Below are positions 1-64,000 of a stretch of 64,000 bases of DNA, piece after piece. Under the pieces are notes generated by a model. That model saw only the letters and a program-made list of their open reading frames with translations, was not told the origin of the DNA and made no database searches. Every line of letters begins with the position of its first letter. The first letter of the stretch is position 1. Where the stretch lies: NCBI GenBank assembly GCA_963737905.1, contig CAVTUQ010000001.1:1-64000 (forward strand), read 5' to 3'. A program made the translations under genes and the position numbers. The stretch is from an uncultured delta proteobacterium. Lineage in GTDB: Bacteria > Desulfobacterota > Binatia > UBA9968.

Positions 1-272
1 TTCAAGCTGTGACGAAGGAAAAGTGCCGAATTATCGTCACAAGCCGAAATTCTGGCTAAGTGCGAACAGAGCAGACCTAAACTTTCATGGCGATCAAAAA
101 GATACGGATGCGTGCACAAAGTCGTACTGACAGACGGAAGGAAAACAGGTTGAGATATTAAACGGTAAATTCCGCGCCAAAAAGTTAGTTGGATGTGAGG
201 GAGGGACTCAGCCGAAACGAAAAAACAACCGGTACTTCCTTTTTGACACCGCCAGCCGGCGGGCGGGATTTC

Positions 273-1337
273 CTACCACCGGTGCGTTTCCCCGGGTTTG
301 AGCATCCAGGCGCGCTCGGTACCGATGCCCCGGCGGCGGACCTCGGCAAGCATGCGCCGGGGCGGCTCGTCCAGCGGGTCTTCCGCCAGATCAAAAGTAC
401 CCCAGTGAATGCCGAGCAGCGTGCGCGCATTGAGATCGATGAAGGCCTGAACGGCTTCCTCCGGGGTGACGTGTACGGCTTTCATAATCTCAGGCGGCAA
501 GTAGGCGCCGATGGGGATGGCCGCCAGGTCGAATGGGCCAAGCCGTTTGCCGGCCTCCGTGAAGCCCGTGAAGTAGCCAGTGTCACCACTGAAGTAGAGC
601 CGCCGTTCTCGACCCAGTATGGCCCACGACGCCCAGAGCCGTGTGTTGCCGTCCCATAGTGTTCGCTGGGAGAAGTGCTGCGCCGGCAAACAAACGAACC
701 TCACACCGCGGTATTCGCGCTCCTGCCACCAGTCCAACTCCTCGACCCGGCTCATCCCGTTGTCGCCGAACCAAGCCTTTAGGCCCAATGGCACGAGGAA
801 GAGCGGATTGTGTGTCTCGGCAAGCTGTTTGACCGTGCCTAAATCCAGGTGATCGTAGTGGTCGTGAGATATTACCACAACGTCAATTCGTGGCAGAGCG
901 TCAAACGCCAGCCCGGGCGGGCTCAGGCGAAGCGGTCCGGCCCAAGAGACCGGGCTCGCCCGCTCCCCCCAATTCGGGTCGGTCAGCAGATTGAGACCAT
1001 CCAGTTGCACGAGAAGAGTTGAGTGACCGACCCAGGTGATACTTGGGTTAACCAGGCCCGCTCGAAGCACGGTGCCTTCATTGGCGACGCGCGGTGCATC
1101 GAAGGTGCGCGGCGCGATGGAACTCGTCCAGAGGCGGCGGACGACAAAGCTCCAACGGGTCCAGCTCGAGGGCCGGCGAAAATCCGAATCGGGGTTGCGA
1201 AACCCGCCTTCGACATGATGCGATGGACGCCCGGGTAGCGGCTCCGTCCCCACGCTGCTACAAGCGACAAGCAGGAACAACAAGACCCGCGGTGCCGTGG
1301 ATCGGAGGCTCGAAAACCGATTCAAGAGGTCTCTCAT
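273..1337 (-). CDS. MBL-fold metallo-hydrolase (NAPE-PLD/RomA-like), probable lipoprotein
   Basis: Motifs WVGHST, LTDP, SHDHYDHLD (HxHxDH), AQHFS, SGDTGY and IHWGTF; hydrophobic N-terminus ending LVAC. Confidence 0.9.
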   Translation of the reverse strand: MRDLLNRFSSLRSTAPRVLLFLLVACSSVGTEPLPGRPSHHVEGGFRNPDSDFRRPSSWTRWSFVVRRLWTSSIAPRTFDAPRVANEGTVLRAGLVNPSITWVGHSTLLVQLDGLNLLTDPNWGERASPVSWAGPLRLSPPGLAFDALPRIDVVVISHDHYDHLDLGTVKQLAETHNPLFLVPLGLKAWFGDNGMSRVEELDWWQEREYRGVRFVCLPAQHFSQRTLWDGNTRLWASWAILGRERRLYFSGDTGYFTGFTEAGKRLGPFDLAAIPIGAYLPPEIMKAVHVTPEEAVQAFIDLNARTLLGIHWGTFDLAEDPLDEPPRRMLAEVRRRGIGTERAWMLKPGETHRW

Positions 1338-1352
1338 CGCTGGGCGTTTTGA

Positions 1353-3002
1353 TTATCCCGGCACGTCGGATGTGTGAGCGTAAACGTAATGCGAAATCGC
1401 CGGCGGCCTCCGGTCGATATGAAAGGCCCGGGCTCGCTCTTCGACGATGCGATCGCTCACCGTCGCACGCTCGCATAGGCGCAAGTGTTCAGCCCAAGAC
1501 TCGACGACGAAAGTTTCGAGATAGCGACTCGGGTCAGCCGGATCGCGATACAAACTCGAACGGAACGCGCCGTCGCGCAGACGTTGCTCCCGTACAGCTT
1601 GCATGGCCAGAGTGAAATCCTGTGCTCGCTCCGGACGGATTCGGTACTCGACCATGACGAGCACCGGGCCCTCCCCAGGATCGGGCGCGATTGCCAAAAC
1701 CGGATCAGGCCAGTGACGCGACGGTGTCAAATCCAATTCTTCACCTTTACTGAGCGGAAAGCGCGCCATAGCCGCCAGACTTATCATCATTCCCACAGCG
1801 GCGCTCAAGAGCGCCACAGTGATTCCTGCGTTCTCCGTTACCACTCCCCACAGGATGCCTCCGGCCGCCATACCGCCCTGAAAGGTTAAGAGATACAGCG
1901 CCAAAGCCCGCGCTCTGACCCACGACGGCACAACATTCTGGGTCGTTATAATAAAGGACGCCATCAGTGTAAACCATGCAACTCCGCCACCGAACAGGAT
2001 GACACACAATAATCCAAAATGGCGCGCTTCGACCAACGCCGCAGTTGCAGCCGCAAATAAGATGGTCCCACTACCAGCGAGCGAATCGGTGGAGATCCGA
2101 CTCCGCAACTTAGGCAGGATAGCCGCTCCTAACACTGCGCCCACGCCCAGGCAACCAAATAGAATTCCGTAATTGATTGAATCTAGACCAAGCTCATGAC
2201 GGGCGAGTACCGGCAACAGGGCCCACAGCGCACTCGCGAACAAAACAAATAGGCCGGTACGAATCAGCACCGCTCGTAGCGCTGGCGCATAGCGGGCGTA
2301 ACGAATTCCGGCGCGGATGGCACTGGACAATGGTTCGGTCGATGCCAGACTAACCTTTGTCGTACGACGCCAGTGATAGAGGACTCCTATCACGCTCAAA
2401 AACGATCCGGCGTTTAGCAGAAACACGGCCGATGGTCCCGCCATGGCGATTACCGCGCCCCCAAGCGCCGGGCCGACGGCGCGCGCCAAATTCAAACCGA
2501 TTCCAGTTAGTCCCACCGCAGCCGATAGCTCAGCACGAGACACCAGCTCCGGCGGGGTCGCTTGCCAGGCGGGCGCGTTCATCGCGGCACCCGCGCCAAG
2601 GGCAAACGTAAAAATGAGCAGGACCCAAGGAGTGGTGATCTCGAGGAGCGTCAGAATACCGAGCACGGCTGCTGAGACCAGCATCCATGCTTGCGTGAAG
2701 AGCAGCATTCTGCGGCGATCCACCACATCAGCCAGCGCCCCTGCGGGTAGGCCAAGCAGCAAAACAGGGAGCGTGGTCGCCGTTTGCATGAGCGCCACCA
2801 TAAATGATGACGATGTTAGTGAGGTCATCAGCCATCCGGCTCCGGCTTCGTGCATCCAGGTACCGATGTTTGAAGCGACCGAAGCAATCCAGAGAGCACG
2901 AAAAAGCGGTTGGCGCAAAGGACTCCAGGCCGACTCACTCGGGACTGCCGGCTGTTGCTTTGTCACTACTCTTGAAAGTGTTTGCTGCAAGGCGATACTC
3001 AA
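1353..3002 (-). CDS. MFS transporter (MFS_3/DUF894 type) with C-terminal soluble domain
   Basis: About 12 hydrophobic segments; FRALWIAS..SNIGTWM and GALADVVDRRR; C-terminal GPVLVMVEYRI...ESWAEHLR domain. Confidence 0.9.
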   Translation of the reverse strand: MSIALQQTLSRVVTKQQPAVPSESAWSPLRQPLFRALWIASVASNIGTWMHEAGAGWLMTSLTSSSFMVALMQTATTLPVLLLGLPAGALADVVDRRRMLLFTQAWMLVSAAVLGILTLLEITTPWVLLIFTFALGAGAAMNAPAWQATPPELVSRAELSAAVGLTGIGLNLARAVGPALGGAVIAMAGPSAVFLLNAGSFLSVIGVLYHWRRTTKVSLASTEPLSSAIRAGIRYARYAPALRAVLIRTGLFVLFASALWALLPVLARHELGLDSINYGILFGCLGVGAVLGAAILPKLRSRISTDSLAGSGTILFAAATAALVEARHFGLLCVILFGGGVAWFTLMASFIITTQNVVPSWVRARALALYLLTFQGGMAAGGILWGVVTENAGITVALLSAAVGMMISLAAMARFPLSKGEELDLTPSRHWPDPVLAIAPDPGEGPVLVMVEYRIRPERAQDFTLAMQAVREQRLRDGAFRSSLYRDPADPSRYLETFVVESWAEHLRLCERATVSDRIVEERARAFHIDRRPPAISHYVYAHTSDVPG

Positions 3003-3030
3003 GGCGGGCAGAAGTTTTCTGGCAAATGGC

Positions 3031-3045
3031 GCAAGTGCCGTGCCA
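3031..3045 (-). promoter_or_regulatory. Sigma-54 (-24/-12) promoter upstream of the MFS and MBL genes
   Basis: Minus strand reads TGGCACGGCACTTGC, an exact TGGCAC-N5-TTGC match about 30 nt upstream of the MFS start. Confidence 0.6.
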
Positions 3046-3264
3046 TATTTACAGAATTTTCCGAAAGGCCGAAAACGGTTGGAATTCGGAAAGGTTAGAA
3101 CCGAACCGTTATGGGAAGAGAAATTTATGACCGGACGCTCCTGACGATTTATCGGCAGGTGACTAAATATGGGCTTAATTTGATAATCGAGGAGCGCCGC
3201 TATCCGTTATCTTTTTCCTATCCTCAATTCATCGTTCCACGAGTCGGTGACGCCCCGAGAATCT

Positions 3265-3672
3265 TCAAGCCAGTTGCAAGATGCTAGCTGGGTCGTGAAT
3301 TGTCGCCACCACAATCTTCCAGGCGTCATTGCTCTTGCGCAATGTGTAGGTCTCGCCCAGCCGCTCGAGCTCTTGTTTATCTGTTTTGTACCGGACTCTG
3401 CTAACGCTGACGAAGGCGATGGTTTCGCTCATCTGGCTCACTTGGAGATCCGTCAACTCGCTCCACCCATACCCGCGCGCCTTGAGACCCGCCATCATAC
3501 GGCCTACGAGCGCTTCTATCTCGGTAGAATTTGTCATAACCGCTACCCCCTGCGGTGAGATAAACACACACGGGGCATCACAGTACGATAGCACGGCTTG
3601 CGGCTTGAGCGTCTGGAACGCTTGAATATAGTCGGTGAATGTCTGGGCAATCGTTTTCTCGTTTCTTACCAT
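3265..3672 (-). CDS. NTF2/SnoaL-like fold protein
   Basis: 135 aa from MVRNEKT, ending in an NTF2-type YTLRKSNDAWKIVVA strand; start trimmed from the overlong ORF call. Confidence 0.65.
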   Translation of the reverse strand: MVRNEKTIAQTFTDYIQAFQTLKPQAVLSYCDAPCVFISPQGVAVMTNSTEIEALVGRMMAGLKARGYGWSELTDLQVSQMSETIAFVSVSRVRYKTDKQELERLGETYTLRKSNDAWKIVVATIHDPASILQLA

Positions 3673-3692
3673 CTCGCTTGCTCGCAATTTTG

Positions 3693-3896
3693 CTATCGAT
3701 CGCACGCTGAAACATCCAGCAGTTGACCGGCTTCGATGCAGCTCAACCCATACTCTTCCATGATAAGCTTGGCCGCATCCCGCAGGCGATTTTCCCGCAG
3801 CGCCTGTCGTACTGCAGGAGAAATGCTCTGTCCCGTAATAAGCATTGGCACAATTGAGAATTTCATAGAAATACGTCCCTTCTTTACAGTCTCCAT
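3693..3896 (-). CDS. Small hypothetical protein
   Basis: 67-aa ORF that fits between co-oriented genes; no family recognised. Confidence 0.4.
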   Translation of the reverse strand: METVKKGRISMKFSIVPMLITGQSISPAVRQALRENRLRDAAKLIMEEYGLSCIEAGQLLDVSACDR

Positions 3897-3917
3897 TTTT
3901 AACGCGCGCGAGTGACC

Positions 3918-4649
3918 TCAGACCACGCCGCCGCCCGCTTGTACATTCTGTCCCGTGACCCACCGCGCGGCATCGCTCGCGAGAAAGGCTGCGACGTCGG
4001 CCACTTCCTTCGCCGTGCCGACGCGATTGAAGGGCGACAGGCTCGCGCCGTATTCGCGGTACTGCTCAGGCAGCATGTCCGTGTCGGTGAAGCCTGGCGA
4101 CAAGACGTTCACGGTCACATTGCGCGGACCCAGCTCACGGGAAAGCGAACGGGCGAATTGCTCCACTGCCGCCTTGCTGCCGAGGTAAAGCGCCGCATTG
4201 GGAAACATCATCTTCGTGCCTCCAGTGGAAGTGGCGATGATTCGACCGCCATCGCGCACGCGACGGGCGGCTTCCTGCAACGTGAAAAAGACACCCCTCG
4301 TATTGATGTCGAAAACATAGTCGTAATCTGCCTCGGTGTTTTCGATAAGCGGTTTTGAAAGATAGACCCCCGCGTTAGCGATAACAATGTCGAGGGGTCC
4401 TATCGCCTTCTCAGCTTCACCGAACAACCGCCGTACCTCCGCGGGTTTCGAAACGTCGGCCTGAATCCCCATGCCCTTGCCGCCCTTCGCCGAGATCGCT
4501 TTGACGACCTCATGCGCCAGTTGTTCGTTGCGCGCGTAGTTGATGACGACGGTCGCTCCGTCGGCAGCAAGTCTTTCGCCGATCGCTCTGCCGATACCGC
4601 GCGAGCCGCCGGTTACCAGTGCGGTTTTTCCTTCAAGTGCAAGAGACAT
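3918..4649 (-). CDS. SDR family oxidoreductase
   Basis: TGGSRGIG, NAG, YLGSK (YxxxK) and PGFTDT; GGAGG RBS. Confidence 0.95.
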   Translation of the reverse strand: MSLALEGKTALVTGGSRGIGRAIGERLAADGATVVINYARNEQLAHEVVKAISAKGGKGMGIQADVSKPAEVRRLFGEAEKAIGPLDIVIANAGVYLSKPLIENTEADYDYVFDINTRGVFFTLQEAARRVRDGGRIIATSTGGTKMMFPNAALYLGSKAAVEQFARSLSRELGPRNVTVNVLSPGFTDTDMLPEQYREYGASLSPFNRVGTAKEVADVAAFLASDAARWVTGQNVQAGGGVV

Positions 4650-5047
4650 GAATCCTCCTTCTTTAGACTTTTCTTTCGCACACCTTTATGAAGACTTGGT
4701 TATGCTTTCTCCTCTAAATGAGTAACAAGGGTAATGCCAAAACCGCCGACGATCGAAAAATATCCCTAAATGCTTTTCCTAGAAGCATTTAGTCAATTTT
4801 TGATCGGATTTCTATACAAAGGTGACTAAGATCACGTGCCGACTTTTCGGCGCGCGCCGAAATGATGGCGTTAACTACTCGCATTTGGCGGTTTCGCGTA
4901 TTGGATATTGGTAATATACTGATGGGAATATCGGAACGAGCCACATTCGAAACTGACGGACGAGTCGTTGATTGAAGGGTAAATTTCACAATGTCATAGT
5001 TTTCGTTGCGGCGACAAAGCTTCCGTTATTTAGTTCGTTGGTCCCAC

Positions 5048-5539
5048 ATGCGTCGCGTCCTGTTCGTCTGCACCGGCAACATTTTTCGCAGTCTTACGGC
5101 AGAGGTCGCGCTGCGTCATGTCTTGGGCGCGCAGTGTGACATCCTGGTGGCTTCAGCCGGCACCGAGGATTTTCCGCACGTGGTGAGTCCCTATGTCAAA
5201 GACTATCTTCTCGCCCGAGGACTCGACGTCAGCCGTCATTGCCGGCGGACTTTGACAGTTACAGATACTCCAGGAACCGAGGCCCGGTGATCGCGATGAG
5301 CACGGAGCATCGCTCGGTCTTGACAGAGCGCTTCAATCGTCGGGACGTACCGTTATTCACAGAGGCATGTGGCATTCCCGGCGAGCCGCATTCCCGATGT
5401 CGACGAAGCCGTCAGGGATCATAAGACCAACCCCATCGCGGTGGGCGCGCATATTCGCATGATCATCGACCGAATCATTGAACTGACGCCGCGACTCGCG
5501 AACCGGGTCCTGCTGCAAAAAGGCACGCTTACATCGTAA
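5048..5539 (+). pseudogene. Low-molecular-weight protein tyrosine phosphatase/ArsC family, frameshifted (possibly sequencing error)
   Basis: VLFVCTGNIFRS P-loop and SAGT; VIAM and PDVDEA segments lie in different frames. Confidence 0.7.
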
Positions 5540-5590
5540 CCAAGCCACCTGACCAACGCTCATTGCGATCATCTTTCATATTTTCTTAAT

Positions 5591-6904
5591 ATGGACGGAA
5601 GTTACGCGGGAGACGGCGCGCGATCATCTTTATTTTTCTACGGCTGGTACATCGTCGGTGTCGGTATCCTCGTCAATATCGCCGGGACATTCGCTTTTTC
5701 CAGCACGTTAAGCATTTTTCTAAAACCGATAACCGAGGAACTCGGTGTTTCACGCGGTGCCTTTTCACTGATTCGCACGTTCGAGATTGGCGTCGCCGCG
5801 CTGATCGTGCCGATCCTCGGTCCGTGGATCGACCGCCACGGCGGGCGCGGTGTCCTCGTTCTCGGGGTCCTCATGGAAGGCACCGGATTGCTGCTTTCAG
5901 GCCTGGTGCAAAGCTTCTGGCAGTTCGTTTTGGTCCGCTGCTCGTTAGTGATCGCGGGCGAAGCCCTGCTGGGCTCCCTGGTAATGAACGTCACCATCGC
6001 TCAATGGTTCGTGCGCAAGCGCGGACGCGCCATGGGCATCGCCAATTTGGGAACGGGCATCGCCAAACTCAGTATTCCTCTATGTGCGGCATACTTGTTT
6101 GTGCTTGTCGGCTGGCGCAGCACGTGGGCTATTTTCGGCATCGTCGCGCCGCTTCTAGTCGTCGTGCCGGCGCTCATCTTCATGCGCAGAAGACCAGAGG
6201 ATATCGGACTTTACCCCGATGGCGAACCGCCTCTCCAAAGCTCCGACAAACTGCCAGCTACTAGCGAGATGCCATCTCCCGAGCAACGACGAACCCTGGC
6301 GGCTGAGAAATCATGGAGCCGCTCCGACGTCATACGACTGCCGACCTTCTGGCTCCTGGTAGTCACCTTCGGCATCGCCAGCATCGGCATTGCGGGTCTC
6401 AACCTGCACATTTTTTCTTATGTCACCGACATCGGCTATTCGCCGCTGATAGCCGCGTCCTTCATGGGCACGATCGCGCTCACACAACTCGGCTCAACGC
6501 TCGTCTGGGGCGTGCTCGCCGACCGATTCGATATCAGGAAGGTGTCTTGTGTCCAGTTTATGATCCAGGGAGTGGGGCTGGTGGTCGCTATAACGAGCGC
6601 CGACATCTTTCTCGTTTATGCGGGCTTTTTTCTGTATGGCACCGGTCTGGCCGGGAGCTTCGTGCTTCGCGAGGTGATCTGGGCCAATTTCTTCGGCCGC
6701 GTCTCTCTGGGAACGGTGCGCGGACTGTCGCTTTTCTTTTCCAATCTATTCGCCGCCAGCGGCGCGCCGTTTTTCGGTTTTCTTCACGATCGCATGGGCA
6801 GCTACAACCTGTCGTTTACGATCTTTTCTTGCGCCCTATTCACGTCTTCGCTCTTGATCCTGTTAGCAAAACCGCCGCGCAAAATGATCAGGCCCGAGCT
6901 GTAA
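5591..6904 (+). CDS. MFS transporter (OFA/monocarboxylate-like)
   Basis: 12-TM pattern; GPWIDRHGGR, WFVRKRGRAMG and GVLADRF. Confidence 0.9.
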   Translation: MDGSYAGDGARSSLFFYGWYIVGVGILVNIAGTFAFSSTLSIFLKPITEELGVSRGAFSLIRTFEIGVAALIVPILGPWIDRHGGRGVLVLGVLMEGTGLLLSGLVQSFWQFVLVRCSLVIAGEALLGSLVMNVTIAQWFVRKRGRAMGIANLGTGIAKLSIPLCAAYLFVLVGWRSTWAIFGIVAPLLVVVPALIFMRRRPEDIGLYPDGEPPLQSSDKLPATSEMPSPEQRRTLAAEKSWSRSDVIRLPTFWLLVVTFGIASIGIAGLNLHIFSYVTDIGYSPLIAASFMGTIALTQLGSTLVWGVLADRFDIRKVSCVQFMIQGVGLVVAITSADIFLVYAGFFLYGTGLAGSFVLREVIWANFFGRVSLGTVRGLSLFFSNLFAASGAPFFGFLHDRMGSYNLSFTIFSCALFTSSLLILLAKPPRKMIRPEL

Positions 6905-7089
6905 CTACTTATCACGCCATCAGACAGTCGTCTCTTTGTCTTCGGATTCCGAAATGGTTTCGTACTCGGCATACAGCCGCTGTTAAGGCAAGCATTCGCG
7001 TCGTCACGATTGTCCAAACAATCTTTCCATAAATCGCCGAACGCATTATCCGATGGGTTAAAGATCCAAGCGCGGGTTTGCGGCTTTAA

Positions 7090-7117
7090 ATTGAACATTG
7101 AACACGGAACTTTGAAC
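7090..7117. repeat. Short degenerate heptamer tandem (TTGAACA-like)
   Basis: ttgaaca ttgaaca cggaact ttgaaca between convergent genes. Confidence 0.5.
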
Positions 7118-7141
7118 ATTTTACTCCTGCTACCAACAGGC

Positions 7142-7930
7142 TCAGCTTTTCAGCCGATACCCCGTCCTAAAAATCCATCCTACCACCACCAGGCAGATCA
7201 CAAAAAACCCCAGGGTCATCGCCAGGCTCACCCCCACGCTCACGTCCGAGGTCTCGTAGAAGCTCCAGCGAAAACCGCTGATCAGATAGACCACAGGATT
7301 GAACAAGGTGACCGTCCGCCAGGTCGGCGGCAACATGTCGATGGAATAGAATGCGCCGCCCAGAAAGGTCAGCGGCGCTATGACCAGCATCGGGATGAAC
7401 TGCAGCTGCTCGAACCCTTTCGCCCAGAGACCGATGATGAAGCCGAACAGACTGAAGGTCGTCGCCGTCAGTAACAGGAAGGCGATCATCCACAGCGGGT
7501 GCAGGATCTTGATCGGCACGAACAGGGAGGCCGTGGCCAGGATGACCAGGCCCAGAACGATGGATTTGGTGGCCGCGGCCCCAACGTAAGCGATAACGAT
7601 TTCCAGATAGGAGATCGGCGCGGACAAAAGCTCGTAGATCGTGCCGGTAAACTTCGGGAAATAGATGCCGAACGAAGCGTTGGAGATGCTCTCGGTGAAG
7701 AGCGACAGCATGATCAATCCCGGCACGATGAAGGCGCCATAGGCGACACCGTTCACCTCGGTCATGCGCGACCCGATGGCGGCGCCGAAGACCACGAAAT
7801 AGAGCGACGTGCTGATCACGGGCGCCACCAAGCTCTGCCACACCGTACGCACCGCCCGCGCCAGCTCGAACTTGTAGATAGCCCAGACGCCGTGGCGGTT
7901 AAATGCCGATGGGTTCGTTGCCGTGCTCAT
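7142..7930 (-). CDS. ABC-2 type transporter permease (YadH-like)
   Basis: Six TM segments; [19 protein letters not shown] and [11 protein letters not shown]; overlaps the ATPase stop. Confidence 0.92.
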
Positions 7931-8853
7931 TTTCGGTCGCTCACCAGACTGACGAAGATGTCCTCGAGAGAGCTCTGGCGAGTATTCAAATCCTTGAATC
8001 CGATGCCGAGATCGCTCAACCGCTTGAGCAAGGTCGGGATGCCCTTGCGCTCCTCGTGGCCGTCGAAGGTGTATTCCAGCTCGCAGCCGCCGGCCTTCAA
8101 CACCAGGCGCCAGTCGCTCAGCTCCAGAGGGATGGAGGCCAGAGGCTCGAGAAGATTAAGCGTCAACTGTTTCTTGCCGAGCTTTTTCATCAGCTCGGTT
8201 TTCTCCTCGACCACGATCAGTTCGCCCTTGTTGATCACGCCGATCCGGTCCGCCATCTCCTCGGCCTCGTCGATGTAGTGGGTGGTCAGGATGATCGTCA
8301 CGCCGCCTTCGCGCAGGCGCCGCACCAGCGCCCACATGTCGCGGCGCAATTCAACGTCGACGCCTGCCGTCGGCTCATCGAGAAAGAGAATCTCCGGCTC
8401 ATGCGCCAGCGCCTTGGCAATCAGCACGCGCCGCTTCATGCCGCCCGATAGCGTCATGATTCTGTCTTTGCGCTTCTCCCACAAAGACAGGTCGCGCAGC
8501 ACTTTCTCGATGTAAGCCGGGTTCGGCGCGCGCCCGAACAGACCCCGGCTAAAACTTACCGTCGCCCACACCGACTCGAACGCGTCGGTGGTTAGCTCCT
8601 GGGGCACCAGACCGATCTTCGAACGCGCCACGCGGTAATCGCGCACGATGTCGTGGCCGTCGACGACCACGGCCCCCTCGCTCGGGGTGACGATGCCGCA
8701 GACGATGCTGATCAAGGTCGTCTTACCGGCGCCGTTGGGACCCAACAGGGCGAAGATTTCACCCTTGCGAATCTCGAGATCGATTCTCTTCAGCGCCTGG
8801 TAGCCCGAAGCGTAGGTCTTGTGCAGGTTCGAGATGGAAATGATGGGCGCCAT
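7927..8853 (-). CDS. ABC transporter ATP-binding protein (YadG-like)
   Basis: Walker [10 protein letters not shown], signature LSGGMKRR, Walker B LFLDEPT, H-loop TTHY. Confidence 0.95.
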
Positions 8854-8954
8854 CGGATAACTCTAGCGGCACCGCATGCAGCCTCGCGCGTCTGCGCACC
8901 GAGCACACTGTTGCCGTCGAGCGACACAAAAAGCCAACGAACGAGGACCTATGA

Positions 8955-9533
8955 TCATCCGCCCATCTTCGGTGCCGCCGGGCGCGCCAAAAGACGATCC
9001 ACATAGGCCTCCAGCTTCGGCCGGTCCGGCGGGCCGCCCCACAGCCGCTTCCAAATGAACATGGAGCCGATCATCACATCGGCGGCGGTGAACCAGTCAC
9101 CGAACAGATAGGGTCCATTGCCCAGCTCGCCTTCGACCACGTCTTTGGCTGCCTCGAAATCCGTCCATCCACGCTGAGCCAGATGCGTCACACCCAATAG
9201 CGCGTCGCCCATGGCGGGTTCGAGTTGGGAGGTCGAGTAAACCATCAACGAGAGATAGCGGCCGCGTTCCGGCGCGCCGATCTTGGGAGCGAGATTGGCC
9301 GCCGTAAACTTGTCGGCGAGATAGAGACAAATCGCCGCGCCCTCGAAGATCTTAGCGTCGCCGTCCACAAGGGCGGGGAGTTTGCCGGCCGGATTGATCT
9401 TGAGAAATTCCGGCGTCTTGTGCTCGCGCTTTGTAAAGTCGATGGAAACGATCTCATAGTCCGCGCCACACTCGTCGAGCATCCATTTCGCGATCGCCGC
9501 GCGACTTTTCGGATTGTAGTAGAGCTTCATCAC
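8955..9533 (-). CDS. Glutathione S-transferase family protein
   Basis: INPAGKLPAL, IFEGAAICLYLA and YLFGDWFTAADV. Confidence 0.92.
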   Translation of the reverse strand: MMKLYYNPKSRAAIAKWMLDECGADYEIVSIDFTKREHKTPEFLKINPAGKLPALVDGDAKIFEGAAICLYLADKFTAANLAPKIGAPERGRYLSLMVYSTSQLEPAMGDALLGVTHLAQRGWTDFEAAKDVVEGELGNGPYLFGDWFTAADVMIGSMFIWKRLWGGPPDRPKLEAYVDRLLARPAAPKMGG

Positions 9534-9613
9534 AGTACCTCGAATATAGGAATGGGGAATACTAAAGTCTAACGAATCAATGGCAACCGCATCTTCGACG
9601 ATCTCCGGTTCCG

Positions 9614-9650
9614 ACGGCTTGAACGATTTGAACGTCTGGAACGATTGGAA
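9614..9650. repeat. 9-nt periodic repeat (nnnTTGAAC / nnnTGGAAC)
   Basis: acggcttgaacgatttgaacgtctggaacgattggaac; same family as 12473-12598. Confidence 0.55.
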
Positions 9651-9656
9651 CTTGAG

Positions 9657-10739
9657 TTACTGTATCCCATAAAACCGCGCCGGGTTGTCGTACAAGATTT
9701 TGCGCGCCAGCTCCGGCCTGACTTTGCCGTTCTTTTCGAGCGTGCGCAGCGCATCGATCTCGACGGACATGTCGACATGGCCGTAGTCCGTGCCGGTCAT
9801 TAGCACATTTTCGGTGGAATACTGGGCGATGTATTCGATATCGTCGGTGCTGCTGTAGCAGGAAACATAAAGACGGTAGGTCTCGAAAAAATTGTCCGGC
9901 AGCTTGCGCCCTTCGGCACGTCGCTTGATGTCTTTGAAGACCCAGGGAATCCACTGAGCCGACGCTTCGATGAAGCCGAAGCGCAGCCCGGGGAATATTT
10001 CGGGCAGCTTGCTGGTAATCACCGCGTGGCAAGCGCCGGCCGTGTTTGCCGACATACTCCAGAACCCCGCGCCGTAACCGACGCGCTGGCGCATCACGTC
10101 GATAATATCGGGGTTGGCGTTGCCGATATGCATGCCCACCGGTAGATCGAGCTTGGTCATCGCTTCGTAAAGTGGATAGAAATATGGATCTTGGATCAGG
10201 CGATCGCCTTCGAACGGACGCATCAACACTGCCACCGCGCCGTTCTCTTTGCACCAAGGCAGCATGTCGACGGCGTCTTGCAGGCTCAATAGCGGCAGCA
10301 CGCAGACCCAGCGCAACCGGCCCTTGCCCTGTTTCCAGACATCGGCCATCCACCGGTTGTAGGCTTTGCAGATCGGCACTTCGAACTCGGGCTTGTCGGT
10401 GACCTGCTGGATAAATATCGTCGGATACATCACCTGAATATCGATGCCCATCTCGTCCATGTGGCGAATGCGCGCCGGGACGTTTTCGAGATGCTGGGCT
10501 TCCGGCGGCACGACCATGTCGCGGCCGCTGGCCTGGGCGAGCGCGTGAAAGTCTTTGGGCTTGATCACGTGACGCACGTGGCCGCGGATCTTGCCGTCGA
10601 CCAGCCAAAACTGCCGATCCGCCTCGGGGCCTGGATTTAAAAGCACAGGCATGAACTTGCGCTCCGAGGGATCGCAATACTCCCAAGTCTGAGGGCCTTC
10701 CATCACGTGGGCATCGGCGTCAATTGTTGGCATCGCCAT
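9657..10739 (-). CDS. Amidohydrolase_2 family protein (decarboxylase/hydratase-like)
   Basis: IDADAHV, MDEMGIDIQVMYPT, GMHIG, FIEA and GTDYGH. Confidence 0.9.
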   Translation of the reverse strand: MAMPTIDADAHVMEGPQTWEYCDPSERKFMPVLLNPGPEADRQFWLVDGKIRGHVRHVIKPKDFHALAQASGRDMVVPPEAQHLENVPARIRHMDEMGIDIQVMYPTIFIQQVTDKPEFEVPICKAYNRWMADVWKQGKGRLRWVCVLPLLSLQDAVDMLPWCKENGAVAVLMRPFEGDRLIQDPYFYPLYEAMTKLDLPVGMHIGNANPDIIDVMRQRVGYGAGFWSMSANTAGACHAVITSKLPEIFPGLRFGFIEASAQWIPWVFKDIKRRAEGRKLPDNFFETYRLYVSCYSSTDDIEYIAQYSTENVLMTGTDYGHVDMSVEIDALRTLEKNGKVRPELARKILYDNPARFYGIQ

Positions 10740-10806
10740 ACCTCCTGCAAGATCAAAAGAGAAATTTGTTGCCTCTAATTTTGCCCCAACAGGTTGCTGG
10801 AAAACC

Positions 10807-10908
10807 GTTCACCCTTCGAGAGCCTCAGGGCGAACGGGTGAGAAACCCTTAAACGATTGAGCGGTTTCCGTTCTACTGAGCTTGCCGAAGTATGAGCCTG
10901 TCGAAGCA
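10807..10908. repeat. REP-like palindromic intergenic element
   Basis: GTTCACCCTTCGAGAGCCTCAGGGCGAAC hairpin plus partial inverse copies (TGAGCTTGCCGAAG, TGAGCCTGTCGAAG). Confidence 0.5.
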
Positions 10909-11070
10909 TTCCGCAGTTCTCTCAGCAATCGGCCTAAGCTTATTCCGACGGGCAATTCGAGTTCATGCTGTTTTCTACGCAAACGATCATTGACAGCCAT
11001 CTAACATTCCATTAGTTAGTTTGCAAAGAAGCGTAAAGCGACAAATCTTAAAGAAAGAGAGCCATTAGAC

Positions 11071-12465
11071 ATGGAAGCAATTTCAGAGGCGACAAACAGC
11101 CGAACCTTGGGCGAGCTCGAAAACTACTTCTCGAGCTATGACGATCTGCCGCGCGAAATTATTTTGAAGCACGACTTGCTTCGGGTCGGCCACTGGTTCA
11201 CCGACGCGGCCCTCGAATTGGCCTCCCAGTCGCTGGTGAAGTCCTATCGGCTCTTTTCCTACGATTTGATGCCGATGAAAGATATGAAGCGGAAAGAGCA
11301 TCGTAAAATTCCCGAGTGGTTCACGATTCGCCGCGGCATGTACGGGCTCAGGCCTGTCAGCATTCAGACAACCCTCGACTCGAGCTCTCCTTACGTCATC
11401 GACGCGGTGGATGGTCAAGCCAGGCTCTTGCTCGACGGCAAAGAGATTTGCGAAGTCTATTTTCCCAAGCCGCTGAAATACTATACGCGTAAATTCGAAG
11501 ACGGCACCGCTTACCATGAGATCATCGCGTTCGGCTATTTCGTCACCGTGTTTCGCAATTGCCAGTATTGGGGGCCCGACGAGGAGTGCCGCTTCTGCGA
11601 CATCAATATCAATGCGCGGCAGATGAAGGAATCGAAGGACTTCACCTTCAATGCGCCGGTGAAGCCGGTCGAGTACATGGTCGAGGTCGCCCGCTCCATC
11701 GAGGAGGACGCCACGGAAGAAGTCGGCTTCGCTCCGCCCATCGATTTTCTGATTACCGGCGGGACGATTTTAAAGACGCTGCACGGCAAGGATGAGCTGG
11801 CTTTCTATTCGGAATACGCGTCGGCGCTCAAGTGGGGCGGGCGGCGGCGCTTCGTGAATCTCCAAACCAATGGCCAGGACAAAGAAACCATGAAGCGCTA
11901 CCGGGCCGCGGGCGTGGATTGTCATCACTCGAATATGGAGGTGTGGGACAAGCGGCTTTTCGAATGGATCAACCCGGGGAAGAACCGGCGCGTGGGGTGG
12001 GACGGTTGGGTCCGAAGCATGATCGACGAGGTGGATGTTTTCGGCGAAGGCAACGTCCGGCCGAACTTCGTCGGCGGAGTCGAGCTGGCCAAACCTTATG
12101 GTTTTGAGACCGTCGGTGAGGCGGTCAAGTCGACCTCGGACGGCGTGGACTTCATGATGCGCAACGGAATCATCCCGCGTTTCAACCAGTGGCGCCGCGA
12201 GCCCGGCTCTAATCTGGTCTCTCAGCACCCACAGCCGGCGATCCCGTTGGAATATTATCTCCAGTTGATGGGCAACTATTACGACAGTTGGAAGAAGTAC
12301 GGCCTGCCGATGCCGCGGCGCGAATGCGTTCACCCCGAGCGGCGCATCGGTTCCGGCCATGGGACCTACGACGATATCTTACTGCTGAATGAGTTGCCGG
12401 ACTACGAAGCCGCGTGGGACCGGGGATACAACGAGGGACTGAAAGGTTGCGTGACGACGCACTAA
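11071..12465 (+). CDS. Radical SAM protein with atypical CX8CX2C motif
   Basis: CQYWGPDEECRFC, ITGGT and NMEVWD...PGK; 464 aa. Confidence 0.8.
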   Translation: MEAISEATNSRTLGELENYFSSYDDLPREIILKHDLLRVGHWFTDAALELASQSLVKSYRLFSYDLMPMKDMKRKEHRKIPEWFTIRRGMYGLRPVSIQTTLDSSSPYVIDAVDGQARLLLDGKEICEVYFPKPLKYYTRKFEDGTAYHEIIAFGYFVTVFRNCQYWGPDEECRFCDININARQMKESKDFTFNAPVKPVEYMVEVARSIEEDATEEVGFAPPIDFLITGGTILKTLHGKDELAFYSEYASALKWGGRRRFVNLQTNGQDKETMKRYRAAGVDCHHSNMEVWDKRLFEWINPGKNRRVGWDGWVRSMIDEVDVFGEGNVRPNFVGGVELAKPYGFETVGEAVKSTSDGVDFMMRNGIIPRFNQWRREPGSNLVSQHPQPAIPLEYYLQLMGNYYDSWKKYGLPMPRRECVHPERRIGSGHGTYDDILLLNELPDYEAAWDRGYNEGLKGCVTTH

Positions 12466-12472
12466 CCAACTT

Positions 12473-12598
12473 GTTCAAACCGTTCAAGTCGTTCAAATAG
12501 TTCAAGCCGTGGCCCTCACCCCAACCCGCAAACGGGCGAGGAACTCGGAACCGGAGTTTAACGTTTTGAACGGCTTGAACGATTTGAACGCCTTGAAC
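12473..12598. repeat. Inverted pair of 9-nt tandem arrays enclosing a CCCTCACCC-type element
   Basis: (GTTCAAnnn)x4 at 12473-12510 and (nnnTTGAAC)x4 at about 12563-12598. Confidence 0.7.
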
Positions 12599-12613
12599 AC
12601 TTACGAGGTTTTG

Positions 12614-14026
12614 ATGATCGGCAGCGGGACGCTAACCAAACAGATCGCCAGCTATCTGGCGCGCACGGATTACGAGGCGCTCAACGACGACGCGCTGCGC
12701 GCGACGAAGGATCATATCCTTTATACACTCGGCACCATTCTCGCCGGCTCCAGCGCGCCGGGAATCGAGCAGGCGTTGGCGGGTGCTCGGGCGTTGAGCG
12801 GTTCCAGTCAGGAGAGTACGGTGCTCGTCCGCGGAGACAAGCTTCCTGCGGCCTTCGCCGCTTTGGTCAACGCGACCATGGGCCACAGCCGCGAGCTCGA
12901 TATCAATGACGACCGCATCGCCTATAAATCGAGCATCACGGTCGTACCGGCGGCTCTGGCTACAGCGGAAAGAGTGGGCCATGTGTCCGGCAAAGACTTG
13001 ATCGCCGCGGTTTGTCTCGGCGCCGATTTGGGCATCCGCCTTGGGCTCGCAACCAATCCCAAGCCGGTTCACGCGCGCGCTATCGCGCTCGGGCCATTCG
13101 CCGCCGCCGCCGCTTGCGGGAAAATTCTCGGCCTGGACGAAACCGGCCTGCATAATGCGCTCGGCATCGCCTTTTGCCGCTCGACAGTCGCGGGGAACAG
13201 TACGGCAGCGCCATCGTTGACCAAGAGATTGGGTGTCGGTTTCGCGGCGCAAAGCGGCGTGATGGCCGCGCTGCTTGCGGCAGCGGACTTTCCCGCCACC
13301 GGCGAAGTCTTTCAAGGCGCGGCGGGTTTTTTTCAAACCTTCTACCAGCAGGAGGGCGACTACGACACGCTCTTGGATCAACTCGGCAGCCGGTTTGAGA
13401 TCGTCGTGGTCGGGCCGAAACCCTTTCCGTCGTGTCGTTACACCCATTGCGCGGTGACCGGCTGTCTGGATCTTTTGCGCAAGCACTCGATCAAAGCGAG
13501 CGACATTGACGAAGTGAGGGTTCAGATCGGCGAGCGCGATATGCGCTCGGTGGGCGGCTGGACCGAGGATGAGAAGAAAAAGAAGCACCGCCCCGAAGGC
13601 GTGGTGGATGCGCAGTTCAGCATTCCTTACACCGTTGCGGCCACGCTTTTGAGCGGCGGGCTTTCGCTGGAAGATTTTACCGACGCGAAGCTGAGGAGCA
13701 ATGAGTTACTCGCGTTAGCCGCCCGGGTGAAACCGATTCTCAATCCCGAGCTCGACCAAGGCCCCATGGACGTCAAGCCGCAGGTGGTAGAGATTGTGAC
13801 CCGTGACGGCAAGGTCTTCTCCCAGCGGGTCGTCTATCCCAAGGGGAATCCAAATAATCCCGTAACGTCCGATGAACTGGTAGCGGCCTTTCGCGGCATG
13901 GCGAGCTATGCGGCCAAACCGCTCAGCGCCGGCCAGATCGACGATGCGGTGGCGCTCGCCCTCAGGCTCGAAGAGGTTCCCGACGTGTCGGTGCTAACCC
14001 GCTTGCTAACGGCATCCCCTCGCTAG
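12614..14026 (+). CDS. MmgE/PrpD family protein
   Basis: NATMGHSRELD, KPFPSCRYTH, AQFSIPY and PKGNPNNP; start at ATG 12614 after GAGG. Confidence 0.9.
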   Translation: MIGSGTLTKQIASYLARTDYEALNDDALRATKDHILYTLGTILAGSSAPGIEQALAGARALSGSSQESTVLVRGDKLPAAFAALVNATMGHSRELDINDDRIAYKSSITVVPAALATAERVGHVSGKDLIAAVCLGADLGIRLGLATNPKPVHARAIALGPFAAAAACGKILGLDETGLHNALGIAFCRSTVAGNSTAAPSLTKRLGVGFAAQSGVMAALLAAADFPATGEVFQGAAGFFQTFYQQEGDYDTLLDQLGSRFEIVVVGPKPFPSCRYTHCAVTGCLDLLRKHSIKASDIDEVRVQIGERDMRSVGGWTEDEKKKKHRPEGVVDAQFSIPYTVAATLLSGGLSLEDFTDAKLRSNELLALAARVKPILNPELDQGPMDVKPQVVEIVTRDGKVFSQRVVYPKGNPNNPVTSDELVAAFRGMASYAAKPLSAGQIDDAVALALRLEEVPDVSVLTRLLTASPR

Positions 14027-14094
14027 GTCTCCCCAAGCATGGGGACAAGAATTAATACTGTTGATCACCAAAAGAAAAAAGCTCATATGACAAG

Positions 14095-14151
14095 ACGCGC
14101 TTTCTCGAAGAGCTCGATCGTTCCGGCTATATCGATGGACTTTACCGTTAA
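14095..14151 (+). pseudogene. C-terminal remnant of an ABC substrate-binding protein gene
   Basis: Reads TRFLEELDRSGYIDGLYR*, similar to the C-termini of intact SBPs in this window (ELEKEGFIDRVYKQ). Confidence 0.55.
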
Positions 14152-14180
14152 AGCAGTCAGAAAGCTTTTTTCTTGGCGAA

Positions 14181-14350
14181 TGTCTTCCCAAACAACGACG
14201 GCAGTGAATTGGTTTTTACGCTCTACCGGGCCGGCCTGACATGTCAGATCAAGAGTTTGCGGAAGATGCCAAGTCAGTAGAGAAGGACTTAGCGAAGTTA
14301 AAGACCTTACTTGAAGAATAAGTTTCCGAGCATACGCAATGAGAGGTTCA
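14181..14350 (+). repeat. Degenerate copy 1 of the SRPBCC gene 3' end plus downstream flank
   Basis: Aligns with 16862-17012 (TGTCTTCCCAAACAACGACGGCAGTGAA...GAGAAGGACTTAG...TAA). Confidence 0.9.
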
Positions 14351-15661
14351 TTCAGGAAAGGGTGGAAAGAATCTTAGAACGGCTTTTTTATTTTCCGGAT
14401 ACCAGATATTGCCGAGATGGCCGCCGTATGGATAAAGCGTCACTTGGTCGCCCAACGCCTCTTTGAGCGCTTCGATGGATTTTCTCTCGGCGAAGAGATC
14501 ATCGAGATTGTCCATAATGTGCACTTTGGGATTGCTACGCAGCCGATCCACGATGGGTGCGAGAGAGCTTCGTTGGAGAAGGCTTTCCGGGTCCGCCTGG
14601 GAATCTCCTAACTGCTTTTGCCATAAGGGCACAGCGATCTTCCAGTAATAATCGACAAGCGTGAAACTTTTGGCTTCCTGCAGACGTTTCCTCATGTCGT
14701 CTTTTGGCGCCGGCAGAACATTTTGATCTTGAATGACTTGGGTTACATAGATGAGCTCGTAAAGCTGGCTTTGCAAACTCTCGGCGAGGAGGTATTGGAG
14801 CTCTTCGGTCGTAAAGCCGGCGAGCTTCTTTGCCATTCGGTCGATGACCGCGGGATCGTCCGGCGTTTCATCGGAAAAAGAATCGACGATGGCAAGCGCT
14901 TTGGAAACAAGGCCGCGAGATTTCTCCGGTCCGAATTTTTGTGCCAACCTGCTCCATTCATCGATCTTTTTGAGGGCGTAATGGAGATCGAGAGGCGGGT
15001 TGATGAGAAGATAATTGGCGATGCCGATCTTTCCCTCGTCGGCGTCGATCACGCTTAGATAGGCGCCTTCAAGGGCGCCCAAACTGACTCCCAAGAAACG
15101 GATCGCCGTAGGCTTGACGTCATAACGATCTCTCAAGGTCGTCAGGGTTTTTTGCATGACGTCATATAAATCTCGCGCGTCTGCTGGAGCGTAACCCGGC
15201 GCGCCGCTACGGCTGGCCGACAACGCAAAATTCCAGTTCAGCGGAGACGGCAAGATGACCACATGGGAGCCCGCTCGATAGAACAAGCTCGCTAAATACG
15301 GGCCGACCCCGAAGTAGGGGTTGGATCCCACGCCGGCGAGAATGAAGAGCAACGGCGCCGCCGCCTGGTTCTGGCGATAGAAGGCAAGACTTAGGTCGCC
15401 ACGTCCTTCGAGGTTAGGCAGTTTATTTCTGCCGGGAAGCCCCGGCAGACGCAAGACATTTGACTCGACGCGCGCGGTGGCTTCATCGTTGCCCAAAATA
15501 GCGCTCGTTGCGGTCGCCAGGTAGGGGTCGCGATAGGGATAGTTATAATCCGCTGCCTCGATGGAGCGCGTCAAAAGACCCAACGCGACCAGCACCGCCA
15601 GAGCGAAATGAAAGCGCAGGTAAAGGACTCCTGTCGACGGCCTCGGTTTAAGTTCTTGCAT
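14348..15661 (-). CDS. Secreted alpha/beta-hydrolase fold protein
   Basis: Signal-like N-terminus, nucleophile elbow GVSLGA and C-terminal YPYGGHLGN; start uncertain. Confidence 0.75.
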   Translation of the reverse strand: MQELKPRPSTGVLYLRFHFALAVLVALGLLTRSIEAADYNYPYRDPYLATATSAILGNDEATARVESNVLRLPGLPGRNKLPNLEGRGDLSLAFYRQNQAAAPLLFILAGVGSNPYFGVGPYLASLFYRAGSHVVILPSPLNWNFALSASRSGAPGYAPADARDLYDVMQKTLTTLRDRYDVKPTAIRFLGVSLGALEGAYLSVIDADEGKIGIANYLLINPPLDLHYALKKIDEWSRLAQKFGPEKSRGLVSKALAIVDSFSDETPDDPAVIDRMAKKLAGFTTEELQYLLAESLQSQLYELIYVTQVIQDQNVLPAPKDDMRKRLQEAKSFTLVDYYWKIAVPLWQKQLGDSQADPESLLQRSSLAPIVDRLRSNPKVHIMDNLDDLFAERKSIEALKEALGDQVTLYPYGGHLGNIWYPENKKAVLRFFPPFPE

Positions 15662-15891
15662 ATGATCCGATGCTCCACCGGGAAAGCGTTGCGGCGCCTT
15701 CGCGATCAGTAACGACCGCCGACGCAATCTGATTGTTTACTGAAATCTGCGCGGGGCGACTTGCCTAATAACACGGGCTGCTACGCCCGAGATCGGACGG
15801 TGGCAGTTGCCGGTAGTTTTTACATCTCAATGTTAGAACTTTTTCGCCGCTGGTGCTAGGCCCATCGGCAAAGTGACAAGGCGGCACGCGA

Positions 15892-16059
15892 AGATCACGA
15901 TGTCACTCTTGCCGTCCGGGTCAAGGTCTTAATCCGATGCGCGTCTTCCCAAATAACGACGGCAGTGAATTGGTTTTTACGTCGGCCGGACGTGTCAGAT
16001 CAAGAGTTTGCGGTAGATGCCAAGGCGGTAGAGAAGGACTTAGCGAAGTTAGAGTTACT
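15892..16059 (+). repeat. Degenerate copy 2 of the SRPBCC gene 3' end
   Basis: AGATCACGATGTCACTCT...GTCTTCCCAAATAACGACGGCAGTGAA...GAGAAGGACTTAGCGAAGTTA with small deletions. Confidence 0.9.
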
Positions 16060-16215
16060 CCAGGAAAAGGGAATCATTGTGTCATCAGGCTAGTTACCCC
16101 GCATTCTTGTTCTTGGACGAGCTATGGATTGTTCCGCCAGTTTTGACGAAAGGAGGTTCGACTAGCGTCGAATAAACGATTCATACAACCGGCGTAACTG
16201 CAGCCCGATCTATTT

Positions 16216-16314
16216 CTACCAGCGTGTGTCCAGCGTGTGTTTTGCGTCGTGGCCGTGTCGCGCTAGCACCGCGCAAAGGCTTGGCGGCAAATGCGCGTCC
16301 ACGAGAAACTTCAT
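16216..16314 (-). pseudogene. Truncated DUF5615 (PIN-like) toxin
   Basis: MKFLVDAHLPPSLCAVLARHGHDAKHTLD then stop; ATGA overlap with DUF433; 11-bp tandem duplication CCAGCGTGTGT at the break. Confidence 0.8.
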
Positions 16315-16550
16315 GTAAGCGGCAAGTGGATGGTTTTAGCTGCTAGCATCCGTCGCGCAAACTCATGACAAGCGAGAATATCTTCGCGCTCCAGGTCCGG
16401 AAACTCCTTCAGCAGATCCTCGATCGTGTCACCGCCGGCAAGATATTCGAGAATAGTCTCTACCGGATAGCGCAGCCCTCGTATGCAAGGCTTGCCGTGA
16501 CATATTTCCGGATCCACAGTGATTCGGGAAAGCAAGCTTTCGTTGGACAT
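16311..16550 (-). CDS. DUF433 family antitoxin
   Basis: RITVDPEICHGKPCIRGLRYPV...LEREDILAC signature. Confidence 0.92.
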   Translation of the reverse strand: MSNESLLSRITVDPEICHGKPCIRGLRYPVETILEYLAGGDTIEDLLKEFPDLEREDILACHEFARRMLAAKTIHLPLT

Positions 16551-16655
16551 AAAGAGAATTCTACACGGCCGGCCGTGAGTTGCAAGTCGGCTAAAGCGGG
16601 GCTAGTCGAACTCAGTGCAATCCGAGACAAGACTCCCAGTACGTTTTTCCAGCTT

Positions 16656-17000
16656 CAGGTTTATGAGTTTGCGTCAAATCCTGAGAACCTGCCCAAATGG
16701 GCCGCAGGACTCAGTGGCTCGATAAAAAAGGTTAACGAGGAGTGGATAGCCAAATCCCCGATGGGAAGAGTGAAAGTTAAATTCGCCGAAAAAAATCAGT
16801 TCGGGGTTTTAGATCACGATGTCACTCTACCATCCGGGGTCAAAGTCTATAACCCTATGCGTGTCTTCCCAAACAACGACGGCAGTGAAGTGGTTTTTAC
16901 ACTCTACCGCCGGCCGGACGCGTCAGATCAAGAGTTTGCGGAAGATGTCAAGGCGGTAGAGAAGGACTTAGTGAAGTTAAAGACGTTACTTGAAAAATAA
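16656..17000 (+). pseudogene. SRPBCC/polyketide cyclase family gene, 5'-truncated (longest copy, copy 3)
   Basis: VYEFASNPENLPKWAAGL...GVLDHDVTLPSG..NPMRV..GSEVVFTL; no plausible start or N-terminal strand upstream. Confidence 0.75.
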
Positions 17001-17115
17001 ATTGCCGAGTATCAATGGTAGTGTATCGAATCGGCGAGAAGAGGTCCTAGGCGGGCCCCCCCTGCTCTTTCCCGCGTGCCTTTTATTTCACAGGTGGCTG
17101 ATATATTATCTCCGC

Positions 17116-17295
17116 ATGGCAAAGCGCGCGCAGGGTCAACGTGCTACTAAAATCTATCCGTTAATAAGCCCTAAAGAGCGATTGGCGGTTTGGGAGAAAG
17201 CTCGTGGCGCATGGAAGCGGCATAGTTCCGATCCCATTCGGGAACTCAGAAAAATGCGCGGTGAATGGTCAAGGAAGTCTCCTTCCGGCGATTAG
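17116..17295 (+). CDS. Putative antitoxin (59 aa)
   Basis: ARGAWK...ELRKMRGEW pattern typical of VapB-like partners; lies directly upstream of a PIN fragment. Confidence 0.6.
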   Translation: MAKRAQGQRATKIYPLISPKERLAVWEKARGAWKRHSSDPIRELRKMRGEWSRKSPSGD

Positions 17296-17300
17296 TTCTC

Positions 17301-17420
17301 TTGGCCTACACGCTCGACACGAACGCAATCCTCTACTACCTCAAAGATGATGCAAAAGCCATTTCGTTGTTGCGGGAGATTATTGTACACGATGCACCCA
17401 TATCCATTTCCGCAATAACA
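17301..17420 (+). pseudogene. Truncated PIN-domain (VapC) toxin
   Basis: YTLDTNAILYYL...ISISAIT; similarity ends where the 17421 repeat begins. Confidence 0.75.
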
Positions 17421-17512
17421 GATCGACAAAGTCAGACTTGCGTAACTTTACTGCCGAGGCACGCTCTCGCGATCTGAATCAAAAGTTAGGCAAGTTGGGC
17501 AAGTCTGACACG
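17421..17512 (+). repeat. Non-coding direct repeat B, copy 1
   Basis: GATCGAC...CTTTACTGCCRAGGCACGCTCT..CGCGATCTGAATCAAA..GTTGGGCAAGTCTGACACG matches 18664-18746. Confidence 0.9.
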
Positions 17513-17792
17513 AATGCCGATGGACCAAAAGCCAGTTTCGTTGTTGTGGGAGATTTTTCTAGTGCCCAGCGCAGTGAGCCGCTTATCCGATATGCAAGAT
17601 TCAAGACCCGACCATGAGATTCACTTTCGTAAAATCCAGATTCACGTCCGCTGTCTGGGTGCACCAGCGTGCCGGATTCCCTCCCTCAGGAAATGTTTTC
17701 CGTCTGTTCGAGCCTGACACACTCGATCGGTTCATTATTGTAAGTTGTAGCCTGGCTGAGCCAGTGTTATCCTGGGACGTGGAGGACCTGTT

Positions 17793-17990
17793 ATGGCGGC
17801 CGATAAGCGAACCACGGTTCGACTGAGCGAAAAGCTTCTTCGCAGAGCGCGTAAAACTCTGAAAGCGTCTACAAACGAAGACGCGGTGACCAAGGCGCTG
17901 CACGAAAGTTTTATCAATCGAGAGATTCACGCCAACTTAAAGGATTTGATCCGCAAAGGCCGCGGCCGGTTCGTTGACGTCTACGACTGA
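17793..17990 (+). CDS. vapB: VapB-like RHH antitoxin
   Basis: KRTTVRLSEKLLRRA...AVTKAL; GGAGG RBS; upstream of a PIN gene. Confidence 0.75.
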   Translation: MAADKRTTVRLSEKLLRRARKTLKASTNEDAVTKALHESFINREIHANLKDLIRKGRGRFVDVYD

Positions 17991-17995
17991 CCATC

Positions 17996-18427
17996 GTGCC
18001 GATTCTGTTAGACACCAATGTCTATCTCTTTGCCATGCGATCGGAAGATGGCGCAGCTTTCTTCGAAACCAGATTCCTACCTTTAGTGTTTCAAACCTTT
18101 CTTGCTGGCGTTGTGGTAGAGGAACTTTACGCCGGCGCATTGGATAGGCAGGGTGTCCGTCTGGTCGAAAGATACGTCGGATCACTCGAACGCGCTAATC
18201 GCGTAATCGCTCCAAATTTTCAGGACTGGAAAGAAGCCGGCAAAATTGTCGCGCGCGTCACGCGGAGAGAGCCCGGTCTTAAGTCGAAGCTGCAACAGAT
18301 TTTAAACGATATCCTATTGGCACTTTGTGCCCGCCGCATCGGCGCGGACCTGTATACTTTCAATCGCGACGATTTCGATCTGATCCGCCGCCATAGGCCA
18401 TTTTCTCTCAAGGTATTAAAACGGTAA
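17996..18427 (+). CDS. vapC: PIN domain toxin
   Basis: ILLDTNV, VVEELY, LNDILLA and YTFNRDDF acidic tetrad. Confidence 0.88.
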   Translation: MPILLDTNVYLFAMRSEDGAAFFETRFLPLVFQTFLAGVVVEELYAGALDRQGVRLVERYVGSLERANRVIAPNFQDWKEAGKIVARVTRREPGLKSKLQQILNDILLALCARRIGADLYTFNRDDFDLIRRHRPFSLKVLKR

Positions 18428-18463
18428 GCTGCGATCGATCAGCTGCGCATCGCGCGGAGTCAT

Positions 18464-18613
18464 CGACAGTGAATTGGTTTTCACGCTCTACCGCCGGCCG
18501 GACGTGTCAGATCAAGAGTTTGCGAAAGATGCCAAGTCGGTAGAGAAGGACGTAGGGAAGTTAAAGACGTTGCTTGAAAAATAACTTTCCGAGCACGCGC
18601 AATGAGATGTTCA
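18464..18613 (+). repeat. Degenerate copy 4 of the SRPBCC gene 3' end plus downstream flank
   Basis: CAGTGAATTGGTTTTCACGCTCTACCGCCGGCCGGAC...TGAAAAATAA..TTCCGAGCAYRCGCAATGAGA. Confidence 0.9.
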
Positions 18614-18663
18614 AGAAACTGCTGCCGAACTAAGAAATCAAAAGCTGCCTGGCATCTCAACCT

Positions 18664-18746
18664 GATCGACTAAGCCAGAGCAGCGTAGCTTTACTGCCAA
18701 GGCACGCTCTTCGCGATCTGAATCAAAGTTGGGCAAGTCTGACACG
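18664..18746 (+). repeat. Non-coding direct repeat B, copy 2
   Basis: Matches 17421-17512; terminal motif GGCAAGTCWGACAC recurs at 18828-18841. Confidence 0.9.
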
Positions 18747-18973
18747 CTTGAAGTGCGCATTGCTAAGGTCCGTCCGGGCGCATGCTTACGCGAAGCGGCG
18801 GGTTATGTTCTGAAGTTACGCAACTTAGGCAAGTCAGACACCGAGGGACACGACACTGACATCCAAATCGCGCGGGTCGCCCTGCTAGCACTCGACTTTG
18901 TTTGCCTAAGCGACTCTACTTACGCCGTCTAGCTTCGCGCAGTCGGTCAGCCTATTCTTCGTAAACCTCTCGC

Positions 18974-18996
18974 AGATGATTGAGGGTCAGATCTTT
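18974..18996 (+). repeat. 23-bp direct repeat, left of the JmjC module
   Basis: AGATGATTGAGGGTCAGATCTTT, 22/23 identical to 20921-20943. Confidence 0.8.
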
Positions 18997-19074
18997 TAAA
19001 GACGCGACCCCAATCAGACCCCAATCACGACCTCCGCGGGACACTGAAGACGCGGAGAGGAACGCTTAGAAGGG

Positions 19075-20295
19075 CTAGACGACGTAGGGCTTTTCGGCAG
19101 TTGGCTGACACAGTGTTAGGAAGCCTTCTCGGATAAGGCGTTGGAGCAGCACAAGCTTGCCGGCGTCGTCGAGGTCGCCGGGAAGATCGGCGGCTGAGAA
19201 CTGCTCTGCCTCGGTGATAAACCGCAGTGTCGACTCGGCTTGGGCTGGAACCTGAACCATCTTACCGTGAAAATGCAGCACGACGTCATTCTCCGCCATC
19301 GTCAAGCGCCACTGCAATTTCAGCCTCCTCCAGACTTTAGTTTCAACGTTCAGTCGCTTCGCGGCCTCCAGATCCAGCAAGTGACCGTCTAGCAATGGCT
19401 GCCTGCCAAGAAGGGCCTTCTCCGCCGCGGTTTCAATGAAAGAGACGGGCTCGATCCGTTTATGTAAGAGTGCCAGCAGCTCAGCGAGTCGATTCTTGGC
19501 TAGCACCTTCAGTTCCGCATTAGCGGCAAACCCCAGCGGCAGCGACTCTCGAAAACGCGCATCCTCTTCGATCACCGACTCAGCAGCTTGCAGCACAACC
19601 GCCGCCCAAGTGACGGGAATTACCCCTACGGTCAGATGGAGGGACGCCGAGTCGACTGCCACGGCGTCATGCATAAATCCCCGCGGGATATAGATGAGAT
19701 CTCCGGGACGGAGGTCGAGTTCTTCTACGAGCTCCCCGGGTTCCATTTGCGGATTGTAGGTCTGACCCGGAAGGGGTAATTGGATCGGACCGCGGTATAG
19801 CCGCCAGTGCTTGGATCCTTCAGCCTGGAGCACAAAGACGTCATGCGCGTCGTAGTGAGTATTGAGACCTTTCTCATTTGCCGGAGTAAGGTAAGCGTTG
19901 ATCTGAAAATACGCCGAAAGTTCAGCAGCGAGAGATCGGCATAGTTCCGTCAACGGCTTCCAGCGCTCGTGAAGAAATTGGAGAACAATCGTCGAACCCT
20001 TGCGGTACTCTTCGTACAATGATTCTAACTGTACCGCTGGGCTTCCTAAACGGTTTGCTCTCAGCTGTTTGAGGGGAGTCTCTTTACCCTCATTGAGCAC
20101 GCGGATCTGTGGCGGCCGTAGGCTCGAGGCGGACAAGATGGAGTCCACGCTCTCGAGGGAGAGCAGCCCTCTGTAGTAATCAGGGTCGGTCCTCCGAATG
20201 ATTAGCGGTTGCTTCTCCCAATAGACCCGCCCAAACGTCTCCGCGGCGACGGGGTCGATCAGGTATTTGAAGTCGAAATCAGCGCACTTGATCAT
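19075..20295 (-). CDS. JmjC/Cupin_4 2OG-Fe(II) oxygenase (ROXA/NO66/YcfD-like) with C-terminal winged-helix-like domain
   Basis: YWEKQPL, INAYLTP, HYD..DVFVLQAEGSKHW (HxD) and LRPGDLIYIPRGFMH (distal His); C-terminal LLQRLIREGFL. Confidence 0.9.
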   Translation of the reverse strand: MIKCADFDFKYLIDPVAAETFGRVYWEKQPLIIRRTDPDYYRGLLSLESVDSILSASSLRPPQIRVLNEGKETPLKQLRANRLGSPAVQLESLYEEYRKGSTIVLQFLHERWKPLTELCRSLAAELSAYFQINAYLTPANEKGLNTHYDAHDVFVLQAEGSKHWRLYRGPIQLPLPGQTYNPQMEPGELVEELDLRPGDLIYIPRGFMHDAVAVDSASLHLTVGVIPVTWAAVVLQAAESVIEEDARFRESLPLGFAANAELKVLAKNRLAELLALLHKRIEPVSFIETAAEKALLGRQPLLDGHLLDLEAAKRLNVETKVWRRLKLQWRLTMAENDVVLHFHGKMVQVPAQAESTLRFITEAEQFSAADLPGDLDDAGKLVLLQRLIREGFLTLCQPTAEKPYVV

Positions 20296-20301
20296 CCAGT
20301 C

Positions 20302-20595
20302 TTACAGCCCATCCGTCGGATCGGTGTCAATGCGGTGAATTTCGTCATCCGGGTCTTTATCGAGTATACTGACTCCATCTTGGTAGTCGTGATTGCCGAC
20401 AACGATCTGACTGACGTTCAGGAGACCTGAGGTCGGAACCCGAAAGTCGACGTTGAGGACCCGGATATCTTCGGCGTTCAGAGACCGGCGCTGCGATTGC
20501 TTCACAGCAGAAACCAGTAAAAGCTTCTTCTTGATAGCCATCTCCTTCTTCGGGAGCTTTGTGCCCCCCTGCCGCTCCGGGGATTTTGTTGCCAT
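20302..20595 (-). CDS. Small protein with basic N-terminus and Asp-rich C-terminus (candidate precursor or substrate peptide)
   Basis: Strong RBS GAGGAGG; stops 6 nt before the JmjC start; C-terminal DKDPDD and DTDPTD motifs. Confidence 0.7.
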   Translation of the reverse strand: MATKSPERQGGTKLPKKEMAIKKKLLLVSAVKQSQRRSLNAEDIRVLNVDFRVPTSGLLNVSQIVVGNHDYQDGVSILDKDPDDEIHRIDTDPTDGL

Positions 20596-20920
20596 AACAC
20601 CTCCTCTTCTTCCTTCGCCTTGATATCACAATTGAACGGTTTTTGCTCACACTCGCCGAGTTGCTAGGCCGCGAAGTAAGGAGCGTTAATAACTAGAAGA
20701 TTAAGATACGGAATTGAAACTGCAAAAACCGTCCAAGTAAATTCTCTGCACATTTTTTATCACAATCCGAGCGGTCTAGGCAATGGAATCTGCTCATTGC
20801 ACTCAGCAATTGAGCTACCTGAGCGAAAGTGAGAAAATCAACCGGCTCATAGGAAAGTCAAATTGTAGATTCCTGATCGCTAGACCTATAGACTCAAAAA
20901 GTAAGAGAATAAAACGCGTG

Positions 20921-20943
20921 AGATGATTCAGGGTCAGATCTTT
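20921..20943 (+). repeat. 23-bp direct repeat, right of the JmjC module (REP-like GGGTCAGATCTTT...TTTGAC)
   Basis: AGATGATTCAGGGTCAGATCTTT. Confidence 0.8.
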
Positions 20944-21095
20944 ACTTTTACTTTTGACATTTGAAATTCAATTTTGCGCTGAATCGGAACAGGCCTATCA
21001 AAATATTGGGCTTCGTACCTGCACAACTAGACAGTCTTTCGATTAATCGCCCCGACTGCGTTATCTGTTTAGTCGCAATTGCGGCCCGTGGCTTG

Positions 21096-21356
21096 TCAGA
21101 ATTGCCGTTCGTAGTCCTCGTGGCTGCCTGCCCAGAACCACGTGACTGTGTCACCTTCTAAAATACCCAAGGCCCGTTAGTTTCGCGTGAGACGGATGGA
21201 CCAGATACGTTCTTCTTGTTCAACACATTTGAAATGTAACGATGGGTGGAACGGCGAGTCGCACCAGAGTTGGTAGGATTTTCTTGCGGCCTTCTTAGCC
21301 TCGTCGGGAAGGGTTTGGTAGGCGTCCCAAAAGCTCGGCAGCGTCTTGGATTTCAC
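21096..21356 (-). pseudogene. RelE/ParE-like toxin with an internal stop codon
   Basis: Manual translation MKSKTLPSFWDAY...PFHPSLHFKCV...IWSIRLTRN*RALG...VTWFWAGSHEDYE; TAA at 21177-21179; GTGA overlap with the antitoxin. Confidence 0.85.
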
Positions 21357-21580
21357 AGCTTATCGAAATCCATGTCCGTTGCCTTGCCCGCTGCTATTTC
21401 TTTTCGCGCCTTACGAGCAGCCGCAACCAGCCCGCCTTTTTTGCTTTCTATCAAAGCATCCCATTTCGCCTCCTCTCGAACGTCTTCAACCAAAATTCGA
21501 AGCTCCTCGACAACTCGATCTTGAACCGATTCTGGAAGAGACTCAATCATCTTTGTAGCTGTTTCCGTAGCTTTACTCAT
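21353..21580 (-). CDS. Putative antitoxin
   Basis: 75 aa with EAKWD...AARKARKEIAAGKA; translationally coupled to the toxin. Confidence 0.75.
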   Translation of the reverse strand: MSKATETATKMIESLPESVQDRVVEELRILVEDVREEAKWDALIESKKGGLVAAARKARKEIAAGKATDMDFDKL

Positions 21581-21702
21581 AATGAAGACATTGTATCAAA
21601 GCCGATTTGGCAGTGCCACTGAAGATTACATACTGGCGCTGGCTGGTGAAATCGACCAGGTCACGTTTCCTTGGTTTACGGGGAAGCCGCCGCTGATCGA
21701 TT

Positions 21703-22527
21703 TTATACGTACATTCTATTATTCGAAATCTTCTCTCTTTCGAAATTTCCGACCACGCGTTCGCCGACGACATCCTCTGGTCTTAGTTTGCTGCGTTTCT
21801 GATCGGCCGCCTCGGGAATGACGAGTCTGGCTAGCGAAAAAGAGTTCTCCATGCGCCGCTTAGGATGGCCAGATAGATCCCGAAGAGAACGAAGGGTAAT
21901 CAGGAAATTCCTTTTCCACCGGTCACTGAAGGCAATGCCGAAAGGGATCCCAATGACAAAGCCAATGATGTGAGCGACGTAGGCGACGTGGGGATCGTAA
22001 CCCGGTATCCGGCTTTTTGCGGCAACCACGGCGACGTTGTAGACGAAATAAATAATGGCCACCAATCCCTGGGGCGCGAGGAAAAGCCAGGAGAACTTGA
22101 GCGGGCTCACGAGCATCACGCATGCCGCCAGCGTGAAAATCGCGGCCGAGGCGCCCAGCATTCCAGTCCCATGGGGCATAAAAGGAAGGCTAAGAATGAA
22201 GCTTAGTATTCCGCCCGTGAAGAAGACGATCAAGTGCTTACCCGGACCAACGGTTTTCTCCAAAGTGCTTCCGAAGACGAATAGAAAGAGCATATTGCCG
22301 ACAAGGTGCAAGACGTTTGCGTGGACAAACAGGGCCGCCACAAGCGTCCATACTCTTCCCTTCCCGAGATTAGCAAAGCTGACCACAAGATTGTGTTCCG
22401 CAAATATCGGAGGCTGTTGCCAAGCCCAGACGCTGGCCCCGATGCAAGTCAATATGAGTAGCGAGTTGATTCTCAAGGAAGTGTCAGATTTTACCGCACC
22501 TTTGCACTGAAAAGAAAAACGAAACAA
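21703..22527 (-). CDS. Rhomboid family intramembrane serine protease (ends uncertain, probable C-terminal frameshift)
   Basis: FVHANVLHLVGNM, catalytic GASAA and AYVAHIIGF. Confidence 0.85.
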   Translation of the reverse strand: MFRFSFQCKGAVKSDTSLRINSLLILTCIGASVWAWQQPPIFAEHNLVVSFANLGKGRVWTLVAALFVHANVLHLVGNMLFLFVFGSTLEKTVGPGKHLIVFFTGGILSFILSLPFMPHGTGMLGASAAIFTLAACVMLVSPLKFSWLFLAPQGLVAIIYFVYNVAVVAAKSRIPGYDPHVAYVAHIIGFVIGIPFGIAFSDRWKRNFLITLRSLRDLSGHPKRRMENSFSLARLVIPEAADQKRSKLRPEDVVGERVVGNFEREKISNNRMYV

Positions 22528-22627
22528 TTATTTCTGGCTCGTTCAGGCTTTCGTGTGGAGAATCTGGCACCGTCGCGTTGATTTCGTCACCACGAAAGGA
22601 TTCACGATCTTACACACGCCCACAGAC

Positions 22628-22799
22628 ATGAAATGCAGATCTTCGTCATGCCGGCACGGATGGCCGGCATCCATGTGCGCAAGGATGCATCCGGAAACAT
22701 CCATGTCGGCCTGGATTCCAGCACTCCATGCTGGAATGACGGAATCGAGGAGTCGTACTAAAACTGACCCAGGCCCTTCACTTCACCCCGCGTATTTTT
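22628..22799 (+). repeat. About 170-bp dispersed palindromic element (GTCATGCC...GGAATGAC), copy 1
   Basis: Closely matches the reverse complement of 37337-37501; two internal hairpins. Confidence 0.85.
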
Positions 22800-22888
22800 A
22801 AAGAAGATCACGAGGACACGAGGATCGGATAACGGAGATGGCCGAGATCGGCTTGACCTAAATTATTAACTTCAAGCAATGAGAGCGG

Positions 22889-24046
22889 CTAGATTAGACC
22901 CTGGGTTCTGGCAGTTGTGTAAAACTGCTTCCTGGCGATTAATTCGGCTCCTAAACCGAAGAGCATAACCAGAGGGACCACGAGCCATCCGATGAAAGGA
23001 ATAATGGCGAGAAGGTAGTAGACGAACAGCCCCAAAACGAAAGCGGAGGCGCGGCTCGAGGCCGGCCGCAAACGAGCGAGAATGAATTCACCGATTCGGC
23101 CGATCGCGTAGATTCGCGCCCAATAGAGCACGATGAAAAACGCCGTCACGAGGATCAGTCCAAGGGGGATGGCCACAACGGTCGCAAACAGAAGGCTGCA
23201 CACGACCGGCAGCACGACTGCCGTGACAAATCCGATTCCCAATGATGCCCATGGCCTCTCTTTAAGCGTCGTGACCACGGATTGGTGAAATCTTGGCAGA
23301 AAACGCACCGAGAGCAGGCCCAGGATCAACGTAGAGATAAAATTGATCGACACAAACCCAAGCCACGCGAAGAACGCCGCCGGAAAAAGCCGCGGCCTTT
23401 CAGGCGGGACGTTTCTGACGATTTTCCCGCGGATACGCGCTCCTTCGCTGACCGAGGCTTCCCGGCGACTCCAGTAGTTCACGTCCCCCTGAATATCGGC
23501 CCGGGAGGCGATACGAAGCGTCCCCACCGCGGCGTCTACATTGCCTCCGACCCGATTCGCTACAATCAGAGTTCCCGCCGCCGCCTTCACGGAGCCGGTT
23601 AGCGGGGCGGATAAATCGATATTGCCTCCCGCGGCGACGAGCCCGCCGCGCACGACAGCCGAGGGGGCAAGCTCCACCTGGCCGCCGGCAACTGTCAAAT
23701 TTCTCCCGACGCCGCCGCTGATCGTTACCTGGCCGCCCGCAGCCCGCACATCCTGGGAAACGGTTCCCGAGAGACTGACTCTGCCGCCGGCTACGAGAAG
23801 GTCTCCGTTCACCGTGCCGTCGATAACGACCTGGCCGCCAGACGCATAGAGATCACCGTTTATGGTTCCGGAGATCTCCACAGTCCCACCAAAGGCGAAG
23901 TAGTCGCCGTTCACGACCTCGGAGGCCGGAACCGTTACATGACTACGCGATCCACTTCGGCCGGCGCGCTCCTGCGCATTCGCGGTGGCGAAAAAAAACA
24001 CACTCGCGACGATACACGCGGCGCAGGCGATTCTAGTCTTCAACAA
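22889..24046 (-). CDS. Membrane protein with bactofilin/polymer-forming beta-repeat domain
   Basis: Signal peptide, about 15-aa repeats (GGxVxIxGTVxGD) and five C-terminal TM helices. Confidence 0.8.
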   Translation of the reverse strand: MLKTRIACAACIVASVFFFATANAQERAGRSGSRSHVTVPASEVVNGDYFAFGGTVEISGTINGDLYASGGQVVIDGTVNGDLLVAGGRVSLSGTVSQDVRAAGGQVTISGGVGRNLTVAGGQVELAPSAVVRGGLVAAGGNIDLSAPLTGSVKAAAGTLIVANRVGGNVDAAVGTLRIASRADIQGDVNYWSRREASVSEGARIRGKIVRNVPPERPRLFPAAFFAWLGFVSINFISTLILGLLSVRFLPRFHQSVVTTLKERPWASLGIGFVTAVVLPVVCSLLFATVVAIPLGLILVTAFFIVLYWARIYAIGRIGEFILARLRPASSRASAFVLGLFVYYLLAIIPFIGWLVVPLVMLFGLGAELIARKQFYTTARTQGLI

Positions 24047-24334
24047 GCATCCTTTCTAATTCTAGACTAGCAAACACCGAGCGGTTGGCAATAACTTTTA
24101 GGGAGTTCATAGCAGGTGGCCAATGGGTTTGGCAAAAGTGTATGGGGCATCTGGGATCGTGCTGAATATTCAAAACAATCTTTGAGACCACCGCTCGATC
24201 CTGAAAAATCCGGATTCTGTGAGGGAAATTGGGAAAGCCGTGTAGTATAATGATGCCAGGTGGTTGGAAGGGTTGGCGCCCGGGCTTATCACACGTAGAG
24301 AAATTCCCAATTCATATATTAGGGAGCGAATCGA

Positions 24335-25714
24335 ATGCCGAAGATCTCCGCTAACGTGCTTGAAGCCGTCGGTAACACTCCGCTCGTCCGCCTGAACCGC
24401 GTTACCGAAGGAATTTCTGCGACGGTCTGTGCGAAATTGGAAGCCTCCAATCCGGGACGCAGCGTCAAAGACAGGATCGGCCTTGCGGTGGTCGAGGACG
24501 CGGAGCGCAGAGGATTGCTCAAGCCGGGAGGGACGATCGTCGAGCCCACTTCGGGAAACATGGGAGTGGCGCTGGCAATTGTCGCCGCGGTCAAGGGTTA
24601 CAAGTGTATCTTTACGATCCCGGACAAAATGAGCATCGAAAAAATTCGCCGCCTGCGAGCTTTTGGTGCGGAGGTGGTCGTGACCCCCACGGCGGTGCCG
24701 CCGGAATCCCCGCAGTCCTACTATTCGGTTGCCCGACGTCTTGCCGATGAGATCCCGGGCGCTTATATGCCCATGCAGTACGATAACCTCGCCAACCGGG
24801 AGGCCCATTACGCCTCCACGGGTCCCGAGATCTGGCATCAGACGGACGGCAAGATCACCCACTTTGTCGCTGGCATTGGAACCGCGGGGACAATCTCGGG
24901 AACCGCCAAATACCTAAAGGAAAGAAATCCGCAGTGCACGGTTGTTGGAGTCGATCCTGAGGGGTCGATCCTGGCAAAGGCTTTCAAGCATGAGCCGTGG
25001 TCATGGAGCGACTCACACCCCTACAAGGTCGAAGGGATCGGCGAGGACTTTGTGCCGAAGAACCTGCTCTTCCAATACATCGACGAGGTCGTAACGGTTT
25101 CCGACCGCGACTCGTTTCTGATGGGCAGGCGGCTTACCCGGGAGGAGGGCCTGTTCTGTGGCGGATCTTCCGGTACAGCGGTCGAAGGCGCCCTTGTGTA
25201 CGCCCGCGAGCACCAGCTCGGCAAGGACGACATTGTCGTCGTCTTACTGCCCGATGCGGGAGAAATTTATCTCTCGAAGATGTACTCCGATGAATGGATG
25301 AGACAAAACCAGTTCCTGGGCAGAAGCGCGCGGGTGGGCGACATTCTCGAATCGAAACGGCGCAAGCTCCCCGAGCTTCTATCGGTCGAGATGACGTCCA
25401 CCGTGCGCGATGCGATCGCGACCATGAATCGCTTCGGCGTCTCGCAACTCCCCGTATTCGATAAGGGGAATCTCGTCGGGTCACTGTGCGAGAGCGCGCT
25501 CTTCCAAAGGTCCATGGAGACTCCCGAGGTAATGGAGCTTACCGTGGGCGCTTTGCTTGACCCACCGTTTCCCACAGTCGGAGCGGATGAAGACCTCTAT
25601 GAGGTCTTGAAGCTCCTCAAGTCGTCAGCGGCTGTTCTGGTCCGAGACGCGGAGAAGTATCAGGGAATTGTGACGCGATTCGATGTCGTCGGTCACTTAG
25701 GCGGGCAGCCCTGA
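24335..25714 (+). CDS. cbs: Cystathionine beta-synthase with C-terminal CBS domains
   Basis: GNTPLVRL, PLP lysine SVKDR, EPTSGN, GIGTAGT, YKVEGIGED and tandem CBS domains. Confidence 0.9.
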   Translation: MPKISANVLEAVGNTPLVRLNRVTEGISATVCAKLEASNPGRSVKDRIGLAVVEDAERRGLLKPGGTIVEPTSGNMGVALAIVAAVKGYKCIFTIPDKMSIEKIRRLRAFGAEVVVTPTAVPPESPQSYYSVARRLADEIPGAYMPMQYDNLANREAHYASTGPEIWHQTDGKITHFVAGIGTAGTISGTAKYLKERNPQCTVVGVDPEGSILAKAFKHEPWSWSDSHPYKVEGIGEDFVPKNLLFQYIDEVVTVSDRDSFLMGRRLTREEGLFCGGSSGTAVEGALVYAREHQLGKDDIVVVLLPDAGEIYLSKMYSDEWMRQNQFLGRSARVGDILESKRRKLPELLSVEMTSTVRDAIATMNRFGVSQLPVFDKGNLVGSLCESALFQRSMETPEVMELTVGALLDPPFPTVGADEDLYEVLKLLKSSAAVLVRDAEKYQGIVTRFDVVGHLGGQP

Positions 25715-26885
25715 TGGCAGGAAAGAAGGGCGGCGGGCATCTCACGCAATTTGCCACGCGTGCCATCCACGTCGGACAGGAACCCGAATCCGCGACCGGG
25801 GCGGTCACTGTTCCGATCTTTCAGACCAGCACTTTCGCGCAGAGCGCGCCCGGCGTCCATAAAGGGTACGACTACTCGCGGACCGACAATCCGACACGCA
25901 CGGCGCTCCAGACGGCGCTCGCAAGCCTGGAGGAGGCCGAATACTGCCTCGCCTTCTCATCCGGCATGGGCGCGGCGACCACGGCGATGCTGCTGTTCAA
26001 GCAGGGCGATCACGTGGTCTCCTCGCGCGACGTCTATGGCGGCACCTACCGGCTGTTCAGGTCCGTGTTGCGAAACTTCGGGCTCACATTTTCTTTCGTT
26101 GAAACCTCCAGCACGAGAGAAATCGAGCGCGCGATGACCCGGCAGACCCGGCTTGTCTGGATCGAGTCGCCGACCAATCCCGCTGCTCCGGATTACCGAC
26201 ATCCGCGCGGCGGCAAAAATCGCCCATCAACACGGAGCTCTCTGTCTTGTCGACAACACCTTCGCGTCCCCCTTCTTCCAGCGGCCCCTTGGGCTCGGCG
26301 CCGATCTCGTCACTTCACTCCACGACAAAATACCTGGCGGGACATGCGGACGTGGTCGGGGGAGCCATCTGCCTTAATGAACCCTCGCTCTATAAGCGGC
26401 TCAAGTTTCTGCAAAATGCGGCGGGCGCGACGCCTTCACCCTTCGATTGCTTTCTCACGCTTCGAGGGCTGAAGACGCTGGCGCTGCGCATGCGAGAGCA
26501 CGAAAAAAACGCGATCGAGATCGCGCAGTTTTTGCAGGACCATCCACGCGTGCGCCGGGTCTACTATCCCGGGCTGCCCAGCCACCCCGGCCATGATATC
26601 GCCGCGTCTCAGATGGATGGCTTCAGCGGGATCGTTTCCTTTGAAGTGAAAGGAGGCCTGGCGGAGGCGCGCCGCGTTTTGGCGCGCTTGGGCATCTTCA
26701 AGATCGCGGAGAGTCTCGGGGGTGTCGAGTCACTCGTCGAGTTGCCTGCGATCATGACCCACGCCTCGATCCCCAAAGCAGAGCGCAAGAAGGCGGGACT
26801 CGATGATGGACTGATCCGCTTGTCCGTGGGAATTGAGCACATAAAGGACCTTCTCGAAGATCTGAAGCGCGCACTAGGCTCGTAG
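25714..26885 (+). CDS. Cystathionine gamma-lyase/synthase, two frameshifts (about 26180 and 26312), probably sequencing errors
   Basis: [19 protein letters not shown] and IESPTNP, then VDNTF, then [19 protein letters not shown] and IRLSVGIE in shifted frames. Confidence 0.85.
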
Positions 26886-27100
26886 CACGGGCCTCATGCG
26901 TCCAATAGACTCCCAGATGGAAATCGCGAGATCTTCGAGATGCAGCTTGCAAGACCCTATTGCCCCGCCATCGCTATCAAGCCCGACTAAGTTCCGCGCG
27001 CTTTGAGTTTTTGGACATGAGATTCTCGATTCTCAAACGTGTCTCAGTCTCTAATGTAGTGCCTCTTAAAATGAAGGCACCTATTGTTCAACATAAAGTC

Positions 27101-27237
27101 GAAATTCTCGATCAGGGAAATTGACTCGCGCCAAGGCGCAAAGCACGCCAAGTTCGGAGGGAAGAGATGAATTATCTTGGAAAGATTGTTCACCGTTATT
27201 CTCCGACCTTTGCGGCCTTGGCGTCTTTGCGCGAGAT
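27101..27237 (+). repeat. Dispersed imperfect palindrome (CGCCAAGGCGCAAAG...CTTTGCGGCCTTGGCG), copy 1
   Basis: Direct match to 50076-50213. Confidence 0.85.
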
Positions 27238-27338
27238 CTTTTGAGTATCAGTTGCGGCAAATGACTTTGAAACTTCACAGTCGGACGCCTTGGCTGCTCC
27301 AGGATTCCACCTCGCTTCCGGCAACTGCAGAATCCGGG

Positions 27339-27842
27339 TTAAATTGCCTCTTGGCTTTTCACCGATCTCGCTTCGAGATCTAAAAGCGCCGCCTTCGTCT
27401 CGAGGCCGCCGGCAAACCCGGTAAGCGCTCCGTCCGCGCCGACGACACGATGACATGGCACGACAATAGAAAGCGGATTCTTGCCGTTGGCGGCTCCGAC
27501 CGCTCTGGCGGCGTAGGGCGCGCCGACAGCCCTTGCCAAATCCAGATAACTCCTGGTCTTTCCGAATGGTATTTCTCTCAACGCATGCCAGACCTTTTTC
27601 TGGAATTCGGTCCCCTCCGGCTGAAGAGCGAGATCAAACTGGATTCGTTTGCCTGCGAAATACTCCGAGAGCTGCCGCTCGGTCTCGAGCAGGATCGGGT
27701 GCTGGGGATCGAGATTCATCGTATCGAGCTTGACGCGATTCGGACGTTCCCGCTCCCAGAGAACGGCGACCAGAGCTTTAGAGCTTGCGACCAATTTGAG
27801 TTTGCCGACAGGCGATTTCATCTCCTTGTAGAAGAGAGTCAT
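27339..27842 (-). CDS. ogt: Methylated-DNA--protein-cysteine methyltransferase
   Basis: GTEFQKKVW, ARAVGAANGKNP and active site PCHRV. Confidence 0.95.
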   Translation of the reverse strand: MTLFYKEMKSPVGKLKLVASSKALVAVLWERERPNRVKLDTMNLDPQHPILLETERQLSEYFAGKRIQFDLALQPEGTEFQKKVWHALREIPFGKTRSYLDLARAVGAPYAARAVGAANGKNPLSIVVPCHRVVGADGALTGFAGGLETKAALLDLEARSVKSQEAI

Positions 27843-27892
27843 GTTCGTTCCTCCTTTTTTTTGTTATTCCGGGTTTTCTGTGAAGAAGTATT

Positions 27893-27976
27893 CACCACAG
27901 AGGCGCCGAGTTCCCAGAGAGGCGGAATTTTTTTATCCAGAACTCTTTACTCCGCGTCGTCCGTGTCTCCGCGGTG
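27893..27976. repeat. Dispersed palindrome (CACCACAGAG...CTCCGCGGTG)
   Basis: Reverse complement aligns with 49953-50025; overlaps the alkA stop. Confidence 0.75.
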
Positions 27977-28934
27977 CAATCTCCGAGTCCTGCTTCACAG
28001 GAATGCCTAAAGCCCTCTTTTTTCTGGAGAGCGTTTGCGCGAATTCCTTCCAGAGGTAAATCGCCGCATACGATCTCCATGGTCTGATAATTTCCAAATC
28101 AAGATCAGGATGAAGCTCAAGGGCCCGCTTGAGAATTAGATCCGTCTTGGGAAACGCGTCGTTGTCATCGATGGCTCTCAGGCTTATGTATTCGGCCGAC
28201 CATGGGCCGAGGCCCTTCGTCTCTAGAAGTGCTTTCCGAAACGCCGCGGGGTCCTGGGCCTCCGAAAGGGAAATCGCTCCAGCGAGGACTCGGCGGCTGA
28301 AATCTCGAATCGCTTCTTTGCGAGCGACGGTCGTCCCGACCTCGCTTAGATCGGATTTCGCCAGGACTTCAGGGCCGGGAAACAAGCAGGTGGTTTCTCC
28401 CGATACGGGATGACTGATCTCATCGCCATAGCCGCGCACGATCTGACCGACAAGATTGGTTCGTTGTTCAGCCGAAACGAGTTGCCCCAAGATCGAACAG
28501 ATCGCCGTCTCAAAGAGATCCCATCCCCGCGGCAGCCTCAAACCCGGAAAGCGATCACAGAGTTTTGCGAGAACCGGAACCCGAGCAAAGCAATTCGTAA
28601 TCAAGAGAGGATCGGCATCTAAATCAAACATCCTTCTCACGCGGCGAACGACCTCGACAAAAATCTTGGGGTCAGGAGCCACGATCCTGAGTTTAAGCCG
28701 AGGTTGGTCGACCATTGGTTGAACTTGGAAAAATCCGATTGTTTTCCCGACGCGAAAAACGCGTTCAAAGGAATCTTCCGTGACCCGTTCGACTCCCGGA
28801 ATCGGATGAGACATGTAAAACCGATGGATCGTCTGCCAATCGTAAGGCGGTCTAAAGGCAAGATCGATCTCGGTCCGGTCTGCGCGTCCGATCACTGAAC
28901 GAGCTTTCTTTACTGTGCGTTGCGGTTTCAGCAT
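27933..28934 (-). CDS. alkA: DNA-3-methyladenine glycosylase II with AlkA N-terminal domain
   Basis: RPPYDW..IPGVE, FDLDADP, PGLRLP, ILGQLVS, HhH GLGPWSAEYI and PWRSYA. Confidence 0.88.
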   Translation of the reverse strand: MLKPQRTVKKARSVIGRADRTEIDLAFRPPYDWQTIHRFYMSHPIPGVERVTEDSFERVFRVGKTIGFFQVQPMVDQPRLKLRIVAPDPKIFVEVVRRVRRMFDLDADPLLITNCFARVPVLAKLCDRFPGLRLPRGWDLFETAICSILGQLVSAEQRTNLVGQIVRGYGDEISHPVSGETTCLFPGPEVLAKSDLSEVGTTVARKEAIRDFSRRVLAGAISLSEAQDPAAFRKALLETKGLGPWSAEYISLRAIDDNDAFPKTDLILKRALELHPDLDLEIIRPWRSYAAIYLWKEFAQTLSRKKRALGIPVKQDSEIAPRRHGRRGVKSSG

Positions 28935-29254
28935 CGATTCTCGAATCCCCAGTTCGTGGCGCTGCATTATTTCTAGGATGGCAGGCAGAGCTTGCAGCCT
29001 CGTCGCCATACACCCTACTAAAACTCCGCAGGCGGTCAAATGTGAAAAATCCTGGGAAAGAAAAAGTGGATCAGATCACTTTTTCACTGGTGACTGGTCG
29101 CGATTCCCGCTCTGGGCCTTTAGGATATTTTGAGCTTTCTATACATCGGCAGGCAGTTGCCAGCATGGTGCGGCAAGATCGCGGCTGCGCTGCGAAATCT
29201 CCGACTGGCGGCCCTCGCGATCTAAATTAACCTCTGTTCGTGTGCCGTTACCTT

Positions 29255-29665
29255 TCAGCTCCCGGTCTCGGGCACAGTCATGACTTCCAGCAGGTGGCCG
29301 TTAGGGTCCTCGAAATAGAAACCACGCCCGCCCCGGCGGGTGTAGATCTGGCCGTCGGTGTGGTTGTAAGGCCCGCTGCCGTAGGCGAGTCCCTTGGCCT
29401 TCACCCGGCCAAAGATCGCCTCGAACTCCGCTTCGCTGATATGGAAGGCGTAGTGATGGCTCTTGCCGGCCCTGGGGTCGAAACCCGGCCCGCCCCATGC
29501 TTCGGGCTCATCGGCGAAGTCAAAGGTCAGGCTCTCATTGACTTGCACTTGCGTGAAGTGGCCTTGCCCCGGCTTGACCTTCAATCCGAAGATCTCGGCA
29601 AAGAACTCGGCTGAGGCGACCTTGTCTTTCGCCGGCACGATGGTGTGATCGAGAATAATCGCCAT
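29255..29665 (-). CDS. VOC/glyoxalase family protein
   Basis: LDHTIV, HYAFHI and GRGFYFEDPNGHLLEV. Confidence 0.92.
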   Translation of the reverse strand: MAIILDHTIVPAKDKVASAEFFAEIFGLKVKPGQGHFTQVQVNESLTFDFADEPEAWGGPGFDPRAGKSHHYAFHISEAEFEAIFGRVKAKGLAYGSGPYNHTDGQIYTRRGGRGFYFEDPNGHLLEVMTVPETGS

Positions 29666-29728
29666 AAATTACCTCCTCTGTTTGGTGCCGTTGCTTCTGG
29701 CCGTGACTGTACCACGTCTTTTCAAAAT

Positions 29729-30493
29729 TCACGCGTGCCCGCGCGCGCCGGTCGACTCCCGGTTTTTCAAGCGAAAGCCAGGATCCCAGCCAAGCTCGCG
29801 GCGTGCTTTTGCGATCGAGACATAGCCGGTGTCCTCGGCGATATTGAAAATCCCCGGCTTGGCTCTTTCGATGGCGAGCAGCGCCGCGTGGGCCGCCGCA
29901 TCGACATGCAGGGGAGCCGATCCGATCGCCTCGCCAAATCCGGTTCCCGGACCGTATATTTGACCGTAACGCAGGACGACGCCTTCAAGGGGAGGCGACG
30001 CCGTCGTCAATCGCTCAAGCGTCACAACGCCTTCGACAACGATGGCCCCTGTTCCCTCGGCGCTGAGGTCCAACGGATCGTTTTCAGAATAGGGTTGTGC
30101 CCCGGGCGCGTAGACCCAACAAGCTAGGCTCTGCGCTATGAGACGGTGGACACCCGACTCCAGGGCCGCCGTCACGAGGTTCCGTGTTCCTTCAGCGCGA
30201 ATACGCGTAGTGCGGGTAATGCCCTCTGCCATGCGGCTCGGTTCAAGATTGGCAGGAAGATCCGTAAGTTGGTGTATGACGATTTCCGGACGAATCCGCG
30301 CAATCGCTCGCGACAGCGCCGGCGCATCAAACACGTCGACCACGATGGGCGTGGCGCCCGCGGCCTGAAGCTCGGCGGCTTTCGTCTCTGAACGCGTCGT
30401 GCCGAAAACTTCATATCCGCCGTCGAGCAATAGCGGCATGAGCCTCTTGCCGATCGCTCCCGTTGCGCCAGCGAGAAAAACCTTGCGATACAT
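29729..30493 (-). CDS. NAD-dependent epimerase/dehydratase family protein
   Basis: FLAGATGAIG, IHQLTDL, LRYGQIYGPG and HVDAAA; AGGAGG RBS. Confidence 0.88.
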   Translation of the reverse strand: MYRKVFLAGATGAIGKRLMPLLLDGGYEVFGTTRSETKAAELQAAGATPIVVDVFDAPALSRAIARIRPEIVIHQLTDLPANLEPSRMAEGITRTTRIRAEGTRNLVTAALESGVHRLIAQSLACWVYAPGAQPYSENDPLDLSAEGTGAIVVEGVVTLERLTTASPPLEGVVLRYGQIYGPGTGFGEAIGSAPLHVDAAAHAALLAIERAKPGIFNIAEDTGYVSIAKARRELGWDPGFRLKNRESTGARGHA

Positions 30494-30599
30494 AAAATCT
30501 CCTCCTGATAAAATAGTATAACTTCTCACGTTAACGTTCGAGAATGCCTAGCCGCCGGGTGAAGGCTGGCTGTCATCAAGCCCCGGTTAATCGCAGTTA

Positions 30600-30731
30600 C
30601 CTAACGCGGCCGGAACCGCAACCAAAATCGCAACAAACACTTCACCACGAAAGTCGCGAAGAGCACGAAGTAAGAAAATTGAAATGTGATAATTTCCGAA
30701 TCCTTCGTGTCCTTCGTGCGGTTCGTGGTGA
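30600..30731. repeat. Palindromic intergenic element (CACCACGAA...TTCGTGGTG) with terminal GGTTGCGG..CCGCG hairpin
   Basis: Inverted arms at about 30643-30670 and 30703-30730; terminal motif shared with 50226-50248. Confidence 0.7.
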
Positions 30732-30787
30732 GCACGGTTTCTCTGTTACGTGTAGTCGTCATAGCGTCTCCTTTGCTCAAGGTCGCT

Positions 30788-31612
30788 CTATGCAACCGGC
30801 GCCTTGAGGGAACGCTCCAGTAGACGAGCGTCTCCGAGATGCTCTGCACACGCGGCGAATGCCTTGGTGGGGCCGCGCCACCGGAGCTCGTCCACATCGC
30901 GAAACAGGCGCGCGTCAGTCCTGAGAGTCGCCAGATCCTTGAACAGTAGCGCCAGGTCGCGGCTGTCCCCCAGCACGTCCGCTGGGAAGTTCTCTACAAT
31001 ACCGTGTCGGTTTAGAAGCCGCGCCGCCGAGACCGGTCCGATTCCGGCAATGCCCGGGTATCCATCCGCGGCGTCGCCGACGAGGGCGAGAAAGTCGGGA
31101 ATCAAGCCCGGCTCCACTCCGAACTTTTCGCGAACTCCCTCGGCATCGCGGATCTTCTGACTTCTGCGGTCAACCTGCACTACCCGGTTGCCGCGGACGC
31201 ACTGAGCCAAATCCTTGTCGGGCGTCCAGATGCAGACTTGCTCCACGCCCTCATTTACAGAGGCGATCTCCGCCGCGGAGGCAAGCGCGTCGTCAGCCTC
31301 CAACTCCGTCATGGGCCATACAGCCACACCCATAGCAGCAAGCGCATCCTCGAGCGGGTGGAATTGCGCGAGCAGTGCGGGCTCGATGCCGTCCCCTGTC
31401 TTGTAGCCGGACCAGAGACGGTTCCGAAAGGATTCGATGACGTGATCGGTCGCGACACCGACGTGAGTGGCTCCCGTCTCGATCATCTGGAGCACAGTAT
31501 TGAGCACGCCTATCACGGCGCCGAAGGGTCGGTCCTCGCCCTTGGTGAAGCGGCGAAGACCATAGAAGTGGCGGAACAGCTCGTACGTGCCGTCTATGAG
31601 ATGAACGATCAT
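30788..31612 (-). CDS. Stand-alone 5'-3' exonuclease / flap endonuclease
   Basis: LIDGTYELFR, YKTG, EADDAL, DKDLAQ and H3TH ALVGDAADGYPGIAGIG. Confidence 0.9.
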   Translation of the reverse strand: MIVHLIDGTYELFRHFYGLRRFTKGEDRPFGAVIGVLNTVLQMIETGATHVGVATDHVIESFRNRLWSGYKTGDGIEPALLAQFHPLEDALAAMGVAVWPMTELEADDALASAAEIASVNEGVEQVCIWTPDKDLAQCVRGNRVVQVDRRSQKIRDAEGVREKFGVEPGLIPDFLALVGDAADGYPGIAGIGPVSAARLLNRHGIVENFPADVLGDSRDLALLFKDLATLRTDARLFRDVDELRWRGPTKAFAACAEHLGDARLLERSLKAPVA

Positions 31613-31658
31613 GCTCTCGTCACCAGACGAAGCAGCTTGCGGCATCGGCATCCCTAGT

Positions 31659-31928
31659 TCACCTGCCGAATCTCTCAGCAGCGCGGGCTCTAGCTTTGGC
31701 AAGCTCTTCTTGCCGATTCTTCGGCGCCGCCGTTGATTGGAGCGAGGACAGAAGCCGACCCGAGATCCTGGCGACCTCATCAACGGCCGCAAAGAATGCG
31801 GCCTCGTTCGCCTTCGACGGCAGGTTGAAGCCGCTGATTTTTCTCACGAACTGCAGCGAGGCCGCCTGGATCTCTACCTCGGTAACCGGCGGCTCGAAGT
31901 TGAATAGCGTTCTGATGTTTCTACACAT
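31659..31928 (-). CDS. DUF2277 family protein
   Basis: MCRNIRTLFNFEPP...AASLQFVRKISG signature. Confidence 0.88.
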   Translation of the reverse strand: MCRNIRTLFNFEPPVTEVEIQAASLQFVRKISGFNLPSKANEAAFFAAVDEVARISGRLLSSLQSTAAPKNRQEELAKARARAAERFGR

Positions 31929-31950
31929 GCCGCTTCACCTCTCAGACCCG

Positions 31951-32299
31951 CTACAACGCCCGTCCGTCGAAGTGCTGGACCGGAACGCTTTCCAGGTCAA
32001 TTCCTTCCAGACAGCGAATGTTGATGGCGGCGATTCGATTACCCTTTGGATCGGTGCCTTCTCCGTACGGGTGAATGCCGCATGTCTGGCAAAAGCGGTG
32101 CTTGATGACGTGCTTGTTGAATGTGTACGTCCCGATATCCGCTTCGGGTGTGAGCACGCTGCAACTGGTCTCGCGGGGCGAACCACAGAAGAGACCCCTT
32201 GCGGGAACACATCGAACAATTGCAGGCCATCGCGCCATTGAGCTCACCTTCGACCTCGAACGCGACCTTGCCGCAGTGGCAGCTACCTTTGTACTTCAC
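31951..32299 (-). CDS. GFA (Mss4-like Zn-binding) family protein, one frameshift
   Basis: YKGSCHCG and CNCSMC in one frame; FCQTCGIHP..INIRCL..FDGR in another. Confidence 0.85.
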
Positions 32300-32415
32300 C
32301 TTCGCTCTCCTTGAGTTTTTTAATCGCCGGCACGCTGAACCTAAACCGCCCTCCTGTGATGTGACGCGCAATGTTCAAGGTGAGGCGCGATTTTAAAACT
32401 TATTTCGTAATATTT

Positions 32416-32907
32416 TTATTGCCTCTCGTATGCTTGCTCTAAGCTCTTGATGTCAAGCTTTTTCATTTGAAGCAATGCCTTCATAACCCTTTCCGATTTT
32501 TCAGCATTCTTGTCTTGCAACATCTCACTTAAAACAATGGGTACAATCTGCCAGGACACGCCGTATCGGTCTTTCAGCCAGCCGCATTGTTGGGCCTTCT
32601 CATCCCCGCCTTGGGAAAGTTTCTCCCAATAGTAGTCCACTTCGTTTTGATTCTCGCAATGGACTTGGAATGATATAGCCTCATTGAATTTAAACGCCGG
32701 ACCGCCGTTGAGCGCTGTAAACGTCTGCCCGTTGAGTTCAAATTCCACGGTTAGCACGGTTCCCTCCGGTTTTCCGTGGATTTCATAGCCCTCTTTTCCG
32801 TACCGCGATATCTTCCCGATCTTCGAATTCTTAAAAATGGAGGTATAAAATTTCGCCGCCTCTTCCGCGTTACTATCGAACCACAAGCATGGGGTGATTT
32901 TTTGCAT
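32416..32907 (-). CDS. VOC family protein (PhnB / 3-demethylubiquinone-9 3-methyltransferase-like)
   Basis: QKITPCLWFD, ALNGGP, FNEAISF and CGWLKDRYGVSWQI. Confidence 0.92.
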   Translation of the reverse strand: MQKITPCLWFDSNAEEAAKFYTSIFKNSKIGKISRYGKEGYEIHGKPEGTVLTVEFELNGQTFTALNGGPAFKFNEAISFQVHCENQNEVDYYWEKLSQGGDEKAQQCGWLKDRYGVSWQIVPIVLSEMLQDKNAEKSERVMKALLQMKKLDIKSLEQAYERQ

Positions 32908-33017
32908 ATAGATTTACTCCTTTGTATTAAGTCGGATCGACTTCTTTGGCGCAAAAAGCATACGTCCGGCCAGCGGATGACTCGCAGAATCCATGCTTCG
33001 TCGGCGCCGATCCAGTC

Positions 33018-33377
33018 TCACCCCGGCCTCAGCCGCCAACGGCCGTAAGCCACGAATGCCGCGAGGATTCCAACCGCCAGCGGGGCCAGCGCCATCGTGA
33101 TATCGCCGGTCATCAGCGTCAGTAGCGTCGCGCCGATCATGATGATTACCAGCCCGGCGGCGGCCAAGGGTGTCAGGCCCGGACGAATGTGCAGGAGCCA
33201 GGGCAGGATCAAACCCAGCGCGCCAAGGACTTCGCACACGCCGATGAAGCGCAGGAACCAGCCCGGCATCGGCACCTGCTTCGTCATCTCCTCGATGGAC
33301 ATGACGAACTTCATGCCACCAGCAAACAAAAAGACGGCCGCGAGCAGCGCTTGAACAATCCAAAGTGCAATATTCAT
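33018..33377 (-). CDS. DoxX family membrane protein
   Basis: LWIVQALLA..F..GGMK, IGVCEVLGALGLILP and AAAGL..IMIGA. Confidence 0.88.
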   Translation of the reverse strand: MNIALWIVQALLAAVFLFAGGMKFVMSIEEMTKQVPMPGWFLRFIGVCEVLGALGLILPWLLHIRPGLTPLAAAGLVIIMIGATLLTLMTGDITMALAPLAVGILAAFVAYGRWRLRPG

Positions 33378-33426
33378 GATGAGTCCCCTTTGAAGAAAAG
33401 TTGACCGCAGTGACACAGATAGCGCG

Positions 33427-33966
33427 CTATGGTTTCGGCGGCTCTTCCACAATGGACTTCATGCTCGCCAGACCCGTCTCGAACTGGCCGCCGATCATTT
33501 TATCCATATTCATAAAAAGGTGGATCGCTTTGGCCATGAAATTGTTTTCGCCGAACATGGCCCATGTGACCACGGTTTGATTTCCCTCGGGCTTGAAGCT
33601 GAACTCCGCGGTGTTGGTGGCTGCGAAGGGCTTGAAGAACTCGAGTTTAACTCTAATTAAGTCGCTCGGACGGCTCTCCGTGATTGTCATGCGGCCTTCG
33701 CCGGCATCTTTGTTACCAGCCCAGGTGTAAATGGCGCCGTTGCCGGCGGGCGCGCCCTCGTAGCTTTGCTTCATCGCCGGATCGATCTTCCCCCACGGGT
33801 TCCACGCCTCCCACTTGTGGAAATCATTCACCTGCGCAAATACCGCAGCCGGTGGAGCAGACATGGTGGCGCTCCGCGCCACGCGAAACTCGGATGGCTG
33901 CAGAGCCACAATGACGACAAATACGATAACGATCACTGCGAGAGAGATCAGGATAATTTTAAGCAT
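33427..33966 (-). CDS. SRPBCC family protein with N-terminal anchor
   Basis: FRVARS, VNDFHKWEAWNPW, YTWAGN..GEG and LEFFKPF. Confidence 0.88.
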   Translation of the reverse strand: MLKIILISLAVIVIVFVVIVALQPSEFRVARSATMSAPPAAVFAQVNDFHKWEAWNPWGKIDPAMKQSYEGAPAGNGAIYTWAGNKDAGEGRMTITESRPSDLIRVKLEFFKPFAATNTAEFSFKPEGNQTVVTWAMFGENNFMAKAIHLFMNMDKMIGGQFETGLASMKSIVEEPPKP

Positions 33967-33984
33967 CGTGAAATCGCTATACGC

Positions 33985-34344
33985 TCAGCCCTCGACTAGA
34001 ACCTTGAATCCGCCCCAGAACATGCGTTTGCCGTCGAAGGGCAAGGCCTTGGGGTCCATCATGTTGGCCAGGCGCGGGTCCTTCATGACCTTGGCGTTGA
34101 TCCGGTCGCGATCCGCGCGCGACTTGTACACGATGTAGGCGAACACCACCGTCTCTCCGGGCTTGAGCTTGACGCTCTGCGGAAAAGACGTATGTTTGCC
34201 CGGCTTCACGTCGTCGGCGACGCACTCCATATACTCGAGCGCGCCGTGGTCCCGCCAGACCTTGCCCGCCTTTTGCGCCATCCGCCGGTAGGCTGCCACG
34301 TTTTTCTTCGGGACGGGTACTACATATCCATCTACGTATCGCAT
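33985..34344 (-). CDS. DUF1428 (YbaA-like) protein
   Basis: YVDGYVVPVP, GALEYMEC, TSFP and PFDGKRMFWGGF. Confidence 0.9.
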   Translation of the reverse strand: MRYVDGYVVPVPKKNVAAYRRMAQKAGKVWRDHGALEYMECVADDVKPGKHTSFPQSVKLKPGETVVFAYIVYKSRADRDRINAKVMKDPRLANMMDPKALPFDGKRMFWGGFKVLVEG

Positions 34345-34404
34345 AAATCCTCTATTGATTATGGGTTCAGTTAGTTTTCAAGAACGTATCGAAACAAGAT
34401 CCTT

Positions 34405-34704
34405 TTAGCCGCCGGCGATGGCGCCCACGATCATAAACGGCTCCGCGCCCGTCGCGACCCGCTCGGGCAGCGGCGCATCCGGCGGCTCGTGAGAGAGATC
34501 TTCCCCGCAGGCGAAGAAACGCACGAACGCTCGCCGCCTCTGCGTGACGTGGTCGCGAATCGTCCCTTGCAACATCGGATAGCGAGCCTCGATCGCGTCG
34601 ATAACCGCGCGCTGCGTGACTTGTCCCTCGACGTCGAGCTTCACTTCGCCTTCGACTTGCGCGAGCTTGCGCAGATGTGCCGGGAGCGTGACTCGGATCA
34701 TCAT
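34405..34704 (-). CDS. MoaD/ThiS family ubiquitin-like protein
   Basis: Beta-grasp pattern [13 protein letters not shown] with C-terminal AIAGG; ATGA overlap with the upstream gene. Confidence 0.88.
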
Positions 34705-35888
34705 GGCAGCGTCTGGACCTCGACGGACACCACGGCCGGAAGATCTCGGACGACAGGCGCCCAACTGTCCCCGCCATTGGCCGATGCGTACACCTGCCCG
34801 CCGGTGGTGCCGAAGTACACGCCGCACTTGTCGAGCGAATCGACCGCCATCGCGTCGCGCAGCACGTTGACATAACAGTCGCTTTGCGGCAGCCCCTTGG
34901 TGAGCGCTTCCCACTCGTTGCCGCCGGTGCGGCTGCGGTACACGCGCAGCTTTCCGTCCGGCGGAAAATGCTCCGAGTCGCTTTTGATCGGCACCACGTA
35001 GACGGTATTCGGCTCATGCGCGTGGACGTCGATCGCGAAGCCGAAGTCGGTGGGCAGGTTGCCGCTGATCTCGTGCCAAGACTCGCCGGCGTCGTCGCTC
35101 CGCATGACGTCCCAGTGCTTCTGCATGAACAGCACGCCCGGACGCGACCGGTTCATCGCGATGCGGTGAACGCAGTGACCGACCTCCGCAGTCGGGTTGG
35201 GGATATAGAGTGAGTGCAGACCGCGGTTGATCGGCTGCCATGTTTTGCCCGCATCGTCGGTGCGGAATGCGCCCGCTGACGAGATCGCGATGAAGATGCG
35301 GTTCGGATTATTCGGATCCAGAAGGATCGTGTGCAGGCACATCCCACCGGCGCCCGGCTGCCAGTAGGGTCCTGAGCCGTGGCCGCGCAGACCGGGTAGC
35401 TCCCGCCACGTCTGCCCGCCGTCGGTCGATCGGAACAAGGCCGCATCTTCGACCCCGGCGTAGACTGTATCGGCATCGGTCAGCGACGGCTCGACATGCC
35501 AGACGCGTTTGAACTCCCAGGGGTGCGGCGTGCCGTCGTACCATTGGTGCGTGGTGAGAGGCTTGCCGGTTTCAGGAGACGTGTCGTAAACAAACTTGTT
35601 GCTCTCGCCCTTGGGCATGCCCTCCGGGGTGGTGGTCGGTTCGCCGGGAGGCGTTCCGGGCTGGTGCCATGTCTTGCCGCCGTCGTCTGAGCGTTGAATG
35701 ATCTGCCCAAACCAGCCGCTCGATTGCGACGCATACAGCCGATTCGGATCAACGGGAGATCCCTTGAGATGATAAATTTCCCAGCCCGCGAAGTGGGGAC
35801 CGCTGATGTCCCATTTCTCGCGCTTTGCGTCCGATGACAGAACGAACGCGCCCTTGCGTGTGCCAACCAGTACTCGTACTCCGCTCAT
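34701..35888 (-). CDS. BNR/Asp-box beta-propeller protein (exo-alpha-sialidase-like), no signal peptide
   Basis: Repeated Asp-boxes [32 protein letters not shown] and SANGGDSW. Confidence 0.9.
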
Positions 35889-35943
35889 AACTTACTCCCT
35901 CCTAGCATTGTTGTTCTCGTACAAACCCCCTAAAAACCCGCAT

Positions 35944-36309
35944 CTAATCACCGGGCAGGCCCGCGATCTCCTTGACGGGCCTCACCTCGACGGTTCCGAT
36001 CCGCGCCCCTGGAACTCGAGCAGCGACACCGATCGCCTCGTCGAGATCCTTGGCATGGATCAGGAAGTAGCCGGCGATCTGCTCGCGCGTTTCTATAAAC
36101 GGACCGTCGGTCACGAAACTTTTGCCGTCGCGGACCCGAACGATGGCCGCTGTCGACGCCTGATGCAGCGGCGAAGCGCTCAGATATTTCCCGTTGGCGT
36201 GGAGCTGGTGCGTGAGCTGCACGGACTCTTCAAGCATCTGCTGCCGCTGGGTCTCGCTGAACTTGGCGAAGGCCTCTTCGTCGTGGTGAACCAGCAACAT
36301 GTATTTCAT
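35944..36309 (-). CDS. YciI/DGPF family protein
   Basis: MKYMLL, VTDGPFIETREQIAGYF and VEVRPV. Confidence 0.92.
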   Translation of the reverse strand: MKYMLLVHHDEEAFAKFSETQRQQMLEESVQLTHQLHANGKYLSASPLHQASTAAIVRVRDGKSFVTDGPFIETREQIAGYFLIHAKDLDEAIGVAARVPGARIGTVEVRPVKEIAGLPGD

Positions 36310-36332
36310 GAGGATACCTCCATCGACATCGG

Positions 36333-36366
36333 ATAGTCGTTCGAAAGAGCCCATAATCGACAACGG
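36333..36366 (-). promoter_or_regulatory. ECF42-type promoter
   Basis: CCGTTGTCGATT-N11-CGAACGACTAT, with boxes and spacing identical to 38979-39012. Confidence 0.8.
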
Positions 36367-36403
36367 CCCTGCCCGGCGCAGTTACTCCAGCAGCCCGCCA
36401 TTA

Positions 36404-36760
36404 CTAGGCGGTCGGCAGGCCCGGGATATCGATCACCGGTCGGACCTCGACCGTCCCTTTGCGCGCCATGGGAATCCGCGCGGCGATACCGATCGCCTCG
36501 TCGAGATTGTTGGCCTCGATGAGGAAGTAGCCGCCCAGCTGCTCCCGCGTCTCCGCGAATGGACCATCGGTCACGAGGCGTTTGCCGTTGCGCACCCGGA
36601 CGCTGGTCGCCATTGATGTTGGGTGCAGCGGGTTGGCGGCCAGATACTGCCCGCTCGAATGAATTTGTTGCGCGAGCTCGGTTGATTCGACGTAACACTC
36701 CTGCCGCTCGGTCTCGCTCAACGACTGCTCGTCCAAGTAAATCAATAACATGTATTTCAT
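36404..36760 (-). CDS. YciI/DGPF family protein
   Basis: [25 protein letters not shown] and VEVRPV. Confidence 0.92.
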   Translation of the reverse strand: MKYMLLIYLDEQSLSETERQECYVESTELAQQIHSSGQYLAANPLHPTSMATSVRVRNGKRLVTDGPFAETREQLGGYFLIEANNLDEAIGIAARIPMARKGTVEVRPVIDIPGLPTA

Positions 36761-36837
36761 GCTTACTCCGCGATTTCGTAATCCTCCGCCGGCTCACGAC
36801 CGGCAATGCGGAAACCATATCGAGGGATGGTCCGATG

Positions 36838-37317
36838 TCACCCCTTCTCGGCGGCCGCCGCCATGGCGGCGGCGCGCTTTTTCAACTCCTTCACTGGGAT
36901 GTCCTTGATGTGGGTCGCGATATGCCAGACATGGCCGAAGGGGTCTTCCAGAGAGCCGCTGCGGTCGCCGTAGAACTGGTCTGCCACCGGTCGCAATGAT
37001 TTTGCACCGGCCGCGACCGCCTTTTTCACAACCTTGTCCACATCCGTCACGTAGAGATGAATGTTCACCGGAGTGCCCCCAACCGAGCCGGGACTGCGAA
37101 AGTTCATTTCCGGAAATTCGTCGGCCAGCATGATACGGGAGTCGCCGACTTGGATTTCGGCGTGGCCGATGGTTCTCCCTGGCCCCGGCATGCGCATGAC
37201 TTCCTTGGCTCCGAAGGCCTTCTTGTAGAATGCGATGGCGCCGGCCGCTCCCTTCACGCTCAGGTAAGGCGTTACGGCGTGGTATCCCTTAGGAATCGGT
37301 TTTATTTTCGTTCTCAA
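36838..37317 (-). CDS. VOC family protein (PhnB-like)
   Basis: IPKGYHAVTPYL, IGHAEI, MLADEFP and FYGDRSG..EDPFGHVW. Confidence 0.92.
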   Translation of the reverse strand: MRTKIKPIPKGYHAVTPYLSVKGAAGAIAFYKKAFGAKEVMRMPGPGRTIGHAEIQVGDSRIMLADEFPEMNFRSPGSVGGTPVNIHLYVTDVDKVVKKAVAAGAKSLRPVADQFYGDRSGSLEDPFGHVWHIATHIKDIPVKELKKRAAAMAAAAEKG

Positions 37318-37336
37318 AATCGGCCTCCCTTCGTGG

Positions 37337-37501
37337 AAAATACGAGGCGCGGAGGGCCTCGATCAGTTTTAGTACAACTCCGCGATTGTGTCATTCCAGC
37401 ATGAGTGCTGGGATCCAGGTGGACATGGATGTCTCCGGACGCATCCTGCGAACCTAGATGCCGGCAATCCGTGCCGGCATGACGAAGATCTCCATTTCAT
37501 G
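37337..37501 (-). repeat. About 170-bp dispersed palindromic element, copy 2 (inverted)
   Basis: Reverse complement of 22628-22799. Confidence 0.85.
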
Positions 37502-37519
37502 TTCTAGGCAAGCGAAAAG

Positions 37520-37933
37520 TTAAGGCGCCACGCTGACCATCCACCCGACACCGAAGCGGTCGGCGACCATGCCGAAGCGCGGCGACCAGAACGTCTTGGT
37601 GAGAGGCATCTGCACCTGGCCGCCGTCGGCCAGCGCGGCAAATTTCCGGTCGGCGTCGGCCTCACTTGCCACCGTCAGCGATAGAGAAAAGCCCTGAAAA
37701 CTCATCTGCCCCGTGCACCGACCGTCGGAGGCCATCACCGTCGTCTCGCCGATGCGAAAGCTCGTGTGCATGATCTTGTTCTCGGAACCCGGCGGAACCA
37801 TTTCAGATGCTTGGGGTTCAGGACTGTCCTTGAAGCGCATGAGCATCGTCACCTCGGCGCCGAGAACTTTCTTATAGAATTCGATTGCTTCCTCGCAGCG
37901 GCCGTCGAAAAACAAATAGACTTCGACTTGCAT
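37520..37933 (-). CDS. VOC family protein (PhnB/YjdN-like)
   Basis: YLFFDGRCEEAIEFY, KIMH, MASDG and TFWSPRFGMVADRFGVGWM. Confidence 0.92.
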   Translation of the reverse strand: MQVEVYLFFDGRCEEAIEFYKKVLGAEVTMLMRFKDSPEPQASEMVPPGSENKIMHTSFRIGETTVMASDGRCTGQMSFQGFSLSLTVASEADADRKFAALADGGQVQMPLTKTFWSPRFGMVADRFGVGWMVSVAP

Positions 37934-37977
37934 GGCATTTCCTCCTGTGGGTTTGGGTTGATATTGCGATTGCGGTT

Positions 37978-38424
37978 TTATCGTTTACCTGCCTTTGCCA
38001 GCTGTTCGGATTGCGCGCGCAGGCGCGCCTCCTGTTCCCTCAACTCGGGGGTGAACTCGGTACCGAAATCCTCAGCCTCAAATATCTGCCGTATTTCGAC
38101 CTCAGTCTCCTCGTTATGGGGATTGGGACAGCGCTTGACCCACCCGATCGCTTCCTCCTTCGATTTGCACTGCCAAATCCAAAAACCGGCGATTAGCTCC
38201 TTCGTCTCGGCGAAGGGGCCGTCGATCACGGTCCGCTTGCCTCCAGAGAACCGGACGCGCGCGCCCTTGGAGGTCGGATGGAGCCCCTCACCCGCGAGCA
38301 TCACGCCCGCCTGCACCAGCTCTTCGTTGAACTTGCCCATCTCCGTCAGCAGCTGTTCGCTCGGCATCACTCCCGCTTCCGAGTCTTTGGTGGCCTTAAT
38401 CAAGATCATGAATCGCATCGTCAT
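37978..38424 (-). CDS. YciI/DGPF family protein
   Basis: [31 protein letters not shown] and IEIRQ-like strand. Confidence 0.92.
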   Translation of the reverse strand: MTMRFMILIKATKDSEAGVMPSEQLLTEMGKFNEELVQAGVMLAGEGLHPTSKGARVRFSGGKRTVIDGPFAETKELIAGFWIWQCKSKEEAIGWVKRCPNPHNEETEVEIRQIFEAEDFGTEFTPELREQEARLRAQSEQLAKAGKR

Positions 38425-38497
38425 ATCTCCTTATGAATTATTTATTTGCTGTAATTTGCGTGTTTACTGTTTCTCGCCGTCGATTATTCGTCCGGCA

Positions 38498-38943
38498 TCA
38501 CAGCGACGGCCCACCAAGGTCACCGGCATCCCGTGATGATGACTTTTTCTTGGATGGAGGCTGTGTGTAATGCTCGCTCAACCTGTCGGGGAGCCCGATG
38601 TCTTCGATCGGACGAATCTCGAAGCATCCTCCCAGACGCACACCTGGATGCTTCGACATCAACTGGATCGCGTGGTTCAGGTCATTCGCTTCCAGAAACA
38701 AAATTCCGCCCAGCTGTTCCTTTGTTTCGGCAAACGGCCCGTCAGTAACGGAGACCTTGCCGCCCTGCCATCGCAAAGTGGCGGCGTTCCGAACGCTTTG
38801 CAAGGCTTCCCCGCCAATCATGTGACCGATCTTACGAAGAACGTCATCGAAGGCAAAAAACTCCTTTATCATGCCGTCGCGCTCGTTTTCGGACATCGCC
38901 TCCCACTTCTTCTCCTCCATGTATCCAAGGCATAATACTTCAT
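38498..38943 (-). CDS. YciI/DGPF family protein, one-base frameshift just after the start
   Basis: ATG AAG TAT then out-of-frame LCLGYMEE; [15 protein letters not shown] and FEIRP. Confidence 0.8.
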
Positions 38944-38978
38944 GATTTCGTTCCATGGTCGTTTGGGTGCTTATACCC

Positions 38979-39012
38979 ATAGTCGTTCGGCGGAACCCAA
39001 AATCGACAACGG
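38979..39012 (-). promoter_or_regulatory. ECF42-type promoter
   Basis: CCGTTGTCGATT-N11-CGAACGACTAT directly upstream of the first YciI gene. Confidence 0.8.
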
Positions 39013-39038
39013 GACTTTAAAAAACTGCGTTCGCGGTC

Positions 39039-40313
39039 TCAGTCCGGCAGTTCGGCCAGCCGCCGCTCCAGAAACCGCCGTTCCGGCTCCTGCTCCGTCA
39101 GGCTCAGGGCCCGTTCGTAGGAGGCTCGGGCGTCTGCTTTTCGCCCCAGCCGCCGGCAAAGGTCAGCCCGCGCCGCATGGGCGAGGTGATAGTGCGAAAG
39201 ATCGCCCCGTCCCAGGATGGCGTCGATCAGCGCAAGCCCCGCAGACGGACCGTCGCGCATTGCCACCGCCACCGCCCGGTTCAGCTCGACCACGGGCGAC
39301 GGCTCTGCCCGTGTCAGCAGATCGTACAGCGCGACGATCTGGGCCCAGTCCGTGACGGCGGCCTCGGCCGCGTTAGCATGCACGGCTGCGATCGCCGCTT
39401 GGACGGTGTAGGGACCGACCTGACGTGCGGCCAGCGCCCGTTCTACCAGCACCGAACCCTCTATGATGTAATCGCGGTTCCAGAGCGAGCGATCTTGATC
39501 TTCCAAGAGCACGAGGTCGCCCGACGGCGAAGTTCGAGCGGGGCGGCGCGAGTCATGGAGCAGCATCAGCGCGAGCAGTCCCAGCGCTTCCGCCTCCGGT
39601 AGCAACTCCACAAGCAGCCGGCCGAGGCTGATCGCTTCGTTTGAAAGATCGTGCCGCGTGAGTGCCGCGCCGGAAGACGCGTAGTACCCCTCGTTGAACA
39701 CGAGGTAGACGACCCGAAGCACCGCTTCGAGCCGGTCCGGCAGATCGGCCGCCGAGGGTACTTCATAGGGAATCCGCGCGTTGCGAATCTTGGCCTTGGC
39801 GCGCACGATGCGCTGCGCCACTGTGGGCGGCGATGAGAGAAAGGCCCGCGCGACCTCCTCGGTTGTGAGACCGCAGACTTCGCGCAAGGTCATCGCCACC
39901 TGGGCGTCCGGCGAGAGGGCTGGATGGCAGCAGGTGAAGATCAGACGCAGCCGGTCGTCTTTGATGCTTTCGTCGTTCCATGCCTCGGGATCGTCAGTCT
40001 CAGCCATGAGTCGCTTGTCGAAATCGTCCGGCAACGGCTCGAATCGGCTATGCCGGCGAATTGCGTCAATGGCCTTGAACCGGCCGGTCGATACGAGCCA
40101 GGCGCGCGGATTGGCGGGCACGCCATCGCGCGGCCATTGCTCCAAAGCCGCTCTGAAAGCGTCGTGCAGCGCCTCCTCGGCGATATCGAAGTCGCCGAGG
40201 AGGCGGATTAACGTAGCGAGGACGTGGCGCGAGTCGGAACGGTAGACGGCGTCTACAGTGTTGCGCGCGTGTTCAGCCGCAGTCTCCGAGCCGGCCTGTG
40301 GGTTGCGATCCAT
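39039..40313 (-). CDS. ECF sigma factor with long C-terminal (DUF6596/TPR) extension, ECF42-type
   Basis: DFDIAEEALHDAF, NPRAWL, DDRLRLIFTCCHPAL, YLVFNEGY, QDRSLW and VELNRAVA. Confidence 0.92.
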   Translation of the reverse strand: MDRNPQAGSETAAEHARNTVDAVYRSDSRHVLATLIRLLGDFDIAEEALHDAFRAALEQWPRDGVPANPRAWLVSTGRFKAIDAIRRHSRFEPLPDDFDKRLMAETDDPEAWNDESIKDDRLRLIFTCCHPALSPDAQVAMTLREVCGLTTEEVARAFLSSPPTVAQRIVRAKAKIRNARIPYEVPSAADLPDRLEAVLRVVYLVFNEGYYASSGAALTRHDLSNEAISLGRLLVELLPEAEALGLLALMLLHDSRRPARTSPSGDLVLLEDQDRSLWNRDYIIEGSVLVERALAARQVGPYTVQAAIAAVHANAAEAAVTDWAQIVALYDLLTRAEPSPVVELNRAVAVAMRDGPSAGLALIDAILGRGDLSHYHLAHAARADLCRRLGRKADARASYERALSLTEQEPERRFLERRLAELPD

Positions 40314-40571
40314 AAAATCTGTCGTCCTCTCATTTAGGGTTAGCGTAGAGGCCACGAATCAAGGAGAGGATCGATTTCGCATTTTCCACCAATCCGATCG
40401 CGCTCCAAGCATGATTAATTTTGTCGCAATCGACGCCAAAATCAATGAGGGACTGCATATCGGCGGCGAGGCGAGTGCTATGAAGCGACAGAGGTCTTAT
40501 CGAAACTGAAATGTTGTCGGTTCTTTGAATCTTGAACTTTGAACGACAACTACTGGATATAGAGTTTGGCT

Positions 40572-42659
40572 TTAGTGCGAACGCGTAATGCCGAGTTTTA
40601 TCATCCGCGACTGAAGGGTTGTCCGTTTCATGCCGAGCCTGGCGGCCGCACCCGTGGGGCCGCCGATGACCCAATTGGTTTCGCCGAGCGCGCGTACGAT
40701 GTGCTCCCGTTCCGCGTTTTCCAGAGTCGCAAAACCGTCTGGATGAGCGAGAGGCGCGAGTTTGGTTCTTTGCTTCAATTCGGCGAGCGGAATTTGCAGC
40801 TCCGCGCCGCGGGAAAGGATAACGCCGCGTTCGATGAAGTTCTCGAGCTCCCGCACGTTGCCAGGCCAGTGGTATTCCCTCAAAGCCGTCATGGCTTTAG
40901 CGTCGATCGAATCGATGGGCTTTTTCATCCGCCGCGCGTGCTTTTGCGCGAAATAGCGCGCGAGCAGCGGGATGTCTTCGTGCCGATCGCGCAGCGGAGG
41001 GATCATCACGGGGAAAACGTTGAGCCGGTAAAAGAGATCGCTGCGAAACTGATTTTCCGCCACCTTTTGGGCCAGGTCCACATTGGTGGCGGCCACCAGG
41101 CGAACATCCACACGGATCGTGCGCGCGCTGCCGAGACGCTCGAACTCTTGTTCCTGAAGAACGCGCAGCAGCTTCGGCTGGAGATCTTGAGGAATGTCGC
41201 CTACCTCGTCCAGAAAGAGCGTGCCTCGGTGCGCCAGTTCGAACCGGCCGACTCGTTGCGCAACGGCGCCGGTAAAAGCGCCCCTCTCGTGCCCGAACAG
41301 TTCGCTTTCGAGGAGCCCGGTCGGAATCGCGGCACAGTTCACTTTCACGAGCGTCCGCTCGCGACGCGCGCTGAGATGGTGGATGGCGCGCGCGATCAAT
41401 TCCTTACCGGTGCCGGTTTCACCGAGAATGAGAATCGTCGAATCCGTCGGCGCCACCGTCTGTATCTGTTCCAGAACTTTTTTCAGGGCAGCGCTTTCAC
41501 CGATGATCTCTTCGAAGTTGTATTCGGTGCGAATCTCATCTTGCAGGTAGAGTTTCTCCTCGCTGAGTTTATTCGCCCGGTCCACGACCTGCCGATAAGA
41601 AAGCGCGTTTTCCACGCCGATGGCGATTTGATTGGCAACATGCTGCAGGAGTTCCGCATCCTTCAGCGGAAAGTTTTCTTCGCGCAGGCTCCCTACCACC
41701 AGCGTGCCGAGGGGTCGACCGTGAGAAATCAAGGGGAGACAATAAGCGGACTTGAGTCCTTCGGCCAGTATGCGCCGCGCGATGTCGGAGCCGAATTGCT
41801 CGATGTCGCCCCGCGTTATGAAAACCGGTTGGCGCGTGGTGATGGCCCGGCCCGTGGGTGATCCCGCTACCGGTATCGAGAGACCTTCCTGAAGCATTCC
41901 CTTACTGACCGGAAAATCCAGAGCGTGAATCTGCAAGCTTTGGGTTTCGGCATCGTAAAGAGAGATGCTTGCGTATTCATGGGGCACCAAGCGCCGCAGC
42001 GACGCGGAGACGGCGTTTAGCAATTCGTGCAAATCAAGCACGGAAACGACCGCATTATTCACCTCGAGCAGCAGGCTCAAACGATCGCGTTCTTCCTTCA
42101 GTTGTTGCTGAACCGACTGCGCCTGTTCGAAGTTGAGCGCGTTGTCCACCGCCACCGCTACTTGCCGAGCCACCTGCTGTAAAAAAACCACATCGATATC
42201 GGAATAAGCGGCTACCACTCTGCTGCCAAAGGCCAGCGCACCCAGTTTCCTCAACGCGGTGGTGGCGGGAACAACACAGATCGATCGCACTCCGCGGTCG
42301 CCAAGCCACCGGGCCAAATCCGGGAATCGCGTGTCGCTCCCAAGATCGGAGGCCACCCAAGGTGTTTGCGTATCCCGCACCCATTCCCCCGGAGTCTCCA
42401 TCGGACATTCCCCAGGAGGGCAGGTGTAATTGGGATCGGGGGTCTCCAGGACATGGGACTTCATCGCTCGACGTACGGGCTCGTAGAGAATCAGGTTGGC
42501 GAAATCGAATTCCAGGACACGATGCAACCGGGGGGCAAGATCATGAAAAAGCTGGTCGAGATCCCGGTGCGAAGCGATCGCCTCCGAAATCTCCAGAAGC
42601 GCCTGGTATTGGCTCTGTAAGAGATCCATCCCTTGCCGCTCTGTTATCTGATCGTTCAC
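40572..42659 (-). CDS. Sigma-54-dependent activator with two GAF domains (FhlA-like)
   Basis: GETGTGKE, ESELFGHERGAFTGA, LFLDEVG, WPGNVREL and C-terminal HTH. Confidence 0.93.
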   Translation of the reverse strand: MNDQITERQGMDLLQSQYQALLEISEAIASHRDLDQLFHDLAPRLHRVLEFDFANLILYEPVRRAMKSHVLETPDPNYTCPPGECPMETPGEWVRDTQTPWVASDLGSDTRFPDLARWLGDRGVRSICVVPATTALRKLGALAFGSRVVAAYSDIDVVFLQQVARQVAVAVDNALNFEQAQSVQQQLKEERDRLSLLLEVNNAVVSVLDLHELLNAVSASLRRLVPHEYASISLYDAETQSLQIHALDFPVSKGMLQEGLSIPVAGSPTGRAITTRQPVFITRGDIEQFGSDIARRILAEGLKSAYCLPLISHGRPLGTLVVGSLREENFPLKDAELLQHVANQIAIGVENALSYRQVVDRANKLSEEKLYLQDEIRTEYNFEEIIGESAALKKVLEQIQTVAPTDSTILILGETGTGKELIARAIHHLSARRERTLVKVNCAAIPTGLLESELFGHERGAFTGAVAQRVGRFELAHRGTLFLDEVGDIPQDLQPKLLRVLQEQEFERLGSARTIRVDVRLVAATNVDLAQKVAENQFRSDLFYRLNVFPVMIPPLRDRHEDIPLLARYFAQKHARRMKKPIDSIDAKAMTALREYHWPGNVRELENFIERGVILSRGAELQIPLAELKQRTKLAPLAHPDGFATLENAEREHIVRALGETNWVIGGPTGAAARLGMKRTTLQSRMIKLGITRSH

Positions 42660-42796
42660 AGTTTAAAGAATATACACCGACTCCGGAACGTTCAAGACAC
42701 GGACCGTTCCCCTTATCGCTCATCGGCCTCACGGCTAAGGGTGCCTACCCGGCGGCACTTAGTGACCTTGTGCCTCCGGTTTTTGGCCTTGCAAGG

Positions 42797-42817
42797 AGTG
42801 ACAGATCTTTGTACACT
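42797..42817. promoter_or_regulatory. Putative TA operator (imperfect palindrome with TGTACA core)
   Basis: AGTGACA-GATCTT-TGTACACT just upstream of the Phd/YefM gene. Confidence 0.4.
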
Positions 42818-42839
42818 TTTCTGTAAGCAAGGAGGGATT

Positions 42840-43142
42840 ATGGATAGGTATCTGACGACCAGTGAGGCGAGACAGAAGTTCTTGAATTTGGTTGACGAAG
42901 TTGAGGATGGCGACCAAGTCATCATTACGAAACGCGGGGTACCCAAAGCCGTCATCGTCAACTTCGAGCAACTGCAAACGTTAAAGGCGGTGGCTCGGCT
43001 CTGGCAAGACCCGGAAGCGCTTAACGCCATGCGGACGTCTTTGGACGAAGTGAAGCAGGGAAGAACGCTCAAGCTCTCTGGAGCACCGACCGTTGACAGA
43101 ATTCTAACCGCTGCTCGTAAAAAGGGCCTCTTGCGTGGCTGA
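42840..43142 (+). CDS. Phd/YefM family antitoxin
   Basis: TSEARQKFLNLVDEV..VIITKRGVPKAVIV; GGAGG RBS. Confidence 0.9.
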   Translation: MDRYLTTSEARQKFLNLVDEVEDGDQVIITKRGVPKAVIVNFEQLQTLKAVARLWQDPEALNAMRTSLDEVKQGRTLKLSGAPTVDRILTAARKKGLLRG

Positions 43143-43395
43143 CTATCTTTTCACACGCCAATTTCTCGACGAGCTTTCCGTCTTCGAAAAGTCCGTGAGC
43201 ACTCGCGATCTAGAAACTCTTGAACAAGCGTTGGCTGCCATCGCGCAAAATCCCAACTTGCCTCGACGTATGCCGAGCTTTTATGACCCCTCATCGCCAA
43301 GCTATCTCTATCGCTCAGAAAATATTCTTATCCATTACCGCGTACCGGAGTCCGGAGTCGTCGAGTTCCTGAATTTATTCTGGCCAAGGGTTTAG
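43135..43395 (+). CDS. Putative RelE/ParE-like toxin
   Basis: 86 aa overlapping the antitoxin stop; FTRQF..L and ILIHYRV pattern. Confidence 0.6.
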   Translation: MADYLFTRQFLDELSVFEKSVSTRDLETLEQALAAIAQNPNLPRRMPSFYDPSSPSYLYRSENILIHYRVPESGVVEFLNLFWPRV

Positions 43396-43454
43396 GTTAC
43401 CTTTGCGCGACGGCGTTTAATCGATCTCATGTTAGTTTGACCGTTGGTCTCCCA

Positions 43455-44897
43455 CTACCGCATCTTAAAGGCTGGCGGCACGACTTCGTTTATGCTCTTT
43501 CCCGTCCAATGCCATTTGGGCACGCTGTCCCACACTTGTTCGCCTTTCGCCTGAACTTTCTCCAGCAGTTCCTCTTCGTTCAGGCGCAGATACTTGCCGT
43601 CGTCGACCAACGTTTCGCCGTCGACGATGACGGTGCGCACATTGCGGCTCACGGCGGTTTCCATCAAGGATCGAATCGGATCCCGCACAGCGCCGAAGGC
43701 GATGTCCCGGAGATTTATGACGGTAATGTCGGCCTTGGCACCTTTTTCCAGTTTTCCCAAGTCGTCCCGCCCGAGCATCTTTGCGCCGCCCAGGGTCGCC
43801 GCGTTAAACACATCCCGGGGATGGCCGGCCATGAAACTTCTTTCAGCCACCCGTGAGGCCAGCGCGGCGTAGCGCATGTCGGAAATAATATCTTTGGGAA
43901 ACGTGTCCGTGCCGATGCCCATGGTGATGCCGGCTTTGAGATATTTATCGAAGGATTCCATCACGATGCCGAGCTTCAAATACTTGAGCGGGCTATAGGC
44001 CACGGGGGCGCCGGAGTCTGCGATGATTTTCAGATCGTCGCCGTAGGGATAGGCGAGCCAGCTGTGGCCGCTGATGAAAATACAGTGGGAGAGTGAAACC
44101 TCCGGATCGAGAAAGCCGATCTTGTCCAGCAGCTCGATGGGTGTGCAGCGCTCCCGCTGCATCACGGTATGGAATTCGAACAAGTTGATCGTGGCGTGAA
44201 TCTGGATGCGCACTCCTGCTTCCTTTGCGGCCTGCTTCGTATCTTTGAGAAGCTGCGGTGTGCAGGAATCCACATGTCCGGGAAACAACAGAGTGATCAT
44301 CCGGCCGTTGCAGGCGCGGTTGAACTTTTTGGCGAAGTCAACGGCGGCTTTCAGCCCCTTACTTCCCCGCTCGTCATCCCAGTCGTATTCCAGGCGGCCT
44401 TCGCGATCGTGGAAGAAGCTCACGTTCTTATAGCTCGGTCCGGCAGCGCAGCGGATACCGACTTGATCCACCATATCGACGTAGCGCTCCGGCTCTGCGC
44501 CAGGGCCGCCGATATCAAAAGTCGTTGTCGCTCCGCCCTTGAGCACGTGAATCAATGAAAATCTCTGGCCGACGTCAACGTCTTTGAGGTGAGCCGCATG
44601 GGCCCCTTCGCGCGTCGGGCCCCCGTGGGCCAAATAGTTGGAGGCAAAAAAATCGGTCTTCGTCGAATCATTGAGAATATAGTCGCTGGCATTGATACCC
44701 GAATGAAAATGGGTGTCGATGAAGCCGGGAGAGACGAGACAGCCTTTGGCGTCGATCTTCTTATCCACAGGTTGGGCATATTGTTTCCCGACGTACTCGA
44801 TCCGATTACCTTCGAATACGACCACGCCGTCTCTGATAATTTCGTGTTCCTTGCCGTCGAAGCCGACGACATAACCGCCTTGGATGAGGGTTTTCAT
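43455..44897 (-). CDS. Amidohydrolase_1 family (deaminase/chlorohydrolase-like)
   Basis: PGFIDTHFH, QIHA..E, SHC, GIGTD and ATLGGAKMLG...GAKAD. Confidence 0.9.
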   Translation of the reverse strand: MKTLIQGGYVVGFDGKEHEIIRDGVVVFEGNRIEYVGKQYAQPVDKKIDAKGCLVSPGFIDTHFHSGINASDYILNDSTKTDFFASNYLAHGGPTREGAHAAHLKDVDVGQRFSLIHVLKGGATTTFDIGGPGAEPERYVDMVDQVGIRCAAGPSYKNVSFFHDREGRLEYDWDDERGSKGLKAAVDFAKKFNRACNGRMITLLFPGHVDSCTPQLLKDTKQAAKEAGVRIQIHATINLFEFHTVMQRERCTPIELLDKIGFLDPEVSLSHCIFISGHSWLAYPYGDDLKIIADSGAPVAYSPLKYLKLGIVMESFDKYLKAGITMGIGTDTFPKDIISDMRYAALASRVAERSFMAGHPRDVFNAATLGGAKMLGRDDLGKLEKGAKADITVINLRDIAFGAVRDPIRSLMETAVSRNVRTVIVDGETLVDDGKYLRLNEEELLEKVQAKGEQVWDSVPKWHWTGKSINEVVPPAFKMR

Positions 44898-45075
44898 TGC
44901 CCAGCCTTTCAAATTTTCAACTCGAACAGGGGCAGGACTAACAAAAGAAGCTACTTAAGACAAGCGTTCACAAGCGCTAGACGGTGATTTCGGACTTAAA
45001 CGGCATGCGACATCATCAGATGAAACGGCAACCGTCACAGCGTGCTTGGATGCCCAGGTAGAGGTCAAGCAAACG

Positions 45076-46170
45076 TCAACGACCTGCCCGTGGTAATTCC
45101 ATGCCCCAAAGCTCTTTGAGAAAACCGCTTTTTTCCAAATTGTTGACGAAAGTATTATCGTAGATTTCTTCGGGGCGCTTTCCAATAGGGATTCCCGACG
45201 CGCGGACAAGCTCCATTGAATCGGCCACCGCTGCGGCGGGGACGATCATTCTACGATCCGTGATCTGTTTCGCGTAGACCTCGTATGCAACCCGCAGGGC
45301 TTCCTCATCTTTGACCCGCATCGCCTTGGAAATAGCGACCTTCGCTTTGCCGGGATTTTTCTCCATAAAAAAAATCGACTCTGCGAATGCGGCGACGACT
45401 CTTTGGACGACCTCCGGCTTATCCCGGAGGATTTTCGAATTCGCATGCAAAGAGCTATAGATAAACGGGAGGTCGAGATCCACTAGACGATAAAGCACGT
45501 TGAACCCATCATTTTTCGCTCGAACATCGAGGGGTGGCGTGACAACGACCCCCTGAACCAAATTTGTTGCCATCGCCTGATAGCGCTCCGACTGACTGCC
45601 TCCGATGGGTCGGATCGCAACCTCATCCGCCATGTTGAATTTCTTAAGCACGGCGCGGGACAACCGCGCGCTCAAATCACCCGGACGAGTCACACCCAGG
45701 GCTTTGCCTTTGAGATCTTCGGGACGTTTGATGTCCTTGCGGGTGACCAGCACATAAGGAAGTTTCACGAGGGGTGCCGCCACCAACTTGGCGTCGACTC
45801 CGGTGGCAAGCCCGGGGATCGTGGCTTCGGCAGCGCAATAGAGAAGTTGAATCTCATCGGCGGCAAGCGCGGCGAGGGAGGCGTTGCTGCCGCGGATGTA
45901 TATATGTTCCATCTTGATTCCGTATTTGTCGAAGATCCCATAGTTCAATGCCGCGTACAGGTGCGCGAATCCTCCAGAGATCGCGCAGGTGGCAATTCTG
46001 AGCGTGACCGGCTTTTCTCCTGGCTTGGGTAAATAGGGATTAGCGCGAGCTGGAGTGATCAAAACGAGGACAAAGAGGAGCGCTATCGATAGACTCATGG
46101 AGACGGGTACCACACCACCCTGCGTCAGTGCTGGACGTTGTTGCTGGCTCCGCGGCGAACGACTCGTCAT
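45076..46170 (-). CDS. ABC transporter substrate-binding protein (NMT1/THI5/SsuA-like)
   Basis: Signal peptide, GIFDKYGI, EDLKGKALGVTRPG and LEKSGFL; start uncertain. Confidence 0.88.
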   Translation of the reverse strand: MTSRSPRSQQQRPALTQGGVVPVSMSLSIALLFVLVLITPARANPYLPKPGEKPVTLRIATCAISGGFAHLYAALNYGIFDKYGIKMEHIYIRGSNASLAALAADEIQLLYCAAEATIPGLATGVDAKLVAAPLVKLPYVLVTRKDIKRPEDLKGKALGVTRPGDLSARLSRAVLKKFNMADEVAIRPIGGSQSERYQAMATNLVQGVVVTPPLDVRAKNDGFNVLYRLVDLDLPFIYSSLHANSKILRDKPEVVQRVVAAFAESIFFMEKNPGKAKVAISKAMRVKDEEALRVAYEVYAKQITDRRMIVPAAAVADSMELVRASGIPIGKRPEEIYDNTFVNNLEKSGFLKELWGMELPRAGR

Positions 46171-46305
46171 AAGCCTCCGTACGATCCTGCCAAGGTCGGT
46201 AGCAGCGCCGAATCCTAGTTCATTTTGCTCCGCTGCTCAACGCCGCACCGCTAGGGCGTTCGGACTCAGGTGGCCCGTAAAGTTCAGCTCTTGCGTAAGG
46301 ATGGG

Positions 46306-47334
46306 TTAGATAGCAAAGCGAAAATGAATGATGTCGCCGTCCTGGACGATGTAATCTTTGCCCTCAAGTCTGAGCTTTCCGGCCTCTTTACACTTCGCCT
46401 CGCTGCCCAAAGCGACAAAGTCCTCGTAGGCGATCACCTCGGCGCGAATAAAGCCACGCTCGATATCGCTATGAATCTTTCCCGCAGCTCTACGCGCAAT
46501 CGTTCCATGGGTGATCGTCCAAGCGCGGACCTCGTCTTCGCCGGTCGTCAGAAAACTGATCAGATCCAACAACCGATAAGACGCCCGGATAAACCTTTCC
46601 CGGGCCGGCTCTTGGATGCCGATCTCCTTCAGGAACGCCTCGCGATCACTTTCATCCAGCTGCGCGACTTCCATCTCAACCTTTCCCGCCAAAACCAAAC
46701 CCTCCAATCCGCGCCGCTTTAATTCATCCTGGTAAGCCGCCGACAGGGGCTGGCCGGCTTTATCGTCCGCCTGATTAAAGAGGACCAAAGCCGGCTTGCG
46801 GCTGAGAAAGCCGAAGCCTGAAAGAAGATTCTCTTCATCGGCGCTAAACTCAATCTTTCTCAGACTCTCCTCATTTTCCAAAGTTGTCGCGCAACGCTCC
46901 AGCAGGGCTTCTTCCTGCGGCCGTGCCTTCTCTTTTTTCAAACGCGTTCGACGATTCTCCACGACCGTCAGGTCCGCGAGGATCATCTCGGTCAGCAAGT
47001 CGTTGAGCTGTCGGAGCGGTTCAGCATCGGGCTCGAAGTCGCGCAGGACCAGAGCCATGGCATCCACCTCGCGCATCTGAGTTATCAGATTATTGTTCCC
47101 CTTGAGATCGTCGTCACTTTCGCTAGCCGGAAAATCGGTAAAGCGAATCTCGGCGTAAGTGGTCTTTTTCGGCTTGAAAACCTGCGACAGTTTGTCAACG
47201 CGCGTATCGGGCACCTTGATAACCCCAAGATGAACCTCTTCCTTGCCCCCGCCGACCTGGGCCTGGAGACCCGTCAGCATGTTGAAGACGGTCGTTTTCC
47301 CCGCGCCACGATGGCCAATCAAGCCTATTTTCAT
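46306..47334 (-). CDS. ychF: YchF/OLA1-like ATPase (divergent)
   Basis: VPDTRVDKL..FKPKKTTYA, FLTTGEDEVRAW, AAGKIHSDIERGFIRAEV and TGS domain EGKDYIVQDGD. Confidence 0.85.
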   Translation of the reverse strand: MKIGLIGHRGAGKTTVFNMLTGLQAQVGGGKEEVHLGVIKVPDTRVDKLSQVFKPKKTTYAEIRFTDFPASESDDDLKGNNNLITQMREVDAMALVLRDFEPDAEPLRQLNDLLTEMILADLTVVENRRTRLKKEKARPQEEALLERCATTLENEESLRKIEFSADEENLLSGFGFLSRKPALVLFNQADDKAGQPLSAAYQDELKRRGLEGLVLAGKVEMEVAQLDESDREAFLKEIGIQEPARERFIRASYRLLDLISFLTTGEDEVRAWTITHGTIARRAAGKIHSDIERGFIRAEVIAYEDFVALGSEAKCKEAGKLRLEGKDYIVQDGDIIHFRFAI

Positions 47335-47413
47335 TCAGCCGATTTCTCCCAAACGATTAATCGAAGCGCCTCAATCTAGCAGGAATTACGTGCCGAAGAA
47401 AATCGGACGTTCA

Positions 47414-47869
47414 CTAGCTCGCCAACTGCTGGCGCGCTTGCTTCCGATCCAGCTCTCTCAGCACCATCTCCTTCCACCGGATCAACCCCCGTCGCACATA
47501 GTTCGGATCGAGAGCAACACCCTCGCAGATATTGTCAAAGGAGAACAGGTAGGATTTGTCATCATCGAGAATCCACTGTTCGGCCTCGCGAAACAGCGAC
47601 TGCTTTCGTGGCGTGACGGCTGTTACATTGTCCTGGAAACAGACCACCGCGTCTTCCAGCACGGCCAGCATAAGCAACTGTTCGGGCTGTAAATAAAATC
47701 GGCGGCGGTAGGTGGAGAGATACTGTACCGTGACCAGAATATCGGGCTGAAAAACTGACAGGGCTTTTTCTTCCCAGGGAGAACTTGACTGATTGACCCC
47801 CTTGACCCAGAGCTTGGAACGACGATTATCGTAAGACATTTGTGGCTTGAAACGTTTTTGAGACTTCAT
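47414..47869 (-). CDS. Conserved hypothetical protein
   Basis: Protein-like ORF with QPDIL..QY, LMLAVLEDA..CF and FSFDNIC..L.LDP.Y.R motifs; no function recognised. Confidence 0.7.
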   Translation of the reverse strand: MKSQKRFKPQMSYDNRRSKLWVKGVNQSSSPWEEKALSVFQPDILVTVQYLSTYRRRFYLQPEQLLMLAVLEDAVVCFQDNVTAVTPRKQSLFREAEQWILDDDKSYLFSFDNICEGVALDPNYVRRGLIRWKEMVLRELDRKQARQQLAS

Positions 47870-48070
47870 TGGAATTTCTCCGCACGGTTTGGGAACAACA
47901 TTGGCTGCATTGTTCCGTGGGTGTAGGCGATACGCGAGAGCCAGGCCCGTAGGTTCAACAATCTACGGTTCGCGGGCAATGCAACGCAGGCTCCCCAGAT
48001 ACCGGGTAGAAGACGAGATTGAAAGCGTGTCTATTCACCCGGCCTATGGGGGACAACTGGGATGCGGAAA

Positions 48071-48418
48071 TCAAAGCAACAGAACGAGCTGGAGAATCTG
48101 CAGCGAAACTTTCGGCGTGTGGATACGAGTCGCAAGCGGCGCGTGGATTGGCTCCTCAAAATCGGTCCAACCCAAACGAACTTCTTCCAAGTCCGGTCGC
48201 GTGGAGTACGGCACCTCGCCGGTCTCAGATCTGAGACCGAATCGAAACACGTACTGGGTCAGCTGCACGACGCCGTTAGCGGGAACCCGGTGTAGTTCCA
48301 CCCTAAGGCGCTTCCAGGTGGACGGGGAATCATGGGCGGCAAAACTCAAGGCGAACGCCCCGAGAGTAAAGCAGAGCAACATCCCAAGTATCGCCAGTGC
48401 CTTAAAGAGCCGCGTCAT
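48071..48418 (-). CDS. Hypothetical exported protein
   Basis: Hydrophobic signal-like N-terminus; GGGAAG RBS. Confidence 0.45.
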   Translation of the reverse strand: MTRLFKALAILGMLLCFTLGAFALSFAAHDSPSTWKRLRVELHRVPANGVVQLTQYVFRFGLRSETGEVPYSTRPDLEEVRLGWTDFEEPIHAPLATRIHTPKVSLQILQLVLLL

Positions 48419-48670
48419 GTTAATTCTTCCCGACCGCCTTTCAAGCTAGCAATCTTTCAGGGAAAGTCAACACAGGGAATGGGCCGAGCAAAACAAACGA
48501 ATCCCTTTTCTCTGTCAAGTTTACCGCGCAGGCTGCTGAAATACAGCGAAACGACGGATATGCGAAAAACCGCGATCATTTGCCACTTGACGATCAGGAA
48601 AGAAATCAAGTAGTCAAGTCTTATGCCGAGTTGCAGTTAGCCAAAATGCTACTCCCAGGAGGATAGTCAT

Positions 48671-49909
48671 ATGGGCGTCGAGCCGGGTGCAGAGTTATTC
48701 GATTGGCGCGCGCCGAAGGCAGGCGAGAAAGCCGGCTTCGGCAAGTGGAAAAATCCTAAGTCCCCCTACGATCTCTTCATCGAAGCTCAGGACATCCCGA
48801 TACACCGAGACATCGGCGTGCACAAGGTCCAGGACCTGCCGCTCAAGCCGTGGAAACGATTGGGTGGTCGCGGCACCGCCATTCAACTCCTGGGCACGGA
48901 AGGTCTATGGGGGATGTACGTCGTTGAAGTGCCCGGGGCCGGAACGCTCAACCCGGAGCGGCATCTCTATGAGGAAATCTACTATGTCGTGGAAGGGCGT
49001 GGCACCACCGAAGTGTGGCAAGAAAGCAATCCCAAGAAAGTGACTTTTGAATGGAGTCGTGGTTCGCTCTTTGCGATTCCGCTCAACGCCTGGCACCAGG
49101 TGGTTAACGCCACGTCTTCTCCCGCGCTGCTACTGGCGGCCACCACCGCGCCCAATATCGTCAACCTCATCCGTGACCCCCAATTCGTTTTAAATTGTCC
49201 CTACAACTTTCTCGCTCGCTTCGACGCTTCGGACACTTACTTCAAACCGGTGGAAGATATCTACGCCGATCCGGTGCGCGGTCTCGCCATGCGCCGTACC
49301 AACATCATCCCCGACATTCTCACCTGCGAGCTGCCCCCGGACAACCGCCGGGCGTTTGATTACCGGCGCATCGAGCCGCACATGGCCGGCGCCAATTTTT
49401 ACATGAAGATCGCGCAGTACAAGACCGGTCAGTACTCAAAGGCGCACAAACATTCCTCCGGCGCGATCCTCGTCTGCATCAAGGGCAAAGGCTACAGCTT
49501 CACTTGGCCCGATCGCCTCGGCATGCAGCCATGGGAGGCAAGTCTCGGCGAGCAGGTGAAAAAGCAGACTTACGAGCCGGTGGGGATGATCAGCGCCGCG
49601 CCGATGAGGGGCGATTGGTTCCACCAACACTTCGGCACTCATCCCGATGGACTCCGGCTGCTGGTTTTCGACGGCCCCTACGGACCGGGCTTTCGTCGCG
49701 GCGGGTCACCCGGCGGAGACGCTGCCGACATAGGCGCCATTGATACGCGAGAAGGCGGCAACGCCATCTCCTACGTCGACGAGGATCCGCACATCCGCAA
49801 GACGTACGAAGCAACAGTGTCGGCCGAGGGCATGAGCAGCCAGATGCCGGTTTGGGTATACTCGCAGCGGACACCGCCCCAAGGCGAGTTTGAGCCGGGA
49901 GGGGTGTGA
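48671..49909 (+). CDS. Bicupin domain protein
   Basis: RHLYEEIYYVVEGRG...PLNAWH and AHKHSSGA...WFHQHF. Confidence 0.85.
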   Translation: MGVEPGAELFDWRAPKAGEKAGFGKWKNPKSPYDLFIEAQDIPIHRDIGVHKVQDLPLKPWKRLGGRGTAIQLLGTEGLWGMYVVEVPGAGTLNPERHLYEEIYYVVEGRGTTEVWQESNPKKVTFEWSRGSLFAIPLNAWHQVVNATSSPALLLAATTAPNIVNLIRDPQFVLNCPYNFLARFDASDTYFKPVEDIYADPVRGLAMRRTNIIPDILTCELPPDNRRAFDYRRIEPHMAGANFYMKIAQYKTGQYSKAHKHSSGAILVCIKGKGYSFTWPDRLGMQPWEASLGEQVKKQTYEPVGMISAAPMRGDWFHQHFGTHPDGLRLLVFDGPYGPGFRRGGSPGGDAADIGAIDTREGGNAISYVDEDPHIRKTYEATVSAEGMSSQMPVWVYSQRTPPQGEFEPGGV

Positions 49910-49952
49910 AACAGGCATCTTGGTTAGGTGTGGTTCGATTCAGAAGATAAGT

Positions 49953-50260
49953 CACCGCGGAGGCGCTGAGGGCGCAGAGTAAAGAGTTCTTGATCAAGAA
50001 AGACTCCGACCTCTGTGAACTCCGTACTACTATCCTTGAGAATTTTCGCGGCCTGCGCGAATGTTTCGCTGCATTGAAATACTCGAACAGAGGAATTTGA
50101 CTCGCGCCAAGGCGCAAAGTACGCCAAGTTCGGAGGGGAGAGATGAATTATCTGAAAGAAATTCTTCATCGTTATTCTCCGATCTTTGCGGCCTTGGCGT
50201 CTTTGCGGGAGATATTCCGCGTTTCGGTTGCGGCTCTGCCGCGCTGGGTCTCTGTGGTGA
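49953..50260. repeat. Composite (nested) intergenic repeat
   Basis: 49953-50025 plus 50250-50260 match the 27893-type element, interrupted by a block that contains the 27101-type element (50076-50213). Confidence 0.75.
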
Positions 50261-50347
50261 ACGAGGTTTTGCCGCTTTGGTTGCGACTCGGCGGCGCCGT
50301 GCTCGTGGATCGTGTTCGTAGTTCAGTAAGTGGATAAAGGACCAAAG

Positions 50348-51307
50348 ATGAAAAATACGTTTTTGTTTTTCCTCTGCTTCATTTTCAGTGGCGTTTCGCC
50401 GGCCTACGTGGTAGGGGCTGCTCCTCGACCGCTGCGGGTTGCCTATATGAGCAATTCGGCGACGATGGCGTCACTATGGATGGCGAAAGAAACCGGCGCG
50501 ATAGCGAAAGAGGGCGTTGATGTCGAAGTGCTGACCGTGAATGCGAGTCTGGCCATTCCGGCGCTCATCGCCGGCGAACTGGATGCCATTCAAATATCCG
50601 CAGCGCCGGTGCTCACCGCTTCGCTGCGCGGACACGATGTCGTTTTCGTCGCCGGTTTGCTCAACACTATGATCTGGAATTTTTATAGCAGACCGGAAAT
50701 CACTAGCGCTGAAGCGCTAAAAGGCAAAGTGATCGGCACCGACCGGCCGGCCACACCGATCGCTTACGGTACCCTGGTCTCGCTGAAAAAGATGGGGCTC
50801 TCGCCCAAAGACGTCCAGCTTTTTCCCATCGGCAGCAGCGCGCAAGTATTAGCGGCGCTTTATGCGGGCCAAGTGATGGGCGGAATCGCGAGTCCGCCGG
50901 CGAGTTTTCAACTGGAAAAGATGGGCTATCGCTCTTTAACCAGTCTCTTGGACGTGCCCTACCAAAACGTCGGGATTGTTATTCGACGGAGCCGCTTCGA
51001 CGAGTTAAGAGACCGCCTGGTGCATTTATTGCGCGCTCTTCGCGTGGGCATCGATCGCTACTACAGCGACAAGAGTTTCGCCGTCAAGGTCATCTCCAAA
51101 TACAACAAAGAAACCGATCCCGAGGCCCTCGACAAATCCTACGAGTTCTATCGCCGCGCCGGCTTCAGGCGAGAGTTGATGGTATCGGAGCCGGGGGTGC
51201 AGGGGATTTTGGACTTCTTGTCGGAGACCATCCCGGAAGCAAAAAAGGCCAAGCCGTCGCAGTTCTTCGATGATCGCTTGGTGAAGCAAGTGGATGGCGG
51301 GAGATAA
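50348..51307 (+). CDS. ABC transporter substrate-binding protein (NMT1/THI5-like)
   Basis: Signal peptide, LWMAKETG, ALIAGELD, LKGKVIG and FFDDRLV. Confidence 0.88.
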   Translation: MKNTFLFFLCFIFSGVSPAYVVGAAPRPLRVAYMSNSATMASLWMAKETGAIAKEGVDVEVLTVNASLAIPALIAGELDAIQISAAPVLTASLRGHDVVFVAGLLNTMIWNFYSRPEITSAEALKGKVIGTDRPATPIAYGTLVSLKKMGLSPKDVQLFPIGSSAQVLAALYAGQVMGGIASPPASFQLEKMGYRSLTSLLDVPYQNVGIVIRRSRFDELRDRLVHLLRALRVGIDRYYSDKSFAVKVISKYNKETDPEALDKSYEFYRRAGFRRELMVSEPGVQGILDFLSETIPEAKKAKPSQFFDDRLVKQVDGGR

Positions 51308-51384
51308 AAGGGCGTGAGGAGTGAGGCGTGAAACGTGAGGGAAAAAACGACGATCCGTCCGGATCAAAAAGAGAGGTAGATTCC

Positions 51385-52608
51385 ATGGATAACTTTGACA
51401 AGGTGCTTGTCGTCGACGCCGATGGGCATGTATCCGAGGGTAATATCGATTTCGCAAGCCGCTTGCCCGAAAAGTGGCGCTCGCAGGCCCCCGTCAAAGT
51501 TAAAGACAACCTGGGCTACACGCGTAACTTGATCGAAGGCCGGGTGTGGTCGCCCTCGCAAGGGCCCGCCCCGGGCGTGACGGGTCCATTCACCGAGAAG
51601 GCGCGCAAATCGCGGCCGGGGATGACCGATCCTGTCGAACGTCTCAAGGACATGGACCTGGAAGGCATCGATGTCGCGATCCTGTTCGGCACGCCCATCG
51701 CTCTCACCGTGAACGGACTCATGAACGGCGAGTTTGCCGCGGCGTTATGTCGGGTCGTGAACGAGTGGTTGCTGGAATATTGCTCGGCGGATTCTAAACG
51801 GCTGCGCGCTGTCGGATTGATCCCCTGCCAGGTGCCTGAACTTGCGGTCAAGGAGATCGACTTTCTTGCCAAGGCCGGAGCGATCTCGGCCATGCTGCCC
51901 ACCAACGTGTACGGCCGCAACATGGGCGACCCGATGTTCTTTCCCATCTACGAAGCCGCGGAAAAAATCGGCATGACCTTGAGCGTCCATCCGCAAACCG
52001 GCCATGAAGGAATCCCCGGAGTCTCGGGTGTGATGGCGGCGGGGAGCCCGCGCTTTTTCAAATACCCCTATGTCCACATGACCGCTTTCCCCTTCGAGCT
52101 GATGATCGCCATGATGCATATGATCGGCGAGGGCGTCTTCGACCGCTTCCCGAAGCTCAGAGTCGGTTTCATGGAAGGGGCGGCCGGTTGGCTGCCGTTC
52201 TGGATGGAGCGTTTTGACGAGCATCTCGAAAAACTCGCTCCCCAGATGCCGGATCTCAAACGCCGGCCGAGCGAGATCATCAAGAGCGAGCAGCTCATCC
52301 TTACCTGTGAATCCGAAGAGACCGGACTCGATCGGGTCTTAGAGGCCGCGGGTGCGGGGACTGTGTGTTACGCTTCCGACTATTGTCACTGGGATTGCCA
52401 CTTCCCGGACTCGGTCAAAGACATCGTGGAAGCACGCGACTTGAATTTCGATCAGAAGGAAAGCGTTCTTGGCCTCAATGCGATTGACTTCTTCGAGCTC
52501 AAAAATCTTCCGGAACCCAGAGCGTTAAAAATCGCTCAGCAGACCTGGCAGGAAGCCAATGGAGAGAAGGCGACGGCCAAACGATACGAGGCGCGCGAAA
52601 ACGTTTAG
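51385..52608 (+). CDS. Amidohydrolase_2 family protein
   Basis: VDADGHV, DMDLEGIDVA, SVHP, FDRFPKLRVGFMEG and ASDYCHWD. Confidence 0.9.
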   Translation: MDNFDKVLVVDADGHVSEGNIDFASRLPEKWRSQAPVKVKDNLGYTRNLIEGRVWSPSQGPAPGVTGPFTEKARKSRPGMTDPVERLKDMDLEGIDVAILFGTPIALTVNGLMNGEFAAALCRVVNEWLLEYCSADSKRLRAVGLIPCQVPELAVKEIDFLAKAGAISAMLPTNVYGRNMGDPMFFPIYEAAEKIGMTLSVHPQTGHEGIPGVSGVMAAGSPRFFKYPYVHMTAFPFELMIAMMHMIGEGVFDRFPKLRVGFMEGAAGWLPFWMERFDEHLEKLAPQMPDLKRRPSEIIKSEQLILTCESEETGLDRVLEAAGAGTVCYASDYCHWDCHFPDSVKDIVEARDLNFDQKESVLGLNAIDFFELKNLPEPRALKIAQQTWQEANGEKATAKRYEARENV

Positions 52609-52686
52609 GATTGCGCTTAATCTTCTTTGACCTCCGTCTCAGTAAGCTATGTCACAATAAGCGAACCAGCGCGTTGATTATTCCCA

Positions 52687-52741
52687 TGTCATTTCGAGCA
52701 TAGCGAGAAATTTAGATCCCTCGCATTCGCTCGGGATGACA
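52687..52741. repeat. REP-like hairpin (GTCATTTCGAGC...GCTCGGGATGAC) between convergent genes
   Basis: Terminal inverted arms TGTCAT..CGAGC and GCTCG..ATGACA. Confidence 0.6.
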
Positions 52742-52757
52742 ACCTCAATCCGCGCTA

Positions 52758-53759
52758 TTAGGATACAGATCCCAGTGCGGGAAGGATGTCTTCCAAATAG
52801 ATCCGGAATTGCTCGTCGAGGTTTTGGCCGATGGGCCGAACCGTGATGTGATCGACTCCCGCGTCTATGAAATTTTGAAGAGAGCGTACACAATGCCCGA
52901 CGGGCCCGCAGGCAGTCCAGATTTCCACTCCTTCGCGTGAAAAGTCCTTGAGGTAATAGGCGTCAAGAAACACCTTGGCCTCCCGGAAGGCTTGCTCTCG
53001 ATCTCGATTTACGCTGATGCCGTAGTACAAAACGGTTTTGAACGCGTCGGGATCTCGACCTTCTTCGACCAACATTTCTCGCAAGCGCTTCAAGTAATGT
53101 TGGAGCAACTTGAGCTCAATTTGGTTCGTCATCCAACCGTCCGCGTAACGGGCAATGCGCCGTAACGAGCGCTCAACTCCACCCTCACCGATGCTACTTG
53201 CGCGCGGGGTACCCGCGATATAGATCGGGCACGGCTGTTGAGCGGGCTTGGGGAGCAGATTGACGTCGTGAAAGGCATAGTACTTCCCGTGAAAAGCGGC
53301 GTGTTCATCCGACCAAAGAACGCGCAGGGCCTGAATCATCTCTTCGAGTCTCCCCGGTCGCTCTTTGCTCGCGATGCCCATGACCTCGAGTTCCTTGGCG
53401 GCCGTTGGATGTTGGCTCGCCGGGTATCCCATGCAGGCAGCTAGCCACGTGCGTCCGCCGGATAGTACATCGAGACTGGCCCACTGCAAGGCAAGCAGCA
53501 CGGGATTGCGCTGCGCGATGGTTGCCATGCAGGCGACGCCGAGACGGAGCCGCGATGTGTGTCCAGCGATGGCGCCTAAGAGCGGTATGCACTCCAAGCG
53601 AGGCTTGCTGAGAATGCTATCGCCTACCCAGATGGCCTCGATCCTCCCTGAAGCCTCGGCTCTCACGGCCATATCGATGAGATCTTTCGGTTGCGTGCCC
53701 TGGGTAACCACAGCCCGATTGGATAATGTGAGGCCAAAAGTTGTTTTTTCCTGTGACAT
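52758..53759 (-). CDS. LLM class flavin-dependent oxidoreductase
   Basis: IWVGDS, TSRLRLG, ASLDVLSGGR, FHGKYY, PKP.Q.P and ARYADGW. Confidence 0.9.
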   Translation of the reverse strand: MSQEKTTFGLTLSNRAVVTQGTQPKDLIDMAVRAEASGRIEAIWVGDSILSKPRLECIPLLGAIAGHTSRLRLGVACMATIAQRNPVLLALQWASLDVLSGGRTWLAACMGYPASQHPTAAKELEVMGIASKERPGRLEEMIQALRVLWSDEHAAFHGKYYAFHDVNLLPKPAQQPCPIYIAGTPRASSIGEGGVERSLRRIARYADGWMTNQIELKLLQHYLKRLREMLVEEGRDPDAFKTVLYYGISVNRDREQAFREAKVFLDAYYLKDFSREGVEIWTACGPVGHCVRSLQNFIDAGVDHITVRPIGQNLDEQFRIYLEDILPALGSVS

Positions 53760-53872
53760 GCGGGGAAATATATGACGAGGCCGCTATCCAATACAAACTC
53801 GATGGACCCTCCAGACGATGAGTCTAGTCCGGACTCTCCAAGCTTCGAAGAAAAAACCCCGAACAGCTAAAA

Positions 53873-53901
53873 TTGACCTGCCGCGCGGCGGATTGTATAA
53901 G
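53873..53901 (+). promoter_or_regulatory. Sigma-70-type promoter
   Basis: TTGACC-N17-TATAAG followed by a GGAGG RBS and ATG 53921. Confidence 0.55.
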
Positions 53902-53920
53902 GAAATGGAGGTAAACATTT

Positions 53921-55042
53921 ATGAGCTATGTCGATGCCGACGGTCACGTCGAGGAAAGCCTCGCAACTTTTGACGACAAATATCTGGATCCCAATTTTCG
54001 TTCCCAACGTCCCAGGGTCGTGGGCATGGATGGCCTGGTCTACTGGGATATCGACGAACAGTTATTTCCGCGCCGCGTGGGCCGCGGCTGTAATAATTTA
54101 GGGACACCCACCAGCTACAACGGAACTCCTGCGATTCACAGCGCGGGGAAACCTGAAAGTGTCGGCTGCATGGAGCTAACCGACCTCGGCGCGCGGCTCC
54201 AGATCATGGATGAAGAAGAGATTGCAGCCCAGGTGATTTATCCGACGCTCTTTCTGGCCTATCCGCTGAGCTCCAACCCCGCCTTCGTGACCGCGCTCTG
54301 TTCCTCTTATAATCGCTGGTTGGGTGATTGGCTTTCGGGGCACGATCGGCTCAAATGGGCCGCCGTGGTTAATTTAGACGACGTCAAGTCGGCCGCTCAA
54401 GAAGTGCGCGATGTCAAGCGGCTCGGCGCATCGGCGGTTATGGTACTGGGCACGGCGGGAGATCGCCAACTAGATGACCCGCTGCTTTTCCCGTTTTATG
54501 AAGCGATCTGTGATGCGAGCCTTCCGCTCGCCGTCCACGTGGGGTGGGCCTGTCCGTCAATCAATAACCTCTATACACATATTTATCCGTCCGGCGTCGT
54601 CGCGTTTCATTTTCCCGTGCTCATGGGATTCGCCGCGCTCATCAGCGGCGGCATTTTAGATCGCTTTCCAAAGCTTAGGGCGGTTTTTCTCGAAGCGGGC
54701 TCCATGTGGGTGCCTTACATGATCGACCGCTTGAACCACCGCTTTCAAAATCAGGGCAAAAAATTGGCCAACTTCCTGCCTCAAACCAAACCGATCCAAA
54801 GGTTGCCGGTCATGGACTACATCAAGCGCGGCAATCTCTTCTTTAGCGCGGAGCTGGAGGATTCCATTTTGCCGCAGGTCATGGATCTCGTGGGAGAAAC
54901 CCAGGTGGTGATGGGAACCGATATGCCCCACGGCGATCGGGAACGTTTCGCCGCGCGTCATCTGCAGGAGCGAAAAGACTTGAGCGCCTCAGCCGTAACC
55001 CATATCCTCGATCACAACCCATCACGGCTTTACGGCCTTTAG
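53921..55042 (+). CDS. Amidohydrolase_2 family protein
   Basis: VDADGHVEE, QVIYPT, AVHVG, LDRFPKLRAVFLEAG and GTDMPH. Confidence 0.9.
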   Translation: MSYVDADGHVEESLATFDDKYLDPNFRSQRPRVVGMDGLVYWDIDEQLFPRRVGRGCNNLGTPTSYNGTPAIHSAGKPESVGCMELTDLGARLQIMDEEEIAAQVIYPTLFLAYPLSSNPAFVTALCSSYNRWLGDWLSGHDRLKWAAVVNLDDVKSAAQEVRDVKRLGASAVMVLGTAGDRQLDDPLLFPFYEAICDASLPLAVHVGWACPSINNLYTHIYPSGVVAFHFPVLMGFAALISGGILDRFPKLRAVFLEAGSMWVPYMIDRLNHRFQNQGKKLANFLPQTKPIQRLPVMDYIKRGNLFFSAELEDSILPQVMDLVGETQVVMGTDMPHGDRERFAARHLQERKDLSASAVTHILDHNPSRLYGL

Positions 55043-55084
55043 GCCAAGGATGAAGTGGAAAGATGAAAGGTCCCGAGAGAGCAT

Positions 55085-56087
55085 TTAGCGTTTCTTGTAA
55101 AGCTTCTCGATAAAACCTTCGGCTACCAGGCGGTCGACGATTGCATTGTCGGCGATAGTTTCGATGGGGATCGGCTTCTTCCCCATAAATTCCACGATGG
55201 GCGCGATCGCTTCGGGCTCTACCCGCGGCACTCGCTCCACAAATTTGACCGCATCATCATAAAGTTCCTCGATCAACTTCGAGTCTTTGAGCCGCAGTAT
55301 ATTTCCCGATTACCTTCAGCGCCTTTTCCTTCTGAAAGTGGGTCGCCGCCACACCCTCGGTATAGGCCCGCACGATCGCTTCCACGATCTCTGGAGATCG
55401 CCGGTAAAAATCGCGCGACACCGCGATCACGACATTGGAGTACTGGATCCCCAATTCACCCAGGTCGACGAGCATCCGCTTCGGGGCATCGACCCGCAAC
55501 GCTGAGATGACTGCGCCGGCGATTTGCCGGTGTTGGAAAGCGGCCGCCATTTCCGGCGTTCCACCCATCTGTCGCACATTGACCGCTCCATCGAGTTTAT
55601 ACTTCCGCAACAGGATTCTGGTCAGATTATCCGTGACGGATCCAAAGCGCGAAACGCCCAGGGTTTTCCCCCGCAAGTCCTCGAGCCGGGTGATCTCCGG
55701 ATGCACCCACAGGCGGTAATAGGGACGGTTCACGAGGCTCATCACGGAAACCAGAGGGGCACCACCTAACACCGCGGCAATCACCGCGTTGGTCGCTGCC
55801 AACCCGGCCTGCAGGTCCCCTCCGATCAGCGCCTGGACCACCACCGGCCCCGCAGAAATATAAATAAGGTCGGCAGCGATGCCATACTTCTCGAAAGCCC
55901 CGATCTCTTTCGCCATCCACAATCCGGTTCCGGCCGGCCCCACCGTAGAATAGCCGAGGGTGAGTTTTTTCAATTCCGCCGGATAGCCAGCGCCGCCGAA
56001 ACATAAAAAAATCAGCAAACCCAACACGGCTCGCTCAAAAAGTCTCCATGCATGTTTTATACTACCCACGGTCCCCCTATAGTCCAT
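55085..56087 (-). CDS. ABC transporter substrate-binding protein (NMT1/THI5-like), frameshift near 55295
   Basis: LWMAKEIGAFEKYG and DLRGKTLGVSRFGS; C-terminus (..EGFIEKLYKKR) in another frame. Confidence 0.82.
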
Positions 56088-56366
56088 GTAGTAGAGGCAA
56101 TCATTCGGAACCAGGCGGGAATACCCTCCATTGTCGATCCCTTAAATGTCAGCGTCCACCACACCTAGCCGTTTAGTAATTGATATTCGCCGTGCCGGAG
56201 TACGCTGTGACGGCCTCTCCTCGACGGAGATGAATAATCACCTGAGATTCGGCCACTATGCAACACGCAAGCAACCAACGCAACGCAAGCCGGCTTCAGA
56301 AAATCGCTCACCTTGACAGGAGAGTGCGCGACGCACTATACAGCTAACTAATAGGAGGGAGTCATC

Positions 56367-57126
56367 ATGGGCAAATTGAGACACATCGCCTTTATTTCCA
56401 AGGAGCCTAAAAAGCTTAGCGATTTTTACCAGAAATTTTTCGACCTCGAAGAGGTTAAGGTTTTCCCGAGCGGGTCGCGGATGGTGATCGATGGCCTCTT
56501 CAATTTAGCTTTCCTCCAGCAGCACGTAGCGAAAGCCGAAGTCATCGGCACCCACAGAGTGGACGGCAGTGAAGCCAACCAGATCCAGGGGATCGCCCAC
56601 TACGGCTTCATGGTGGATAGGCTGGATGAAGCCGTCGCAAAGTTACCGCCGACTCTCAAGCGGGGAGACAGCCCCCAGGTTTCCGGCGGCGTTTCAGGTC
56701 CGGAAGCGGCCCGGCCGGCGGAGGTCCGGTTTATCGATCCGTGGGGCAACAACGTGGACATCTCATCCCGGGGCTTTCTCGCTCGCGAAGAGAAACGGCT
56801 GCCAGGTGTCCGGCTTGCCGCGGTGCAGGTTACGGATCCCGACAAGGCCTGTGAGTTTTATAAATCGCAATTCGATCTGGAGGTGGCGGAGCGAAAGCCC
56901 GACGGCTCGATTCTGCTGAGCGACGGAACCGTGAAGCTGATGCTCACCCGAAAACAGACTCTCGACCGCGGCGGCATCCAGTACTTCGGCATCCAGGTGG
57001 ATAATCTGCCGGCCGTCCGGCAACGGCTTACCGATGGTGGCGTCCAGATCTCCTCCGTCGATGGCGCGCCCGAGCCAGATTCGCATCAGCGATCCCGAAG
57101 GCAACCAGGTCGTAATTTCAGAGTGA
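56367..57126 (+). CDS. Two-domain VOC family protein, frameshift near the C-terminus
   Basis: KLRHIA, GIAHYGF, DPWGNNVD and GIQYFGIQV; SDPEGNQV* in an alternative frame. Confidence 0.82.
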
Positions 57127-57132
57127 CTCTAC

Positions 57133-57217
57133 ACCCTCACCTTAATCCCCTCCCTTTGAGGGAGGGGAGACTTCTTTAGTTCCCTCTCCCCTTGCGGGAG
57201 AGGGCTGGGGTGAGGGG
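57133..57217. repeat. CCCTCACC/CCCTCTCCC...GGGAGAGGG palindromic element
   Basis: Two hairpins enclosed by CCCTCACC and GGTGAGGG arms. Confidence 0.7.
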
Positions 57218-57261
57218 TATGTAAACTTATTTATAGCCTTGCTTAGGTCCAGCATCCGGCG

Positions 57262-58257
57262 ATGCTCATGCGACGGCAGATCTTGATCAGTTGCGCGTTT
57301 CTGGCATCGGCTCTCTTCTGGGGTCAGGGATATGCACAGGAAAGGCTCAAGATCTCGTACAGCTCCATCGACGCGCCCAACGCCAACTGGTACATCGCCG
57401 AAGACAAGAAGTTATATCAAAAGTACGGTTTAGACACGGACCTAATCTTCATCTCCAGCTCGACAACGAACGTGGCCGCTGTCGTTGCAGGGTACGTCAA
57501 AGTTGGCAATATCTCGGGCGGCGCCCTCGCGAATGCCGCGGTTGGCGGGGCCGATCTGGTCTGCGTCGGCTCCTTCATCAACACGCTTCCCTACGACCTG
57601 ATCGTCAACGAATCGATCAAATCGCCTCAAAATTTGAAGGGCAAAAGCATCGGCATTAGCCGAGTGGGGAGTTCCTCTGATGTTGCGGCCCGAGTGTTTC
57701 TCAAGGCTCTGGGGTTAGAGGCGGACAAAGATGTGGCGATTCTCCAGGTCGGCGGCTCTCCGGAAAGGGCAGCCGCTTTCCGCACCGGCAGAATCGCCGG
57801 CTTCACCTCGCCTCCCGGGACGGTCGAGCTCACCCAAGGCATGCCCCACCGCATTCTGGTCAGCATGGGAGACTTGCCGAAACGCTTTCCGTTTCCCTAC
57901 GTCTGCGTGACCACCACAAAGAGCTATCTGGCGAGCAACCGTATAACGGTCAAGAGGATCATGATGGCGCTCATCGATGGGACGCACTTTTTCAAAACCC
58001 ACAAGGAGGAAAGCAAAAGGATCTTTGCCAAATACTCGCGCCAAAACAACGAGGGCTACCTCGAAGCGGGCTATCAGGCCAACACCAAACTGTTTGAGCG
58101 GGTACCGTTTGCGACCAAGGAAGGAATGGAAATTCAGATCAAGGAGGCGCTGGCGCGCAAACCCGGCGCGACCCTCAGGGTCAATGACGTGGTCGACGAC
58201 AGTATCGTCTTGGAGCTAGAGAAGGAAGGCTTCATCGATCGCGTTTACAAGCAGTGA
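57262..58257 (+). CDS. ABC transporter substrate-binding protein (NMT1/THI5-like)
   Basis: Signal peptide, KYGLD, LKGKSIGISRVGSSSD and ELEKEGFIDRVY. Confidence 0.9.
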   Translation: MLMRRQILISCAFLASALFWGQGYAQERLKISYSSIDAPNANWYIAEDKKLYQKYGLDTDLIFISSSTTNVAAVVAGYVKVGNISGGALANAAVGGADLVCVGSFINTLPYDLIVNESIKSPQNLKGKSIGISRVGSSSDVAARVFLKALGLEADKDVAILQVGGSPERAAAFRTGRIAGFTSPPGTVELTQGMPHRILVSMGDLPKRFPFPYVCVTTTKSYLASNRITVKRIMMALIDGTHFFKTHKEESKRIFAKYSRQNNEGYLEAGYQANTKLFERVPFATKEGMEIQIKEALARKPGATLRVNDVVDDSIVLELEKEGFIDRVYKQ

Positions 58258-58354
58258 TTTCGCTTCCGGAAATTCCCCGCCATGGACATGAGTGTTTTCT
58301 TAGTGAGAAAGGGCCGTAGCTGAGATTGCCCGTAAATGTTGAGGGTTTTGGGTG

Positions 58355-58402
58355 TGGCCAGGGACAGAATCGAACCGCCGGCACGAGGATTTTCAGTCCT
58401 CG
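58355..58402 (-). other. 3' half of tRNA-Phe(GAA), probable attachment site of an integrated island
   Basis: Minus strand GAGGA-CTGAAAA-TCCTC-GTGCC-GGCGG-TTCGATT-CTGTCCCTGGCCA gives anticodon arm, T arm and acceptor strand; no D arm or 5' strand. Confidence 0.85.
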
Positions 58403-58829
58403 TGCCGTAGCGGGACTATGTGACGCTATCGGTCGCTATTGGTATCTATTCAAGCGTTTAACGGCGGTTTTCGGAGCGTGATTTTACCGATTCGAACGCA
58501 TAGTGACATATAGTTCTTTCAAAGCACATTCAAAGCAGCCTATTTTGAAGTCCGCTCGCTTTTTCTTCCGGCAGGCAGGACATGCACCTTCCATTGGACA
58601 AAACAAGCACAGCCGAGATCGGCCCTCGCCTTGCAGGCGGCCTTTGCCGATATTAATATCCACAAAAGCCGATCTGTATATTACTGGTTGAACTAAACCG
58701 CTTCGCGGTGGCTGTGGTTGCGTAGGGCCGGTTGTTTTCACTCACCTTTTGTTTTCCATTTACTTCCTGGCTCATTATGATCATCTGATTTAGCGTAGCT
58801 CCCAGATTTAAATCCAAGGAGGATTTTTT

Positions 58830-59665
58830 ATGGGAGCACTACGAGAGAAGATGATCGAGGAGATAAGGCTACGCAACTTCTCGCCGAGAACTGAGCACTC
58901 CTACGTTTCGGCAATGGTGGGGCTGGCCAAGTATTACCGTCAGTCACCGGATCAACTCAGTCAGGAACAGATCCGGGCTTATCTGTTGCATCTCAGAGAA
59001 CGGGGTTTATCGCCAAGCTCGCGCAACGTGGCGATCTCGGGGATGAAGTTCTTTTACCAACAGTGTCTGGGGTGGAACGAAAAGCAGTTATTCATTCCGC
59101 CGAGAAAACGGAGCTGGCAATTACCCGAGGTGTTAAGCCAGAAGGAAGTCGAGCGATTGCTGTTGGCTGCCACAACGCAACGCGACCGTTGTCTGTTGAT
59201 GACCGCCTACGCCACAGGGCTAAGGGTAAGCGAGCTGGTCAGGCTCAAAGTCAGCGCCATCGACAGCCACCGGATGATGGTGCGGGTGGAACAGGGCAAG
59301 GGGCGCAAGGACCGCTACACGACTTTATCCCAGCGGCTGCTCTGTGAACTGCGCTTCTATTGGAAGGAGCATCGCTCGCCGACTTATTTGTTTCCCAATC
59401 GAAAGGGCACACCGATCTCGATCGACTACGCCCAGAAAACCTACAATCGGGCGAAGCTTCGGGCTGGCATTGAAAAAGGGCACGGGATTCATACGCTCAG
59501 GCACTGTTTTGCTACTCATCTTTTGGAAGCCGGGGTGGATCTGAGAACCATTCAGACGCTATTGGGTATACCTCTTTGCTCAGCACAGAGCGTTATTTGC
59601 AGATTCGCCAGCATCGGATCACAGTCATGGCCAATCCTTTAGATTTACTGCGGCTACGGACTAAG
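58830..59665 (+). CDS. Site-specific tyrosine recombinase with N-terminal SAM-like domain (frameshift near 59568; end approximate)
   Basis: YATGLRVSE, QGKGRKDR, HTLRHCFATHLLEAG and LLG(H)...ERY. Confidence 0.9.
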
Positions 59666-59695
59666 AAGGCAGAGTCGCAGTGCTGTCGCGCGCGC

Positions 59696-60848
59696 ATGGG
59701 CGAGCGGCAGGACAGACCAAGGGCCCCCGAGCTAGCCGATATTTTTCGCCAATACGGGCAGAGCTACGCAAGACGCATCGATTATCGGCCGCTCAGCAAA
59801 AGGTCATGCGGGCCGTTGAGACCTGTCGCACGGCGGAATTGGGAGGGCATCTCAAGCAGTGCGACAGGTGCGGCTTTGAGCACCGAGTTATAATTCCTGC
59901 CGTAACCGCCACTGTCCTAAATGCCAGTCGCTGGCCAAAGCCAAGTGGTTGGAAAAACAAACCGCTGAGCTTTTGCCGGTGGGATACTTCCATCTAGTGT
60001 TTGCCTTGCCGCATGAATTTAACCGGCTGATCCTCGCCATAAAAAGATTGGCTTGAGTCTTCTGTTTAAAGCCGTCAGTGAAACGTTACTAGAGTTTGGC
60101 CAGACACGTCTTAAGGGAACTCTCGGAATCATCGCCGTGCTTCATACCTGGGATCAAACTCTCAAAGATCATTTTCATCTGCACTGCCTGGTTCCCGCGG
60201 CGCCTGTCTTTGGATCACAGCCGTTGGATTGGAGCACGGCCAAACTCTGTTTCCCATCACCGCTCTGTCCCAGGTGTTTCGGGGAAGTTTCTGGCTTTGT
60301 TACAACAGGCCTGTGAAAAAGGAAAAATCCCGGCGGCTACCAACGAGACTAAAGCCGCACGCCAAAAGAGCTGGGTGGTCTACGCCAAAAAGCCGTTCGG
60401 CTCTCCACAAACCGTGCTTGATTACCTCGGCCGCTATACCCACCGCGTGGCGTTGTCCAACGAGCGCATCCTTTCGGTCCAAAACGGTCAGGTCACCTTG
60501 AGTTATCGAGATCGCAAAGATGGGGATAAAAAAAAGACGGTCTCTCTTGAGGCCCAGAATGATCCGTCGCTTCCTGCTTCACGTCTTGCCTGATGGCTTC
60601 ATGCGCATCCGTCACTTCGGCTTCTTAGCCAACCGAGCCAAGAAGCATGCGCTCCCTCAATGCCGAAAGCTCTTGGGGCTAGTGCTGCCCTGCCCGAGCT
60701 TCCTAAAAAATCAGCCCACGATCTTTTGCTGGAACTTTCCGGCATCGATCTTTCTCGCTGCCCTCGTTGCCTGAAGGGAACCCTGATCGTCATTGGTGAG
60801 CTGCCGAAGGTGTCGCGACGGATTCCTCATGACAAAGAGTTCACCTAA
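59696..60848 (+). pseudogene. IS91-family (Y2 HUH) transposase, multiple frameshifts
   Basis: ELADIFR, CRTAELGGH..CDRC, SCRNRHCPKCQ, HTWDQ...HFHLHC (HUH), YLGRYTHRVA (Y2) and HVLPDGFMRIRHFG across frames. Confidence 0.88.
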
Positions 60849-61065
60849 CTTTACGACTCTCAATCCGCCGGGGCGCGGGTGCGTCTGCCTGTGCGAAAAA
60901 ACAACTCCCAACCCGCACCGCAGCGTCCTCACCAGCGAAAATTGACGCCACCGCTCTCTACCCGTATCTCACTGGCATTCTATCTTTATCCCAACTGCCG
61001 TCCCCGGCCATCTTGCGCATAATACAATCCCCATAGTCGAAACTGCACGGCGGCTACGCGGTTTA

Positions 61066-61159
61066 GTCCAACCCGTTTTATCCCCCCGTTGAACCTTAGC
61101 CCATCTCTCCGAGGCTTGATTGCTTCCAGGCTTTAGGGATAAAACGCTATACGTTCGCC
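61066..61159 (+). other. attC-like recombination hairpin (atypical spacing)
   Basis: GTCCAAC (RYYYAAC), perfect 11-bp arms CGTTTTATCCC / GGGATAAAACG, closing GTTCGCC. Confidence 0.55.
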
Positions 61160-61299
61160 CGAAAACCTGCCACGGAAAGCAAGTATGGAGACAACCAGAT
61201 GCCGAACTAGGCGGCCGTTGAGAACCACTTTTACGGCGAGGAGTCGAGTGAGGTGGAAGCGGCCCTGAAAACCGTCACCAACAATCGGAGGACACGTTC

Positions 61300-62179
61300 A
61301 TGACTACGGAAGGGAAAAATGCCGCTGCCGAAGAGGCGATCACGAAGGAAGCGCTAACCCGCTACCAAGCTACGACGGGCCCCCGCCTGCGCGAGATCAT
61401 CTTGAGCCTGATCAAGCATCTGCATGGCTTTGCGCGCGACGTGCGGCTGACCGGCGACGAGTACCTCTTCGCGATGAACTATCTGGTCCAGCTGGGCGGT
61501 TACTGCAAGGGCGGCAGGCAGGAATTCCTCGCGCTCGCCGAGATGCTCGGGCTCGAAACCCTGGTGATCCAGATATCGCAACCGAAGCCGGAAGGCGCGA
61601 CGCTGCCGGGCGTGCTCGGACCGTTCTTCCTTCCGAACGCACCCTCTTTCGCGAACGGCGCCGACATCGCCGAAGACGTCGCGGGCGAGCCTCTCTACGT
61701 CTCGGGGCGTATTCTCGCGATCGATCGTCGGCCTGTTCCAAACGCGACCATCAACGTCTGGCAATCGGACGGGCGGGGACTGTACGACGTGCAGGGTGAC
61801 CTGGCCAAGGACGGAATGCGGACGCGGGGGCAATTGAAGAGCGAGCCGGACGGTCGCTATTCGTTCTGGACGGTCGTCCCCATCGGCTATCCAGTCCCGA
61901 ATGACGGGGGGATGGGCGACCTGGTCAAGTATACCTCGAACGGGGGCTGGCGGCCGGCGCACGTTCACTTCATGATCGAGGCCGATGGGCCACGACACCC
62001 TGGTGACGCAAATCTGCGTGCGTGGCAGTGAGTACCTCGACCGGGACGCTGCCTTTTCGGTACGGGACGGGCTGATCGCAGACTTCCCGCGGCATCAGCC
62101 CGGTAAGGCGCCTGACGGCCGCCAGATGGATCGCCCGTTCCACACCATGGACTACGACTTCGTATTGACCCGCGCATGA
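61300..62179 (+). CDS. Intradiol ring-cleavage dioxygenase (hydroxyquinol 1,2-dioxygenase-like), one frameshift near 61990
   Basis: LIKHLHGFARDV, RQEF, VLGPF, VWQSD..GLYD, YPVPNDG and WRPAHVHF; LVTQ..YLDRDAAF in the next frame. Confidence 0.88.
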
Positions 62180-62251
62180 TCAAGGGCGTCATGTTGGAGG
62201 ATGAAAAAGTCCCGGTGAGTCAACTCCAACCTATGCCACGGGGTAAGGCAG

Positions 62252-62312
62252 GCCGAACAAGCCGCTGCAGACCGATCGCTGAAAAGCGCGCCGGCTGAGC
62301 GTTACGTTAGCC
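62252..62312 (+). other. Integron attC site (61 bp)
   Basis: R'' GCCGAAC, 5-nt spacer, L'' GCTGCAG with an extra G, central hairpin, L' GCTGAGC, R' GTTAGCC. Confidence 0.82.
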
Positions 62313-62332
62313 AGACTTCTTGGTTATCAATT

Positions 62333-62854
62333 ATGAATGAAGCACCAGTCCGCGTCGTACCCTACGATCCGACATGGATCAACAAGTTCGAGAGCGAAAA
62401 AGTCTTCCTTGAGAAACTTCTCACACCTTGGCGAAATGGTCCAATCGAACATGTTGGGAGCACCGCCGTAGTTGGTCTTTGCGCAAAACCTGTCATAGAT
62501 ATCATGGCCGGTGTGACGTCTCTCTCGGAATCTGAACCGGCCAAGAACATCCTATCCCAGGCGGGATATCAGTACGCTGAATACAAAACGGACGTCATGC
62601 ACTGGTTCTGCAAGCCGTCATTCATCATGCGAACCCATCATTTGCACCTCGTTCCGTTCGAGAGCCCACTGTGGTACGAGCGCTTGGCGTTTCGAGACCT
62701 TCTCCGAACGAACTCTAAAGTGGCAGAAGAATACGCCGCCCTAAAGCAAGAGTTGGCTTGCAGGTTTGAATTCGACAGGGAAGCTTATACCGACGCAAAA
62801 TATCCATTCATTATGCGTGCGCTTGGTTTTCCTAGAACTGAGGGGGCTGGCTAA
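62333..62854 (+). CDS. GrpB/UPF0157 nucleotidyltransferase-like protein (gene cassette)
   Basis: YDPTW, IEHVGSTAV.GL.AKPVIDI, THHLH, FRDLLR and REAYTDAK; stop lies within GGCTAAC. Confidence 0.92.
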   Translation: MNEAPVRVVPYDPTWINKFESEKVFLEKLLTPWRNGPIEHVGSTAVVGLCAKPVIDIMAGVTSLSESEPAKNILSQAGYQYAEYKTDVMHWFCKPSFIMRTHHLHLVPFESPLWYERLAFRDLLRTNSKVAEEYAALKQELACRFEFDREAYTDAKYPFIMRALGFPRTEGAG

Positions 62855-62957
62855 CAACAGGAACAGAAGGTAGTCCGGAATGTTCCGGTCCTGCTAATCT
62901 AATGCACGTCTAACCCGCCGCTTGAGCCGGGGCGCAAGGCACCCGCTCGGGTCGCCT
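62849..62957 (+). other. Degenerate attC remnants
   Basis: GGCTAAC at 62849 and GTCTAAC-CCGCC-GCTTGAGC at 62908; no closing GTTRRRY. Confidence 0.5.
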
Positions 62958-62966
62958 GATCGCGCA

Positions 62967-63007
62967 CGCAATCGAATGACAAGAGCAGAGGACTTTGAAT
63001 TCTCTGT
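62967..63007 (+). repeat. 41-bp direct repeat, copy 1
   Basis: CGCAATCGAATGACAAGAGCAGAGGACTTTGAATTCTCTGT, 40/41 identical to 63914-63954. Confidence 0.9.
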
Positions 63008-63165
63008 GCGGCGCATTCGTTCAGAACACATAGCTGGGAAAGTAATTACTGTCAGAGAGAGAGCCGCGAACACACGAAGGAAAGGTTTGCTGACCTTTCG
63101 TGTTCGTGGCGGCTGTGCTTTGTGGGTCTATCGGCGATATACTGACTAGGTATATTGGAAGCAAG

Positions 63166-63834
63166 ATGACAACAGTTCAAAACGCCGGTTGGCTCCTCGA
63201 TCAGCTTGAAGACCCGTTTACGATGTTTCCCGTCGAGAGCGTTGCAGACACTCTCTTCGAAGCCGTTGATGAGGCCGAGAGGGGGAAGTGGGAGCGCATA
63301 GGACCCTGGGAAGGCAGCGTGGCGAGGAAGTACTGGTCGGTTGAGCAAGAACACTGCCACGAAGTGATGGGGCTTCTCGTTGGTGCAATATTCGTGCTTG
63401 GGCAGGCTGCCATCACGCAAACGGTTTCCATATTAACCGAGTTGAGAAGGCACCCGGAGGCGCGGAACGTGATTCCCAAGAAGAAAGCGAGCAAGCTGAT
63501 CGCACATGCCGCGACAGAGGACAACACAAACCTCAGCAAGATCGTCATCGTCGACGCGGTAAGCAATTATTTCAAGCATGTCTACGAATGGCCCGAACAG
63601 TGGAGCAATGTTCGGACGAAGGACTCCGGGGCAGAGACGATTAACATCGTGCTCCAACTTGGGATGGAACCAGGACAAATGACGGACAACTTGCTTCTTG
63701 CCGCCGACCGGCTGGGGTTATGTCAGAGTAATCCACGGGCACTCGCCAGAAGCATTCAAGAATGGCGAGAGGGTTGGGCGAGGGCGCTCTACGCTTCATT
63801 CGGATTGCCGGACCCGAACTTACGCGGTGTCTGA
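63166..63834 (+). CDS. Hypothetical protein
   Basis: Long open frame with VDAVSNYFKH motif; start uncertain (63100 or 63166). Confidence 0.65.
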   Translation: MTTVQNAGWLLDQLEDPFTMFPVESVADTLFEAVDEAERGKWERIGPWEGSVARKYWSVEQEHCHEVMGLLVGAIFVLGQAAITQTVSILTELRRHPEARNVIPKKKASKLIAHAATEDNTNLSKIVIVDAVSNYFKHVYEWPEQWSNVRTKDSGAETINIVLQLGMEPGQMTDNLLLAADRLGLCQSNPRALARSIQEWREGWARALYASFGLPDPNLRGV

Positions 63835-63913
63835 TAATCACTGGTCAGACGGATTCGACTCCTCTGGACTATTACCCCCCACCTCAAAGCGACAGAGCGA
63901 GGACGGAACCACT

Positions 63914-63954
63914 CGCAATCGAATGACAAGAGCAGAGGACTTTCAATTCTCTGT
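63914..63954 (+). repeat. 41-bp direct repeat, copy 2
   Basis: Matches 62967-63007. Confidence 0.9.
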
Positions 63955-64000
63955 TCCGCTCTAAGGACAAGAAAACACAAATGTTTTTTTTGACTTTGTA

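Follow-up and report, generated by a model that had tools for sequence, protein, structure and literature searches.

Comparison of gene neighbourhoods across genomes suggests that two adjacent genes on the minus strand of the window (the whole stretch of 64,000 nt that was analysed), one for a 97-aa Asp-rich protein and the other for a JmjC oxygenase, form a two-gene, leader-guided RiPP-like cassette in which the small protein is probably the dedicated substrate of the oxygenase. That the peptide is either a substrate or a partner of the enzyme can be said a shade more firmly. Recurrence of the pairing across phyla points to an undescribed peptide-modification system. A literature search, with subscription journals mostly outside its coverage, retrieved no description of a family of Asp-repeat peptides with a JmjC enzyme; within that coverage it agrees with the first-pass annotation of the window, which had not recognised the pair as a described class.

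Organization of the locus

The peptide ORF in the ORF listing (20302-20595, minus strand) starts with ATG and encodes 97 aa. Behind it, after an intergenic spacer of 6 nt (20296-20301, minus strand), lies the JmjC_2 oxygenase gene (19075-20295, minus strand; 406 aa, ATG start), identified by a PF08007 match. As read from the sequence, the TAA stop of the peptide gene occupies 20304-20302 and the ATG of the JmjC gene 20295-20293. A strong Shine-Dalgarno-like site, GAGGAGGTG (20596..20612, minus strand), was read 2 nt (TT) before the peptide ATG; GGAGG is separated from the start codon by 4 nt, a rather short distance. ORF coordinates and sequence therefore agree with the earlier description of a small ORF with a strong ribosome-binding site ending 6 nt ahead of an intact JmjC gene. 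The 6-nt spacing suggests translational coupling of the two genes, and the nearest relative (L006) has an equally tight arrangement, its JmjC match lying at a gap of 7. A scan for promoters and terminators was uninformative; it detected no sigma-70-like promoter on the minus strand between 18700 and 21000.

The peptide begins with a basic extension (residues 1-37; 11 Lys/Arg among residues 1-40). The leader motif S-L-N-A-E-D-I-R-V follows at about residues 38-46, then a conserved VDFRVPTSGLL stretch, and the Asp-rich core spans about residues 67 to 97. NHDYQDG, LDKDPDDE and IDTDPTDG are all present in the acidic tail, with the DxDPxD unit occurring twice, as had been noted at first pass together with the Lys/Arg-rich N-terminal half. 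This peptide, of the Rokubacteria type, carries its basic extension in place of a signal. The hydrophobic stretch LLLVSAV was weighed as a Sec signal and discarded, since it has just 7 residues, comes ahead of the motif and loses its hydrophobic character in L012 and L014.

Recurrence of the peptide-JmjC pairing

Relatives of the JmjC enzyme in species genomes numbered at least 596, and the nearest 80 of these loci were analysed. A 16-residue leader-motif model, built from 21 seed loci among the 80, had 60 matches at E<=10 in a search of 11,828 stop-to-stop ORFs; these cover 54 loci and the window, and all but 3 of the 60 were Asp-rich ORFs flanking a JmjC gene. An Asp-rich ORF with the leader motif thus adjoined the JmjC gene in 54 of the 80 nearest loci, namely the 21 seeds and 33 of the 59 non-seed loci. 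The ORF was mostly upstream on the same strand with a gap of 7-509 nt; five were downstream and seven divergent. The window, which was not a seed, matched the model at E 0.41, a weak match taken alone. A second-round model (6 seeds, 31 loci) performed more poorly and was used just for L023, L027 and L078; together with L072, recognised by eye, these bring the positives to at least 58 of 80. No motif ORF was found in 22 of the 80 loci, 6 of which had less than 650 nt of upstream sequence; the other motif-less loci include those of Nostoc and Chamaesiphon, some of which adjoin a LanM-like gene.

The window's enzyme falls in a clade of 21 rows (SH-aLRT 100) from Rokubacteria/Methylomirabilota and Actinomycetota, 20 of which have a signal-less precursor. 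Members of the wider set were found in Actinomycetota, Methylomirabilota/Rokubacteria, Chloroflexota, Acidobacteriota, Pseudomonadota, Myxococcota and Bacteroidota. An Asp-rich ORF was also linked in 3 of 4 assessable metagenome loci (L088, L089 and L091; JmjC 56-57% identical), where an ORF with a basic N-terminus and DxDPxD lies 31-32 nt upstream; the basic N-terminus and the core are kept in these ORFs, and the motif region deviates. The survey of JmjC homologues for short ORFs with DxDPxD-type tails, proposed at first pass, was thus positive both in the 80 loci and within the window's clade. Judged from this linkage, the pairing is beyond chance.

Searched in 24 genomes of the same family, two of them of the same genus, the gene pair gave no match at E<=1e-20. 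Similarity between the window and L006 is confined to 19115-20617, which supports the earlier view of a minimal cluster with no adjacent protease or exporter. By its distribution and boundaries, the gene pair is accessory and cassette-like. No linked protease, exporter or signal peptide was found at the window's locus, so that release of this peptide as a natural product may never occur. A rhomboid gene (21703-22527) was weighed as a leader protease and rejected: small TA-like ORFs intervene, and L006 shows no synteny there. A PF06999 gene (sucrase/ferredoxin-like, [2Fe-2S]) after the JmjC gene is absent in the window, and among the 80 loci its presence is limited to two from Chloroflexota, L049 and L058. 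Taken alone, the window is the smaller gain, as one member of a signal-less subtype with a basic N-terminus and no ferredoxin-like gene.

Leader motif, Asp-repeat cores and proposed reaction

The shared leader motif comprises 9 residues, roughly (S/T)-L-x-x-(D/E)-(D/E)-I-x-(V/T). It is constant across phyla, whereas the cores are lineage-specific and, though always Asp repeats, are free to vary in sequence and repeat number. Motif and Asp-repeat core together provide a simple bioinformatic handle that retrieves members in many phyla. Asp is the sole residue present in all 57 cores, and DxD occurs in 56 of them. The numbers of cores (n=57) lacking other residues were 32 for His, 25 for Tyr, 18 for Asn, 39 for Cys and 6 for Lys/Arg.

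We propose that the enzyme would dock on the 9-residue motif (in the window SLNAEDIRV, then VDFRVPTSGLL), probably through its C-terminal beta-beta-beta-alpha-alpha domain, and that the JmjC site, with Fe(II), 2-oxoglutarate and O2, would oxidise the C-terminal Asp-repeat core with its two DxDPxD units. Asp is favoured over His as the target because Asp alone is present in every core. We infer, with a confidence that stops a little short of even, that the modification is a hydroxylation and falls on Asp. The likeliest course would be Asp beta-hydroxylation, giving a poly-(hydroxy)aspartate peptide that could chelate Ca2+ or Fe3+. Binding of metal by the product is a more distant, rather unlikely prospect; poly-hydroxyaspartate peptides would be plausible binders of Ca2+ or Fe3+ in soil bacteria.

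The two genes could instead be a substrate-enzyme pair with another chemistry, such as hydroxylation of Pro in the DP units, cleavage of the backbone or an oxidative cross-link. Of the 57 cores, 55 contain Pro and 49 contain DP, Cys and Tyr are abundant in some cores (L013, L015 and the Sandaracinaceae loci), and PMC12636437 cites 2OG enzymes of RiPP pathways that join Cys to Tyr or cut the peptide backbone. However, two Bacteroidota cores (L029 and L071) lack Pro, those with Cys are a minority, and Asp is common to all. Overall, we consider such a chemistry unlikely, at roughly one chance in several.

Export signals, accessory genes and co-folding

Downstream of the motif, 29 of the 57 precursors have RR and a hydrophobic stretch, and 5 of 57 have a hydrophobic stretch alone. 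In Gram-negative lineages the motif immediately precedes a twin-arginine or lipoprotein signal. Among 10 diverse precursors searched against Pfam and NCBIfam, no family scored above its cut-off except the TAT signal in L065 (TIGR01409 TAT_signal, 22.5 bits against a cut-off of 16.7). Streptomyces-type loci have an additional Peptidase_S9 gene (a cluster in 7 loci) and an ABC exporter. In the first clustering of neighbours, antisense ORFs of GC-rich genomes intruded, with clusters 1, 2, 5 and 8 overlapping the JmjC gene.

In the Gram-negative relatives, the docking motif would lie in the n-region of the twin-arginine or lipoprotein signal; modification would occur in the cytoplasm, export would follow, and the 'leader' would be removed by signal peptidase. 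A docking motif within a TAT signal suggests a compact solution to leader removal and export. On the boldest reading, the cassettes would be a large, undescribed, pan-bacterial RiPP class in which a ROX-type JmjC enzyme is the sole maturase, acting via the 9-residue docking motif; Asp would be poly-hydroxylated before export, the products, secreted or anchored at the surface, would be metal-binding poly-(beta-hydroxy)aspartate peptides, and eukaryotic hydroxylases of the NO66 and MINA53 type would have a common ancestor with an enzyme of bacterial peptide maturation. As a whole this reading is doubtful, at about the level we assign to metal binding.

Co-folding of the window's enzyme with its peptide, also proposed at first pass, gave a score of 0.38, above all three controls (best 0.00), but the support is weak and gives no interface. 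Of 157 solved complexes, 116 attained the mark used, and of 215 mismatched pairs, 2 did so; values of 0.60 or lower account for just 18 of the 157 solved complexes and for both of the passing mismatches. The runs shared at least 46% of contacts, and the pLDDT of the partner was at least 45.

Linkage and this co-folding result indicate association, not catalysis, and the acidic protein might be a non-substrate partner, regulating or inhibiting the oxygenase or serving it as a chaperone-like subunit, with the oxygenase acting on another target. Consistent with such a role, in the window's type the N-terminal two-thirds of the peptide, nearly invariant across its four homologues, is more conserved than the tail. 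Against it, the cores vary between lineages in sequence and repeat number while the motif stays constant, the export signals after the motif in 34 of 57 precursors suit departing cargo better than a cytoplasmic subunit, and a peptidase and an exporter are added in the Streptomyces-type loci. A purely accessory role of the peptide is thus improbable.

The JmjC enzyme and its known relatives

The oxygenase matched Pfam JmjC_2 (PF08007) at E 5.7e-28 (97.4 bits against a cut-off of 22) and is the sole such gene in the genome; NCBIfam had nothing for it. The Fe(II) triad H147-x-D149...H209 and the 2OG-binding K162 are invariant in an alignment of 30 sequences, and the triad aligns with HYD...H of MINA53 and NO66 in matches to PDB sequences. 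An AlphaFold2 model (mean pLDDT 89.5, pTM 0.83) consists of a JmjC barrel, a helical domain at about residues 230-314 and a C-terminal beta-beta-beta-alpha-alpha domain at about residues 321-394. The invariant triad and the three-domain build of the model uphold the earlier assignment of an intact HxD...H JmjC enzyme with a winged-helix-like C-terminal domain. In Foldseek, the top structural match was NO66 (4e4h_D, E 5.4e-28, TMq 0.71), with MINA53 next; the NO66 alignments covered 438-448 columns at TMq 0.68-0.71.

Ribosomal oxygenases hydroxylate His (NO66 and MINA53, in RPL8 and RPL27A) or Arg (YcfD, in uL16) of ribosomal proteins, and to our knowledge no member of the NO66/MINA53/YcfD subfamily hydroxylates Asp. 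NO66, MINA53, E. coli YcfD/RoxA and the Rhodothermus YcfD-like enzyme share PF08007, the HxD...H triad and the three-domain build with the window's enzyme, whose identity is about 25% to NO66 and 16-18% to YcfD. Its family has HYD(T/A)HD, in contrast to HYDDVE in MINA53 and HYDDIE in NO66; the window's gene also differs in being accessory among relatives and paired with its own small acidic ORF. The enzyme could nevertheless be a conventional hydroxylase of ribosomal proteins, like YcfD/RoxA, NO66 or MINA53, beside an unrelated small ORF, as its domain family and build would allow; the source annotation reads 'ribosomal protein L16 Arg81 hydroxylase', and many homologues share this automatic name. 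However, the enzyme has little resemblance to E. coli YcfD (84 residues matched at E 4.4e-10; TMq 0.51-0.52), a housekeeping ribosome modifier would be expected in the 24 same-family genomes from which the gene is absent, and a small ORF with a conserved motif is linked to the gene across phyla. A ribosomal target with an unrelated neighbour is therefore very improbable. If the pairing is functional, the bacterial relatives of NO66/MINA53 gain a genetically linked substrate, which makes their specificity directly testable, and a ROX-type JmjC oxygenase becomes a new class-defining enzyme type for ribosomal peptide natural products.

Beta-hydroxylation of Asp in a peptide, the reaction proposed here, is performed by the Asp/Asn beta-hydroxylases FIH, AspH, CinX, the HExxH enzymes and MNIOs. 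FIH belongs to a distant JmjC branch (TMq 0.32 to the window's enzyme), and the others belong to other families; we know of no Asp/Asn beta-hydroxylase with Asp-repeat precursors of the window's kind. Bufferins, reportedly described by Leprevost and co-workers in 2024, are said to be MNIO-modified RiPP metallophores that bear a signal peptide. The proposed analogy lies in a precursor whose export signal stands where a classical leader would be, and in a product that binds metal. The differences are that bufferins depend on an MNIO enzyme and Cys targets, whereas in the JmjC cassettes the signal is mostly twin-arginine and the docking motif lies ahead of it.

JmjC enzymes have been placed in RiPP pathways before. 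CzlI (curacozole, a Phe hydroxylase) and BipG (biphenomycin, an Orn hydroxylase) are, like the window's enzyme, of the Fe/2OG JmjC type and hydroxylate ribosomal precursor peptides, and the activity of CzlI depends on flanking sequence, according to the passages on these enzymes in PMC11575548 and PMC12707348. As described in those passages, CzlI and BipG act as tailoring enzymes in multi-enzyme clusters (with azole-forming machinery, or with rSAM, MNIO and other enzymes); the window's JmjC, in contrast, would be the sole, class-defining enzyme and is set apart by its Asp-repeat cores. RRE-like domains fused to JmjC PF08007 were reported by Bregman et al. (mSystems 2025, PMC12710340), and the model of the window's enzyme has three strands followed by helices at residues 329-389, a candidate for such a domain; the passage of that paper on RRE-JmjC contexts names no precursor family or chemistry. 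In RiPPs, Asp hydroxylation by alpha-KG-HExxH enzymes and MNIOs is described in sections of PMC12636437 and PMC13060819.

Conservation of the peptide gene

Pfam and NCBIfam contained no family for the window's peptide, its alignment retrieved no relative from metagenomes, and a lookup in the ESM Atlas gave no usable match. The sequencing runs listed as containing this DNA were 20 of DNA type and none of RNA. The peptide has four homologues at 60-93% identity, with start and length conserved. Compared with the ORF of L006 (one pair only), the peptide ORF showed a dN/dS of 0.245 at a dS of 0.67; by this measure it is under purifying selection. That the small ORF is spurious, as the lack of a Pfam or NCBIfam family might suggest, is extremely unlikely in view of these substitution rates, the four homologues, the strong Shine-Dalgarno-like site and the analogous ORFs across phyla. 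In the same single comparison with L006, the JmjC gene gave a dN/dS of 0.196.

The peptide and oxygenase genes form a conserved pair

The ORF listing gave an Asp-rich ORF of 97 aa (20302-20595) and, 6 nt behind it on the same (minus) strand, a JmjC oxygenase ORF of 406 aa (19075-20295). In the sequence, the ATG of the peptide is preceded by GAGGAGGTG and then two bases; 11 of residues 1-40 are Lys or Arg, and the tail contains the motifs NHDYQDG, LDKDPDDE and IDTDPTDG. The first-pass annotation had described this ORF pair with its gap, basic N-terminus, tail motifs and JmjC enzyme, and every particular was confirmed.

In a collection of 5.8 billion clusters, only 4 homologues of the peptide were found (60-93% identity in the alignment), with identical start and length, an almost invariant N-terminal two-thirds and a more variable acidic tail. 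Compared with the orthologous ORF of L006, a locus in a Rokubacteria genome whose enzyme is 82% identical to that of the window, the peptide showed a dN/dS of 0.245 at a dS of 0.67 and the enzyme gene a dN/dS of 0.196, each value coming from this one pair only. Similarity between the window and L006 was confined to 19115-20617 and other neighbouring genes differed between loci, so the conserved unit is the gene pair. One peptide homologue, P0004, must be a copy that is frameshifted or mis-called, since its tail equals an alternative-frame ORF of L006 (3894-4004, plus strand) that overlaps the peptide gene there at its end.

Homologues of the enzyme numbered more than 1300. Searching 24 genomes from its family, including two from its genus, gave no match at E<=1e-20, the same order gave only two matches (34% identical), and the window enzyme is the sole PF08007 gene of its 6.7-Mb genome. 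Judging from this distribution, the enzyme gene is accessory.

Precursors sharing a proposed docking motif accompany JmjC genes in many phyla

A scan of species genomes with the enzyme yielded 596 relatives, the best 80 of which (L006-L085) were used for locus analysis. Upstream of the JmjC gene, short Asp-rich ORFs (precursors) were present in many phyla, at 34 of these 80 loci by a crude filter, and shared a motif of roughly (S/T)-L-x-x-(D/E)-(D/E)-I-x-(V/T). A 16-position model of this motif, seeded with 21 ORFs excluding that of the window, was run over 11,828 stop-to-stop ORFs from the 80 loci and 15-25 kb of the window. It produced 60 matches at E<=10, in 54 of the 80 loci plus the window; since a match is guaranteed at the 21 seed loci, the independent figure is 33 of the 59 non-seed loci. 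The window peptide matched with an E of 0.41, weak if taken alone. Three matches, two in L014 (651-776) and one in L075 (3821-4288), do not correspond to Asp-rich neighbours. The others all flank the JmjC gene, mostly upstream on the same strand; the precursor lies downstream at five loci (L017, L019, L020, L074 and L076) and is divergent at seven (L043, L044, L045, L061, L064, L069 and L082). With those added from an otherwise poor second-round model (L023, L027 and L078) or by eye (L072), a precursor was found at no fewer than 58 of the best 80 loci. Among the 22 loci with none detected, six have less than 650 nt upstream, and the others include Nostoc, Chamaesiphon, some Sandaracinaceae and Bacteroidota.

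A metagenome scan with the enzyme gave 6 loci. In L088, L089 and L091 (enzymes 56-57% identical), an ORF of roughly 100 aa lies 31-32 nt upstream and has a basic N-terminus and a DxDPxD-containing core but a deviating motif region. Our filter detected no precursor in L090; L087 has 81 nt upstream, and L092 is a fragment. The search for linked short ORFs that the first-pass annotation had proposed thus bore out the pairing, which supports its interpretation of the peptide as the dedicated substrate of the enzyme.

The motif precedes a hypervariable core and often a predicted export signal

We surveyed the anatomy of 57 precursors. After the motif, 29 (from Acidobacteriota, Pseudomonadota and Myxococcota) carry an RR motif and a hydrophobic stretch 12 or more residues long, and five a hydrophobic stretch only, namely four from Bacteroidota, three of them with a lipobox-like pattern, and one from Acidobacteriota (L066). 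The remaining 23, from Actinomycetota, Chloroflexota and Rokubacteria and including the window, have neither. The L065 precursor passed the curated TAT-signal model (22.5 bits, cut-off 16.7); apart from this, 10 diverse precursors matched no Pfam or NCBIfam family. The basic N-terminal extension of the window subtype is kept in character in L006, L012, L014, L088, L089 and L091.

The cores consist of lineage-specific repeats: Streptomyces has two copies of DNDP(T/S)DPV, Paracoccaceae SDxDPTDP-x-GGG, Acidobacteriota runs of DPDKKK, Chloroflexota runs of DGTDG, Sandaracinaceae CSDSDPxDPGG, and the window two copies of DxDPxD. DxD is found in 56 of the 57 cores, 50 of which have it at least twice. 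Asp is the sole residue common to all 57; the numbers of cores lacking other residues are 32 for His, 25 for Tyr, 18 for Asn, 39 for Cys, 6 for Lys/Arg and 2 for Pro. At L026 (3262-3808), L074 (1261-2580) and L043 (2030-3122, minus strand), two precursor genes with different cores lie side by side, as in multi-precursor RiPP clusters.

A tree was built from 79 enzymes (IQ-TREE quick, SH-aLRT support only). In it, the window enzyme grouped with that of L006 (support 100), inside a clade of 21 rows from Rokubacteria/Methylomirabilota and Actinomycetota (support 100). In this clade, 20 of the 21 rows have a signal-less precursor, the exception being L022, which has two JmjC genes in tandem. All signal-bearing types fall among the other 58 rows, the Bacteroidota lipoprotein type forming one clade of four. 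Precursor types are clustered on the tree, although related sequences do not count as independent.

The enzyme resembles ribosomal oxygenases

The enzyme matched Pfam JmjC_2 (PF08007, E 5.7e-28) but no NCBIfam model. In an alignment of 30 homologues, H147, D149, H209 and K162 are invariant and line up with the iron-site residues HYD...H in MINA53 and NO66. The AlphaFold2 model was confident (mean pLDDT 89.5, pTM 0.83). Its best structural match was NO66 (4e4h_D; E 5.4e-28, TMq 0.71, about 25% identity), with MINA53 (E 1e-24) and B. subtilis YxbC also among the best; E. coli YcfD reached a TMq of 0.51-0.52 at 16-18% identity. By these matches, the modelled enzyme has the build of a ribosomal oxygenase (barrel, helical domain and C-terminal domain), yet it stands well apart from the L16 hydroxylase of bacteria. 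In the C-terminal domain, strands at 329-334, 337-342 and 345-350 precede helices at 351-362 and 377-389; set beside passages of Bregman et al. (PMC12710340) on RRE-like domains fused to JmjC PF08007, this modelled arrangement is consistent with a putative leader-binding role.

Enzyme and peptide, each with its alignment, were co-folded alongside three controls, as the first-pass annotation had suggested. The median score was 0.38, against 0.00 for the best control. Of 157 solved complexes, 116 reached the mark, as did 2 of 215 mismatched pairs; those that reached it at 0.60 or under were just 18 of the 157 complexes and both passing mismatches. The runs agreed in at least 46% of contacts, with a partner pLDDT of at least 45. 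Binding is thus predicted at a weak-support grade: the pair stood above its controls, and no interface was reported.

A probable leader-guided modification pair

Read most economically, the two genes encode a leader-guided peptide-modification pair, a reading that fits the conserved docking motif, the hypervariable repeat core, the intact oxygenase and the lineage-specific routes of export or processing. That the motif lies directly in front of twin-arginine signals points to a precursor that would be modified in the cytoplasm and exported afterwards, losing the motif together with the signal peptide. Our best guess for the core chemistry is Asp beta-hydroxylation, since no other residue is present in every core, JmjC-type enzymes (FIH, for example) are able to hydroxylate Asp, and hydroxy-Asp is a known metal ligand. 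The chemistry may instead be Pro hydroxylation or another oxidative change of the core; passages of PMC12636437 cite a 2OG-dependent Cys-Tyr cross-link and describe backbone cleavage by HExxH enzymes.

In RiPP pathways, JmjC enzymes are known in a tailoring role, namely the Phe hydroxylase CzlI (PMC11575548) and the Orn hydroxylase BipG (PMC12707348). A full-text literature search returned no account of Asp-repeat precursors together with a JmjC enzyme, in agreement with the first-pass annotation, which did not recognise the pair as a described class. The pair is best seen as RiPP-like, with an enzyme that would define a new class and a precursor family that is new; our analysis adds a docking motif shared across phyla, the link between this motif and export signals, and a subtype from Rokubacteria that lacks the iron-sulfur (sucrase/ferredoxin-like) partner.

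Neighbouring genes

The window peptide has no export signal, and no protease or exporter is linked in the window, in line with the first-pass remark that the cluster is minimal or partial. Streptomyces-type loci add a convergent Peptidase_S9 gene (a cluster in 7 loci) and ABC exporters (a cluster in 12 loci; 5 of 28 downstream ORFs scanned). A sucrase/ferredoxin-like gene follows the enzyme gene in only 2 of the 80 loci, both from Chloroflexota, and is absent from the window; L006 has an integrase-like gene directly downstream. In Inquilinaceae-type loci, the gene behind the JmjC gene (L027 5086-6846; L031 5524-7197) encodes a 2Fe-2S ferredoxin domain fused to an adenylate/guanylate cyclase domain. 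Second JmjC genes occur in tandem in L022 (6524-7771) and L034 (5226-6110), and in the cyanobacterial relative L060 a LanM-like DUF4135 gene (5193-7166) lies immediately downstream; some family members may therefore be tailoring enzymes in lanthipeptide clusters.

Just downstream of the window pair are a DUF433 gene (16311-16550, minus strand) and a VapB-like/PIN pair (17793-17990 and 17996-18427, plus strand), so that it lies in an accessory region with many genes of toxin-antitoxin type. Two small minus-strand ORFs of 59 and 75 aa (21177-21356 and 21353-21580), overlapping by 4 nt, resemble a toxin-antitoxin pair; neither matched Pfam. On the strand of the pair and 1.1 kb upstream is a rhomboid-family intramembrane protease gene (21703-22527, minus strand; PF01694, E 1.5e-26), which is probably unrelated, since it is not syntenic in L006. 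The 385-aa protein encoded at 22889-24046 (minus strand) has a signal-like N-terminus, long Gly/Val-rich repeats and a multi-pass hydrophobic C-terminus, and matched no Pfam family. Two short overlapping ORFs (15937-16146 and 15965-16093) look like a frameshifted partial duplicate of the gene downstream of them (16365-17000, plus strand; weak Polyketide_cyc2 match, below cut-off): between them, in two different frames, they repeat the C-terminal portion of its 211-aa ORF.
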